A stretch of 47,691 nt of DNA, from positions 1-47,691 of IMG/VR virus record IMGVR_UViG_3300042196_000086; one strand, given 5' to 3'. Numbering within the stretch: the stretch's first letter is position 1; each line of letters begins with the position of its first letter. Below, in pieces: positions 1 to 47,691 of this stretch. The position numbers were made by a program, and so were the translations under genes. Origin of the DNA: a virus. Its lineage: Duplodnaviria > Caudoviricetes. The notes under the pieces are model-generated. The model ran no database searches and was not told where the DNA came from. It worked only from the letters and a program-made list of their open reading frames with translations.

Positions 1-168
1 TTCTTTCCGCTGGCCGGACGCTTTGATGGCGTGATCGGGGGCCCGCCCTGCCAGAGCTTCTCAAGCTTGGCTCACCTGGTGCGTGCGCGAGGGAACGAGC
101 CCCGGTTCGGCAACCTCATCCCCGAGTTTGAGAGGTGCGTCGCGGAGGCGCGGCCGGAATGGTTCCTC
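1..168. repeat. Terminal direct repeat, left copy (circular assembly overlap)
   Basis: 43-168 is identical to 47566-47691. 1-42 aligns to 47524-47565 with 6 substitutions. Confidence 0.95.
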
Positions 169-831
169 ATGGAGAACGTCCCGGCCGCACCAACGCCGGA
201 TGTCGTGGGCTACGGCGTAGCCGCGTTTCTGCTGGAACACGACGGGCTCGATGCTGGCGACGGGTACGGCCACGAGCAGATGCGAACGCGGCGCTTCAGC
301 TTTGGACTGCGCGACGCTGCGGCTCCGGATCTCCGTCGCTGGCTCCAGCTCGCGGCGCTCAAACTGCCCAAGGCCGCGCCTACGGTCATCGGGCACGGTG
401 GCGCGACGCCTTACCAAAGAGACGGAGACCGCGGCCGCGTTCGAACCCAGGCCGTCACGGGTGGGCGTGCCGCTGTTGAGGTCGCAATCGGCGGTTCCGG
501 CAATCGGAAGCCGGGAGCTCGCGTCCCCACCGTGGTCGGCGGACACAGCGGGATAACCGCTGAATCCGAGCGTAGACGCCGCGTGAACGCGGTGTGTGGC
601 GGTCACGGGAAGTCGCTACAGGCTGTTGCTGGTGGGGGTGGCTTCAAACGTTACAGCTATAAGGAGGCATGCCGACTTCAGGGGCTTCCGGAGGACTTTC
701 TCGCGGACTCTCCATTCCTGAAGGACGCGAAGCGCGACATGGTCGCGGCGGGCGTCCCACTCCCGATGGGCCGCGCCATCGCGCGTGCTGTGAACGCGGC
801 GCTCGCAGCAGCAGCGGAGCGTACCGCATGA
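1..831 (+). CDS. C5 cytosine DNA methyltransferase, 3' part (gene starts at 47407 and crosses the circular junction; about 315 aa)
   Basis: Motif IV GGPPCQSFS, motif VI MENV, motif VIII QMRTRR, motif IX EACRLQGLP and motif X-like AGVPLPMGRAIA. Motif I FPGIG lies at the other end of the window. Confidence 0.92.
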   Translation, partial: FFPLAGRFDGVIGGPPCQSFSSLAHLVRARGNEPRFGNLIPEFERCVAEARPEWFLMENVPAAPTPDVVGYGVAAFLLEHDGLDAGDGYGHEQMRTRRFSFGLRDAAAPDLRRWLQLAALKLPKAAPTVIGHGGATPYQRDGDRGRVRTQAVTGGRAAVEVAIGGSGNRKPGARVPTVVGGHSGITAESERRRRVNAVCGGHGKSLQAVAGGGGFKRYSYKEACRLQGLPEDFLADSPFLKDAKRDMVAAGVPLPMGRAIARAVNAALAAAAERTA

Positions 832-1073
832 GCAGCTCGAGCACGCTCGGCATGCACCCCGAGGTCCTACTCCCGCGCGCGCAGCATCTGCACCGTGTCC
901 CGTGCCCGGTCGCCGACCCGAGCCCGTGCGACTGCTACGACCAGGCGCCAGGCCGCTACGCCTGCGTGGACCAGACGGGGCGGAAGCGGCGCAGCCACGA
1001 GTACGTCATCCAGAGCCGGACCGGGACGCGATGCCTTTTCTGCTGGCGGCTTCGGACGTGGGAGCCGGTTTGA
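828..1073 (+). CDS. Small Cys-rich hypothetical protein
   Basis: ATGA overlap with the MTase stop. Reads MSSSSTLGMHPEV...CLFCWRLRTWEPV. Confidence 0.6.
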   Translation: MSSSSTLGMHPEVLLPRAQHLHRVPCPVADPSPCDCYDQAPGRYACVDQTGRKRRSHEYVIQSRTGTRCLFCWRLRTWEPV

Positions 1074-1098
1074 TCGAGGTCGCCACCGCGAGCCCAGC

Positions 1099-1878
1099 AT
1101 GAGCAATCACGTCATCTATGACCGGATCTGGGAGTCGAAGAAGCTCGCGAAGTGCTCGCTCAAGGCTGCTCTCGCGTACCCCTGGATCTACCTCGTGGCC
1201 GACGACTGGGGGCGTTTCGAGTACCTCCCGAGGGGCGTCTGGGGGAAAGTTTTCGGTCTCCGAGAGGACGTCAAGGCGGGTGACGTGGCCTCGTGGCTGG
1301 GTGAGTACCGGGTGGTCGGACTGCTCGACGTCTACGAGGTAGAGGGCCGCCAGGTGGGGCAGTGGACCCGCTTCGTTGGACCGCCGCCCTCAAGGCGGCG
1401 AGCATCACTACTACCCGCGAGAGACGGAAGCTATGACAACACAGAGATTAAAGGTGCTACACGCTTCCATTCTGCTGCACGAGTGCTTCGCAAATGCTCG
1501 CCGGAAGCGGGAAGCGGGAAGCGGGAAGCGGGAAGCGAGAAACGGGAAGCGGGAAGGCCGGGCAGCGAAACCGCTGCCGGCCAGCCACCCGCCCTTTCCC
1601 GGTCTCCCTCCGACGACGAGCAGATCGACGAGCGAGCATCGCTCCGGGAAACTGTCGTTCGCGAGGTCGACGAACTCGCCGCTCAACTCGCCGCCCAGAC
1701 CTCGACCGACCCGAAGAGCTGGGTGATCCGAGCCTCGACCATCCCAGCCCAGAACGGCCGGCCGGCGAAGTCGTTCGACGACCCGCGAAACCGCGGGCTG
1801 CCGCTGCCGTGGCTCGAGACGACCGTGCGCAAGCTGCGCGAGATACGCGACGAGGCCGTGCGTCCGGTGCCGCTGTGA
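1099..1878 (+). CDS. Phage replication initiator (lambda O / replisome-organiser-like)
   Basis: N-terminus IWESKKLAKCS...LVADDWGRFEY...VFGLREDV resembles phage initiator wHTH domains. Has a central low-complexity linker with DNA repeats and lies upstream of RuvC. Confidence 0.7.
   Translation: MSNHVIYDRIWESKKLAKCSLKAALAYPWIYLVADDWGRFEYLPRGVWGKVFGLREDVKAGDVASWLGEYRVVGLLDVYEVEGRQVGQWTRFVGPPPSRRRASLLPARDGSYDNTEIKGATRFHSAARVLRKCSPEAGSGKREAGSEKREAGRPGSETAAGQPPALSRSPSDDEQIDERASLRETVVREVDELAAQLAAQTSTDPKSWVIRASTIPAQNGRPAKSFDDPRNRGLPLPWLETTVRKLREIRDEAVRPVPL
1503..1556 (+). repeat. Tandem 7-bp repeat (GGAAGCG) x about 7.7 inside the initiator gene; putative origin region
   Basis: Exact units at 1503, 1510, 1517, 1524, 1531 and 1545. 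Variant AGAAACG at 1538 and a partial unit at 1552. Confidence 0.9.
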
Positions 1879-1915
1879 GCCGATTCCGGTTCCTAGAAAA
1901 AAACAGGGGGACACG

Positions 1916-2455
1916 ATGGGCATGAACGATCCGGTCGTCGTAGCACTAACCGTCGAAGAGCGCGCCGAGCGCGCCGACATCATGGCCGGCCTGCTGGCCG
2001 AAATCGCGGCGATCGATCGCCAACGCCGCGCGCAGAACGACGAGCACCTGAAGCGGATCAAGGAACTCCGCGACCGGCTCGAGGAACACGGCAATGTGCT
2101 ACGCGAAGGTGCGGAGGAGCGTCGGCAGATGGACCTGACGTTCCCGCAGGAGCAGGCGGCGAGAGCGTTGCATGATGTCGCGGCTGCGGCTTGCAGTTGC
2201 GAGGGCGGGGCCGAGGCCGAGGCGCACGATCCTGCCTGCCCGGTGCACGGCGTCGAGCGGAACGCGGACGGGACCGCGAAGGACGCCGCCGAGCGGACCG
2301 AAGAGCTCGACGGCGACGACGAGACGGACCTCGAGAGAGGCCTTGACGTGCGCGAGGTGATCGTCGGGACGGTCGAGGAGCCCGCGGCCGTTTCGGAGTT
2401 CCGCGATGCGAAGGCGAAGCGCGGCCGGCGTGCGGCGGCTGGAGACGCGGCGTGA
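1916..2455 (+). CDS. Hypothetical protein (N-terminal coiled coil, acidic C-terminus)
   Basis: SD-like AGGGGG before the ATG, GC3-rich codons, GTGA overlap with the next gene. Confidence 0.8.
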   Translation: MGMNDPVVVALTVEERAERADIMAGLLAEIAAIDRQRRAQNDEHLKRIKELRDRLEEHGNVLREGAEERRQMDLTFPQEQAARALHDVAAAACSCEGGAEAEAHDPACPVHGVERNADGTAKDAAERTEELDGDDETDLERGLDVREVIVGTVEEPAAVSEFRDAKAKRGRRAAAGDAA

Positions 2456-3021
2456 TCGTCCTCGGGATCGACCCAGGCAAGACCGGCGGCCTCGCGTTCC
2501 TCACGCTCGGCGTCGAGATCCAATGGTCGCTGCGGGTGCTGCCGATGCCGGTCGTGACGGCGAAGGCCGGCAAGGGGCGCGTCGAGTACGACGTGCCCGA
2601 GATCGTGCGCCTCGTGAACGCCGCTCAGCATCGCGAGCGCGGCAACGTCGTCGCGTTCCTCGAGCGGCTGCACCCAATGCCGCTCGAGAAGGGTGGCACG
2701 ATCGCCAACTACAACCGCGGCGCGGCCTCGCACCTGTTCATCGGAATCCTGGCCGCGCTCGGAATCGCGTACCACCTGGTGCTCCCGGTGGTGTGGCAGC
2801 GCGTGATGCTCGAGGGGACATCGGGCGCCGACACGAAGCAACGCAGCGTGATCGCCGCGCAGCGGATCTTCCCGGGCGTGTCGTTCCTGCCGACGGAGCG
2901 GAGCCGCAAGCCGAGCGACGGACTCACCGACGCGGCGCTGCTCGCGGAGTTCGGGCGGAGGAAGCTCGCAGGCGATCGGGGGCAGCAGCGCGGTTTACTC
3001 GAGACGGCAGCGGGGATCTGA
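2452..3021 (+). CDS. RuvC-like Holliday junction resolvase
   Basis: IVLGIDPGKTGG at the start, conserved E (FLERL), P..WQ..M and DGLTDAALLA acidic motif. Confidence 0.9.
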   Translation: MIVLGIDPGKTGGLAFLTLGVEIQWSLRVLPMPVVTAKAGKGRVEYDVPEIVRLVNAAQHRERGNVVAFLERLHPMPLEKGGTIANYNRGAASHLFIGILAALGIAYHLVLPVVWQRVMLEGTSGADTKQRSVIAAQRIFPGVSFLPTERSRKPSDGLTDAALLAEFGRRKLAGDRGQQRGLLETAAGI

Positions 3022-3023
3022 AC

Positions 3024-3341
3024 GTGGCAAGCTGTGACCGCTGCGGCAGCCTCGACGAATCGAAGCTCTACGCGACGATTGGCGGCCGCGGCTACTGCTC
3101 GGACTGCTGGCGCGACGTCGGGTCGCCGTGGCCGCGCAACGAGCCGACGATCGAGCAGTTCCATGCGCGACGTGCGGCCGTGCCTGGATCCCGATGCAGG
3201 GCGGAGCCTCCGTGGCCGCGCTGCCCGACGTGTCGGCAAGGGATGGCGCCGCTGTCGCTGCGCGTGGGCGGGCGGACGCGCGAGGAGGCAGAGCGGGCGC
3301 CGCGCGATCCGGAGATGCGCAAAGATCTGGAGGGACCATGA
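3024..3341 (+). CDS. Hypothetical Zn-finger protein
   Basis: GTG start just after the RuvC stop. CDRC, CSDC and CPTC pairs. ATGA overlap with the next gene. Confidence 0.55.
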   Translation: MASCDRCGSLDESKLYATIGGRGYCSDCWRDVGSPWPRNEPTIEQFHARRAAVPGSRCRAEPPWPRCPTCRQGMAPLSLRVGGRTREEAERAPRDPEMRKDLEGP

Positions 3342-3553
3342 GCAAGTGTCAGTCAACGATCCGAGAGGTACGTTTCATCGTCGAAGAGGATCTAACTCAG
3401 GCGTATGTTCTTGTCGAAGCTGCTGGTGACTGTCCGCTCGGAGTCCAGGGGTGGCATCACAAGACATTCCCGGCCTCGAAGTCAGCGGAGTTGATCCTGC
3501 GAGATCACTTCGCTGACCATTTGCTATGGGCACTTGAAGCCCCGCCAGCGTGA
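3338..3553 (+). CDS. Hypothetical protein
   Basis: GGAGGG SD then ATG. Reads MSKCQSTIREVRFIVEED. Confidence 0.7.
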   Translation: MSKCQSTIREVRFIVEEDLTQAYVLVEAAGDCPLGVQGWHHKTFPASKSAELILRDHFADHLLWALEAPPA

Positions 3554-3611
3554 TTACGCCAAGCCCAAGCTGGGCGCCGCGTGACAGGGAGCCTCGACCG
3601 CTGGAGGAGCG

Positions 3612-4244
3612 ATGAGAGAGATCAAGCTCAAGCCTGACGGCACGTGGCGACTCACGCCGCAAGAAGTCGAATGGCTGAACGGTGCGGCCGAGCGTGAGGC
3701 TGCGCTCCGGACGAAGGTCGAGGAGCAGCAGGAAGAACTACGAATGACTCATCATGCTTTGGCGTTAGCTCGCGGACAGATCGAGGAGCTGACGCGGGAG
3801 GTTGAGAAGTGGAAGCAGTCGGCCGACGACTACGCAGCCGATTGTCGTCGTCTTGTGGCCCAACGCGAGCAGGCCGAGGCCCGACTAGCGATATGGCAAG
3901 CAGCCGAGTCGTTGCCGGATTGTCGTGCCTGTGCCGCGCTGGATGCCGCTCGAGAGCAGCCGACGCAGGAGCCGCCACGCACCACGACGTGCCCGAACTG
4001 TGGGCGCGAGGCGTCAATCAACGGATGCGACTTCTGCGAATTGGATGAGGGGCCGACGCAGGAGCCGCTCCCGCTCGGGCACGAGTACTTGAAGTGTCGA
4101 TGTCACGTCCTCCCACAAGATGATTGCTGCGGCGATGGATGTCATCGTCGATCTCCGAGCGGATTGGTAGCCGCTTGGATTCCTTGCGGCCAGCCCGAGA
4201 GCGCCCACCAGCCGACGCAGGAGAAGCCGGAGGTGATCCGATGA
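3612..4244 (+). CDS. Hypothetical modular protein (coiled coil plus Cys-rich modules)
   Basis: GGAGGAG SD, heptad region, three PTQE-bounded Cys-rich segments. Confidence 0.75.
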   Translation: MREIKLKPDGTWRLTPQEVEWLNGAAEREAALRTKVEEQQEELRMTHHALALARGQIEELTREVEKWKQSADDYAADCRRLVAQREQAEARLAIWQAAESLPDCRACAALDAAREQPTQEPPRTTTCPNCGREASINGCDFCELDEGPTQEPLPLGHEYLKCRCHVLPQDDCCGDGCHRRSPSGLVAAWIPCGQPESAHQPTQEKPEVIR

Positions 4245-4744
4245 GCGACACGCGGCTGGACGAGATCGAACAGCGCGTCTGGAGGTCCACCAATGAAGAG
4301 TGCGAGTTTCGGTCTGACCGTGGACGACGCTGCACATCGAAGGACAGGCCGCGCTGCGGTCCCTGCATGCTGGTGTTCGGTTTCATGGGCATTCTCCGCG
4401 CCGCCCTGGCCGAGGCTGTGGCCGAGCGGGACAAGGAGTGGCGAGAGGCTCTTAGCGTCGAGGAGTGGAACTGCCCGTATCCGGCATTCGCAAAGATGTG
4501 GCTGCGCTCAAGCGTGTCCGAGGCTGTCTCGGAGGAGCGGAAGGCGCTGCGGGCGAGGCACCGAGGTCGCACAGTGGTAGGGCGCGCGAGCGATGGGGGA
4601 GGGACGGACTGGCAGGAATGCGCCATCTGCAAGGTCGAATCGCCATGCGCAACCGCTATCGACCTCGCCGCCCTCGACGCTCGCTCAGGAGAACACGCCG
4701 ACGGCTCCGCCTGCCTGCTGCGCGAGGAGCCGAAGCCAGAGTGA
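4241..4744 (+). CDS. Hypothetical Cys-rich protein
   Basis: GGAGGTG SD, ATGA overlap. Starts MSDTRLDEIEQRV. Confidence 0.7.
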   Translation: MSDTRLDEIEQRVWRSTNEECEFRSDRGRRCTSKDRPRCGPCMLVFGFMGILRAALAEAVAERDKEWREALSVEEWNCPYPAFAKMWLRSSVSEAVSEERKALRARHRGRTVVGRASDGGGTDWQECAICKVESPCATAIDLAALDARSGEHADGSACLLREEPKPE

Positions 4745-4965
4745 GCACGCCGACCCCGGCCGAGCGCCTCGCGGGCCGCCTCGCGCACCTCCCGCCGGAC
4801 GGGCTCCGCGCGCTGGATGGGTCGCTCGACCGGGCCGAGGCACGAGCTCGAGCGACCGGGCGGCGCGTAATCGTGGCGGTGGAGTTCGAGGTCGGCCCGG
4901 ATGGGCTTGAGGCGCTCGAACTGCCGGAACGCTTCGAGCGTAGGATGGCGCAGGGGGGAGCATGA
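4741..4965 (+). CDS. Hypothetical protein
   Basis: GTGA overlap with the upstream stop and ATGA overlap with the downstream gene. Confidence 0.65.
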   Translation: MSTPTPAERLAGRLAHLPPDGLRALDGSLDRAEARARATGRRVIVAVEFEVGPDGLEALELPERFERRMAQGGA

Positions 4966-5306
4966 GCGACGAGCTGGACAAGATCGTCGATCGGCTGTTG
5001 AGCGTCCGTTGCGTCGTGTCAGAACACGACGGCTACGACGGGCCGTTCTGTTCCGAGTGCGGTCATGATGCAAGAACGGAGATCCGTGCCGCTTTGGAAC
5101 TCCGCTACATCACCGAATTGCGCCGGCTGCGGGAGCTGATTGTCGCGTTCAGCAACGCGGCTGATCCGCAGGATGGAGAGGACGACGCAGCCATATGCGC
5201 GTTCTGCTTCTCTCCGTACTCCCCTGATGCACACGCTCCTTATTGCCCATGGCCCGCACTCAAGGCCGAGGCCTGCGCGATCCGCGAAGAGTCCACAAAA
5301 GCTTGA
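4962..5306 (+). CDS. Hypothetical protein with CxxC motifs
   Basis: GGGGAG SD. Motifs CSEC, CAFC and H..YCP. Confidence 0.7.
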   Translation: MSDELDKIVDRLLSVRCVVSEHDGYDGPFCSECGHDARTEIRAALELRYITELRRLRELIVAFSNAADPQDGEDDAAICAFCFSPYSPDAHAPYCPWPALKAEACAIREESTKA

Positions 5307-5436
5307 CCGATGGGCATATACTAGCCCTGTCGTAAGCCTGAGCCCCCCGGCGTGCCACAGGGGGCGATGAAGGCCGCCGGGCCCTGGCTGTGCCAGCAGG
5401 GATAGCAAGCGGTGCTGTCTCCTGCGGGGGTGCGAG

Positions 5437-5955
5437 CTGAGGATCACGGCGTTCGACCTGGCCCAGCGGTTCATAGGCACGCGCGAGGTCGAAGGCGCAG
5501 CATCGAACCATCAGATCTTGGCGATGCTGCGTCTCGACGAGCAGTGGCCGACAGCCGATGAGGTCCCGTGGTGCTCGGCCTTCGCGAACTACATCGCGTG
5601 GCTGCTGCGCCTTCCACGCTCAAAGAGTCTGACGGCGCGCTCCTGGCTGACAGTCGGCATGCCGATTGCGCTTGAGAGCGCACGGGCCGCGTTCGACATC
5701 ATCGTGCTGAAGCGCGGTCCGGGTCATCAGCCCGGCCCTGAAGTTCTCGATGCGCCTGGGCATGTCGGCTTCTTCGCTGGGCTGGAGCGTACAAGGCCAA
5801 CGATCAACGGTGCTCCCTTCGACATGTCCGACAGGGTGGAGAGCCGCCGCGTTCTCGTGCTGGCTGGCAACCAGGGCAACAGCGTCTCGATAGCGCCATT
5901 CCCTGTGGATGGTGTGATTGGCGCTCGTCGTCTGTTCGTGGACTCCGAAGAATGA
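5437..5955 (+). CDS. Endolysin, TIGR02594-family NlpC/P60-CHAP-like peptidoglycan endopeptidase (probable CTG start)
   Basis: DEVPWCSAF (catalytic Cys), ARSWL, GHVGFF (catalytic His) and LAGNQGNSVS. Family-like N-terminus LRITAFDLAQRFIGTREVEG extends upstream of the 5518 TTG. Confidence 0.85.
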   Translation: MRITAFDLAQRFIGTREVEGAASNHQILAMLRLDEQWPTADEVPWCSAFANYIAWLLRLPRSKSLTARSWLTVGMPIALESARAAFDIIVLKRGPGHQPGPEVLDAPGHVGFFAGLERTRPTINGAPFDMSDRVESRRVLVLAGNQGNSVSIAPFPVDGVIGARRLFVDSEE

Positions 5956-5981
5956 GCGGCGCGCTTGTCTGGAGGTATCGC

Positions 5982-7856
5982 ATGAAGAGCAACCGCTGGC
6001 GGTTTGCCTGGGCCTGGAACATCGGGGCCACGCTAGTTACGCTCGCGCTGCTGCCGGGCTGCTTCCACCGCCCGCCGCCCCCGCCGCCCCCGCCGCCAGA
6101 CGCCGACCGCGATGGCGTGCCGGACTCTGTGGACCGCTGTCCGAACGAGCCGGGCCCGGCTGAAAACGAGGGCTGTCCGCTGCCGCCTCTGGCTCCGCTG
6201 CTGCTGCGCCAGGAGAGCCCGCCCTTTCTCGTCCGCGATGGCAAGCCGCACAAGCCGCAGGGGGCGATCCAGTGCTGCATGACGCCGGAGTCGGTTCCGG
6301 AGGTGGCACCAGCGGTTGGGACGAAGCGCCAGGTCAAGCGCCCGCGCCCGATGCCGTTCCGTCCAGGCCGCACCGAGGCGTTCTGTAACTCGCTCTGGCC
6401 GATGGCCGCTGAGTGCTTTCAGGACTACATGACGGCGGCTGGCTTCAACTTCTTCCACTTCCGGATGGGGCCGTTCTACGCGAGCGCCGACTTGGGCGAG
6501 GACGACTTCGCGGAGATCGGTGGACCCTACGCTTCAGGTCCTGACACCGGGTGGAGTCCTGAATGGAATCCCAAGTTCTGGGAGACCTTCGTGCGCTTAC
6601 TGGAACATGCACGCAAGAACGGCAGCAACGTGGAAGTCAACGTGATCGATACATGGGTCTGCAAGCACGCAAATTCTGACTGGGGCGACCTCCAGATGCC
6701 TTGGCCGACCGAGGATGTTGAGGCCTGCGGCCGGCGGCCGAGTCCTGAGCAGGAGCGGTGGATCCGCAAGGTCGTGAGTGAGGCGGCCAATGCGGACTGC
6801 ACCAATTGCATCTATATCGTCGATAACGAGGGCGGCGAGATCCGGGGGACGAAGCGCGAGTGGTACGAGTGGGTCAAGTCGATCGTCTTGGACGAGGCTG
6901 CTCAGCGCGGACTACCGGTCCCGATGGTCGGGATCAACAACACGGACTACTGCGACGGCTCATTCGACTACTGTGCCACGCACGATACCGCCGCGCTGCT
7001 CGAGCCCATCGGCGGCACCGGGAAGCACTCCGAGAACAACGAGCACAACAAGCGCCCCGGATTCTCTCCCGAACAGGAGCACGCGAACCACTGCTCCGCC
7101 CAGAAGAAGGGGCTGCACTGGTGGTTCTGGCGCGCCGAGATGTCGAACGAGGACTTCGAGGCGACGCGGGCGCTCTTCGCTCAGGGTTGCGGCGGTCCGG
7201 TCGAGTGCTTCCCTCCCGATGCCGAAGACCCACTGTGGAATCCCATCCCGGTCGCGGGCGGTAGTCGCGAGCTGCGCTGGGCAATCGACTCGGCCAAGCT
7301 CGAGGTCGGGGAACGCTGCGGCACCGATCACCAGGGGAGCCTCGCTACACTCGACCTGCTCGGAACCGAACTCCGGCGGCGCGGTTACTGTGCGGCGCGC
7401 GGTGCAGACGCGCTGAGCATTCGTACTCCTGATGGGCTCTGGCAGGAGTGGCACAGCGTGAGCTTCGCTACCGGCTGCTGGGCGAACAACTCCGAGGTGC
7501 TGCCGAAGGCGACCTATACCTACAGCGGGCTGCCGCGCCCGCAGACGTGTCCGATCGACGTGCCGGTCGTGGCCGAGGTGCTCTGCAAGCTCCACCAGGC
7601 AACGAACGCGATCTACGACTGCACCCCGAAAGCGCACGGCCAGCCGATTCTGCCCGAGGGCGACCCGATGCGCCAGGTGTGCGAGCTCAAGGCGATGGGC
7701 GGGGCGTCGCCTACGTTCTCGGTCGATGGCGGGCTGTCCGTGTCGCCCGTGCCGAACCCGATGCAGTTCAAGCTGTCTGGCTCAGGCTCGGGCACCGTTC
7801 GCTGCACGGTGCCGGCGGTATCCGGCTCGCTCTGCAATCTACAGGTGACCCGATGA
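5982..7856 (+). CDS. Lipoprotein with polyPro linker, thrombospondin type-3-like repeat, putative clan GH-A (GH5-like) glycoside hydrolase barrel and Cys-rich C-terminal domains
   Basis: Lipobox LLPG-C, P9 tract, DADRDGVPDSVDRCP. Barrel signatures FNFFHFRM, WNPKFWETF..LLEHA, IVDNE (acid/base), DYCATH, ENNE (nucleophile candidate) and WWFW. Alternative start at 5952. Confidence 0.65.
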   Translation: MKSNRWRFAWAWNIGATLVTLALLPGCFHRPPPPPPPPPDADRDGVPDSVDRCPNEPGPAENEGCPLPPLAPLLLRQESPPFLVRDGKPHKPQGAIQCCMTPESVPEVAPAVGTKRQVKRPRPMPFRPGRTEAFCNSLWPMAAECFQDYMTAAGFNFFHFRMGPFYASADLGEDDFAEIGGPYASGPDTGWSPEWNPKFWETFVRLLEHARKNGSNVEVNVIDTWVCKHANSDWGDLQMPWPTEDVEACGRRPSPEQERWIRKVVSEAANADCTNCIYIVDNEGGEIRGTKREWYEWVKSIVLDEAAQRGLPVPMVGINNTDYCDGSFDYCATHDTAALLEPIGGTGKHSENNEHNKRPGFSPEQEHANHCSAQKKGLHWWFWRAEMSNEDFEATRALFAQGCGGPVECFPPDAEDPLWNPIPVAGGSRELRWAIDSAKLEVGERCGTDHQGSLATLDLLGTELRRRGYCAARGADALSIRTPDGLWQEWHSVSFATGCWANNSEVLPKATYTYSGLPRPQTCPIDVPVVAEVLCKLHQATNAIYDCTPKAHGQPILPEGDPMRQVCELKAMGGASPTFSVDGGLSVSPVPNPMQFKLSGSGSGTVRCTVPAVSGSLCNLQVTR

Positions 7857-9502
7857 AGACTCTCTCCCTCCTCCTCGCTTTCGCTGTCGTGGCCTCTGCC
7901 GAACCGATCAAGAAGGCCACGCATCCGATCCCCGATTCCTACATCGTGGTGTTCGATCCCCAGCTCGTCCGGGCGCACGACGAAGCCTCCGAGCTCCCCA
8001 CCGTTGCCGAAGTCGCCGAGAGCATGGTGCACGGTAAGGGCCAGCTCAAGCACGTTTACGAGAAGGCGCTGCGGGGTTTCGCGGTCATTGCCATCAAGTC
8101 GGATGACGCTGAGCTGCTCGCCCAGGATCACCGCGTGCTCTATGTCGAAGAAGACGGCGAGGTTTCGATCGAGGCGAGTCAGGCGAACCCTGGCTGGAAC
8201 TTGGACCGGGTTGACCAGCGTGATCTGCCTCTCGACGCGAGCTACACCTACAACCAGACGGGCGCCGGCCTCCACGCCTACGTGCTCGATACCGGGATCC
8301 GCTCGACCCACGTCGAATTCTCGGGGCGGATCGGGAACGGCTTCACCTCGATCCTTGACGGCTTCGGCACCGAGGACTGCCACGGGCATGGGACGCACAC
8401 CTCGGGAACGGTCGGTAGCACGACCTACGGCGTGGCGAAGGAAGTCACGCTGCATCCTGTCCGCGTGCTCGGCTGTACCGGCAGCGGCACGGCATCTGGA
8501 GTAATCGCTGGTATCGATTGGGTGACAGCGAACCGGATTGACCCGGCCGTGGCGAACATGTCGCTCGGCGGCGGCTTCAACAGCGCCCTCAATGCCGCGG
8601 TGACGAACTCGATCGCCACAGGCGTGGTCTATGCGGTCTCGGCTGGAAACAGCGCGGGTGATTCATGCCTCTTGAGCCCCGCGAGCACGCCAGAGGCTCT
8701 CACGGTCGGCTCGTCCACGATCACAGACGCGCGTTCGTCCTTCTCCAGCATCGGCGTCTGTCTCGATCTCTTTGCACCCGGCTCCTCGGTTCTTTCCACC
8801 TACAACACCAGCGACACGGCTACAGCCGTGCTCAGTGGAACCAGCATGGCATCCCCGGCCGTGGCGGGCGCGGCTGTCCTCTACCGCGCGGCGGTCCCAA
8901 CAGCATCTCCTGCGGAGGTCGGAGCCGCCATCACTGACTTCGCGACCCAGGGCAAGATCACCGACCCGGGGATCGACTCGCCCAACCTGCTCCTCTACTC
9001 GCTCTTCGATGTCGCCCCGCCTCCGCCTCCTCCACCTCCTCCACCTCCTCCACCTCCCCCGCCGCCAGTCAACTACGTCGCGAACGGTGGCTTCGAGGAG
9101 AGTGGGGTGCCATGGATCTTCTCGGGTAGCGCAACGTGGCTCACCGGAGCAGCCCACTCCGGCACGGGCTCGGCTCGACTCGCTGCCAGCAGTGGATCGC
9201 TATCTCAGGAGGTGACGCTGCCTGTTGAGGCATTGGGCTCGTTCTCCTTCTGGCTGCGGATCACGAGCGAGGAGCACGGGAGGTGCCCGCGATGTGCGGA
9301 CGACTTCCTGTATCTGGATGTCATCGCGGAGTCCGGCACCTTCACGCTCGCCACCTTCGACAACCGTCGCGAGGGCGAGTACCTCCAGAGGTTCGCCAAT
9401 CTCTCTGGCTTCAAGGGCCAGACGATCGCTATCCGATTCAGCACTCAGCAGGACAGTGATCGGCCCACCGTCTTTGACATAGACGACGTGCTGCTGCGGT
9501 GA
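7853..9502 (+). CDS. Secreted subtilisin-family S8A protease (aqualysin/proteinase K-like) with I9 propeptide, P17 linker and C-terminal jelly-roll/CBM-like domain
   Basis: Signal peptide MKTLSLLLAFAVVASA, propeptide IPDSYIVVF...YVEED. Triad LDTG, HGHGTHTSG, GTSMASP and oxyanion SAGN. C-domain begins VANGGFE. Confidence 0.95.
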   Translation: MKTLSLLLAFAVVASAEPIKKATHPIPDSYIVVFDPQLVRAHDEASELPTVAEVAESMVHGKGQLKHVYEKALRGFAVIAIKSDDAELLAQDHRVLYVEEDGEVSIEASQANPGWNLDRVDQRDLPLDASYTYNQTGAGLHAYVLDTGIRSTHVEFSGRIGNGFTSILDGFGTEDCHGHGTHTSGTVGSTTYGVAKEVTLHPVRVLGCTGSGTASGVIAGIDWVTANRIDPAVANMSLGGGFNSALNAAVTNSIATGVVYAVSAGNSAGDSCLLSPASTPEALTVGSSTITDARSSFSSIGVCLDLFAPGSSVLSTYNTSDTATAVLSGTSMASPAVAGAAVLYRAAVPTASPAEVGAAITDFATQGKITDPGIDSPNLLLYSLFDVAPPPPPPPPPPPPPPPPPVNYVANGGFEESGVPWIFSGSATWLTGAAHSGTGSARLAASSGSLSQEVTLPVEALGSFSFWLRITSEEHGRCPRCADDFLYLDVIAESGTFTLATFDNRREGEYLQRFANLSGFKGQTIAIRFSTQQDSDRPTVFDIDDVLLR

Positions 9503-9506
9503 GCCA

Positions 9507-9605
9507 GTGAAAGAGCGTCTTCTCTACGTCGCCTTGATTCTCGCCATCTTGGTTGCCGCCACCGGTTGGTGGTGGGCCTTGAAAGCGTGGGGGCAGTGTC
9601 CATGA
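9507..9605 (+). CDS. 32-aa single-pass membrane peptide (absent from the ORF track)
   Basis: Translated by hand: VKERLLYVALILAILVAATGWWWALKAWGQCP. ATGA-coupled to the next ORF. Confidence 0.55.
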   Translation: MKERLLYVALILAILVAATGWWWALKAWGQCP

Positions 9606-9733
9606 GGCTCCGCACGCGGCTGAAGCTGTATTGGCTCGGCCTGGACAACCTCGACCGCGTGTCGGTGGTCTGCGCCGTGATCGTGATCGTCTTCGCGCTG
9701 TTCCTGTTCGCGTTCCTGTTCGAGATCGTGTGA
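9602..9733 (+). CDS. 43-aa single-pass membrane peptide (absent from the ORF track)
   Basis: Translated by hand: MRLRTRLKLYWLGLDNLDRVSVVCAVIVIVFALFLFAFLFEIV. Fills the gap before the GGAGGG SD of the next gene. Confidence 0.6.
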   Translation: MRLRTRLKLYWLGLDNLDRVSVVCAVIVIVFALFLFAFLFEIV

Positions 9734-9747
9734 TCGGAGGGTCTTCC

Positions 9748-10932
9748 ATGAAGTACGCCGCGCTGCTGGTCGCCGGTGCGTTGTTCGCAAGCTGCCCTGG
9801 TGTGCCACCTCCGGACCCGAATCCAGGCTACGACTGCTCGGCGCAGCCTGCGCTGTCAGGCCTCGTCCCGGTGGCGAACGCCATCGCGGGCCGCTACATC
9901 GTGGTGCTCAAGGATCGGCCGCCGGCGCCGCTGCGGTCCTTGATCCACGCGGCCTCGGTCGGCGTGACCGACGTCAAGACCACGTCCACGGGCTACGCGG
10001 CGACGATCGCGGCTCAGGCGTTGAAGAAGCTTCTCGCCGATCCGGCGGTGCAGTACGTGCAGGAGGACGGAGTCAAGCGCGTCGACCCGCGGCCGGCCGA
10101 GGTCACGAATGCCTGGGGCCTCGACCGCGTGGACCAGCGCGATCTTCCGCTCGACGGCCAGTATGCCCCGGGCGCCGATGGCCTGGGCGTCAACGCCTTC
10201 ATCGTGGACACCGGGGTCTCGGACCATCCCGACTTCGAGGGCCGGCTGCAACCGGGCTGCCTCTTCAGCGCGCACGGCGGCACCTGCGAGGACGGCCACG
10301 GCCACGGGACGCACGTCGCGGGGACGATCGGCGGGCGCCTGTGGGGCGTCGCGAAGAAGGTGACGCTGTGGGCGGTCCGCGTGCTCGACGCGAACGGCTC
10401 GGGCTCCGACTCCGACGTGATCCGGGGGATTGAGGCGGTCACGGCTTGGAAGCTGGCGCACCCCGAGGCGAACGCGGTCCTGAACATGAGCCTGGGCGGA
10501 GGCGACTCACCTGCGCTCAACCGAGCCACCTGTAGCTGCATCGAGGCCGGAGTGACGGTCGTGGTCGCGGCCGGCAATGAGCAACAGGATGCGGACCGCT
10601 CCTCACCCGCGCGCGTGAGGCAAGCCATTACGACGGGGGCCACCGACTCAAGCGACCGTGCGGCGACGTTCTCGAACTACGGCCCGCTGATCGACATCCA
10701 GATGCCCGGCGTCTCGATCGAATCGACGCAGCCCGGCGGGGGCACTGCCATCTTCTCCGGGACTTCGATGGCCTCGCCACACGCAGCGGGGCTCGCTGCT
10801 CTCATCTTGGGGCGGCACCCAGGGATGCCGCCGGTTGAGGTGCGGGACTGGATGGTGGCGAACGCCACGCCGAACAAGGTCGTGGATGCCAGGCCGGGGA
10901 CAACTCAGTCCATTGGATACGTCAAGGAGTAG
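9748..10932 (+). CDS. Second S8A subtilisin-family protease, lipoprotein
   Basis: GGAGGG SD, lipobox LFAS-C, propeptide IAGRYIVVLK. Catalytic motifs VDTG, HGHGTHVAG, AAGN and GTSMASPH. Confidence 0.95.
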   Translation: MKYAALLVAGALFASCPGVPPPDPNPGYDCSAQPALSGLVPVANAIAGRYIVVLKDRPPAPLRSLIHAASVGVTDVKTTSTGYAATIAAQALKKLLADPAVQYVQEDGVKRVDPRPAEVTNAWGLDRVDQRDLPLDGQYAPGADGLGVNAFIVDTGVSDHPDFEGRLQPGCLFSAHGGTCEDGHGHGTHVAGTIGGRLWGVAKKVTLWAVRVLDANGSGSDSDVIRGIEAVTAWKLAHPEANAVLNMSLGGGDSPALNRATCSCIEAGVTVVVAAGNEQQDADRSSPARVRQAITTGATDSSDRAATFSNYGPLIDIQMPGVSIESTQPGGGTAIFSGTSMASPHAAGLAALILGRHPGMPPVEVRDWMVANATPNKVVDARPGTTQSIGYVKE

Positions 10933-10940
10933 GAGGACAA

Positions 10941-11354
10941 ATGCTTCGTCGCCTGAACGTGAACCTGATCCTGAGCCTGATCGTGGTGCTCGGCGCCGCG
11001 ACCGTGGTGTTCGCTCAAGACGCACCCCCGTCGACTCCCGACTGGTGGCTGGAGGGGGCGAACGCGATCACGCTTCTGGCTCCCGCTCTCGTCCGCATCG
11101 GGGTCTGGGGTGCGTTCTTCTTCGTGCGCCGGGTGCCGATCTGGGCCCTGCCGATTGCAGCGGTCCTGCTCGGCGTCGGCTATGACGCCGTGGACGGGCT
11201 GCTCTGGACGAATCCGGCACTCGTCGCGGCGAAGGGGCTGTTGATGCTCCTGATCCGCGAGGTCATCGACAAATACTTCGCCAAGCCGCTCGGCCTTGCG
11301 AAGACGTTCACGAAGCCCCAGGACGGCTACATCGTCCGGGTCAATTCGATCTGA
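10941..11354 (+). CDS. Holin-like multi-pass membrane protein with N-terminal signal-peptide-like segment
   Basis: AGGAGG SD, VFA|QD cleavage-like site, about 3 hydrophobic segments (VPIWALPIAAVLLGV), charged C-tail. Confidence 0.55.
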   Translation: MLRRLNVNLILSLIVVLGAATVVFAQDAPPSTPDWWLEGANAITLLAPALVRIGVWGAFFFVRRVPIWALPIAAVLLGVGYDAVDGLLWTNPALVAAKGLLMLLIREVIDKYFAKPLGLAKTFTKPQDGYIVRVNSI

Positions 11355-11364
11355 AGGAGGCGTG

Positions 11365-11871
11365 ATGAAGACGAAGCTGATCGCCGTTGCCGCACTGCTG
11401 GCCCTGCCCTCCATGGCAGCGGCGCAGAGCCTTGGGGAAATCCTCCAGGGCATCACCGACCCGCACATCGTCGGAGCGGTCTCGTACAACAACGAGACCA
11501 AGGAGTGGGCCGCTGTCCTGACCGCAAACGTCGTCGGTCCGAAGCTCGGGACGCTCCCTTGCTACATCTCAGGCGCGGGCGTGGCCCTCAACACCATCGC
11601 CCCGGGGCTCGAGGACGCTCCGATCGCCGCGTGGTCCTTCCCTCTGCTCACCTGTGCGCCCTTCGGCGAGCAGGTTGCGATCCAGGCCGGTCTTTCGACT
11701 CCGCTGAATGGCCCCGGGGGCAAGTCGTACTACGCCGGCCTCGGCGTCAGTGTCGGCGGCGGTCCGAACACGCTGAAGGTGAAGCGTGTCAAGCGCGCCG
11801 AAGCCAAGGCCGCAAAGAAGGCCGCCGAGCTGCTGCTGTTGCACCCTCCCGGCTCCGTCGTCGGCAAGTAG
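11365..11871 (+). CDS. Exported protein with amphipathic beta-strand pattern and basic C-tail
   Basis: AAGGAGG SD, signal peptide MKTKLIAVAALLALPSMAAA|Q, strands such as SYYAGLGVSVG. Confidence 0.75.
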   Translation: MKTKLIAVAALLALPSMAAAQSLGEILQGITDPHIVGAVSYNNETKEWAAVLTANVVGPKLGTLPCYISGAGVALNTIAPGLEDAPIAAWSFPLLTCAPFGEQVAIQAGLSTPLNGPGGKSYYAGLGVSVGGGPNTLKVKRVKRAEAKAAKKAAELLLLHPPGSVVGK

Positions 11872-11877
11872 GCGGTC

Positions 11878-12213
11878 ATGGCGCCGTCACGCAGACGAGA
11901 GGACCCCGACGATGAGGACTACAGGCGTCTGCGTGGCGGTTTGCTCAACGGACACACGAAGTGGGTAGTGCGGATCGTGTCCACCGCGCTCGTGGCTGGG
12001 CTCGGCTTCTTCATTGCCCGTGATCGCACCGGGATCGAGAAGGAGCAGGAGCTGCAGGATCGGCGGCTTGTGGTTCTGGAGACCTCGGTCACGGCACTCG
12101 TAGCCGCCCAGGCTGCGGCCCAGGCAGGCAGTGCCGCGCAGTGGGCCGAGGTGCTCAGACGTCTGGGCTCGATCGAGACGGACGTGAAGGACATCAAGCG
12201 GAGCAGTAGGTAG
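11878..12213 (+). CDS. Membrane-anchored coiled-coil protein (XhlA/holin/spanin-like lysis accessory)
   Basis: One TM segment (WVVRIVSTALVAGLGFFIA) followed by heptads ending IETDVKDIK. Confidence 0.7.
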   Translation: MAPSRRREDPDDEDYRRLRGGLLNGHTKWVVRIVSTALVAGLGFFIARDRTGIEKEQELQDRRLVVLETSVTALVAAQAAAQAGSAAQWAEVLRRLGSIETDVKDIKRSSR

Positions 12214-12242
12214 GGACGGACCAAAGAGAAAAGGAAAGACGA

Positions 12243-12647
12243 ATGGCAAACGCACTGTACCCGCTGTACAAGCAGGCGCTCTTGAATAAAGAGCACGACA
12301 TGAACACCGACTCGATCAAGGCGATTCTGGGAGACTCCGCGGACTATACGTACAACGCCGCGCACGATTTCCTGGATGACATCCTTGCGGCAGCACGTGT
12401 CGCAACGTCAGGCGCATTGACGTCGCCCACAATCGTGAATGGCGTCTTCGACACGGCTGACTTCACCTGGACGGCGGTCACGGGGGATGTGTCGGAGTTC
12501 ATCGCCCTCTTCAACGATACACCCGCGACCGAGGCGACGAAGGGTCTGGTCTGTTTTTACGACACCGGCATGACCGGAATGCCGGTCACTCCAAACGGCG
12601 GCAACATCAACGTCACGGTTCACACCTCGGGCTGGTTCGCGCTCTAA
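12243..12647 (+). CDS. Virion structural protein (minor tail/fibre subunit family)
   Basis: MANALYPLYKQALL...FDTADFTWTAVTGD...GMPVTPNGGNINVT resembles a widespread phage structural family. Confidence 0.75.
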   Translation: MANALYPLYKQALLNKEHDMNTDSIKAILGDSADYTYNAAHDFLDDILAAARVATSGALTSPTIVNGVFDTADFTWTAVTGDVSEFIALFNDTPATEATKGLVCFYDTGMTGMPVTPNGGNINVTVHTSGWFAL

Positions 12648-12658
12648 GGGTTCCGGGG

Positions 12659-12883
12659 ATGGAGCCCTGCACAGGCTGTGGGGCGGTAGCCCTGCGGCAT
12701 CCGATGGTGGGCGTCGCGCTAGATGTCGAGACTGGCGCGTGGGCCGCGTTCCCGGTCTGCGATGCCTGCTGGCGCGAACCGTCGCATCGCGTCGTCCCGT
12801 TGAAGATGCACTTCTTCCAGGCGGGCCAAGCGGCCGAGGCTGTCGCGCGCGCGGGGTCGAGCGACATCGGAGGGCCCTCATGA
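12659..12883 (+). CDS. Hypothetical Zn-binding protein
   Basis: CTGC and CDAC motifs. ATGA overlap downstream. Confidence 0.65.
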   Translation: MEPCTGCGAVALRHPMVGVALDVETGAWAAFPVCDACWREPSHRVVPLKMHFFQAGQAAEAVARAGSSDIGGPS

Positions 12884-13278
12884 GCTACGCCGGCAACCCG
12901 AACGGCCAGAACCAGCGGTGGTCGAAGTGGCTATTCACGATCTACGAGACTGGCCGCAGCGTGCCGCGGAGGGACGTTGAGTACAACATGGCGCGCTGGC
13001 TTCGTGCGGGTTTCGGGTCTGTGGGCACGGTGAGGCTGCGACGCACGGCCACGGGCTGGGAAGTGGATGCCGTCATCGAGGGAGCGCCCGTGCACGATCC
13101 CGGGTACGTGGCAGACGTGCGGCGCCAGTTCCATCAGCACTTCCTGGAAAAGGGCTGGGGGCCGCTCGGGGCATTCGGGGAGGTCACGGCGCGGCTGCTC
13201 GCAGGCAGCAGGCAGGACGGGAGCCCATCCGAGCAATGGGTGTCGATCCCGACGATCCGTCTCGGAGAAAGAGGGTAG
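12880..13278 (+). CDS. Hypothetical protein
   Basis: GGAGGG SD, ATGA overlap. Starts MSYAGNPNGQNQRW. Confidence 0.7.
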   Translation: MSYAGNPNGQNQRWSKWLFTIYETGRSVPRRDVEYNMARWLRAGFGSVGTVRLRRTATGWEVDAVIEGAPVHDPGYVADVRRQFHQHFLEKGWGPLGAFGEVTARLLAGSRQDGSPSEQWVSIPTIRLGERG

Positions 13279-13283
13279 GGAAG

Positions 13284-13598
13284 ATGGCGGGACAGGTTTC
13301 GCAGTCCGAGTCGCAGGTGATCTACCGGCGGCTGTCGGCGGTGGCGCTGCGGCTACTGGACATCAAGGAGGAGATCGACCGGCTCGACGCGCTGAACGCT
13401 TCGATGAACCTGGGGACGAATCTCGATCCGGAGTCGGGCGGGCATCTCACGGTGGCGCAGGCGGTCACGTTCTTCGGCGAGCTGGTGAAGTACCGGGACT
13501 GGTTCGCGAACCTGTCGGTGTCGCCGACCGGGACATCTGGCTCCGGTGACCGGCGTGCTGCGCTGGACCCGTTCATCCTTGCGGAGCCGCTCGTCTAA
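13284..13598 (+). CDS. Hypothetical helical protein (possible fibre chaperone)
   Basis: Purine-rich SD, starts MAGQVSQSESQV, strong GC3 bias. Confidence 0.7.
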   Translation: MAGQVSQSESQVIYRRLSAVALRLLDIKEEIDRLDALNASMNLGTNLDPESGGHLTVAQAVTFFGELVKYRDWFANLSVSPTGTSGSGDRRAALDPFILAEPLV

Positions 13599-13609
13599 GA
13601 GGCGCTGGG

Positions 13610-14965
13610 ATGGCGAATAAGTTCGTTTGGAGCGGCGCGACGGGCGCGAACGACGGCTCGTCGTGGAACAACGCCTATACGTCGCTCATGCGTGACTGGG
13701 GCGTTGAGTTTGGGTTCACTCCGGCGACGGACTACATCTACGTGCGGAGTGTCCACAGCGAGACGAGCGGGGCGACGCTCACGATCATAGGCTCGACTGC
13801 GGGGGGGACGGATGCGGCCTGCCGTGTGATTTGTGTGGTGGGCGACACAACGGGAACGACGCCTGGGAACTTGGCTACGGGGGCGAGCGTCACGACTACA
13901 GGAGGATTCAACATCGAGATCGGCCGCAACATCTACGCCTACGGAGTTTTGTTCTTTGCAAACGCTAATCTGCTGCTCTCTGCGTCAGGCGATACGAACG
14001 TCACGTTAGAGAGCTGCGGACTTAAGCTAACCAGAAGCGGGACATCGACTGACCGAATAGAGATCGGGCACAACAACTCGGGAGCCTCGTGTATGCAGAC
14101 CCTGATTGCCTGCACCCTTGACTTCACCAATGCTGGGCATGGGCTTGACTATAGCAATCAGGGGATCTTCAGGATGCAGGGCGGCTCGGTAGCCTTCGAT
14201 ATCGACTACCTCCTCGTAAGTGGTGGCTATTCGGGCGCAGCAGACATCGCATTTGTCGGGGTGGACCTTTCTACCCTGTCTTCCAGTTCGCTCGTCCTGA
14301 ACACCGGCGTAGTGATCTCGGATCAGATCCGTTTCAGCCGCTGCTTGCTCGCGAGTGGTGCGACGCTGGTGAGCGGGAATCTAGATGCAGCCGGTGCCCG
14401 CGTCGAGTCCTACCACTGCCAGATCGGTACCGACGCCGACCCCTCGTACCAGATGGAGATCCAAGACTCGCGTGGCAAGGTCTCCGCGAACACTGCGAAG
14501 TACCGCACGGGTGGCGCAAGCGACGGTGTGCGCTCCACGCCAATAAGCTGGGACTTCGACACTGCCGCGGGCTCGGTGCGCGGCTACCCAGGCCACGCCT
14601 TCGAAGGCCCTCCGATCAGCGCATGGACGCCCGGCAATGGCAGTACCGCGCACGTCTACCGCATCGCCTTCGCCTCCGACGCGACGATCAACGACGACGA
14701 GCTGTGGATCGAGCTGGAGGGTCCGAACGACGCGGCCACGAACAGCCTCGCCGCGCTGAAAACAACGCGCGTCGCCCCGAGGACAACCGCTGCGGCCTAC
14801 ACGACGGACAGCGGCTCGACGTGGACGGGGACGGGCGTCGGGACGAAGCAGTACATGCAGATCCAGTACACGCCCGACAAGCCGGGGCCGGTGGTCATCC
14901 GCGTGCACATGGCGAAGGCGTCCGACAACATCTACATCGACCCGCTGATCCAGATCGACCCCTAG
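13610..14965 (+). CDS. Putative beta-helical tailspike/receptor-binding protein
   Basis: ATGANDGSSWNNAYTSL cap motif typical of right-handed beta-helix proteins. G/S/T/N-rich. Confidence 0.65.
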   Translation: MANKFVWSGATGANDGSSWNNAYTSLMRDWGVEFGFTPATDYIYVRSVHSETSGATLTIIGSTAGGTDAACRVICVVGDTTGTTPGNLATGASVTTTGGFNIEIGRNIYAYGVLFFANANLLLSASGDTNVTLESCGLKLTRSGTSTDRIEIGHNNSGASCMQTLIACTLDFTNAGHGLDYSNQGIFRMQGGSVAFDIDYLLVSGGYSGAADIAFVGVDLSTLSSSSLVLNTGVVISDQIRFSRCLLASGATLVSGNLDAAGARVESYHCQIGTDADPSYQMEIQDSRGKVSANTAKYRTGGASDGVRSTPISWDFDTAAGSVRGYPGHAFEGPPISAWTPGNGSTAHVYRIAFASDATINDDELWIELEGPNDAATNSLAALKTTRVAPRTTAAAYTTDSGSTWTGTGVGTKQYMQIQYTPDKPGPVVIRVHMAKASDNIYIDPLIQIDP

Positions 14966-14966
14966 C

Positions 14967-17915
14967 ATGGCAGCCTACGCACGAAGTACGGCGGGCGGCG
15001 GAACCAGCGGCACCGGAAATCGCAGCGTCACCGTCACGACCGCCGTCTCTGGCAGCCTGCTCGTCGCGTTCGTCTCGCTGTCAGCGAACACCGGCACGAC
15101 GCCCACGATGTCGGACGACCACGCCGATGGACTCGGCACGTGGACCAGGATCGGGACCGCACTCTGGGGCTCATCGCTCAACAACTCGGCGGTCTTCGTC
15201 CGCGATGCGCTCCTCGGCAGCACGGACACCTCGTTCGTTGTCACGTGCGCGAGCGGCTCGAACTCGGCGGGCGAGATTGCCGTGGTCGAGATCACGGGCA
15301 TGTCCCGCGCCGGGTCGAGCGCGATCCGGAGCAGCGGCAGCCAAGCCGACCAGGCATCCGGGACGACGCCCGCGCCCGTACTGAACCAGAGTGCGCTCAC
15401 CGAAAACGTGACGCTCGCCTCCGTGATGAGCGGTGACACGACGACGATAGCGCCGGCCGATTGGATCGCGCGCGTTGAAGCCGGTCAGAGCAACCCGACG
15501 ACCATGGTTGAGGTCTGCACCCGAGACAGCGGTTTCACTGGAACCACGATCACCTTCGGCGCGACGCAAGGCACCACGTTCGCATCGTGGGCGATCGAGC
15601 TGGATGGCTCGCAGGCGGTATCGGGGGCGACGATCGCCTCAACCGTAGCCATCAATGCTCCGACCGTCGCTCCCGGGCCTGTGGAGGTGGCGGGTGCCAC
15701 CATCGCGTCTGCCGCGGTCGTAACGGCGCCGACAGCGGCCTACGAGATCGCCGCGGCCTTCCTGGCGTCTACGCTCTCGCTCTTCGCGCCCACCGTCACC
15801 CCGGGGGCGGTAGAGGTCACCGGAGCCCACATTGCCTCGGGGGCAGCCCTCAACGCTCCGACCGTGGAGCTTTTCGTCCCGGGCCGCGAGTGGGTGATTC
15901 CTGGCTACGGCCAGGTCAACGAGCTTGGCGTCCGGCAAGCCATCCTTCCGGGCTACGGCCAGATCCAGGAGGACCAGGAGGTCGCAGCCGGGGGCCTGAA
16001 CATCACCCTCGCGCACATCGCGTCTGGCGTTGCGCTGAACGCGCCGACGATCACGGTCGGCTCGGTGGAAGTAGTAGGTGCCACGATTGCCTCTGGCGCT
16101 GCCCTCAACGCCCCGAGCGCGGCCTACGAGATCGCGGCGCCGAACATCGCCTCTGGAGCGGCGCTCTTTGCGCCCACAGTATCACCGGGAGCAGTCGAAG
16201 TCGCCGGGGCACACGTCGCCTCTACAGCCGCTCTCTCGCCGCCGACCGTTGCTCCAGGCTCCGTAGAGGTAGCCGGCGCGCATCTGGCGAGCACCGCTGC
16301 GCTGAGCGTCCCGAGCCTGGCCTATCAGGTCGAGCTCGCGACGATCGCGGCTGGCAGCACGCTCACGGTGCCCATCGTCACGCCTGGGGCCGTGGAAGTC
16401 GTCGGCGCGCACATCGCCAGTGGCGTCGCCCTCTTCGCGCCCACTGTTGCCCAGGAAGGCGGCACTCAGGAGGTCAGCGGCGCCACGATCGCGTCTACGG
16501 CCGTGCTCACGGCCCCGATGCTCGCCTACGAGATCCAGGGCAGCACGATCGCTTCAGGCAGCGTCATCTTTGTGCCGAGCCTCGCCTATGAGGTCGACGG
16601 TGCGACGCTGGCCTCGGGGATCACGCTCTTCGCGCCGACCGTTGTCCCGGATCAGGTCGTCTCTGGTGCGCACATCGCCTCGACCGTCGCCCTCAACGCT
16701 CCTACTGTCACGAGCGAAGGCGACATCGTAGGCGCGCACATCCCTTCGACGGTCGTCCTGAACGTTCCGACCGTCACCCCCGGCGCAGTAACGGTCACGG
16801 GTGCCCACATCGGCTCGACGCTTGCCCTGAACGCTCCGGCCGTGGCGTACGAGGTGAACGGAGCGCACATCGCCTCCGGCGCGATTCTCAACGCCCCGAC
16901 GGTAGCGCCAGGAGCGGTCACGGTCCAGGGCGCGCACATCGTCTCGAACGCGGTCCTCAACGCGCCTACCGTCGCCACTGGCTCTGTCGAGGTCACGGGC
17001 GCGCACATCGCCTCGGGTGCACAGCTCAACGGCCCGAGCGTCTTCGTCGGCCAGCTCGCCGAGTTCGTCCGCTTCGTCTTCGACCGCTCGAGCCGCCCTG
17101 CCGTCTCGAAGCTGACGACCGTGGTGATGAACGCTCCAGGCATCTCCGAGTTCGTTCTGACCCACGAATGGGCGATGGATGAGCCGAGCGATGGCTCGCA
17201 GCCTGTAAACCGCCTTGACTCGGTCGGAGGTTACACGCTGATTGAGCAGGGATCTCCACTTGGAAGTCAACCCGGACAACTCGGGAATGCAGTACTTTGC
17301 CGCATCGGATTTGGTCAGCTTGAGGGCGCTCCAGGCACAGAGCTTCTACCAACCGCCGGTCCATTCGCGTTGTCGTTCTGGTTCAGGCCCGGGATCACCA
17401 ATGGCGCCACTCAGGTGATGCTGCACCTGGGAAGCGGAACCGTCCCGGGCACCATTCGCTTGTTCGTCTCGCTGCCAGAGAGCCGCGATGTGGTTACGAC
17501 GGGCATCTTCACCCTCTCCGCTGGAGTAGGTCTTGGCGTCAGCCACACGATCACGACAAACGCCTGGTATCTCTACGCAGTTAGGCGCACGAGCAATGAC
17601 ATGTGGTCGGCCGCTCTGTGGGACGGCACCACCTGGACCGAGGCGGCACATCCGACGCCGATCGTCCTCGCGCCGATCACGTCCGAGCTGGCGATCGGAG
17701 CCTACAGTGACGGGACGTTCCCCGCGAACGTATGGGTGGACTCGCTCAGGCTCTGGGTCGGCAATCTCAGCAACGCTGACATCCTGGCGCTGCAGAGTGG
17801 CGGTCAGGCAGGCCCGCCTTCGGCCCTCGCGTTCTTCGCCTTCGAGCCACAGGGACAGCCGCAGGTCTCGCGGCTGACGGACATCGCCCTCTTCACGACA
17901 GGACAGGAGGAGTAG
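14967..17915 (+). CDS. Long fibre-like protein: N-terminal beta-sandwich, about 20 shaft repeats, C-terminal LamG/concanavalin-like domain
   Basis: Repeat consensus V.GAHIAS...LNAPTV. LamG signatures HEWAMDE, FALSFWFRP, NAWYLYAV, LAIGA and VDSLRLW...LS. Confidence 0.8.
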   Translation: MAAYARSTAGGGTSGTGNRSVTVTTAVSGSLLVAFVSLSANTGTTPTMSDDHADGLGTWTRIGTALWGSSLNNSAVFVRDALLGSTDTSFVVTCASGSNSAGEIAVVEITGMSRAGSSAIRSSGSQADQASGTTPAPVLNQSALTENVTLASVMSGDTTTIAPADWIARVEAGQSNPTTMVEVCTRDSGFTGTTITFGATQGTTFASWAIELDGSQAVSGATIASTVAINAPTVAPGPVEVAGATIASAAVVTAPTAAYEIAAAFLASTLSLFAPTVTPGAVEVTGAHIASGAALNAPTVELFVPGREWVIPGYGQVNELGVRQAILPGYGQIQEDQEVAAGGLNITLAHIASGVALNAPTITVGSVEVVGATIASGAALNAPSAAYEIAAPNIASGAALFAPTVSPGAVEVAGAHVASTAALSPPTVAPGSVEVAGAHLASTAALSVPSLAYQVELATIAAGSTLTVPIVTPGAVEVVGAHIASGVALFAPTVAQEGGTQEVSGATIASTAVLTAPMLAYEIQGSTIASGSVIFVPSLAYEVDGATLASGITLFAPTVVPDQVVSGAHIASTVALNAPTVTSEGDIVGAHIPSTVVLNVPTVTPGAVTVTGAHIGSTLALNAPAVAYEVNGAHIASGAILNAPTVAPGAVTVQGAHIVSNAVLNAPTVATGSVEVTGAHIASGAQLNGPSVFVGQLAEFVRFVFDRSSRPAVSKLTTVVMNAPGISEFVLTHEWAMDEPSDGSQPVNRLDSVGGYTLIEQGSPLGSQPGQLGNAVLCRIGFGQLEGAPGTELLPTAGPFALSFWFRPGITNGATQVMLHLGSGTVPGTIRLFVSLPESRDVVTTGIFTLSAGVGLGVSHTITTNAWYLYAVRRTSNDMWSAALWDGTTWTEAAHPTPIVLAPITSELAIGAYSDGTFPANVWVDSLRLWVGNLSNADILALQSGGQAGPPSALAFFAFEPQGQPQVSRLTDIALFTTGQEE

Positions 17916-17919
17916 CCCC

Positions 17920-18303
17920 ATGGCAGAACCCCGCATCGTCCTGCCCGATATCGTGGCCGAGAAGAGCACGTGTCGTATCACGGGCGCCCTTGTGGATGAG
18001 GCGGGTGTGGCGCTCGGCTCATCGCAGCTCTCGACCCTGACGCTCACGCTCTACGCTCTCATCGATACGCTGCCGATCATCAACACCAACACCGACAAGA
18101 ACATCCTCAACGCGAACCAGGGCACGATCGACGCTGGAGGGCTCTTCACGCTGACGCTGGCGCCGGCGGACAACGTCATCATAGCGACAGGGCAAACGGA
18201 CGAGACGCACCGCGCGCTCCTGAAGTGGACCTGGGCGGCCGGAGCCAAGGCCGGGCTGCTCGAGATCGACTTCCGGGTCAGGAACTTCGAGAAGGTCACG
18301 TGA
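17920..18303 (+). CDS. Small beta-sandwich structural/adaptor protein (BppU-N-like)
   Basis: GGAGGAG SD. G.FTLTLAPAD and LKWTW motifs. Confidence 0.6.
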   Translation: MAEPRIVLPDIVAEKSTCRITGALVDEAGVALGSSQLSTLTLTLYALIDTLPIINTNTDKNILNANQGTIDAGGLFTLTLAPADNVIIATGQTDETHRALLKWTWAAGAKAGLLEIDFRVRNFEKVT

Positions 18304-18734
18304 AGAAGCGCACAGGGCGCCCGCCCTACAAGCCGAAGGATTTCGACCGTGGGCGTGTCGCGGTATGGGCCGAGGCTGGGATTCCACAGCGGGTGATCGC
18401 CTACAGAATCGATTGCGCCCTCGTTACGCTCCGCAAGCACTTCGCCGAAGAATTGGCCTTCGGTTCGGAAGCGGCCTCGGCGGATGTTGCCGAACGTCTC
18501 TATGCCGTCGCGATGGGCAAGCACGGTGCTTCCGTTCGAGATCAGCTCCTTGCGCAGATGTTCTGGCTGAAGTGTCGAAGGGGCTGGAAGGACCACCAGA
18601 CCGTCACGGTTCAGAACCCAGACGGCACGGCGCTCTTCGAGGACTGGCCGGATGCCAAGCTGGCCGCGGTCACGCGCCGAGCCCTCGAGGTGCTCGAGAA
18701 GAAGGGCAAGCGCGAGAAGAAGGCGACGGGGTGA
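18300..18734 (+). CDS. terS: Terminase small subunit
   Basis: GRPPYKP...GIPQ..IA..I.C...TLRKHFAEEL...AQMFWLK.RRGW is a typical TerS pattern. Immediately upstream of TerL. Confidence 0.85.
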   Translation: MKKRTGRPPYKPKDFDRGRVAVWAEAGIPQRVIAYRIDCALVTLRKHFAEELAFGSEAASADVAERLYAVAMGKHGASVRDQLLAQMFWLKCRRGWKDHQTVTVQNPDGTALFEDWPDAKLAAVTRRALEVLEKKGKREKKATG

Positions 18735-20254
18735 TGGAAAGCCATCGGGCCGCGCTCATCCGCGCCGCGCGCGCCGACTCGAGCGTCTTCACCGACCTGA
18801 TCTTCCGTTACGAGTCCGCGCCGTTCCACCGCGCGTGGCACGAGGTCTGGAATATCCCAGGTGTTCGCTGCGTGCAGTGGTCGCCGGTCGAGCACGGGAA
18901 GACCCAGCAGGTCACCGGCTGGGCACTTCACCGCATGGGGAGCGACCCGAAGGAAGCACGGATCCTCTGGGTGGGCTCCGCGCTCAGCGCCGCGCGCAAG
19001 TCGGTCGGCGTCATCAAGGCCCTGATCGAGACGGGGCATCGCGAGCTCGTGGCCGTCTTTCCCGACCTGAAGCCAGGAGGGAAGTGGACGGAGACCCAAC
19101 TCTCCGTAGCGGGCGCCCAGGCCACCGAGAAGGACTACACGCTCGAGGCAGTTGGCGTCGAGGGCGCGATCCTCGGCGGCCGCTTCACGGACGTCATCCT
19201 TGATGACATCTGCACAGCGCAGACCACCTACACCTTCGACCAGCGCGACAAGGTCGCGAAGTGGGTGCTCTCGACGATCATGGGCCGCGTCCTCCCGGGC
19301 GGGCGCATCATCTGCCTCGGCAATGCCTGGTATCCCGATGATGTGATGCACGTGCTCGCCGAGCGCGGCTACCGGGTGATTCGAGACACGGGCTATCGCG
19401 AGGACGAGTCCGGCCAGATCGTACCGGGCTCGATCCTCTGGCCGGCGCAGTTCCCACTCGAGCGGCTCGGCGAGTTCCCGGACTCGAGGCTCCCCGACGG
19501 CGGCCCGTCGAAGCGACGCGAGCTCGGCATGATCGAGTCCATGCGGCAGCTCCGCTGCATCCCCTACGCCCCCGGGCAGGGCCGCTTCCGCATGGAGTGG
19601 TTCGAGAAGGCGATGCGGTCCGACCTCGTGCTGCTGCCGGCGGACGCCTTCTACCGCGGCGAGTGGGGCACTGCGTTCCTCGGGATCGACTGCGGAATCT
19701 CCGAGAAGGAAGGGCGCGATCTCTGGGGCTTCTGGGCGATGGGCGTGAACCCCACGAACGGCCGCCGCACCGTCCTCGATGCGCTCGAAGCGCGCATGGA
19801 GGGCCCTACCGCGCTCGCCACACTCCGCGACTGGCACCGGCGCCTCTCCCCCGTGACGTGGGTCGAGAATAACGCGGCGCAGGAGTTCATCCGGCAGTTC
19901 GCCGGCGCCGAAGGGATCGCGACTAGGGCGCACACGACGGGCAAGAACAAGCTCGACCCGTCGATCGGCGTCGCCTCGCTCGGCGTCGAGCTTGAGCAAG
20001 GGCTGTGGAACCTGCCCGCCGGCGACGAGCGGTCGGCGGCGATGATGACGCGGTGGCGCTCGCAGTGCCTCGCGTTCGCGCCCGGGCAGCACACGGGCGA
20101 CCTGCTCATGGCGTCGTGGATCGCGCGCGAGGGCGCGCGCTTCGGGGCTGACGCCGAGGGCGTCATCGGCGAGACGAAGAAGGGTTCGAAGGGCGCGCAC
20201 TACGGCCAGATCCGCGCGCGTTACGGCCAGGCCGAGGGCCTGTTTCGGAGGTAG
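18734..20254 (+). CDS. terL: Terminase large subunit
   Basis: Walker A-like PVEHGKT, ILGGRF, Walker B VILDD, coupling motif GNAW. Nuclease motifs GID, VENN and GDLLMA. Confidence 0.92.
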   Translation: MESHRAALIRAARADSSVFTDLIFRYESAPFHRAWHEVWNIPGVRCVQWSPVEHGKTQQVTGWALHRMGSDPKEARILWVGSALSAARKSVGVIKALIETGHRELVAVFPDLKPGGKWTETQLSVAGAQATEKDYTLEAVGVEGAILGGRFTDVILDDICTAQTTYTFDQRDKVAKWVLSTIMGRVLPGGRIICLGNAWYPDDVMHVLAERGYRVIRDTGYREDESGQIVPGSILWPAQFPLERLGEFPDSRLPDGGPSKRRELGMIESMRQLRCIPYAPGQGRFRMEWFEKAMRSDLVLLPADAFYRGEWGTAFLGIDCGISEKEGRDLWGFWAMGVNPTNGRRTVLDALEARMEGPTALATLRDWHRRLSPVTWVENNAAQEFIRQFAGAEGIATRAHTTGKNKLDPSIGVASLGVELEQGLWNLPAGDERSAAMMTRWRSQCLAFAPGQHTGDLLMASWIAREGARFGADAEGVIGETKKGSKGAHYGQIRARYGQAEGLFRR

Positions 20255-20257
20255 ATC

Positions 20258-21835
20258 ATGGGCGTCCTTCGCAGCATTCAGCGCCGGCTCGTCGAGGCCC
20301 TCGGGGGCTCGCTCCTCGGGGACGTCGGGCTCTCCGGCGACACCGACTCCGAGCTCCGCGGCTTCCGGACGATCACCGACCGCGTGCAGACGCGCGACCT
20401 CACCCAGCTTTCCCACGAGCAGATGGTGAAGCTTGCGCTCTACCTCTACAGCTCGAACAACCTCGCGAAGTGGCTCGTGAACACGCCCGTTGGCCTCACG
20501 GTGGGGAAGTCGATCGGCTACTCGATCGATATCGACCTTGAGATGGCGGCCGCGATGGGGGCGAGCGGCGCGCCTACGACACCCGAGCAGGCGCGTCGGC
20601 TGTCGAACGAGATTCGCGGGTGGTTGGACATGTTCTGGCGCCACCCCGCGCACGATGTTGAGGGCCGCGCGGACCTCTACGCCAAGACGTTCCTCGTCAC
20701 TGGCCACCTCGTGCTGCCCGTCGCCCGGGTGAACCCGACATCGGGCGTGCCGCAACTCGATCTGATCGATGCGGGCCAGGTGAAGGGTGTCACGCCCTTC
20801 GAGGGCTCTGCCATGCAGCCCGGCGCTGTCATCTACACGCCCGTCGGGTTCGGCGAGGAGAAGACCGTGGACGTGATCCGGCCCGACGTCAACGGCGCGC
20901 TGCTCCCGCTCACGCCGAACGACCGAGGCCTCGCCGGCTGCCTCTACTTCGCGAACACGTCGCTCCTGAACTCGCTCCGTGGCGTGTCGTACCTCATGGA
21001 CGTCGCCGACTGGATCGACGCGCTCGACCAAGGCACGTGGACGAGCCTCGACCGGGCGAAGCTCCGCAACGCGATCGTCTGGCACCTGGTAGTCGAGGGC
21101 GCCGACACCGAGCAGAAGATCACGGCCGAGGTCACGAAGCTGGTGAATGCCCTCGTGAACCCCGGCAACGTCTACGGCTCGAATGAGCGCGTGACGCTCG
21201 AGGCGAGGTCCTCGAACATCGCCGCGGGCGATACGGTCGAGCTGCACACCCTCATCCGCAACCACATCCTGGGCTCGAAGAGCATGCCGGAGGTCTGGTT
21301 CGGCGAGGGCGGCAACGCGAACCGCTCAACGGCGAGCGAGCAGACGGACGTCGCCTACAAGGCGCTCGGCGAGATCCAACAGGGCTTCCGCCGGATCTTC
21401 CGGACGCTGCTCTGGTTCGGGTACGACTCGATTCAGGCGCGTCAGACGCGGCTCCCGTTCCGCCCCGACGCTCCCTGGCTCAGGATCGAGCCCGATCTGC
21501 CGACCGTGCAGGAGCGCGACATCTCGCGCGCGGCGACGGCGCTCGTTCAGCTCGAGGCGACGCTCGAGTCGGCAGTCTCCTCAGAGTTCATCTCGCGGCA
21601 GTCGGCGCGCGAGGCGTTCCTGTCCATGGCCGGGAAGCTGGCGGGCCGCGAGTTCGAGCTCGACAAGGAGCTGGAGCGAATCGAAGGCGAGAGCAAAGCG
21701 CGCGCGGAGGAGCAGGAGCGCGCGGCGAACGCCCGGGTGCGTGCGGCGCTCGGCGCGATGAACGACGACGGTTCGGACATGGATCCCGACGCAGTCGACA
21801 ATGAGAGCAGGGGAGGGGCCGCCGCGGCCGCATGA
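20258..21835 (+). CDS. Portal protein
   Basis: 525 aa directly after TerL. RGVSYL, MPEVWFG...NRST and acidic C-tail. Confidence 0.85.
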   Translation: MGVLRSIQRRLVEALGGSLLGDVGLSGDTDSELRGFRTITDRVQTRDLTQLSHEQMVKLALYLYSSNNLAKWLVNTPVGLTVGKSIGYSIDIDLEMAAAMGASGAPTTPEQARRLSNEIRGWLDMFWRHPAHDVEGRADLYAKTFLVTGHLVLPVARVNPTSGVPQLDLIDAGQVKGVTPFEGSAMQPGAVIYTPVGFGEEKTVDVIRPDVNGALLPLTPNDRGLAGCLYFANTSLLNSLRGVSYLMDVADWIDALDQGTWTSLDRAKLRNAIVWHLVVEGADTEQKITAEVTKLVNALVNPGNVYGSNERVTLEARSSNIAAGDTVELHTLIRNHILGSKSMPEVWFGEGGNANRSTASEQTDVAYKALGEIQQGFRRIFRTLLWFGYDSIQARQTRLPFRPDAPWLRIEPDLPTVQERDISRAATALVQLEATLESAVSSEFISRQSAREAFLSMAGKLAGREFELDKELERIEGESKARAEEQERAANARVRAALGAMNDDGSDMDPDAVDNESRGGAAAAA

Positions 21836-22632
21836 GCACGCAGTACCGAATCCGGCCGATCCTGCGGCGCGCCGGGCGCCTCGAGGAGGCGGCGGTGCGC
21901 GCGCAGCTCCGGATCCTCCGCGACGCGCGCCGGGCGATCCTCGCCCGCATGGTGGACGCGGGCGCCTTCGACCGCTTCCGCCTGACGCTGCTGCTCCAAG
22001 CGATCGACATCGAGATCATGCAGGGCACGGCGGCAGCGCAGCGGGCGATCGCGGGCGCCACCGAGCAGGCATTCGGCCTCGGCCGGCTGTTCTCGACGGT
22101 CGCGCTCGGCACGCCACAGGGCCTCATTGGTGTCTCGGGCGAACTCCTCCGCGCGGTCGTGTTCGTCACCACCGACCAGATACGCGACGTCTGGGGCGAG
22201 CTCGGGTCGCGGTTGAAGCTCATCATCCGGCGCGCGGCGCTCGGGGTCACGGACCCGTTCGAGGCGATGAAGGCGCTCGCGCGCGTGATTCGGGATCCGA
22301 AGACGTTCGGCCGGGCCTTCTGGCGCGCGGAGGCGATCGTGCGCACCGAGGTCGGGCGCGCCTTCGAGATCGCATCCCAAGCGGAGAAGGAACGAGCAGC
22401 GAAGGCCGGGGTGAAGGTCGGTAAGTACTGGCTCCACTCTGGACGGACGGTGCATCCGCGCCCGGAGCACATCGCGGCCGGCGAGACCTACAGCTTGAAG
22501 GCTCCGATTCTGTGGAATCGCCCGTTCGTGATTGCGGGCGAAAATCTGATGTACCCGAAGGATCCGAGCGCGAGCGCGGCCAACACGATCAACTGCGGCT
22601 GCACGAGTGTCCCAGTGGTCTTGGAAAGCTAG
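21832..22632 (+). CDS. MuF/SPP1 gp7-like head morphogenesis protein
   Basis: RAEAIVRTE, K.W...R..H and YPKDP....NTINCGC terminal motif. Confidence 0.88.
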   Translation: MSTQYRIRPILRRAGRLEEAAVRAQLRILRDARRAILARMVDAGAFDRFRLTLLLQAIDIEIMQGTAAAQRAIAGATEQAFGLGRLFSTVALGTPQGLIGVSGELLRAVVFVTTDQIRDVWGELGSRLKLIIRRAALGVTDPFEAMKALARVIRDPKTFGRAFWRAEAIVRTEVGRAFEIASQAEKERAAKAGVKVGKYWLHSGRTVHPRPEHIAAGETYSLKAPILWNRPFVIAGENLMYPKDPSASAANTINCGCTSVPVVLES

Positions 22633-22640
22633 GAGGCGAG

Positions 22641-22982
22641 ATGGCGAAGAAGCGACAGGCTGACGAAGACTGGCCCCCGATTCCAGGACCGCTGCCTCCG
22701 GCTCCTCCGCGCAATGAGGCCGCTCAGCAACTCGCCGATGAGGCCGCGATGCTCGGCAACCTGACGCCGCTCGACCGCGCGATGCTCGCCTTCGAGCTCG
22801 AGCCCGAGCACGTGCTCGGCTCGAACGTGAAGGAGGGCCCCGATAGCACGGTCGAGGTCGTGATCGTGACCCAGGGCGGGCAGCGCCTGCGCTGGCCGGC
22901 GGATGCGGGGCGCGTCCTCGCGCAGCACGAGAAGGACGGCACCGTCCCGGGGGCAGCCCCGGCCGGGATCTTCAAGCGGTAG
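22641..22982 (+). CDS. Hypothetical protein
   Basis: AGGAGG SD. Starts MAKKRQADEDW. Confidence 0.75.
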   Translation: MAKKRQADEDWPPIPGPLPPAPPRNEAAQQLADEAAMLGNLTPLDRAMLAFELEPEHVLGSNVKEGPDSTVEVVIVTQGGQRLRWPADAGRVLAQHEKDGTVPGAAPAGIFKR

Positions 22983-23006
22983 AAAGCGAGGGGAGCGGAC
23001 GTGGCG

Positions 23007-23216
23007 ATGGATCGACTGCTCGAGCGGCTCGAGGATCCCCGTCCGCTCCGCGTGCACGAGGTCGCGGAGCTCACGGGCTACTCGCTCCCGACCGTCCGGA
23101 AGCTGATCGAGGCGGGGGTGCTTCGCACCGTCGTTCCGGAAAGCCTGATCGAGCGCCGCGTGCCGATCACAGAGGCCCGCCGCCTCTGTCGCGACCTCGG
23201 CATGCTGGAGGACTAG
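23007..23216 (+). CDS. Small HTH_17/MerR-like DNA-binding protein
   Basis: LRVHEVAELTGYSLPTVRKLIEAGVL...RRVP. Alternative GTG start at 23001. Confidence 0.8.
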   Translation: MDRLLERLEDPRPLRVHEVAELTGYSLPTVRKLIEAGVLRTVVPESLIERRVPITEARRLCRDLGMLED

Positions 23217-23221
23217 CGAAA

Positions 23222-23240
23222 AGTCTGCAAGAGTCTGCAA
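23222..23240 (+). promoter_or_regulatory. Tandem direct repeat AGTCTGCAA x2, putative operator upstream of the capsid gene
   Basis: Exact 9-mers at 23222 and 23232 (10-bp period) in the intergenic gap. Confidence 0.5.
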
Positions 23241-23293
23241 CTCTTTCGGGCACCCCCTAGACGCGCCCCGCCCGGCTCCCGCACCCTCGATCC

Positions 23294-25540
23294 GTGCTGA
23301 GTCTTCAGCAGATTCGGGACGCTGTCTTGGCCGCGCTCAGTTCATCGAAGGCCACGCTCGTGGCCACGCTCGAAGACGCGGCCATCGTCGAAAACGAGCC
23401 CGGGGCGTTCGGACATGTCCCGCTCACGATCGACCTCTTCGGCAAAGTACAGCTTGGCGAGGGGCAGCCCTGCGAGGTCGCCTACAACGCGATCAAGGAG
23501 GGCAAGGGCTCGCGGCTGCTCGGGCCGCTCGCCGAGGCGAAGGACGGCAAGGGCTCGAAGGAATGGGTCTGCCTCGTGATCGAGGAGGGCCTCTCAGCGA
23601 ACCGCCGGCTCTACCCGGCCTCGACGCTCCAGGCCGCGGTAAAGCTCTTCGAGGGCTCGCACGTCTACTTCACGCACACGGCGTCCTCGAAGAGCGAGCC
23701 GGACCCGCGCGACCTGGCCGGCTTCATCCGCGCACCGAGGATCGCCTTCGTTGAGGCCGCGAAGAAGACGGCGATCCTGGCGACGTTCCGCTCGACGTCG
23801 GCCCGCGCGACCGAGCTGCTCACCGAAGCCTTCGAGGCAGACCATCCGGGCCTCGTCGGGCTCTCGATCAACGCGAGCGGCAAGGGTCAGCTCATCCGCT
23901 TGGCGGAAGGCGCCGCCTACCGCGTCGATTCCATCGACGAGGTCGAGTCCGTGGACATCGTCTCGAAGCCGGCGGCCGGCGGGCGCTTCCTGCGTCTCGT
24001 GGCCGGTCGTTCCCCCGTTCCCGTTTCCGAGGAGGACTTCGTCATGCTCGAGAAGAAGCTCGCCCGCCTGAAGGAGGCGCGGCCCGACCTGTACGCGAAG
24101 CTCGGCGCGACGCCGACCGAAGCCGAGGTGGACGCGCTGCTGCTCGAAGCGGTGCAGCCGGCCCCGAAGACCGACCCGCCGAAGCCGGCACCCGCGCCGA
24201 AGACGGATTCGAGCCCGGACGCGCCGAAGGGTGCCCTGAGCGACGCCGACCGGACGCTGCTGCACGAGGCCCGCGTCGACCGCGTGATGCGCGGCCGCAC
24301 GTTCGGCGAGCTCGAGGACCTGGCGCGCGACGCGATGGTGCTCCGCGAGGGCGTCTCCGAGGACGATCTGACCAAGGTCGCCGAGACCTTCGTGAAGAAG
24401 GCCGCCAAGCTCGCCGAGGGCAAGCCCAAAGGCAGCGGCGAAGGCAAGACCGCCGACGTGAAGAACGACGAGGCCGACAAGCTCGTCTCCGCGCTCGACG
24501 GCTTCTTCGCCCAGGCGGACCAGGACAAGATCCCGCGTTTTCAGTCGATCAAGGAAGCCTACATCGCGATCACCGGCGACCAGCGGATCACCGGCCTCCT
24601 CAAGGAAGCAAAGGGCCTGGGCCGCTTCGAGCGCCTGACCGAGGGCTTGCAGTCCTCGAGCTGGGCGAACGTGCTGGCGAACACCCTGAATCGCGCGCTC
24701 GTCCGCGAGTACAACGCGGCGGGCGGCGCCTACGCCGACCTGGGCCGCGGCTGGCTCTTCGACGTCGTGCCGACGAGCGACTTCAAGACGCGGACGGGCG
24801 TTCGCTTCGGCGGGTACGGCAACCTGTCGACCGTGGCCGAGGGGAACCCCTACCCGACGCTCTCCTCGCCGACCGACGAGAAGGTCGAGTACACCATCGC
24901 GAAGCGCGGCGGCACGGAGTCCGTCACGTGGGAGATGATCCGGAACGACGACGTGGGCGCGGTCCGGCGCATCCCGCTCAAGATGGCGACGGCCGCCCGC
25001 CGGACGCTCTACGAGTTCGTCCACAACCTCTACGCGACGAACGCCCTGATCTACGACGGGACGGCGCTGTTCGTCGCCGGCCACGGCTCGAACCTGACGA
25101 CCTCGGCGCTCGCCGCGGCCACCTACACGGCCGCCCGGCTCGTGATGCTGAAGCAGGCCGAGAAGGACTCGGCCAAGCGCCTCGGGCTCATCCTGCGCCA
25201 CCTCATGATCCCGCCCGATCTCCAGGAGACGGCCGTCAACCTCTTCCGCCGGACCACGGAAAACGATCCCAAGTTCATCGTCGACGCGGCTCCGACGATC
25301 CACGTCATCACCCACCTGACGGACGCCACCGACTGGTTCGCGTGCGCCGGGGTGGACCAGACGGAGCAGATCGAGGTCGCATTCCTCGACGGGCGCGAAG
25401 AACCGGAGCTCTTCGTGGCCGACATGCCGACCGGAGGCTCGCTCTTCGCGGCCGACAAGATCGACTACAAGATCCGGCACCCCTACGGTGCAGTCGTCCG
25501 CGACTTCCGCGGCTTCTACGGTGGCTACGGCGTCGCCTAA
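23294..25540 (+). CDS. Fused prohead protease - scaffold - major capsid protein (HK97 fold, Mu gpT-like)
   Basis: Protease region NRRLYP, YFTH, GLSI, SVDIVSKPAAGG. Charged Pro-rich scaffold. Capsid region DFKTR, EMIRNDD.G, HLMIPPDL, FLDGREEP, YKIRH.YG...DFRG. Confidence 0.9.
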   Translation: MLSLQQIRDAVLAALSSSKATLVATLEDAAIVENEPGAFGHVPLTIDLFGKVQLGEGQPCEVAYNAIKEGKGSRLLGPLAEAKDGKGSKEWVCLVIEEGLSANRRLYPASTLQAAVKLFEGSHVYFTHTASSKSEPDPRDLAGFIRAPRIAFVEAAKKTAILATFRSTSARATELLTEAFEADHPGLVGLSINASGKGQLIRLAEGAAYRVDSIDEVESVDIVSKPAAGGRFLRLVAGRSPVPVSEEDFVMLEKKLARLKEARPDLYAKLGATPTEAEVDALLLEAVQPAPKTDPPKPAPAPKTDSSPDAPKGALSDADRTLLHEARVDRVMRGRTFGELEDLARDAMVLREGVSEDDLTKVAETFVKKAAKLAEGKPKGSGEGKTADVKNDEADKLVSALDGFFAQADQDKIPRFQSIKEAYIAITGDQRITGLLKEAKGLGRFERLTEGLQSSSWANVLANTLNRALVREYNAAGGAYADLGRGWLFDVVPTSDFKTRTGVRFGGYGNLSTVAEGNPYPTLSSPTDEKVEYTIAKRGGTESVTWEMIRNDDVGAVRRIPLKMATAARRTLYEFVHNLYATNALIYDGTALFVAGHGSNLTTSALAAATYTAARLVMLKQAEKDSAKRLGLILRHLMIPPDLQETAVNLFRRTTENDPKFIVDAAPTIHVITHLTDATDWFACAGVDQTEQIEVAFLDGREEPELFVADMPTGGSLFAADKIDYKIRHPYGAVVRDFRGFYGGYGVA

Positions 25541-25553
25541 GTCCTGAGCTGAT

Positions 25554-25579
25554 CGGGGGGCGGCGAGAGCCGCTCCCCG
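25554..25579 (+). terminator. GC-rich hairpin with GAGA tetraloop after the capsid gene (terminator/stabiliser-like, no U tract)
   Basis: CGGGGGGCGGC-GAGA-GCCGCTCCCCG, 11-bp stem with one G-U pair. Confidence 0.45.
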
Positions 25580-25610
25580 GGCTCTTCTCGAAGGGAGAGA
25601 GGAAAGAACG

Positions 25611-26024
25611 ATGGGCGGATTCAGACAGGCTCAGGAGTACAACCAGGCGTACCGCGACGCAGTGCACGCCGCCGCGACCGCCACCGAGCAGCGTGCGGCC
25701 TTCGTGGCTCCGTGCAAGTGCCGCGTCGTCGGGATCGAGTTCGTCTCCGACATCGCGATCACGGGCGACAACACCAACACCACGAACGTCAACATCGTGA
25801 ACAAGGGCGCCGCCGGTGTGGGCACGACGGAGGTCGCGAACAAGGACTATCCGACCGGCGCGGCCGCCATCGCGCTCGACTCAAACGGAATCCCCTTCAA
25901 CGCCACCTACGCGAACGGCGTCGACCTGAACGAAGGCGACGTCCTCGCGGTGGAGTACGAGAAGGTGGGAACCGGAGTCGCGATCGGGCCGTCGCTCTTC
26001 CAGTTCGACTTCATCCCCGCCTAG
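25611..26024 (+). CDS. Capsid decoration/cement-like protein
   Basis: Small beta-rich protein directly after the capsid gene. LNEGDVLAV motif. Confidence 0.7.
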   Translation: MGGFRQAQEYNQAYRDAVHAAATATEQRAAFVAPCKCRVVGIEFVSDIAITGDNTNTTNVNIVNKGAAGVGTTEVANKDYPTGAAAIALDSNGIPFNATYANGVDLNEGDVLAVEYEKVGTGVAIGPSLFQFDFIPA

Positions 26025-26048
26025 GGCGGGGAGCGGACACCTCAAGCT

Positions 26049-26073
26049 CCGGGGGCGGCGACCCCGCCCCCGG
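26049..26073 (+). other. Perfect 10-bp stem-loop in the intergenic gap
   Basis: CCGGGGGCGG-CGACC-CCGCCCCCGG. Confidence 0.5.
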
Positions 26074-26086
26074 CTGGAGACTTCGA

Positions 26087-26347
26087 ATGATCGGACGACT
26101 GCAGCAGTTCAGCGGGACCGCTGACATCGTGGCGACCGCGGAGATCACGCTCTTCGCGATCGTCCTCACGCCCGCCGCCGCGAACGCTTCGGCCGTCATC
26201 CGCGAGGGCGGCTCCGGGGGCACCGTCGTCCTGACGCTGAACGCCGTCGCGAACGGCTCGGCCGTCGTGGTTCCGGGCCCGATTGCCATCCGCGGGCCGC
26301 ACCTCACGCTCACCGGCGCGGGCGCACTCTTCCACGTCGTGAAATAG
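26087..26347 (+). CDS. Small beta-rich virion protein
   Basis: GGAG SD. Starts MIGRLQQFSG. Lies in the head operon. Confidence 0.7.
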   Translation: MIGRLQQFSGTADIVATAEITLFAIVLTPAAANASAVIREGGSGGTVVLTLNAVANGSAVVVPGPIAIRGPHLTLTGAGALFHVVK

Positions 26348-26360
26348 GGAGGCCGCCGGC

Positions 26361-27068
26361 ATGGCCTCCAGCCTCTCGACGATCCGCTCGAAGGTGAAGC
26401 CACGCCTTCAGGACGCGGCCCAGAAGCTTGACTCCGAAGCCCTCGACAAGGCGATCGGCGGCGCCCTGGCTCAGTACCAGCAGGCGCGACCGCGCCACCT
26501 GGCCGAGCTCGTCGACGGGACGGGCGCCTTCGACTACCAGCTCGACGGTTTGACGCCGAAGCTCACCGCCTGGATCGATGGCTTGAGCGCGGTCCTCGAG
26601 ATCATCTATCCGTGGAGCGCGACGACGCCGCTCCCGACGGTCCTCGACCGCTCGCGCTACTGCGTCCTGCGCCTGAGCACGGGGATCTTTCTGCGCTTCT
26701 TCGACGTCACGCCGACAGCGCCGTCGAAGTTCCACGCCCTCTACTCGAGCGCGCACGTACTGAGCGAGGGATCCTCGAGCATCCCGGTCGCCGACGAGGA
26801 GGCGCTTGCGGATCTGGCGACAGCCTACGCCTGCGACGCGCTCGCCGGCTTCTACTCGCAGAGTACGGACGGGTCGCTCTCGGCCGACACCGTCGCGCAC
26901 CTCACGAAGGCGCAAGAATACCGCGCGCAGGCGAAGCAGTGGCGGGCCGCGTATCTCGCGAAGCTCGGAGGCGACACGGCGGACGCGCCGGCCTCTGGGG
27001 CCTCCGCGGTCATGAGCGTGTTCGGGACCGTGGGTCGCGAGGGTTACTTCTTCCACGGGAGCCGGTGA
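26361..27068 (+). CDS. Head-tail adaptor protein
   Basis: GGGAGG SD, position after the head genes, helical ends flanking a beta insert. Confidence 0.65.
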   Translation: MASSLSTIRSKVKPRLQDAAQKLDSEALDKAIGGALAQYQQARPRHLAELVDGTGAFDYQLDGLTPKLTAWIDGLSAVLEIIYPWSATTPLPTVLDRSRYCVLRLSTGIFLRFFDVTPTAPSKFHALYSSAHVLSEGSSSIPVADEEALADLATAYACDALAGFYSQSTDGSLSADTVAHLTKAQEYRAQAKQWRAAYLAKLGGDTADAPASGASAVMSVFGTVGREGYFFHGSR

Positions 27069-27580
27069 TGGGTCTCGACCTCACGATCGAGTTCAAGATC
27101 CCGAAGACGCCGCTCTTCGACGGTACCGCCTCGCGCGTCATCCACGAGGAGCTGAACCGGGCGATGAACGCCTCGGTGCTGCACCTCAAGGGGCAGATCG
27201 TCCCGCTCGTGCCGGTGGGCGTGACGGCGCTCCTGCGCGGGGGCGTGGCGACATCCATCGCGGGCGAGAACGTCTCGCTCACCGGCCGCGTCTTCGATGC
27301 GGTCGCCTATGCGCTTCCGGTCGAGCACGGCAGCCGGCCGCACTTCCCGCCGGTCGCGCCGATCGCGCTCTGGGTCCGGCGCAAGCTCGGGATCTCCGAC
27401 GAGCGCGAGGCGCGCTCCGTTGCCTTCCTCATCGCGCGGAAGATCAGCCGCGTCGGTACGAAGCCGGTCCTGTTCTTCAAGCGGGGCTTCGAGGCAGGCA
27501 AGGGTCGCGTCGTGACGTTCTTCTCAGACGCGAATGCGCGCATCGTCTCACGCCTCACCGGCGGACGCGGGGGGGCCTAA
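27068..27580 (+). CDS. HK97 gp10-like neck/tail completion protein
   Basis: PVGVTALLR, YALPVEHG and GTKP..FF..G motifs. Confidence 0.8.
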   Translation: MGLDLTIEFKIPKTPLFDGTASRVIHEELNRAMNASVLHLKGQIVPLVPVGVTALLRGGVATSIAGENVSLTGRVFDAVAYALPVEHGSRPHFPPVAPIALWVRRKLGISDEREARSVAFLIARKISRVGTKPVLFFKRGFEAGKGRVVTFFSDANARIVSRLTGGRGGA

Positions 27581-27583
27581 GCC

Positions 27584-28060
27584 GTGGCTCTCAAAACCCA
27601 GGTCGCCGCAGTACGGACCGCGATCAAGGCCCTCATTGCGGGCGTGGTCGCGACCGGAACCCCCGTCTACGATTGGACGCGGAACCTGTCGCACGAGCAG
27701 AGCATCAACGCGATCCAGAAGGACACCGGCGACCGGCTGCACTTCTGGCAGTTCTCGCTCGCGCCGGAGTCACCGATCCTGATCGAGCGCGGGCCCGGCG
27801 ACTGCAACCGCATCCGAGTTACGTGGGAGATTCATGCCTACATCGCGCTCCAGGACCTCGCGACGCCGCCGACCGAGAAGGTCCTTGACGACGAGGTTGC
27901 GGACGTGATGGACGCGATAGAAGCCGACCGCAAGAGCACGACGTCGCTCGTCAAGGGCGGGCCGGCGCAGCGGGTCCAGGCCGGCGCCGTGATGCTGAAC
28001 ACCGTGCTCTGCAACTATGCGCGGCTGTCGATCATGACGCTCATCCACACGGAGGCATGA
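27584..28060 (+). CDS. Tail terminator-like protein
   Basis: Size and position between the gp10-like gene and the tail tube. Confidence 0.6.
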   Translation: MALKTQVAAVRTAIKALIAGVVATGTPVYDWTRNLSHEQSINAIQKDTGDRLHFWQFSLAPESPILIERGPGDCNRIRVTWEIHAYIALQDLATPPTEKVLDDEVADVMDAIEADRKSTTSLVKGGPAQRVQAGAVMLNTVLCNYARLSIMTLIHTEA

Positions 28061-28061
28061 A

Positions 28062-28277
28062 GTGCCCAAGGTGTTCGCGCGTGAGAAGGGTAGCGAGATC
28101 CGGGTCGGGAACTACGGGACCGCGACGCACGACCGGCCCGCCGTGGTCCCGCCGGCCGTGGCCGAGGAGCTCGCCAGGAACCCGCGTGTGAGGATCGAGG
28201 GCGATGTCGAGCCCGCGGCGCCTCCGAAGCGGAAGTCGATCCCCGAGCCAACCGCCTCCGAGGCGGAGAAGGAGTAG
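28062..28277 (+). CDS. Small hypothetical protein before the tail tube
   Basis: GGAGG SD. Fills the gap between flanking genes. Confidence 0.7.
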   Translation: MPKVFAREKGSEIRVGNYGTATHDRPAVVPPAVAEELARNPRVRIEGDVEPAAPPKRKSIPEPTASEAEKE

Positions 28278-28280
28278 CCG

Positions 28281-29480
28281 ATGCCGACCAGTTTCTATCT
28301 GACCCGGGAGGTCGAGCTCGCTGTGCAGGAGGAGGCGACCTACGGGACGAGCCCGGGCGCCGTCGCCGCCACGGACATGTTCAAGCACACGTCGCGGCTG
28401 CACATCACGCCGCGGCGCGCGCGCTACTACCGCGACCAGGACGCCGACTACCAGCAGGCGTCGGTGCTCGCGCCCGCGCAAAAGGGCCGCGAGTCGAGCG
28501 ACCTGAAGATCGACGTCGACGCGGTCCCGAGCGGTGCCGCGACGCCAACCGAGCCGGACATCGACGTCCTGCTCAAAGTGCACTTCGGGACGAAGCACAA
28601 GGCGACCGCCCACACGACCACCACGGCCGGCTCGAGCGGCACGTCGCTCGTCCTGACGGCGGGTGGCGGGGCGGCGTCGGGCGTCGCGATCGGCGACCTG
28701 ATCGCCGTCGACGTCTCGGCGGCGGCGGGCTACGAGGTGCGACGGGTGACGAACGTCGCGACCGATACCGTGACCGTGGATCGGGCGTTCACCACGGACC
28801 CCGCGACCGGACGCACCGTGAAGCTCGGGACCACCTATCGCTTCCTGAACACCGCGACCCTCTCTGCCTACGTCAACCAGTGGATCGCGGCAACGGGCGT
28901 CCGGCACGCGGTGCCGGGCGTCATCATCTCGGACATGGAGGCCTCTTGCGCCTTCGACAACGAAACGCCGATGCCGAAGTTCTCCTTCTCCGGCCGCGGC
29001 ATGAAGGAGATCACCCACGCGACCGCGCGTCCCACGCCCACCACGGCAGGCCAGCCGCTCGTCGCGTCGCAGGCCAAGGCCTGGATCGGCGCCGTGAAGG
29101 TCTGCCCGGTCAACGCGAGTTTCAAGAGCAACAACGGCCTCGAGCTGCGCGAGAACCTGTGCAGCGGCCTCGAGCCGGCCGGCGTGAAGCGCACCGGGAA
29201 CAACTCCCGGTACTCTGTCGAGACCACGCTCGAGAGCCTGCTCACCACGGGCGACACGGACACGGCTGCCATCTACGAGCTCGCGAAGGCCTCGGACGTC
29301 ACGCCGCTCGACATCATCGTGCAGTGGGGGATCGTCCCCGGCACGATGGTCGCCTATTGCACGCCGCGCTTCGTCTGCGATCCCGAGCGGATCGAGATCA
29401 CGGGCGAGTTCGGGGTGCGCTTCTCGGGGAAGGCGCTCGGCATCGCAGGCGACGACGAGCTCTTCCTCGCATTTATCTGA
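28281..29480 (+). CDS. Major tail (tube) protein with inserted beta domain
   Basis: LAVQEEATYGTSP start and GDDELFLAF end, typical of siphovirus tubes. Followed by chaperone and tape measure. Confidence 0.85.
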   Translation: MPTSFYLTREVELAVQEEATYGTSPGAVAATDMFKHTSRLHITPRRARYYRDQDADYQQASVLAPAQKGRESSDLKIDVDAVPSGAATPTEPDIDVLLKVHFGTKHKATAHTTTTAGSSGTSLVLTAGGGAASGVAIGDLIAVDVSAAAGYEVRRVTNVATDTVTVDRAFTTDPATGRTVKLGTTYRFLNTATLSAYVNQWIAATGVRHAVPGVIISDMEASCAFDNETPMPKFSFSGRGMKEITHATARPTPTTAGQPLVASQAKAWIGAVKVCPVNASFKSNNGLELRENLCSGLEPAGVKRTGNNSRYSVETTLESLLTTGDTDTAAIYELAKASDVTPLDIIVQWGIVPGTMVAYCTPRFVCDPERIEITGEFGVRFSGKALGIAGDDELFLAFI

Positions 29481-29493
29481 TACCGGAGGACCT

Positions 29494-30009
29494 ATGCCGC
29501 AACTGCTGAAGCGGTGGGAGGAGCACACCTTCCATCTTCTGGGCCAGCCGATCCAGCTCAAGGTCAAAGCGCCGCACTTTGCCGAGGAAGGCGAGTTCAA
29601 CAAGCGGCTCATGGCTTGGGGCCGCACTGCCACCAAGGCGCGTGACGCCTTCAAGGCCGCGAAGGACGGCGGGACCGTTCCATCGTCCGAGGACGCCGAC
29701 GCGCTCTTCTCGTCGATCGACCCGCAGTGGGCCGAGGGCGTGTTCGAGAAGTGCGTCCGCGTCGTTGACCCCATCCAGCTCGAGGACGAGCCGGACGCGT
29801 CGCCGATCACGACCGGCAAGGACCTCTTCGAGGTGGCCAATGGTGCCCTCGTGATGGAGGTGCTCAGCAAGGTCGGCGAGCAGGCGCGGCTTGGGGTGGC
29901 CGAGGGAAAAGCCTCCTCCTCGCCCTCCACGTCAGGGCTGGCGGGGATGAGCGACGCTGGCGCCTCTCCTGCGACATCCATCGAGAGCGGGGATGGTCCT
30001 ACGCCCTGA
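29494..30009 (+). CDS. Tail assembly chaperone (gpG-like)
   Basis: GGAGG SD, position between tube and tape measure, contains slippery site G GGA AAA. Confidence 0.85.
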   Translation: MPQLLKRWEEHTFHLLGQPIQLKVKAPHFAEEGEFNKRLMAWGRTATKARDAFKAAKDGGTVPSSEDADALFSSIDPQWAEGVFEKCVRVVDPIQLEDEPDASPITTGKDLFEVANGALVMEVLSKVGEQARLGVAEGKASSSPSTSGLAGMSDAGASPATSIESGDGPTP

Positions 30010-30365
30010 ACTGCGACGCGGACCCGTCGCGGCAGGGAGTCGTCTACTCGGCGGGGCACCGCGAGGACGGCAAGCCGGGCTTGGCCGTCAGCATCTGCCC
30101 GTCGCGTCTCCTCGCAGAGGCGACCTGGGCCGAGGAGTTCCTCGAATGGTGGGTGTGGAGCGTCAAGTGGGACGGCATGACGGGGCAGCCGAGCGGTACC
30201 CCCGAGTGGCCGTTCCCGGGGGGGCTTCTCCGCCAGCCGAAGCGCCTCGTGGACGCCTGCAAGATCCTCCGGGCGGAGTGGCCCTACGTCCAGCGGCCAG
30301 GAGTCCGAAAGCCGCAGGAGCGCACGGAGCCGACGCCCGAACCTCCCCAGAGGCCAGGGGTATGA
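29904..30365 (+). CDS. -1 frameshift extension of the tail chaperone (gpGT-like)
   Basis: The -1 frame is open from GGGAAAA (29904-29910) to TGA at 30365: SLLLALHVRAGGDERRW...CPSRLL...WPFPGGLLRQP. Confidence 0.8.
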   Translation, partial: GKSLLLALHVRAGGDERRWRLSCDIHRERGWSYALNCDADPSRQGVVYSAGHREDGKPGLAVSICPSRLLAEATWAEEFLEWWVWSVKWDGMTGQPSGTPEWPFPGGLLRQPKRLVDACKILRAEWPYVQRPGVRKPQERTEPTPEPPQRPGV

Positions 30366-30410
30366 ATCCGCGCCCCGCCCGAGGCGTACAAACGCCCGAG
30401 GATGCCCGCC

Positions 30411-33152
30411 GTGGCTAGCCGCGAAGAACTAGAAATCATCCTTCGGGCGAAGGACGAGGCTTCGAAGGTCCTCAAGGGCTTCGCCGATGGGGCGACAACC
30501 GCGCTCGGGGCTGCGACGCTCGCGGTCGGCGCTCTAGCTACGGGAGCCGTTGCCGCCGCTGGCCTGATCATCAAGCTCGGGGAGCATGGGAGCAAGATCG
30601 CGAAGGTGGCGGACTCCTTTGACGCCCTCGCAAAGAGTGTGGGCGCGAGTTCACAGGCGATCATCGAAAGCGGGAGGGCGGCGACGAAGGGGCTCGTGAC
30701 GGACTACGAGCTGATGGCTGCCGCCAACAAGGGCATCCTCCTCGGGCTGCCGATCACCGCCAAGGAATTCGGCACGCTGGCGGAGGCGGCGATCCGGCTC
30801 GGCCGCGCTACCGAGCGAGGGCCGACCCAGGCGCTCAACGATCTCATCCTCGGCCTGGCCCGCGGGAGTCCGCGGATCCTCGACAACATCGGCATCATAG
30901 TCAAGGGCGAGGACGCCTATAAAGCGTATGCCAGTGCGATCGGCACGAGCGTCAAAGATCTGACGCAGGCCGAGAAGACGATGGCCGTTTACTCAGCGGC
31001 CGTAGAGGCAGCCCAAGCGAAGATCGCGTCGATGGGTGAGATGCACCTCACCTTCGCCGACCATGTTCTGCAAGCACGGACGAGCGTCCAGAACTTCGTC
31101 GACTCGCTCGCTCGTGCGGTTGCTACTTCACCTGTCATCAACCGGGCCCTCGAGACGATTGTGGCGGGCTTCGACGCCGCTTTCGGCAGCAACAAGGCGA
31201 CTCAGATAGCCGCGATCATGAAGCTCGTAGAGAACTATGCCGTCGCCCTCGTGAACCTCGGGAAGGTCACTGTCGAAGTGGCTCGTTTCGTGACCAACGC
31301 CTGGCTGGGGATCGAGTACTCGATCCGGCTGGGCATTGCCGTCATCGGCGAGCTGATCGCCCAGGTGTTCATGTGGGTCGAGGGCGCGCACCGGGCCGCG
31401 TCGTCCGTTCCCATCATCGGCAGCTTATTTGCCGATTCTGCGAAACAGGCACGAGAAGTCGCCGACGCGACGCGTTCCGCAGCCGATTCACTCGTAAGGG
31501 ACATGGAGACCGTAGGCGACCGGGCTGCCGCCTCGAATGCGTCCTTCGACAAGATGGGCGGGTTCCTGACCAAGCTCCAGGGCGACATGAGGGCTGCGGG
31601 TGAGGCCGGACGTGTAGCGATGGGGGAGATCGGTACGGGCTCGAAGGCCGCCACAGGACATGTGTTCGAGCTCGGCGAGGCCTTCGAGAAGCTCGAGGCC
31701 CGCCAGCTCGCGGGGGTGATGAAGGTCGAAGAAGCAACCCTCAAATCCTTCGAGACTCTCGACAAGGCTGGCGCCGCGCACACGGCACGGATGGCGGCCG
31801 AGGATGAAAAGGCCTGGGATGCACAGGAAAAGCTACTCAGAGAGGAAGAGGCGCTCTCTGAAAAGATGCGCCGGGCGGAACTCGAGGCGCTTGAGGAGCA
31901 GGTGAAGCACCGCGAGGCGCTCGCCAAGAGCTTCGCCAGTCTGGCCGACGTCTTCGGCTCCACGCGCGAGGCGCTCGTCGCGATGGGCGTCGACGGCGAC
32001 AGCGCGCTGATGCGGATCACGACGGGCCTGCAGACCGCAGCCTCAGCCGCGGAGGGCTTCTTCTCGGCGCTCGCCAGTGGCGACACCTTCGGCATGATCG
32101 GCTCGGCGATCGGTGGCGCGATCGGGATCGCCTCCGCGCTCGGCATCGGCGGTGATCGCCAGATCATGCAGGTCAACGACCTCCGCGATGCCTTCTTCGA
32201 GGCGCACGGCGGCTGGCTCGAGCTCCAGAAGGACCTCGCCAACCTGACGGATCAGGACCTCGTCGCGAAGATTTTCAACGCGAAGACGGTGGAGCAGTTC
32301 AATGCCGCCGTCGCCGCGGCTATGGATCTGCTCGACACCCAGGCGCGCGCCCAGGAGGAGCTGCAAGCCGCGATCGAGAAGTACGGGATCACGATCGAGG
32401 AGCTCGGCCCGAAGTTCGCGCAGCAGGAGCTCGACAAGCAGGCGGCGCAGCTCCTGAAGGAATTCGAGCTGCTCTCGGCCGCGGGTGTCGACGTCAACAC
32501 CCTCATCGCGAAGATGGGCCCGGGACTCGTCGAGTTCGTCGAGACCTCGATCGCCGCCGGGGCCACGATCCCCGAGGCCATGCGGCCGGTGATCGAGCAG
32601 CTCATCGCGCAGGGGCTGCTCCTCGACGAGAACGGCGAGGCCTACACTTCCGCCGAGGACGCCGGGATCAGGTTCGCCGAGACGCTCACAGAGAGCATGC
32701 AGAGCGTGATCGAGGAAATCCGCAACTTGGTGGCTGCGCTGACGGGAGTCCCGAACGTCTCGCGGACGGTCACCGTCACGACGCGGCACCAGGATACCTA
32801 CGATGAGGGCGATTCTGGCAAGGGGCCGCCGCCCGATATGGACCGCGGCGGGATCATCGGGCGCAACGTCCTGCCCTTCATCCCGCGCGCTGCGGAAGGA
32901 ATGCTCACCGGGAGTCAGTCCGAACAGCTTGCGCGCGTCCACGCGAATGAGGTGGTCGCCCCGGTCCAGGCGCTCTTCGAGCAAGTCGGAAGGGCAGCCG
33001 CCGCTGCGGCTGCTGCGGCGGGCGGCGGCGGTGGCGGAACAGTCCACGTTCATGTACATGTTGCCGATCAAGAGATCGCGAATACCGTCGTCCGGCTGAA
33101 TCGGGCCGGACGCCTGCCGATCGCGACTGAGAGCCTGCGAAAGACGAGCTGA
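30411..33152 (+). CDS. Tape measure protein
   Basis: About 913 aa, Ala-rich and helical. LEIILRAKDEAS start, SPRILDNIGI motif. Alternative ATG at 30402. Confidence 0.92.
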   Translation: MASREELEIILRAKDEASKVLKGFADGATTALGAATLAVGALATGAVAAAGLIIKLGEHGSKIAKVADSFDALAKSVGASSQAIIESGRAATKGLVTDYELMAAANKGILLGLPITAKEFGTLAEAAIRLGRATERGPTQALNDLILGLARGSPRILDNIGIIVKGEDAYKAYASAIGTSVKDLTQAEKTMAVYSAAVEAAQAKIASMGEMHLTFADHVLQARTSVQNFVDSLARAVATSPVINRALETIVAGFDAAFGSNKATQIAAIMKLVENYAVALVNLGKVTVEVARFVTNAWLGIEYSIRLGIAVIGELIAQVFMWVEGAHRAASSVPIIGSLFADSAKQAREVADATRSAADSLVRDMETVGDRAAASNASFDKMGGFLTKLQGDMRAAGEAGRVAMGEIGTGSKAATGHVFELGEAFEKLEARQLAGVMKVEEATLKSFETLDKAGAAHTARMAAEDEKAWDAQEKLLREEEALSEKMRRAELEALEEQVKHREALAKSFASLADVFGSTREALVAMGVDGDSALMRITTGLQTAASAAEGFFSALASGDTFGMIGSAIGGAIGIASALGIGGDRQIMQVNDLRDAFFEAHGGWLELQKDLANLTDQDLVAKIFNAKTVEQFNAAVAAAMDLLDTQARAQEELQAAIEKYGITIEELGPKFAQQELDKQAAQLLKEFELLSAAGVDVNTLIAKMGPGLVEFVETSIAAGATIPEAMRPVIEQLIAQGLLLDENGEAYTSAEDAGIRFAETLTESMQSVIEEIRNLVAALTGVPNVSRTVTVTTRHQDTYDEGDSGKGPPPDMDRGGIIGRNVLPFIPRAAEGMLTGSQSEQLARVHANEVVAPVQALFEQVGRAAAAAAAAAGGGGGGTVHVHVHVADQEIANTVVRLNRAGRLPIATESLRKTS

Positions 33153-33156
33153 TACC

Positions 33157-34242
33157 ATGGCTGGCGCCCCTCGTCTCAGTGTCCAGAACCGAATCGCGGC
33201 GGCTGCTACCGTGCTGTCGGCTTCCGCCGCGCAGGCGGCCGCGCCGGTCGCTTGGCTCAAAGACCAGCTCCGCTCGAAGACCTGGCGATCACCGCTCGGC
33301 TGGACGATCACCGCTGGCTTCAACGACAAGATCGATTTCAACCGTGGTGGAGTGAAGGTGGCGACGGTTGCGGCCGGAACCTACGCGACGGGGGCCGCCC
33401 TCGCTGCGGCAGTCGTGACGGCGCTCGAGGCGGCAGACGCGACGCCTGTCTGGGCATGCTCCTACAGCGTGAGCACCTTCAAGTTCACGGTCTCGAGCGA
33501 CCTCGCCTTTACGCTACTGTGGGGAACGGGGACGAACACGGGGACTGCCTGCCACAAAGAGCTCGGCTTCGCCGTGGCGGACACGGGTTCCGCGACATCG
33601 CAGGTCGGGGCGAACGCGGTCTACCAGTCGCGCCACTTCATCAAGGCTGACCTCGGCTCCGCGCTGTCCGTGCAGGTCGGGATCGTCATCAACCACAACG
33701 CCGGGGCCGGCGGCACCTTCACGCTCCAGGGCAACGCGACGGATGCATGGACGGCGCCGACGGTCAACCAGGCCCTCGCCGGTGACGCCGCGATCCGAAT
33801 CGCCTTCATCTCGACGCAGACGCTGCGCTACTGGCGCCTCGTGATCGACGACTGCGGGAACACGCTCGGTTACAGCGAGGTCGGCATCTGGTATGCGGGC
33901 CCCTACACCCAGCCGAGCGTAAGCTATGCGATCGGTTTTCGAAAGCGATGGGACGAGCTCTCCGAGGTGAGCATCGCGAAGAGCGGGGCGCACTGGCAGG
34001 ATGAAAATCCGCGTCGCCCGGTGTGGTCGGCACTGTGGAGCGAGGTCCCCGAAGCCGATCGCGCGGCGCTCGCGGCCGCCTTCGCGCTCGTTCCGAAGGG
34101 GAAGAGCTTCTTCTTCACCTTCGATGCCGCGAGCCCGACCGTCACTGAGTACGGCTGGCTCGCCGAGGGTGTCGAGGAGGCGCTCACCTCCGGGCTCTAC
34201 TTCGACATTCCGGTGTCCATCTTCGCTGGCGCGCTGGGGTAG
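33157..34242 (+). CDS. Distal tail-like protein with inserted domain
   Basis: First gene after the tape measure. LQGNATDAW and RYWRLVIDD motifs. Confidence 0.7.
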   Translation: MAGAPRLSVQNRIAAAATVLSASAAQAAAPVAWLKDQLRSKTWRSPLGWTITAGFNDKIDFNRGGVKVATVAAGTYATGAALAAAVVTALEAADATPVWACSYSVSTFKFTVSSDLAFTLLWGTGTNTGTACHKELGFAVADTGSATSQVGANAVYQSRHFIKADLGSALSVQVGIVINHNAGAGGTFTLQGNATDAWTAPTVNQALAGDAAIRIAFISTQTLRYWRLVIDDCGNTLGYSEVGIWYAGPYTQPSVSYAIGFRKRWDELSEVSIAKSGAHWQDENPRRPVWSALWSEVPEADRAALAAAFALVPKGKSFFFTFDAASPTVTEYGWLAEGVEEALTSGLYFDIPVSIFAGALG

Positions 34243-34245
34243 CCC

Positions 34246-37095
34246 GTGCCGGTGCCGGCCTCCGACGCCATCGCCTCGGACGTGGGGCACGGAGCCCTCG
34301 GGCTTCGCGACAACCTGCGGCCGCTTCAGGAGCTACTCGCCGAGACTTCCGGCCAGCGGCACGTCTGGGTCGAGATGCGGCTCGCACAGCTCATTACTGG
34401 ATGGGCCTTCGACAGCTCCGGCACGTACGTCGCGAGCATGCTCACAGCCTCATGGGATGGTGCGACGCGTGAGGTGATCGGCGTCAAGACCGCGAACGAG
34501 ACGCTCACACGCGTCGAGACGCTCGCGGCCTGCCAGGCCACGGCGGGCACGTTCTACTACAAGGCTGGCGGATCGCAGATTGCGGCATGGGACGACGGGA
34601 TCTCGACCTGGGATAGCGGGATTCTGTGGGACCAGGGGCCGCTGCTCTATGTGCACCTGACGAACGGCGCCAATGCGGCACAGACCGACGTGGTCGCGCA
34701 GTTCGGCCTCTTCGTCGGGACGCATGGCGTCTGGCAGCCGACGCTCGGCGTCGACAAGCTCACGGACGGCAACCTCGAGGCCTGGACCTCGGCGACCGAT
34801 CTCACCTCGTGGACGGAGGCGGCCGTCGGCGCCGGCGGGGGTGCGGTGAACCGCGACAGCACGACCATCCGCCAGGGCGTCTACTCCTGCAGGATCGACG
34901 GATCACTGAACGCCGCGGGCGGGCACGCCATCTCGCAGGGTTCGATGGCGGGCCTCGGCGGCGCCTACTACCGGGCGAGCGGCTACTACCGGACGGACGC
35001 GGGGAATCCCGCCGGCGTCGCGGCGGCGCTTCGCGTCGGGATCTCCGGGGCCTACCTGCTGCCCGATGGCGTGAGCACGACCGCGGCCACGACGGGCGTG
35101 GCGCTCGCGAACACGGCGGGGGAGTGGCGGCGCTTCGCCTTCGATTTCCGCTGCCCCTCCGACACGTCCGCGCTCGAGCTCGCCGCACTCGTCTACAACT
35201 CGACCGGTGGCGCGCTGTCGGCGACCGTGCACTTCGACGCGCTGCGGCTCCAGCGGATTTATCTCTTCGAGTTCGCCGAGCCTCTGCTCACGCTCGACGG
35301 CGTGCCGACGCTCGACGCATCGCGGCAGGACGCTTTCTTCGGTCCCGTCGGTGTCGCGCTCGGCCAGCTCGCGATCGCGAATGGTGGCGCCCGCTTCGAG
35401 TCGCTGCTCGCCTCGTTCGACTGGACCAACCAAGAGGCGATCGTCCGGCTGGGTGGGCGCTTTCCGAACGGCGGGAATGAAGTCCTCTTCGACGACTGCA
35501 GCGTGCAGGCGATAGGGCTCATGGCCGACCCTGCCGTGTCCGACTCGCGCGTGAGCGTGCAGCTCGAGGATGCCCGGCAACGCCTACGCCCATCGCTCCC
35601 GACGCGCTACTACACCGAGGCCGAGTTCTCCGATCTCGCGGATCGCGACAAGGGGCGTGTGCGGCCGATCGTGCTCGGCCAACTTCTTGGCCTACGGCCT
35701 GCGCGAATCGGATTGACGAGCGACGGATTCGGGACCTTCGAGCTTGCCGACTGCACGGGCTCGCCTCAAGGAATCCCCGGGGCCGGAACTGGCGCAGCGG
35801 CGGACATCAAAGTACGCTTCTACCTGACCGAAGAGCACGCGGCGAATCCCATCGCCGGGCGTCGACTCACGATCTTCGTCGACGACTCACCGCCTTTCGC
35901 GACCTGGGACATCACCACCGGCCGCTTCACGCTGACGAAGGACCTGGGGCCGCGCGGCATCACGTCGAAGAACGACAAGCTCGACTTCAACATCGGCGGC
36001 GCGGCCCTCGTGGCCGGAACGAACCACGCGGAGGAGCCCACCATCTACGGAATCGAGTTCATCGCGACGCAGTGGGCTGCCGCCATGAACGCAGCCGCCG
36101 GGACAGCCGACATCACGATTACCTACAACCAGACTACGCACTTGATGACGATCGCGAAGGGAGCAGGCACGCTCAACCTGCTCGCTGCAACTGGTGCCAA
36201 CAAGCATCGTTCGATCTTCCCGATGCTCGGCTTCACGCAAGGCGACCGCACAGGCGCGCTGTCCTACGTCGGCGACTCGCCGGCATTCGTCGATGCGGAC
36301 GACCTGATCGTGAGGGCAGAAATCAAGGGGTTGCTCGACGACGCCTCGGGCACCTATACGGGCACGGCGAACGCCCTGATCGAGAAGGCCCCCGACGTCG
36401 CCGTCTACCTGCTCAACCGCTATCTGGGCGTGCCGCTTGCCTCGATGGATCTCCCGAGCTTCACGGCTGCGCGTGCCACGCACCCGGCGGCGCTCGCGGT
36501 CTACCTCGGTGCGCTCGACGCTGGTGGCGGAGGTTCGAGCGTCTCGGCCTTTGAGGTCCTCGAGAAGATCGAGAACGGCGCCGGCGCCGACATCTCGCTC
36601 GAGGGAGAACTCTGGCGCTGGCGGACGCGGGATTCGTCGGTACCGTCCGATGTCGTTGACCTCTTCGAGTATGACCTACTCTCATGGGAACCGGCTGGCT
36701 ATAGGGCCGAGGATTACTATGCTGTGGTCCGCGTGGCGTACGGGCAGGATCCGACGAGCGGCGCCGAGGTCGTGACGCAAGAGACCAGATCGGAGACAGA
36801 CGTGCGATTCGGTCGACCGAACCAGCGCACGTTCCCGACCTTCCTTTCGAGCTCGAACGACGCCGCGGCGCGGCTCGCGATCCTGTCGGCAGAGGCGGCC
36901 ACGAAGCGCGCACGCTACCGCTTCCGCGTGAAGGGTAAGCTGTTGCTCACGCCGGTCGGACGCAAAGTGCGCGTGACGCGGGCGAAGGGGCTCCATACGA
37001 GCGGAGCCCTTTCAGGGCTGCTGGTGCGGATCCTCCGCAAGCGAGATGACGTCGGCGCCTGGGCGAGCGACGTCGAAGCAATCGAGGTGGTCTGA
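34246..37095 (+). CDS. Tail tip/hub protein with CBM-like and other inserted domains
   Basis: 949 aa. LTDGNLEAW...GEWRRF...VHFDALRL is CBM4/9-like. Hub motif RPIVLG. Confidence 0.75.
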   Translation: MPVPASDAIASDVGHGALGLRDNLRPLQELLAETSGQRHVWVEMRLAQLITGWAFDSSGTYVASMLTASWDGATREVIGVKTANETLTRVETLAACQATAGTFYYKAGGSQIAAWDDGISTWDSGILWDQGPLLYVHLTNGANAAQTDVVAQFGLFVGTHGVWQPTLGVDKLTDGNLEAWTSATDLTSWTEAAVGAGGGAVNRDSTTIRQGVYSCRIDGSLNAAGGHAISQGSMAGLGGAYYRASGYYRTDAGNPAGVAAALRVGISGAYLLPDGVSTTAATTGVALANTAGEWRRFAFDFRCPSDTSALELAALVYNSTGGALSATVHFDALRLQRIYLFEFAEPLLTLDGVPTLDASRQDAFFGPVGVALGQLAIANGGARFESLLASFDWTNQEAIVRLGGRFPNGGNEVLFDDCSVQAIGLMADPAVSDSRVSVQLEDARQRLRPSLPTRYYTEAEFSDLADRDKGRVRPIVLGQLLGLRPARIGLTSDGFGTFELADCTGSPQGIPGAGTGAAADIKVRFYLTEEHAANPIAGRRLTIFVDDSPPFATWDITTGRFTLTKDLGPRGITSKNDKLDFNIGGAALVAGTNHAEEPTIYGIEFIATQWAAAMNAAAGTADITITYNQTTHLMTIAKGAGTLNLLAATGANKHRSIFPMLGFTQGDRTGALSYVGDSPAFVDADDLIVRAEIKGLLDDASGTYTGTANALIEKAPDVAVYLLNRYLGVPLASMDLPSFTAARATHPAALAVYLGALDAGGGGSSVSAFEVLEKIENGAGADISLEGELWRWRTRDSSVPSDVVDLFEYDLLSWEPAGYRAEDYYAVVRVAYGQDPTSGAEVVTQETRSETDVRFGRPNQRTFPTFLSSSNDAAARLAILSAEAATKRARYRFRVKGKLLLTPVGRKVRVTRAKGLHTSGALSGLLVRILRKRDDVGAWASDVEAIEVV

Positions 37096-37649
37096 TGTCG
37101 TTCGATGGAACCAAACCGGCAAACAACAGCGCGCTCGTCTCGGCCGAGGTGCGGGCGAACCTTCAGGACCTCGACACCCGCGCGAAGCCTCTCGCGACCT
37201 TCCAGAGCACCGTGGGCAACGTCGGCACGGGTGAGGACACGCTCGCCTCGTTCAGCATCCCGGCGGGGACGCTCCCGTCCAACGGGGCTTCTGTCAAGGG
37301 GATCTTCTGGGGCAAGTCGGCGTCCAACGCCAACGCCAAGACGCTCCGGGTGCGCTTGATCGAGGGCGCGAACAATCTCATCCTCATCGGCGCGACGCTC
37401 ACGGTTAGTGAGGCCGGGCACTGGATGCTGGGCTTCGTGGCCATGCGGACCGGTGCAACCACATTCCGTGCTGCGACTCAGATGATCGCCGGCCCGGGCA
37501 ACGGTCAGATAACCAAGTCTGTAGCCTTTGTGACGCCTTCCTCGACCGTCACCTGGGCGAACGCCGTGGAGGCGAGGCTCACAGGGGAGGCGACCGCCGA
37601 CAACGACGTCACGATGGAAGGTGGCTACATAGAACTGGCTGGAGTGTAG
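37095..37649 (+). CDS. Short tail fibre/spike protein
   Basis: N-terminal SAEVRANLQDLD anchor motif followed by a beta-rich head. Confidence 0.65.
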   Translation: MSFDGTKPANNSALVSAEVRANLQDLDTRAKPLATFQSTVGNVGTGEDTLASFSIPAGTLPSNGASVKGIFWGKSASNANAKTLRVRLIEGANNLILIGATLTVSEAGHWMLGFVAMRTGATTFRAATQMIAGPGNGQITKSVAFVTPSSTVTWANAVEARLTGEATADNDVTMEGGYIELAGV

Positions 37650-37653
37650 TCAT

Positions 37654-38442
37654 ATGCCTCAGGAGTTTTTCTACCCGATCAGCAGCGCGACCCACGACAC
37701 GCCATCTGGCCGCGACGACTTCACCTACGCCGGGGGCGCTAATAAGAATGCTTCGGCTCGGCCCGGCGGTGGTCGTGCCGGACCAATGACTCACGATGGC
37801 GACACATCACGCATTCAAGTTACGACCAACACGGCATCCGCTGAACAAGCTCTAAACGTAGACTGGCCCGGCCCGATCGGGACATACGTTAACGCTGCGA
37901 ACACAATCTCCTTGTACTTTAGACACAGGTTTGCCGCCGGATCTCCGAGTGGCATTAGGCGAGCGTATTTCTGCAACGCAGCGGGTACCCTATCTGCGTC
38001 GTCTCAGGGTGTAGACAATCAAACGTCTAGCTACGTGGACACAGGGACAGCTGACGCATCGGCCTCAGGCTATCGCCCCGGTGGTGGTACTTGGGTAACC
38101 ACAGACTTCGCGGACGATAAGACAATTTTTCTGATGGCGTTCGCCCAGTCCAACCCCACAGGGCCGAGCCCAGACAACGATGTTGTCGCCTACGTTACAT
38201 CCATGTGGGGACAACTAACCTACGAGTCCCCTACGGGCGGCCTGGTATTCCTCCTGCAACTCGCTGGCCTCGGCGCGCTGCCCTTCGTGGGCGCGATGGA
38301 CTTCAGCCACTTCATGCGCTACTTGGCCTGGCGGCGGGCCCACCATCCACGGCACACGATCTTGACCGGCGACGAGGTCCGCCAGGCGTGGCGGGAGCTG
38401 CGGGAGTACCGGGCGCCGCGCTTCTTCCTGCCGGCGCTCTAG
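37654..38442 (+). CDS. Putative receptor-binding tail protein with low-GC body and GC-rich C-terminal tail
   Basis: GGAG SD, last gene of the tail operon, S/T/G/N-rich. Confidence 0.65.
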   Translation: MPQEFFYPISSATHDTPSGRDDFTYAGGANKNASARPGGGRAGPMTHDGDTSRIQVTTNTASAEQALNVDWPGPIGTYVNAANTISLYFRHRFAAGSPSGIRRAYFCNAAGTLSASSQGVDNQTSSYVDTGTADASASGYRPGGGTWVTTDFADDKTIFLMAFAQSNPTGPSPDNDVVAYVTSMWGQLTYESPTGGLVFLLQLAGLGALPFVGAMDFSHFMRYLAWRRAHHPRHTILTGDEVRQAWRELREYRAPRFFLPAL

Positions 38443-38783
38443 CGCGCGCCGCCGTGGCGTGCGACCTGCCTGGCGTTCCACGCCGCGCAGCCGCCCCAGA
38501 CGACGATCGCGGCGACCTTGAGGACCCTGCCGGCCCGCCGGTGGCCGCGGCGCCGGAGTTCTCGATCGAGGAGCAGCACGCCCGCCGTCGTGCCCGCCTT
38601 CACGACCACCGCGGAGGCGGGTCCGCGCACCAGCGGGTTCGCGTCGTGCGCGCCCGGCACCGTCGCGAACGCCCACTGCGTCGTCGCCAGATCGGCGGCG
38701 CCGACGCCGAGGACGCCGAGCGTGAGGCCATCGGCGGCTCCGGCCGGCATGGCGCCGGGGAAGAGGAGCGCCCCGAGGAACAC
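38439..38783 (-). CDS. Membrane protein, DUF5658-like (start uncertain; frame open to 38993)
   Basis: ADLATT...GAHDANPLV...VKAG...AWN pattern and 3 hydrophobic segments. Confidence 0.6.
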   Translation of the reverse strand: MFLGALLFPGAMPAGAADGLTLGVLGVGAADLATTQWAFATVPGAHDANPLVRGPASAVVVKAGTTAGVLLLDRELRRRGHRRAGRVLKVAAIVVWGGCAAWNARQVARHGGAR

Positions 38784-38799
38784 GAGCCCGCCCGCGGCG

Positions 38800-39040
38800 T
38801 GTTCAAAGTGAAGCGCAAGCGGTGATCCTGCTGCTGCCGTAAGTCGTTGAGGGCTGGTGGCCTGGGACGGAATCGAACCGCCGACACGCGGATTTTCAGC
38901 AGGTAGGAATGGCCTGCTCCCGAGCACAGGAAACGGCCAGAGGCGTCTCGCCCACGACTGGAGCGGCTTCCCGCGTCTACTGATCGTCTCCATGTGTCCC
39001 CTCCCGTCCGTACCTTGTTCAAAGTGGCGCGTAAGCGGCG
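38800..39040. mobile_element. attP region: tRNA-derived core flanked by arm-type direct repeats
   Basis: 25-bp repeats at 38800-38824 and 39016-39040 (21/25 identical), IHF-like TCAA-N4-TTA on the - strand at 38840-38850, core at 38855-38899. Confidence 0.8.
38855..38899 (-). other. 3' half of tRNA-Phe(GAA), the att core (not a complete tRNA)
   Basis: Reverse complement CTGAAAATCCGCGTGTCGGCGGTTCGATTCCGTCCCAGGCCACCA has the anticodon loop, T-arm GTTCGATTC and CCA. No D-arm or 5' acceptor strand. Confidence 0.92.
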
Positions 39041-39110
39041 CTCGATCAGCTCGTACGCCTGCTGTCTCGTGAGGGTAGTACGGAAGTCAAGCCTCGGACT
39101 CTCTGGCTCG

Positions 39111-39602
39111 TCACCGCGGCAGCCGGGCCCGTTTCGCACCTGCCTCCTGCAGGTCCCCGTCCGAGACGATCGCGTAGCGCCGGAGCATGGCCTCGCTGCG
39201 CCAGCCGATCGCGCGCATCACGGTCGGGACGCTCACACCCGCGCGCAGCATGTCGCGCGCCGCGGTGCGCCTGAAGTCGTGGCGGATGCGCCCGCTCACT
39301 CCCGCGGCCGCGCATGCGGCGAGCCAGGCCTCGCGCAGGTAGCCGCTCGCCAGAGCCGTCTCATCGGGCCCGAGGAAGAACCGGGACAGCCTCTTCGCAT
39401 CGTCCGCTCCGGGCACGTGGAGGGCACTGACGACCCGGAGTAAGTTCCGAACGCTCATGGAGGATGCCCCTCGTTCCCAGTTGTGAATCGCGTTCTTCTG
39501 GACTGCCGGCTTCAGGGCCGCCCCAAGCTTCTCCTGGCTTAACTCCCTGAATTCACGCCAGTTGGCGAGCAACTGGCCTTCGATGGGTGGGCACGCCGGC
39601 AT
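39111..39602 (-). CDS. XRE-family repressor HTH fused to the C-terminal catalytic fragment of a tyrosine integrase (163 aa)
   Basis: aa 11-63 XRE HTH (LANWREFRELSQEKLG...IHNWERG). aa 88-155 AW..AC..AG...HDFRRT..R...AG......IGW....L.RY. Confidence 0.85.
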   Translation of the reverse strand: MPACPPIEGQLLANWREFRELSQEKLGAALKPAVQKNAIHNWERGASSMSVRNLLRVVSALHVPGADDAKRLSRFFLGPDETALASGYLREAWLAACAAAGVSGRIRHDFRRTAARDMLRAGVSVPTVMRAIGWRSEAMLRRYAIVSDGDLQEAGAKRARLPR

Positions 39603-39653
39603 TCTCCCGCCCACCCTGATTCCCTGCAATCTCTGGAATCGTGTGCTATAGCC

Positions 39654-39682
39654 TTGACAACTGCGCTGTTGGTGCATAGATT
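39654..39682 (+). promoter_or_regulatory. Sigma70-type early rightward promoter (PR-like)
   Basis: TTGACA (39654-39659), 17-bp spacer, TAGATT (39677-39682). Confidence 0.8.
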
Positions 39683-39689
39683 CGTGTGC

Positions 39690-39929
39690 ATGAGTCGCCT
39701 ACGTCAAGTCAGAGAGGAGAGGGGGCTGAGGCGGGAGGATCTCGCCTCCCGCGCTGGCATCTCCTATCAGTATGTCCGGATTCTGGAATCGTCTGATCCG
39801 CCGACCCCCGGCCTCGAGATCGCCCGGCGGATTGCCGAGGCGCTCGGCGCGACGGTAGACGACATCTTCCCGACCGCCGATGTCGTGGTGGCCCCCGTGC
39901 CCGATACGGGCGCCCCGGACGCGGCCTGA
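39690..39929 (+). CDS. Cro-like XRE HTH regulator
   Basis: LRQVREERGL...LASRAGISYQYVRILE...PGLEIARRIAEALG. Divergent from the repressor. Confidence 0.88.
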   Translation: MSRLRQVREERGLRREDLASRAGISYQYVRILESSDPPTPGLEIARRIAEALGATVDDIFPTADVVVAPVPDTGAPDAA

Positions 39930-39934
39930 AGGTC

Positions 39935-40498
39935 ATGAGCGTCCAAGGTAGGTTCTCGACCTTTCCGGAAACAGACCCGAACCCGAACGCGGTGGGCCTG
40001 TTCCGCGACCGTATCGCCCTCCGCAGCCGGCGCGCGGATGTCGAGTTCCCGCGCGCGCTCGACCTCGAGGCCCAGGTACTCGAGGCGCTCCACGGCGAGC
40101 TCCACGGCGTCGCGTCGGCGCTCGCCGGCTGCCACAGCGCCGACCACTTCCGGGAGCGGCTCCGGGGCGAGCGGGCGTTTCCGCTCGGCGACCTGTGCCG
40201 GCTCGCGACCGACCCGACGCGCGAGGCACGAGCGGCGACGGTCGCGGCCCTGGCGCTCCTGGCGCGCGCGGTGGGGCAGTCGCTTCAGCCGGTGACCGCG
40301 GGCCCCGGCTCGCTGGTCGAGTCGGCGATCGGCGCGGCGGAGATTGCGACGACGGCCCTGGGGGACGTGACCCGGGCGGTCGCGGATGGAGTCGTAGACC
40401 CCTCGGAGGCCGCGTCCCTCCGCTCGCGCGCGACGGAACTGCGGCGCGCGGCCGCGGCCTTCGAGGGTGCGGCGATCACGAGCGAGGCCCGCCGGTGA
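39935..40498 (+). CDS. CII-like regulatory protein
   Basis: Follows cro. C-terminal ADGVVDPSEA..L motif as in phage 186/CP76 CII-like proteins. Confidence 0.6.
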   Translation: MSVQGRFSTFPETDPNPNAVGLFRDRIALRSRRADVEFPRALDLEAQVLEALHGELHGVASALAGCHSADHFRERLRGERAFPLGDLCRLATDPTREARAATVAALALLARAVGQSLQPVTAGPGSLVESAIGAAEIATTALGDVTRAVADGVVDPSEAASLRSRATELRRAAAAFEGAAITSEARR

Positions 40499-40806
40499 GC
40501 GCGACCCCGATCACGGCGGCGAACGCGCGCGAGCAGGCGCTCGAGGGCGCGGCCGAGGCGCTCCGGCGCGTGGCAGACGCGCTGCACCTCCTGGCCGTGA
40601 CGGGAGACGCTCCCGGCCCGCGGCTCGTGGTCTCAGGGCGCGAGCCCGAGGTGCTGCTGAGCATCGAGCAGGCGCAGGCGCTTCTCGGCGGATGCTCGCG
40701 GCGGCACGTCGAGCGGCTCGTCGCCGGGAAGCCGTGCCGGCGCAAGGCGGGACGCAAGGTGCTAGTCGAACGCGCGGGGCTGCTCGCGCTCACACGGAGG
40801 GGTTGA
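40495..40806 (+). CDS. Excisionase-like HTH_17 protein
   Basis: LLSIEQAQALLGGCSRRHVERLV...GRKVLV. GTGA overlap. Confidence 0.7.
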   Translation: MSATPITAANAREQALEGAAEALRRVADALHLLAVTGDAPGPRLVVSGREPEVLLSIEQAQALLGGCSRRHVERLVAGKPCRRKAGRKVLVERAGLLALTRRG

Positions 40807-40811
40807 TCGCC

Positions 40812-41105
40812 ATGGGAAACATTCGGCTCGCCGGTCGACGTGGCGAGGCGCTCAACCGCTTCTGGGCGGGCAAGACCGACGCCGCGCATGCGCTCGCCGA
40901 GATGCGCGGGCACGTGGCGGCGCCGGTGCCGTCCGATGTCCTGCTCGGACTCGTCGCCGATCTCGTCTCCGCGGCGAAGGATCTCGGCCACCAGTCCCGC
41001 GCTGCGCTTGATCGCGAGGAGGTCCTCGCCAAGCTCAACGGCATCTCGGAGCGCGTGGCCGTTGCGCGCGCGATGTACCTGGCCGCGATAGACGGCCGCT
41101 CTTGA
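40812..41105 (+). CDS. Hypothetical protein
   Basis: GGAGGG SD. Starts MGNIRLAG. Confidence 0.7.
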   Translation: MGNIRLAGRRGEALNRFWAGKTDAAHALAEMRGHVAAPVPSDVLLGLVADLVSAAKDLGHQSRAALDREEVLAKLNGISERVAVARAMYLAAIDGRS

Positions 41106-41119
41106 AGGGGGATAGGACG

Positions 41120-42100
41120 ATGGCGACTCAGACGCAGGGGAAGACGGCGGACCCGGCCACGACGGGGGAGCGGCCGCTTGCGCCGCTGCCGGACGAGATC
41201 GAGAAGGAAGAGCAGCACGCGCTCGCGCTGCGCGACGAGAACCTCACGAAGCTCGCGCTGATCGATCCGGAGCTGATCGAGGTCCGGCTCCAGGCGCGCG
41301 AGAAGGCGCTCGCGAAACTGCGCGAGGTCGCGATCCGCGGCTCCCACGCCTTCGACTGGACGCTCTACAAGGACAAGGAAGGGCGCGTCGTCGGCGTCCC
41401 GCGCGATTCCGCCGCAGTGCAGATCCGCAAGTGGATGGGGATCTCGATCTTCAACTACCGACCGCTCGAGGGCGGCATCCCTATGCCGCTCGTCTCGAAG
41501 GAGCGGATCAAGACCACCGACCGCGACGGCAAGATCACCGGCGAGCAGGAGGTGACCATCGTCGAGATGTGGGCGGACGGCCTCTGCGCGCTCACCGGCG
41601 AGCCGATCGAGGGCGTCTACTACGCGGTCCGCTCGGACAAGCCCTTCACGGGCAGCGGCACGCTGCAGGACCTCAAGGCCTCCTGCCGCACGGGGCTCGA
41701 CGCCAAGGTGACGCGGATCCTCTCGGGGCTGCGTAAGGTCCCGATCGACCAGCTCAAGGAGCTCGGCGTCAAGGTCGAGCAGTCGCACACGGGGATGGGC
41801 TTCGGGACCTCGGCTGACCGCGGCGCCGCGCGTGTCCAGGAGGCCGGCGTCAAGGAGGGTCTCGACGAGCTCAAGGCCGAGGTGCTCCGGCGCGTCGGTG
41901 GCGACGTCTCAGCCGCTCGCCAGCTCACGGTCGACATCACGAAGAGCCCGGATGGGAAGTTCAAGGGCTTCGACTCGCTCGACCGGCTGACGAAGGAGTG
42001 GCAGGTCACCGCGGCATGGAAGGCGCTCAAGTCGCACTCCGTCTTCGGTGGCGACGGGGCGACGAAGGGCGACGAGCACGAGCCGGGCGTCGACGGCTAA
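41120..42100 (+). CDS. Putative single-strand annealing/recombination protein
   Basis: Strong codon bias, directly upstream of an exonuclease, acidic C-tail. No family motif recognised. Confidence 0.5.
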   Translation: MATQTQGKTADPATTGERPLAPLPDEIEKEEQHALALRDENLTKLALIDPELIEVRLQAREKALAKLREVAIRGSHAFDWTLYKDKEGRVVGVPRDSAAVQIRKWMGISIFNYRPLEGGIPMPLVSKERIKTTDRDGKITGEQEVTIVEMWADGLCALTGEPIEGVYYAVRSDKPFTGSGTLQDLKASCRTGLDAKVTRILSGLRKVPIDQLKELGVKVEQSHTGMGFGTSADRGAARVQEAGVKEGLDELKAEVLRRVGGDVSAARQLTVDITKSPDGKFKGFDSLDRLTKEWQVTAAWKALKSHSVFGGDGATKGDEHEPGVDG

Positions 42101-42109
42101 GGCCATCCG

Positions 42110-43135
42110 ATGGCGACCGCGAACGTTCTCCAGTTCCCGCCCGAGCCTCCGTCTGAGGATCTCCTCACCGAGATAGTCCGCCGGCGGACGGAACGGCTCG
42201 CCGGCCAGTCGAAGGCGTACGCCCGCACCATCCCGATCGCCTCTGACGTCGCCCCCGATTCCTGCGCGCGACGCCAGGTGCTCGAGATCGTGAAGTGGGA
42301 GGACAAGCCGCTCTTCGAGGCCGACCGTCAGGCGCGCTTCGAAGCCGGCAACCGCGCGGAGGAGGACATCATCATCGACCTCAAGCGCGACGGCTTCCGC
42401 GTCGTGCAGGAACAGGTCCCCTTCGAGCTGAAGCACCGGCGCACGGGCGAGCCGTGCCTGCGCGGGAAGATCGACGGGAAGCTGCAGTGGAACGGTCAGA
42501 CGGTGCCGTTCGAGATCAAGAGCGCGCACCCGAACATCTTCTCGTCGATCGGCTCGGTCGAGGACTGGAACCGATGGTGGTGGACCAGGAAATACCCGAG
42601 CCAGCTCCACAGCTACCTCTTGGGGCACGGCCACGAGTGGGGCTTCTGGATCCTCACCGATTGCCTCGGCAACTGGAAGCCGCTGCGCGCCGACCTCGAC
42701 TACGCGCTCGCCGAGCGCATCTGGACGTTCGCGGAGTCGATCATGGACGGCGTTCGCGCCTACCGGGCCGACGGCTCGCTGCCCGCCTACACGAGCGACG
42801 CCACGCAGTGCGGGCACTGCGACTTCTTCGGCAGGACGTGCAACCCGGACACGATCGAGCAGGGCGCGCGGATGCTCGGCGACCCCGAGCTCGAGGCGCA
42901 GCTCGCGCGCTGGTGCGAGCTCCGCGAGCCCTACCGCGAGTACAACGGGCTCGACAAGCGCGTGAAGGACGCGCTCAAGAAGGCGCTCCCCGGGAAGCCC
43001 GAGGCGCGCGCGATCGTCGGGCGCTACGCCGTGACGATCACCGACAAGCCGGTGAAGGCCGAGGAGAAGCCGCGCGCGGCGCGCGTCGACCGCGTCGTGA
43101 CGATCGAGGAGCTGCTGAAGGGAGACCCACGATGA
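42110..43135 (+). CDS. PD-(D/E)XK Cas4/RecB-like exonuclease
   Basis: N-terminal C.RR, GKIDG, EIKS, QLHSY and C-terminal CGHC......C Fe-S ligands. Confidence 0.88.
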   Translation: MATANVLQFPPEPPSEDLLTEIVRRRTERLAGQSKAYARTIPIASDVAPDSCARRQVLEIVKWEDKPLFEADRQARFEAGNRAEEDIIIDLKRDGFRVVQEQVPFELKHRRTGEPCLRGKIDGKLQWNGQTVPFEIKSAHPNIFSSIGSVEDWNRWWWTRKYPSQLHSYLLGHGHEWGFWILTDCLGNWKPLRADLDYALAERIWTFAESIMDGVRAYRADGSLPAYTSDATQCGHCDFFGRTCNPDTIEQGARMLGDPELEAQLARWCELREPYREYNGLDKRVKDALKKALPGKPEARAIVGRYAVTITDKPVKAEEKPRAARVDRVVTIEELLKGDPR

Positions 43136-43320
43136 CCGCCGAGCTACTAAACCAACTTCTCGAAGCCCTGCGGCCCTTCGCGGACCAGATGATCTCGGAT
43201 GACTCGATGTGTCACCGTGGGCTCTGCTCCGCTGAGGAGTGCTGTCGCTGTTCGAAGATCCTCAAGGCTCGCGCTGCGATCGCCGCGGGCGAGGCTTACG
43301 TGCCCGAGGCCGGCCGATGA
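43132..43320 (+). CDS. Small Cys-rich hypothetical protein
   Basis: GGGAG SD, ATGA overlaps at both ends. Confidence 0.65.
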   Translation: MTAELLNQLLEALRPFADQMISDDSMCHRGLCSAEECCRCSKILKARAAIAAGEAYVPEAGR

Positions 43321-44006
43321 CCGGCTCACGCGGCCACGCGATCGTGGTCGGTCGGGCGTTGCTGCAGCCGTGGGTCGATCCGGCGGCACGCGAGGCGATC
43401 TACAAGCTTGCGGGCGACGCGAAGGACCTGACGTCCGAGCTCCAGGCTGCAGTGGTCGCCGACGCCGGCAGCGCCGCGCACGTCACCGAGCTGCTGACGC
43501 TCGCGGCCTCGGCCCAGAAGCGCGTCGAGGAGGCCCGGCGCAGCATCACGGACCCGCTCAAGCGCCAGGCGAAGGACATCGAAGACGCCGTGCGGCCCCT
43601 CGTTTCCGCGCTCGACATGCTCATCCTGACGGGGAAGACGAAGGTGCTCGCCTGGCAACGCGCCGAAACCGAGCGCGTGCGCGCGCAGCGCGAGGCGCAG
43701 GAAAGGGCCGAGGCCGAGGCACGGCAGAAAGCGATCGAGCAGGCCGTCGCCGAGCAGCGCCCGGTCGCGATGCCCGAGCCACTGCCGCCGGTGCAGGAGG
43801 CGCCGCGCGGCGTGCGCACGGACTACGGGACGGCGTCGGTGCGCAAGACCTGGGAGTTCGAGATCGTGGACGCCTCGAAGCTCCCGCCCGCCTTCCTCAT
43901 GCCGAACGAGCAGGCGATCCGGGCCGCGGTGCGCGCCGGCTCGCGCGAGATCCCGGGCGTTCGGATCTTCCAGAGCGACGGCCTCGCGGTGAGGGCGGCC
44001 CGATGA
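43317..44006 (+). CDS. Coiled-coil protein with Gp157/Gam-like C-terminus
   Basis: RKTWEFEIVD...LP..FLMPNE.AI...V..G.REIPGVRI. Confidence 0.7.
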   Translation: MTGSRGHAIVVGRALLQPWVDPAAREAIYKLAGDAKDLTSELQAAVVADAGSAAHVTELLTLAASAQKRVEEARRSITDPLKRQAKDIEDAVRPLVSALDMLILTGKTKVLAWQRAETERVRAQREAQERAEAEARQKAIEQAVAEQRPVAMPEPLPPVQEAPRGVRTDYGTASVRKTWEFEIVDASKLPPAFLMPNEQAIRAAVRAGSREIPGVRIFQSDGLAVRAAR

Positions 44007-44293
44007 GAAAGGCCCGGCAGCGCAAGCTACGCGCCGCGTTCCTCGCTTCGACTGGGCGGCTCCCGAACAAGGCCGAGGTGCTCGACTTCTCGAAGGTAGG
44101 GCTCGGACTGCTCGCCGGCCTGCGCGGCCTCTTCAAGCGCAAGCGCGAGGAGGCGAAGGACGACGAGATGCTCCGCTCTCGTGTGAAGCACCTGGCCGAG
44201 AGCGTCTTCCTGCGCGTCGAGTTCAAGCCTTCCGAGTGGCGCCGGCTCAAGCGGAGCTGGCTCCGGCAGCGGCGCGCGGGCCTCGTCCGATGA
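44003..44293 (+). CDS. Basic hypothetical protein
   Basis: ATGA overlaps at both ends. Confidence 0.65.
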   Translation: MRKARQRKLRAAFLASTGRLPNKAEVLDFSKVGLGLLAGLRGLFKRKREEAKDDEMLRSRVKHLAESVFLRVEFKPSEWRRLKRSWLRQRRAGLVR

Positions 44294-45003
44294 GCGGCTC
44301 CCAAATCGTCTTCTTCGATACGGAGACCGGCGGCCTGAAGCCAGAGCATCCGACGATCCAGCTCGCGGCGATCGCCGTGCGCCCTTTCGCGTGCGCCGCA
44401 TGTGAAGGCAGCGGGATGGCGCCCACGGGCGACTCCGGCGATTCATGCCAAGCGTGCAGCGGGCTTGGCACTGGCGATGCCTGGGTCGAGCTCGAGACGT
44501 TCGAGCGCAAGATCGCTTTCGATCAGCGCCAGGCCGACCCCGAGGCGCTGGCGATGAACCACTACACGTCCGAGGCGTGGAAGGACGCGCAGCCCGAGGC
44601 GTTCGTGGTCCGGGACTTCGCCGCGTTCCTCGACCGGCACCGCTCGGTGCAGCTCATCTCGAAGCGCACCGGGAAGCCGTACCGCGTGGCGCGGCTCGGC
44701 GGGCACAACGTCGTCGGATTCGACCTCGAGCGCATCGCCGCGATGTTCAAGCGGCACGGCACCTTCTTCGCGATCGACTTCCGGACCGTGCTCGACACAC
44801 GCTACGGCGCGGTGTGGCTGTTCGAGGGCGGCGCCGCGGCCGACGCGCCGAAGGGCCAGCCGGAGAATTTCAAGCTGACCGGGCTCGCTGAGCACTTCGG
44901 CATTCCTACAGACGGCGCGCACGACGCGCTCTTCGACGTCCGGCTCTCGATCGCGCTCGCGCGCCGGATCGTGGAGCTGTGGCAGCAACCCAGAGTCGCT
45001 TGA
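44290..45003 (+). CDS. DEDDh 3'-5' exonuclease (DnaQ-like) with inserted DnaJ-type zinc finger
   Basis: FDTETGG, GHNVVGFD and HDALFD motifs. Insert CAACEGSG...CQACSGLG. Confidence 0.88.
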   Translation: MSGSQIVFFDTETGGLKPEHPTIQLAAIAVRPFACAACEGSGMAPTGDSGDSCQACSGLGTGDAWVELETFERKIAFDQRQADPEALAMNHYTSEAWKDAQPEAFVVRDFAAFLDRHRSVQLISKRTGKPYRVARLGGHNVVGFDLERIAAMFKRHGTFFAIDFRTVLDTRYGAVWLFEGGAAADAPKGQPENFKLTGLAEHFGIPTDGAHDALFDVRLSIALARRIVELWQQPRVA

Positions 45004-45016
45004 GAACGGAGGCTTC

Positions 45017-45394
45017 ATGCGCACCATCGAATCGCGTCGTTTCGTCGCCGGTGGCGAGGAGCTCCGGCTGTTCCTCGTCGAGGAGAAGGGACACCGACTT
45101 CCGTTCCGGATCCGGCTGAAGCACGGGGCGAAGGCTGGCGTCGTGGCCGGCTTCGTCACCGAGGCCGAGGCGCTCTCGGCGCTCGAAGTGCAGGTCGCGA
45201 AGGCGGTCGCCGCCAAGTGGACGCACGTCCCCGCCCAGGTCCGGCTCGCCCTCGAGATCCCGGCCGCCCCAGGTGCAGCGCCCTCACCTGTCGTGCCTGG
45301 CTGCGCCCACGATTCCATCCAGGCGTACCTGCCGAAGCTCGCACCCGGCAAGTCGATTGTGTGTCCGGACTGCGCCGAGAACGTCAAGGCCTAG
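45017..45394 (+). CDS. Hypothetical protein with C-terminal Zn ribbon
   Basis: GGAGG SD. CAH...CPDC. Confidence 0.7.
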   Translation: MRTIESRRFVAGGEELRLFLVEEKGHRLPFRIRLKHGAKAGVVAGFVTEAEALSALEVQVAKAVAAKWTHVPAQVRLALEIPAAPGAAPSPVVPGCAHDSIQAYLPKLAPGKSIVCPDCAENVKA

Positions 45395-45397
45395 GCC

Positions 45398-45640
45398 ATG
45401 AGCACCGGCGCCCACGTTCGCCCCGAGCCGCTCGAGGCCGTAGACCGCCGCGTCTCAGACCGCCGTCTCGAGACACGCCGCATCGACGACAGGGGCGCCG
45501 CGGACGCGCTGATGCTTGAGGCGATCCGCGTGGCCTGGGATCAGGAGATCGACGGGCGGCACCCGGTCCCGTGGGAACAGGCTGTGCGGATCTGCCGCAA
45601 CTTCGCGGCGCACTTCATCGCGCGCGGGGGCCGGCTGTGA
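45398..45640 (+). CDS. Hypothetical protein
   Basis: Contiguous in the operon. DRR repeats. Confidence 0.55.
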   Translation: MSTGAHVRPEPLEAVDRRVSDRRLETRRIDDRGAADALMLEAIRVAWDQEIDGRHPVPWEQAVRICRNFAAHFIARGGRL

Positions 45641-45680
45641 GCAAGCGGTGGCGGGCGCTCGCAGCGCAGGAGTCCAGAGC

Positions 45681-45863
45681 ATGAGCAAGGGCCGGCCTAA
45701 GCCGCCGCTGCTCGTGACGCGGTGCACTCTCTGCTACCGGCGTCGCGCTTGCGCACCCATTGGGTCAGGCACCTTCTGCTTGTGGCTCTGCCGGGCCTGC
45801 ATCCTGCGCGTGGTGCGGGCTGGCATGCGGGCGTCGGTGGAGTTCAAGAGGCAGGGTCGGTGA
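45681..45863 (+). CDS. Small Zn-finger hypothetical protein
   Basis: AGGAG SD. CTLC and LCRAC motifs. Confidence 0.55.
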   Translation: MSKGRPKPPLLVTRCTLCYRRRACAPIGSGTFCLWLCRACILRVVRAGMRASVEFKRQGR

Positions 45864-46333
45864 TGACGCCTGCGGACTTGAAGCGTTTCGAGGCCAAGGT
45901 CGAGAAGGAGCCGATGAGCGGCTGCTGGCTCTGGACGGGATGTCTCTTCCCGGGTGGCTACGCCAACTTCAGGAGCAGTACCAGGGCGCGGGGACACCGC
46001 GTCGCCTATGAGCATTGGCGGGGGACGATTCCAGAAGGCCTGCAGCTCGATCATCTATGTCGCGTCCGGTCATGCGTGAATCCTTGGCACCTGAGACCCG
46101 TCACCTCTCGAGAGAACACCTTTGCTCCTGGCGCCAAGTCTCTGTCAAGACTGAATGCTGAAAAAACGCATTGCGCTAAGGGGCATCCGTTCTCTCCGGA
46201 AAACACCATCAGAAAGCGCACGCAGCGAGCATGTCGGACTTGCAACATCGAATGGAAACGGCGCTATCGCAGCACGGAGCAATATCGCGCGTGGTGTCGC
46301 GGGTGGTCTGACCGTGCGAGGGCAGGGGTATGA
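45863..46333 (+). CDS. HNH endonuclease with C-terminal Zn-binding module
   Basis: GCWLWTG, HRVAYE, LDHLCRVRSCVNPWHL, KTHCAKGH and RACRTC. Lower GC than neighbours. Confidence 0.92.
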   Translation: MTPADLKRFEAKVEKEPMSGCWLWTGCLFPGGYANFRSSTRARGHRVAYEHWRGTIPEGLQLDHLCRVRSCVNPWHLRPVTSRENTFAPGAKSLSRLNAEKTHCAKGHPFSPENTIRKRTQRACRTCNIEWKRRYRSTEQYRAWCRGWSDRARAGV

Positions 46334-46794
46334 GCGCCGTAACGGGCGAGCTAGCGGCCCTAGCGGCCAGAAAATGCGAGGGCTGTGACCTCGTTTTCGT
46401 GCCCCGCCGGCAGAGTCAGGCGTACCACTCTGGGACGTGCTACGACCGGGCCTACAACCGGGACCATCCGGTGCTCCGGCAGCGGCAGCGTGCCCTTCCC
46501 GGCGAGTCTAAGGTCGAGCGAGCTTTCGCGGCCTGGATCGAGACCCCCGCGGGCCGCTACGTCGAGGCTGAGGTGGCGCGGCTGGCCCGCGAGGACCGGG
46601 CGGCCGGCGACCGCCGCGGGGAGATCAACCTGTATCTGGCGCTGGTGCGGCGCTCGTCGCGCGGGCTGACGAAGGACAGGGCTGGCTTCAGATGTAACAA
46701 CAGCTTCCGATCGCTCCTTGCGCGGCGGGTCATGTCGCACTTCCCAGACTTGGCGGGCATGTTCGAGACGCGGGAACTGCGGGGGCGCACGTGA
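46330..46794 (+). CDS. Conserved phage hypothetical protein with N-terminal Zn finger
   Basis: CEGC...HSGTC and C-terminal F..NNSFRSLLAR..M...P.L..MFETR motif. Confidence 0.7.
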   Translation: MSAVTGELAALAARKCEGCDLVFVPRRQSQAYHSGTCYDRAYNRDHPVLRQRQRALPGESKVERAFAAWIETPAGRYVEAEVARLAREDRAAGDRRGEINLYLALVRRSSRGLTKDRAGFRCNNSFRSLLARRVMSHFPDLAGMFETRELRGRT

Positions 46795-47033
46795 AAGCAA
46801 AGCCTCCCCGACCTCGGTACAACGCGCGCCATTTCACGATCCCTGGCGTCGACATCGGCGACGGCAAGCGCCGCCTCGTCCGGCTGCGGATCGACCGCGA
46901 GGGGATCGAGGTCCGCGTCAGCCATTCATGGAAGCTGCGATGGTGGCTCCCATTCGGTGAGTCGGTCGGCTTGCTCGCGCGGCGTGCCCAGGTGCGCGAG
47001 GCGGAGAAGCGGATTCGCGGGAGGTGCGCATGA
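46791..47033 (+). CDS. Hypothetical protein
   Basis: GTGA and ATGA overlaps. Confidence 0.6.
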   Translation: MKAKPPRPRYNARHFTIPGVDIGDGKRRLVRLRIDREGIEVRVSHSWKLRWWLPFGESVGLLARRAQVREAEKRIRGRCA

Positions 47034-47410
47034 CGCAGGAAGAGATGAGCCGGCTGCCCTGGAACAGGGGCCTCAACCCGCTGCTCTGGACGCCGACGCG
47101 AGTGCCGACGCCCGCTGAGGTGCTCGCCGAGGAGGAGGAGCGGAGACGCCACGAAGACAGCGGCCTAGGCTGCCTGATCGGCATGGCTGCGGTGGCCGCG
47201 AGCGCCGCGTTCATGAGCTGGCTTGGCTGGCTCGCGTGGCAGGCCATCAAGCGCCAGGACGTGGGCGAGCTGCTCGTGCTAGCCGGCATCCTCGTCGCGC
47301 TCCCGGCGTGGCACATGGTCAGCCAAGCGTTCGAGCGCGAGAAGAAGGCGGACCTGGGGCTCCGCGTCTCGGACGCCTGGCTCCGGCACCATGGCAGGCC
47401 ACGCGCATGA
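47030..47410 (+). CDS. Two-TM membrane protein
   Basis: GGAGGTG SD, two hydrophobic segments, ATGA overlap with the MTase. Confidence 0.7.
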   Translation: MTQEEMSRLPWNRGLNPLLWTPTRVPTPAEVLAEEEERRRHEDSGLGCLIGMAAVAASAAFMSWLGWLAWQAIKRQDVGELLVLAGILVALPAWHMVSQAFEREKKADLGLRVSDAWLRHHGRPRA

Positions 47411-47691
47411 GCCTTGTGCTCTCGCTCTTCCCCGGAATCGGCCTCCTCGATATGGCGTTCGAGGCCGAAGGCTTCTGCGTCGTGCGCGGGCCCGACCTGC
47501 TATGGGGCGGCGACATCCGGCAATTCCATCCGCCGGCGGGGCGCTTTGATGGCGTGATCGGGGGGCCGCCCTGCCAGAGCTTCTCAAGCTTGGCTCACCT
47601 GGTGCGTGCGCGAGGGAACGAGCCCCGGTTCGGCAACCTCATCCCCGAGTTTGAGAGGTGCGTCGCGGAGGCGCGGCCGGAATGGTTCCTC
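47407..47691 (+). CDS. C5 cytosine DNA methyltransferase, 5' part
   Basis: MSLVLSLFPGIGLLDMAFE...GDIR...GGPPCQSFS. Continues at the window start. Confidence 0.92.
   Translation, partial: MSLVLSLFPGIGLLDMAFEAEGFCVVRGPDLLWGGDIRQFHPPAGRFDGVIGGPPCQSFSSLAHLVRARGNEPRFGNLIPEFERCVAEARPEWFL
47524..47691. repeat. Terminal direct repeat, right copy
   Basis: Matches 1-168 at an offset of 47523. Confidence 0.95.

Follow-up and report, generated by a model that had tools for sequence, protein, structure and literature searches.

The window analysed here, a 47,691-nt stretch assigned to the Caudoviricetes in IMG/VR, is a circular 47.5-kb sediment phage genome that contains no N; genes for terminase, portal, head, neck and replication functions are present. 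An exact copy of the contig's final 126 nt stands at 43–168, and the terminal overlap as a whole (1–168 versus 47529–47691) is identical at 159 of 163 nt, the first 42 nt differing from the contig's own end. A methylase gene spans the circular join. The IMG/VR record is classed as linear and 57% complete, despite the terminal overlap that reveals the circle. Elsewhere in the genome, tandem genes located ahead of the packaging genes (7448–9499 and 9631–10929) both match phrog_3677 (annotated as protease, E ~1e-58), and the head module contains, before the protease-capsid gene, a long but imperfect inverted repeat and an HTH gene encoding 71 aa (22770–22856 and 23001–23213).

The initial annotation of this DNA had described a 163-aa ORF in the cI position, in which a repressor-type helix-turn-helix (XRE HTH, residues ~11–63) is fused to the catalytic tail of a tyrosine integrase. 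The frame is indeed open over 163 codons from ATG 39602 to the stop codon. Pfam placed HTH_31 at residues 9–67, HTH_3 at residues 16–64 and Phage_integrase (PF00589) at residues 80–146, PHROGs agreed, and the catalytic residues H108, R111, W134 and Y143 were located as described. The junction, originally given as 39342–39362, was narrowed to 7 nt within that range (Table 1). The two homologies adjoin at L84-A85 and switch within ~7 nt, with no insert between them. The repressor half, which carries the XRE HTH, adjoins a divergent cro.

Table 1. Features of the cI–int–attP region, in window coordinates.
Feature	Position	Strand	Basis and remarks
Candidate integrase arm-type site, left of core	38800..38810	-	Exact 11-mer repeat; 0.12 chance matches expected
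attP core, 3′ half of tRNA-Phe(GAA)	38852..38899	-	48/48 nt identical to tRNA-Phe of G064
Candidate integrase arm-type site, right of core	39016..39026	-	Exact 11-mer repeat; also in L001 and L004
163-codon open frame of the initial annotation	39111..39602	-	ATG 39602; probably untranslated, from start-codon analysis
Tyrosine integrase, last 80 codons and stop	39111..39353	-	H-x-x-R, W and Y kept; match to P0010 residues 293–372; PF00589
Junction	39348..39354	-	Last residue matching the repressors, L84; first matching the integrases, L84/S86
Short XRE-type cI gene, 5′ part	39351..39594	-	GTG 39594–39592, extra base within the next four codons, HTH, RFFLGP and five residues; last ~30 family codons missing
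Candidate PRM-like promoter, TTGCAG-17-GAGAAT	39601..39629	-	By eye, 7/12 consensus; 6 nt ahead of GTG
PR-like promoter, TTGACA-17-TAGATT	39654..39682	+	Scanner, 1 found and 0.0 expected; 7 nt ahead of cro ATG
cro-like XRE gene, whole	39690..39929	+	HTH_3/HTH_31; 57% identical to L082 cro
CII-like gene	39935..40498	+	phrog_101, E 3e-7
Excisionase-like HTH_17 gene (weak)	40495..40806	+	21.8 bits, below cut-off of 27; L001 homologue 28.8 bits

The integrase half corresponds to the end of P0010, a whole integrase of 372 aa: ORF residues 84–163 are identical to P0010 residues 293–372 at 76 of 80 positions, and the PF00589 match covers profile positions 101–168 of 172. The H-x-x-R motif, the Trp at the H/W position and the Tyr are present, and the first catalytic Arg and the Lys are not. 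Residues 1–292 of P0010 have no counterpart in the ORF, and with them are lost TGWR (204–207) and GEGK (232–235), which we take to be the motifs of the first catalytic Arg and the Lys. The core-binding and arm-binding domains, also reported missing, occur neither in the ORF nor in any of the genome's six reading frames. Searches of these six frames gave one tyrosine-integrase match, this ORF, in agreement with the claim that the phage has no other integrase, and no match to a serine recombinase (resolvase or large serine recombinase) or ParA. The longer relatives of the tail (n = 28, 292–429 aa) all contain PF00589, and the whole integrases among them are separate genes of 360–380 aa. ORF residues 80–83 and A85 misfit the integrase family, the position of A85 being Pro in 13 of 13 whole integrases; from S86 onward, each tail residue is present in at least one of these 13, that is, no decay is visible. 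Such an undecayed tail fits a recent deletion and fits retention equally. Over 67 codons, the single fused copy differs from the integrase of locus L004 (described below) at 19 synonymous and 6 non-synonymous codons, which mostly record time as whole integrases; the dN/dS computed for the tail was therefore set aside as uninformative on selection after the fusion. In sequencing run X1, a 195-nt contig tracks the tail with 8 differences up to 39354 and goes on into P0010 residues 283–292 (by eye). Since this contig continues as a whole P0010-type integrase, a sibling phage with the whole gene exists.

A search of 1.84 billion representatives returned, among the best 150 of 5579 hits, 11 proteins that match the N-terminal, repressor half only. 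Eight of the 11 are 106–137 aa long and end 30–37 residues past an FFxGP motif; the other three are longer. The window keeps the invariant HTH residues of this family and follows it to D-E-T-A-L (residues 80–84), where the homology stops, so that the place of the family's C-terminal helix of 30–37 residues after FFxGP is taken by five residues and then by integrase. Short XRE repressors with FFxGP and a C-terminal helix were seen in P0041, P0043, P0045, P0047, P0071, P0094, P0127, P0131 and L082:1498–1836; P0070 and L083 bear a long C-terminal domain that resembles a LexA-type peptidase (by eye). The family was present in 2 of 59, 2 of 78 and 2 of 401 genomes, the same two genomes each time. 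The HTH half alone was found neither by word search nor in GenBank phages; in viral contigs a degenerate pattern, run with a positive control, gave no match, and none of 47 alignment candidates was confirmed.

Comparison with this family does not uphold ATG 39602 as the start of the gene. In 9 of the 11 family proteins and in the intact locus L082, M or V stands four residues before a conserved Glu, and M/V-P-T-I-E is seen in several members; in two of the 11 (P0070 and P0131) and in L083, Val occurs at another in-frame offset. At the family's start position the 163-aa frame shows Cys. The family start in the window is GTG 39594, and the remainder of the ORF is in a different frame: this GTG lies 13 nt from the conserved Glu codon, compared with 12 nt in L082, and its frame gives a peptide of 13 aa. 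This GTG frame reads R-E-N-A-G-V-P-T, like the upstream-extended calls P0045 and P0047 (R-E-N-x-x-V-P-T). ATG 39602 is the end of a GAGAAT-G motif common to L082, where it is out of frame with cI. One inserted base near the cI start explains both the 13-nt spacing and the in-frame upstream ATG. This predicted frameshift is a second lesion, overlooked in the initial annotation, and because it shifts the family start codon by one base relative to the HTH frame, the phage probably makes no hybrid protein. An exact 151-nt piece in run X2 (39538–39688) covers the start region and the extra base, whose letters thus occur in a public run.

The candidate PRM-like promoter, for which the promoter scanner made no leftward-strand call, bears on the same question. 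Its second hexamer, GAGAAT, is overlapped by ATG 39602 and also occurs in L082, 5 nt before the GTG of that locus. Should GAGAAT act as a −10 box, the cI mRNA would be leaderless and would not include ATG 39602; alternatively, GGGAG may serve as a ribosome-binding site, 9 nt from GTG and 1 nt from ATG. A weak GGGTG lies 9 nt ahead of ATG 39602, with which some translation of the 163-aa frame is possible. On the other strand, the cro of L082 is preceded by the same TTGACA-17-TAGATT hexamers, 6 nt ahead of its ATG. In all, TTGACA-17-TAGATT or TACATT stands directly before cro in four elements (window 39654–39690, L082:1896–1931, L004:455–483 and, by eye, L083 ~1800–1830), and their cro mRNAs are probably leaderless, with little or no room predicted for a ribosome-binding site. 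A cro-based scan returned five distant loci. A 14-bp near-palindrome between the PR −35 and −10 hexamers (39658–39671) is an operator candidate that did not rise above chance in the scan used: it is single-copy, and 42 of 100 shuffled sequences also gave one match when two mismatches were allowed. Beyond cro, the gene described earlier as excisionase-like and intact is weakly supported as such, its HTH_17 score falling below the cut-off (Table 1).

The same earlier description of attP as intact was borne out: the 48-nt tRNA-Phe core is flanked by an 11-mer repeated exactly twice. A near-identical core occurs in L001 and L004, and a scan of viral contigs with the core returned one record, the L001 phage. 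Among 301 genomes, eight contained the core with at most one mismatch, one of them (G064) exactly. As G064 was sampled from the phylum of an Acidobacteriota genome, the tRNA-Phe match makes a host in the Acidobacteriota likely. An open frame of 174–184 codons runs across the att core in three phages (window 38439–38993 on the minus strand, L004:1329–1853 and L001:7301–7852); in the window it ends as a small hydrophobic protein, with no Pfam or PHROG match, and it may be a product of chance in G+C-rich DNA. In L081, two tRNA-Phe 3′ halves lie 2.3 kb apart (G283:C7:1707–1743 and 3979–4015), one of them within a tRNA gene; the pair may mark a small element integrated at this att site, or what is left of one.

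Comparison with relatives, proposed in the initial annotation, showed whole counterparts of both halves as separate genes, arranged on one strand as cI, spacer, int and attP. In the intact locus L082 (genome G327), the order is cII-like, cro, cI (112 aa), a gene of 88 aa and, as a gene apart on the cI strand, the integrase. The syntenic phage of L001 shares the att core; there cro is followed by an unlike cI, and 187 nt separate this cI from an integrase of 363 aa that belongs to the window's family. L068 and L069, found via a Cas4-like gene, carry a separate 125-aa cI, with a different integrase further on in L069. A direct parent, with the window's cI whole beside the window's int, was not found among these relatives, and hence the deletion size and the shared bases given below are estimates.

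Homologues with the same two-part architecture, whose absence the initial annotation had held to speak against a real chimera, numbered zero. The fusion is a singleton (the P0001 cluster has one member, on one contig). The best 150 of the 5579 hits comprised the query itself, the 11 proteins matching the HTH half and 138 matching the tail only, none of the latter with an HTH Pfam domain; a two-part relative should exceed the floor of these hits, 64.5 bits, because the scores of both halves would add. In six-frame scans of the window and 96 loci, which include three from the same phage contig, 115 frames matched the integrase profile and 16 the cI profile, and only the window's frame matched both. 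None of 21 truncated or flagged frames had an HTH Pfam domain. A locus search with the whole ORF in viral contigs gave 19 candidates, none of which was confirmed. A metagenome scan, in which absence counts weakly, as 31 of 64 parts were covered, gave at least one locus (L004). No cI–integrase-tail fusion was found described in the literature searched, which takes in few subscription papers. Integrase tails of this broad family joined to unrelated N-termini (transposase, small terminase, transporter) were seen in P0058, P0137, P0139, P0005 and P0034, and are probably scars or mis-assemblies of the same sort.

The additional locus L004, on an unverified metagenomic contig, forms the end of a related phage that shares the att core. 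At L004:452–1400, cro and the HTH of a different cI lead straight into an integrase that begins at P0010 residue ~149. This integrase is 87.8% identical to P0010 over 213 residues; its frame is not that of the HTH, and close to its end it is frameshifted once more. As the breakpoints differ, the events in L004 and in the window are independent, and as the L004 join is out of frame, the in-frame state in the window looks like chance. Deletions free of selection would be expected to yield such a mix of one in-frame and one out-of-frame join, and the pair suggests that cI-into-int deletions recur in this phage group. A CGGCTC hexamer located just before the joins in both was judged, on a rough estimate, to be chance in DNA of 68% G+C and was dismissed.

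Coverage of the junction was inspected in contigs of public runs. No contig bridged the junction in any of the four runs; X3 and X4 were small shares of runs and were not used. The nearest exact piece, in X2, covers 39156–39337 and thus stops short of the junction, and the 151-nt X2 piece resumes beyond it. X1 contigs hold 0.93 of the sampled words of 37000–44000 and none covers 39385–39744 (87/100 of the run read, records filtered), a hole that proves nothing either way. Over 36000–44000, X1 contigs are of two kinds, exact and ~90% alike, both kinds present from the att region on; over 36000–38884, the only contig among those listed is an exact one. A 1475-nt X1 contig joins the window at 39934.

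These observations are best explained, at a probability of roughly 0.77, by a deletion scar in a lytic derivative that has lost lysogeny, with the hybrid probably silent through its frameshifted start. This is close to the first option of the initial annotation, an in-frame deletion leaving a non-integrating phage, which gains from the whole, separate parents, from the layout of L001 and L082 and from the abrupt switch of homology. The starting point would have been a temperate phage with leaderless cI and cro. A deletion of ~1.2–1.5 kb would have joined cI codon ~81 to int codon 293, taking away 876 nt of int, ~95 nt of cI and a spacer of 187–490 nt as in L001 and L082, presumably by illegitimate recombination at few shared bases, with an in-frame outcome by a one-in-three chance. 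The one-base insertion near the cI start may have preceded or followed the deletion; had the deletion been the earlier event, one could speculate that the hybrid, having kept the whole HTH, was silenced later. With neither CI nor integrase working, growth would be obligately lytic, and lytic growth would be the default because PR, cro and the lytic genes are whole. The attP, cII and weak xis-like gene would then be left-overs awaiting erosion, and the intact integrase tail would place the loss of lysogeny in recent times. The genome has features that such a derivative would be expected to have: a circular sequence with broken cI and int, no other recombinase or ParA, and relatives with whole modules (L001, L082 and P0010). 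The phage is therefore likely to be obligately lytic, a lifestyle read here from sequence, and loss of lysogeny by deletion is a common event of a known kind.

The junction could instead be an assembly chimera or a rare molecule, the phage in the sample having whole cI and int and the contig skipping ~1.2–1.5 kb. This we consider unlikely. The lack of a bridging contig in the four runs would agree with it, as would the 42 nt at which the contig's start differs from its end and the close sibling with a whole integrase in X1, strain mixtures being known to stress assemblers; however, the contig is free of N and circularises, its two homologies adjoin so closely that there is no long shared word for an assembly graph to cross, and no word of at least 14 nt from the junction region (39330–39375) recurs in the genome. 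Exact X2 pieces, possibly not independent of the source sample, lie on either side of the junction, and L004 shows a like loss at another breakpoint. An accidental hybrid repressor is similarly improbable. Here the 163 aa would be expressed from ATG 39602, the HTH would bind operators, and integrase helices would replace the lost C-terminal helix of 30 residues. The frame is open from ATG to stop, the HTH keeps the invariant residues, the weak GGGTG may allow initiation, and the junction coincides with the beginning of the family's C-terminal helix, which the first integrase helix resembles in pattern (by eye). Nevertheless, the same ATG is out of frame in intact L082 and hence is not the family start, it sits 1 nt behind GGGAG or within the predicted −10 hexamer, and there is no second example; nor would such a repressor yield a stable lysogen, because integrase and ParA are absent. 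In a variant that seems to us about as doubtful, the repressor would be newborn, the insertion having shifted initiation to the upstream ATG, and the tail would act as an oligomerisation module, possibly contacting the sibling's integrase at the shared att site.

Least probable by far is the second option of the initial annotation, a chimeric regulator selected to act on the integrase of another element, either as a donor of the catalytic Tyr in trans or as a dominant negative. H-x-x-R, W and Y are intact, attP is whole, X1 also contains a sibling whose integrase, of the same family, is whole, and swapping of C-terminal helices between subunits is real in the tyrosine integrase family (PMC3646895), so that in principle an interaction of the tail is conceivable. 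Against this stand the unconserved architecture of a singleton, the out-of-frame family start codon and the out-of-frame join of L004. The tail moreover has lost the core-binding domain, by which it would be positioned at an att site, and the tails with unrelated N-termini such as transposase and terminase look like scars. In the same paper, which dates from 2013, only Flp and SSV1 Int are named as cleaving in trans, while lambda Int, Cre, XerD and HP1 Int cleave in cis.

As a deletion scar, the locus adds a natural example of a temperate phage losing lysogeny, one that probably infects Acidobacteriota, and in itself matters little. It is of some practical concern, in that the tail passes the Pfam integrase cut-off, so that lifestyle predictors would likely call the genome temperate, and in that gene callers pick a start that masks the frameshift. 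If the hybrid is made and active after all, it would offer a rare view of a regulator in the act of acquiring a module from a recombinase.

Known phages offer parallels. Lactobacillus phage LL-H, which is propagated lytically, has only a truncated integrase gene. For Streptococcus thermophilus phage TP-778L, aberrant excision between two int copies is given as the origin of its truncated integrase, the only one it has (PMC3952083); the window resembles this lytic phage in having a truncated integrase gene only, and differs from it in that attP and both flanking repeats are whole and the break runs into cI. The divergent XRE pair, the cII-like gene after cro and the promoter hexamers 6–7 nt before the starts recall the lambda-type cI/cro arrangement, and the lambda cI mRNA is described as leaderless (PMC10491246); by contrast, the window's repressor family is short (106–137 aa in 8 of 11) and has no long C-terminal domain, and the transcript starts are predicted ones. 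The tail shares H-x-x-R, W, Y and the last helices with the tyrosine integrases of PF00589 but lacks 292 of 372 residues, and nothing ties its family to the trans cleavers Flp and SSV1 Int (PMC3646895). Further parallels are found in mycobacteriophages. D29 is described as a lytic phage that derives by deletion from a temperate parent (PMC5712189), and a report on the A3 phages Cat, Goose1X and Goose1D lists repressor deletions both whole and partial, repressor indels of a single base and one integrase deletion, and cautions that assembly may have produced some of the indels (PMC13664763). The window shares with D29 and the A3 phages naturally deleted lysogeny genes, truncated repressors, left-over parts and independent deletions in close relatives, and is set apart from them by a single deletion that removes parts of both cI and int and leaves one frame, by the additional frameshift at the start, and by a lifestyle deduced from the genome alone.
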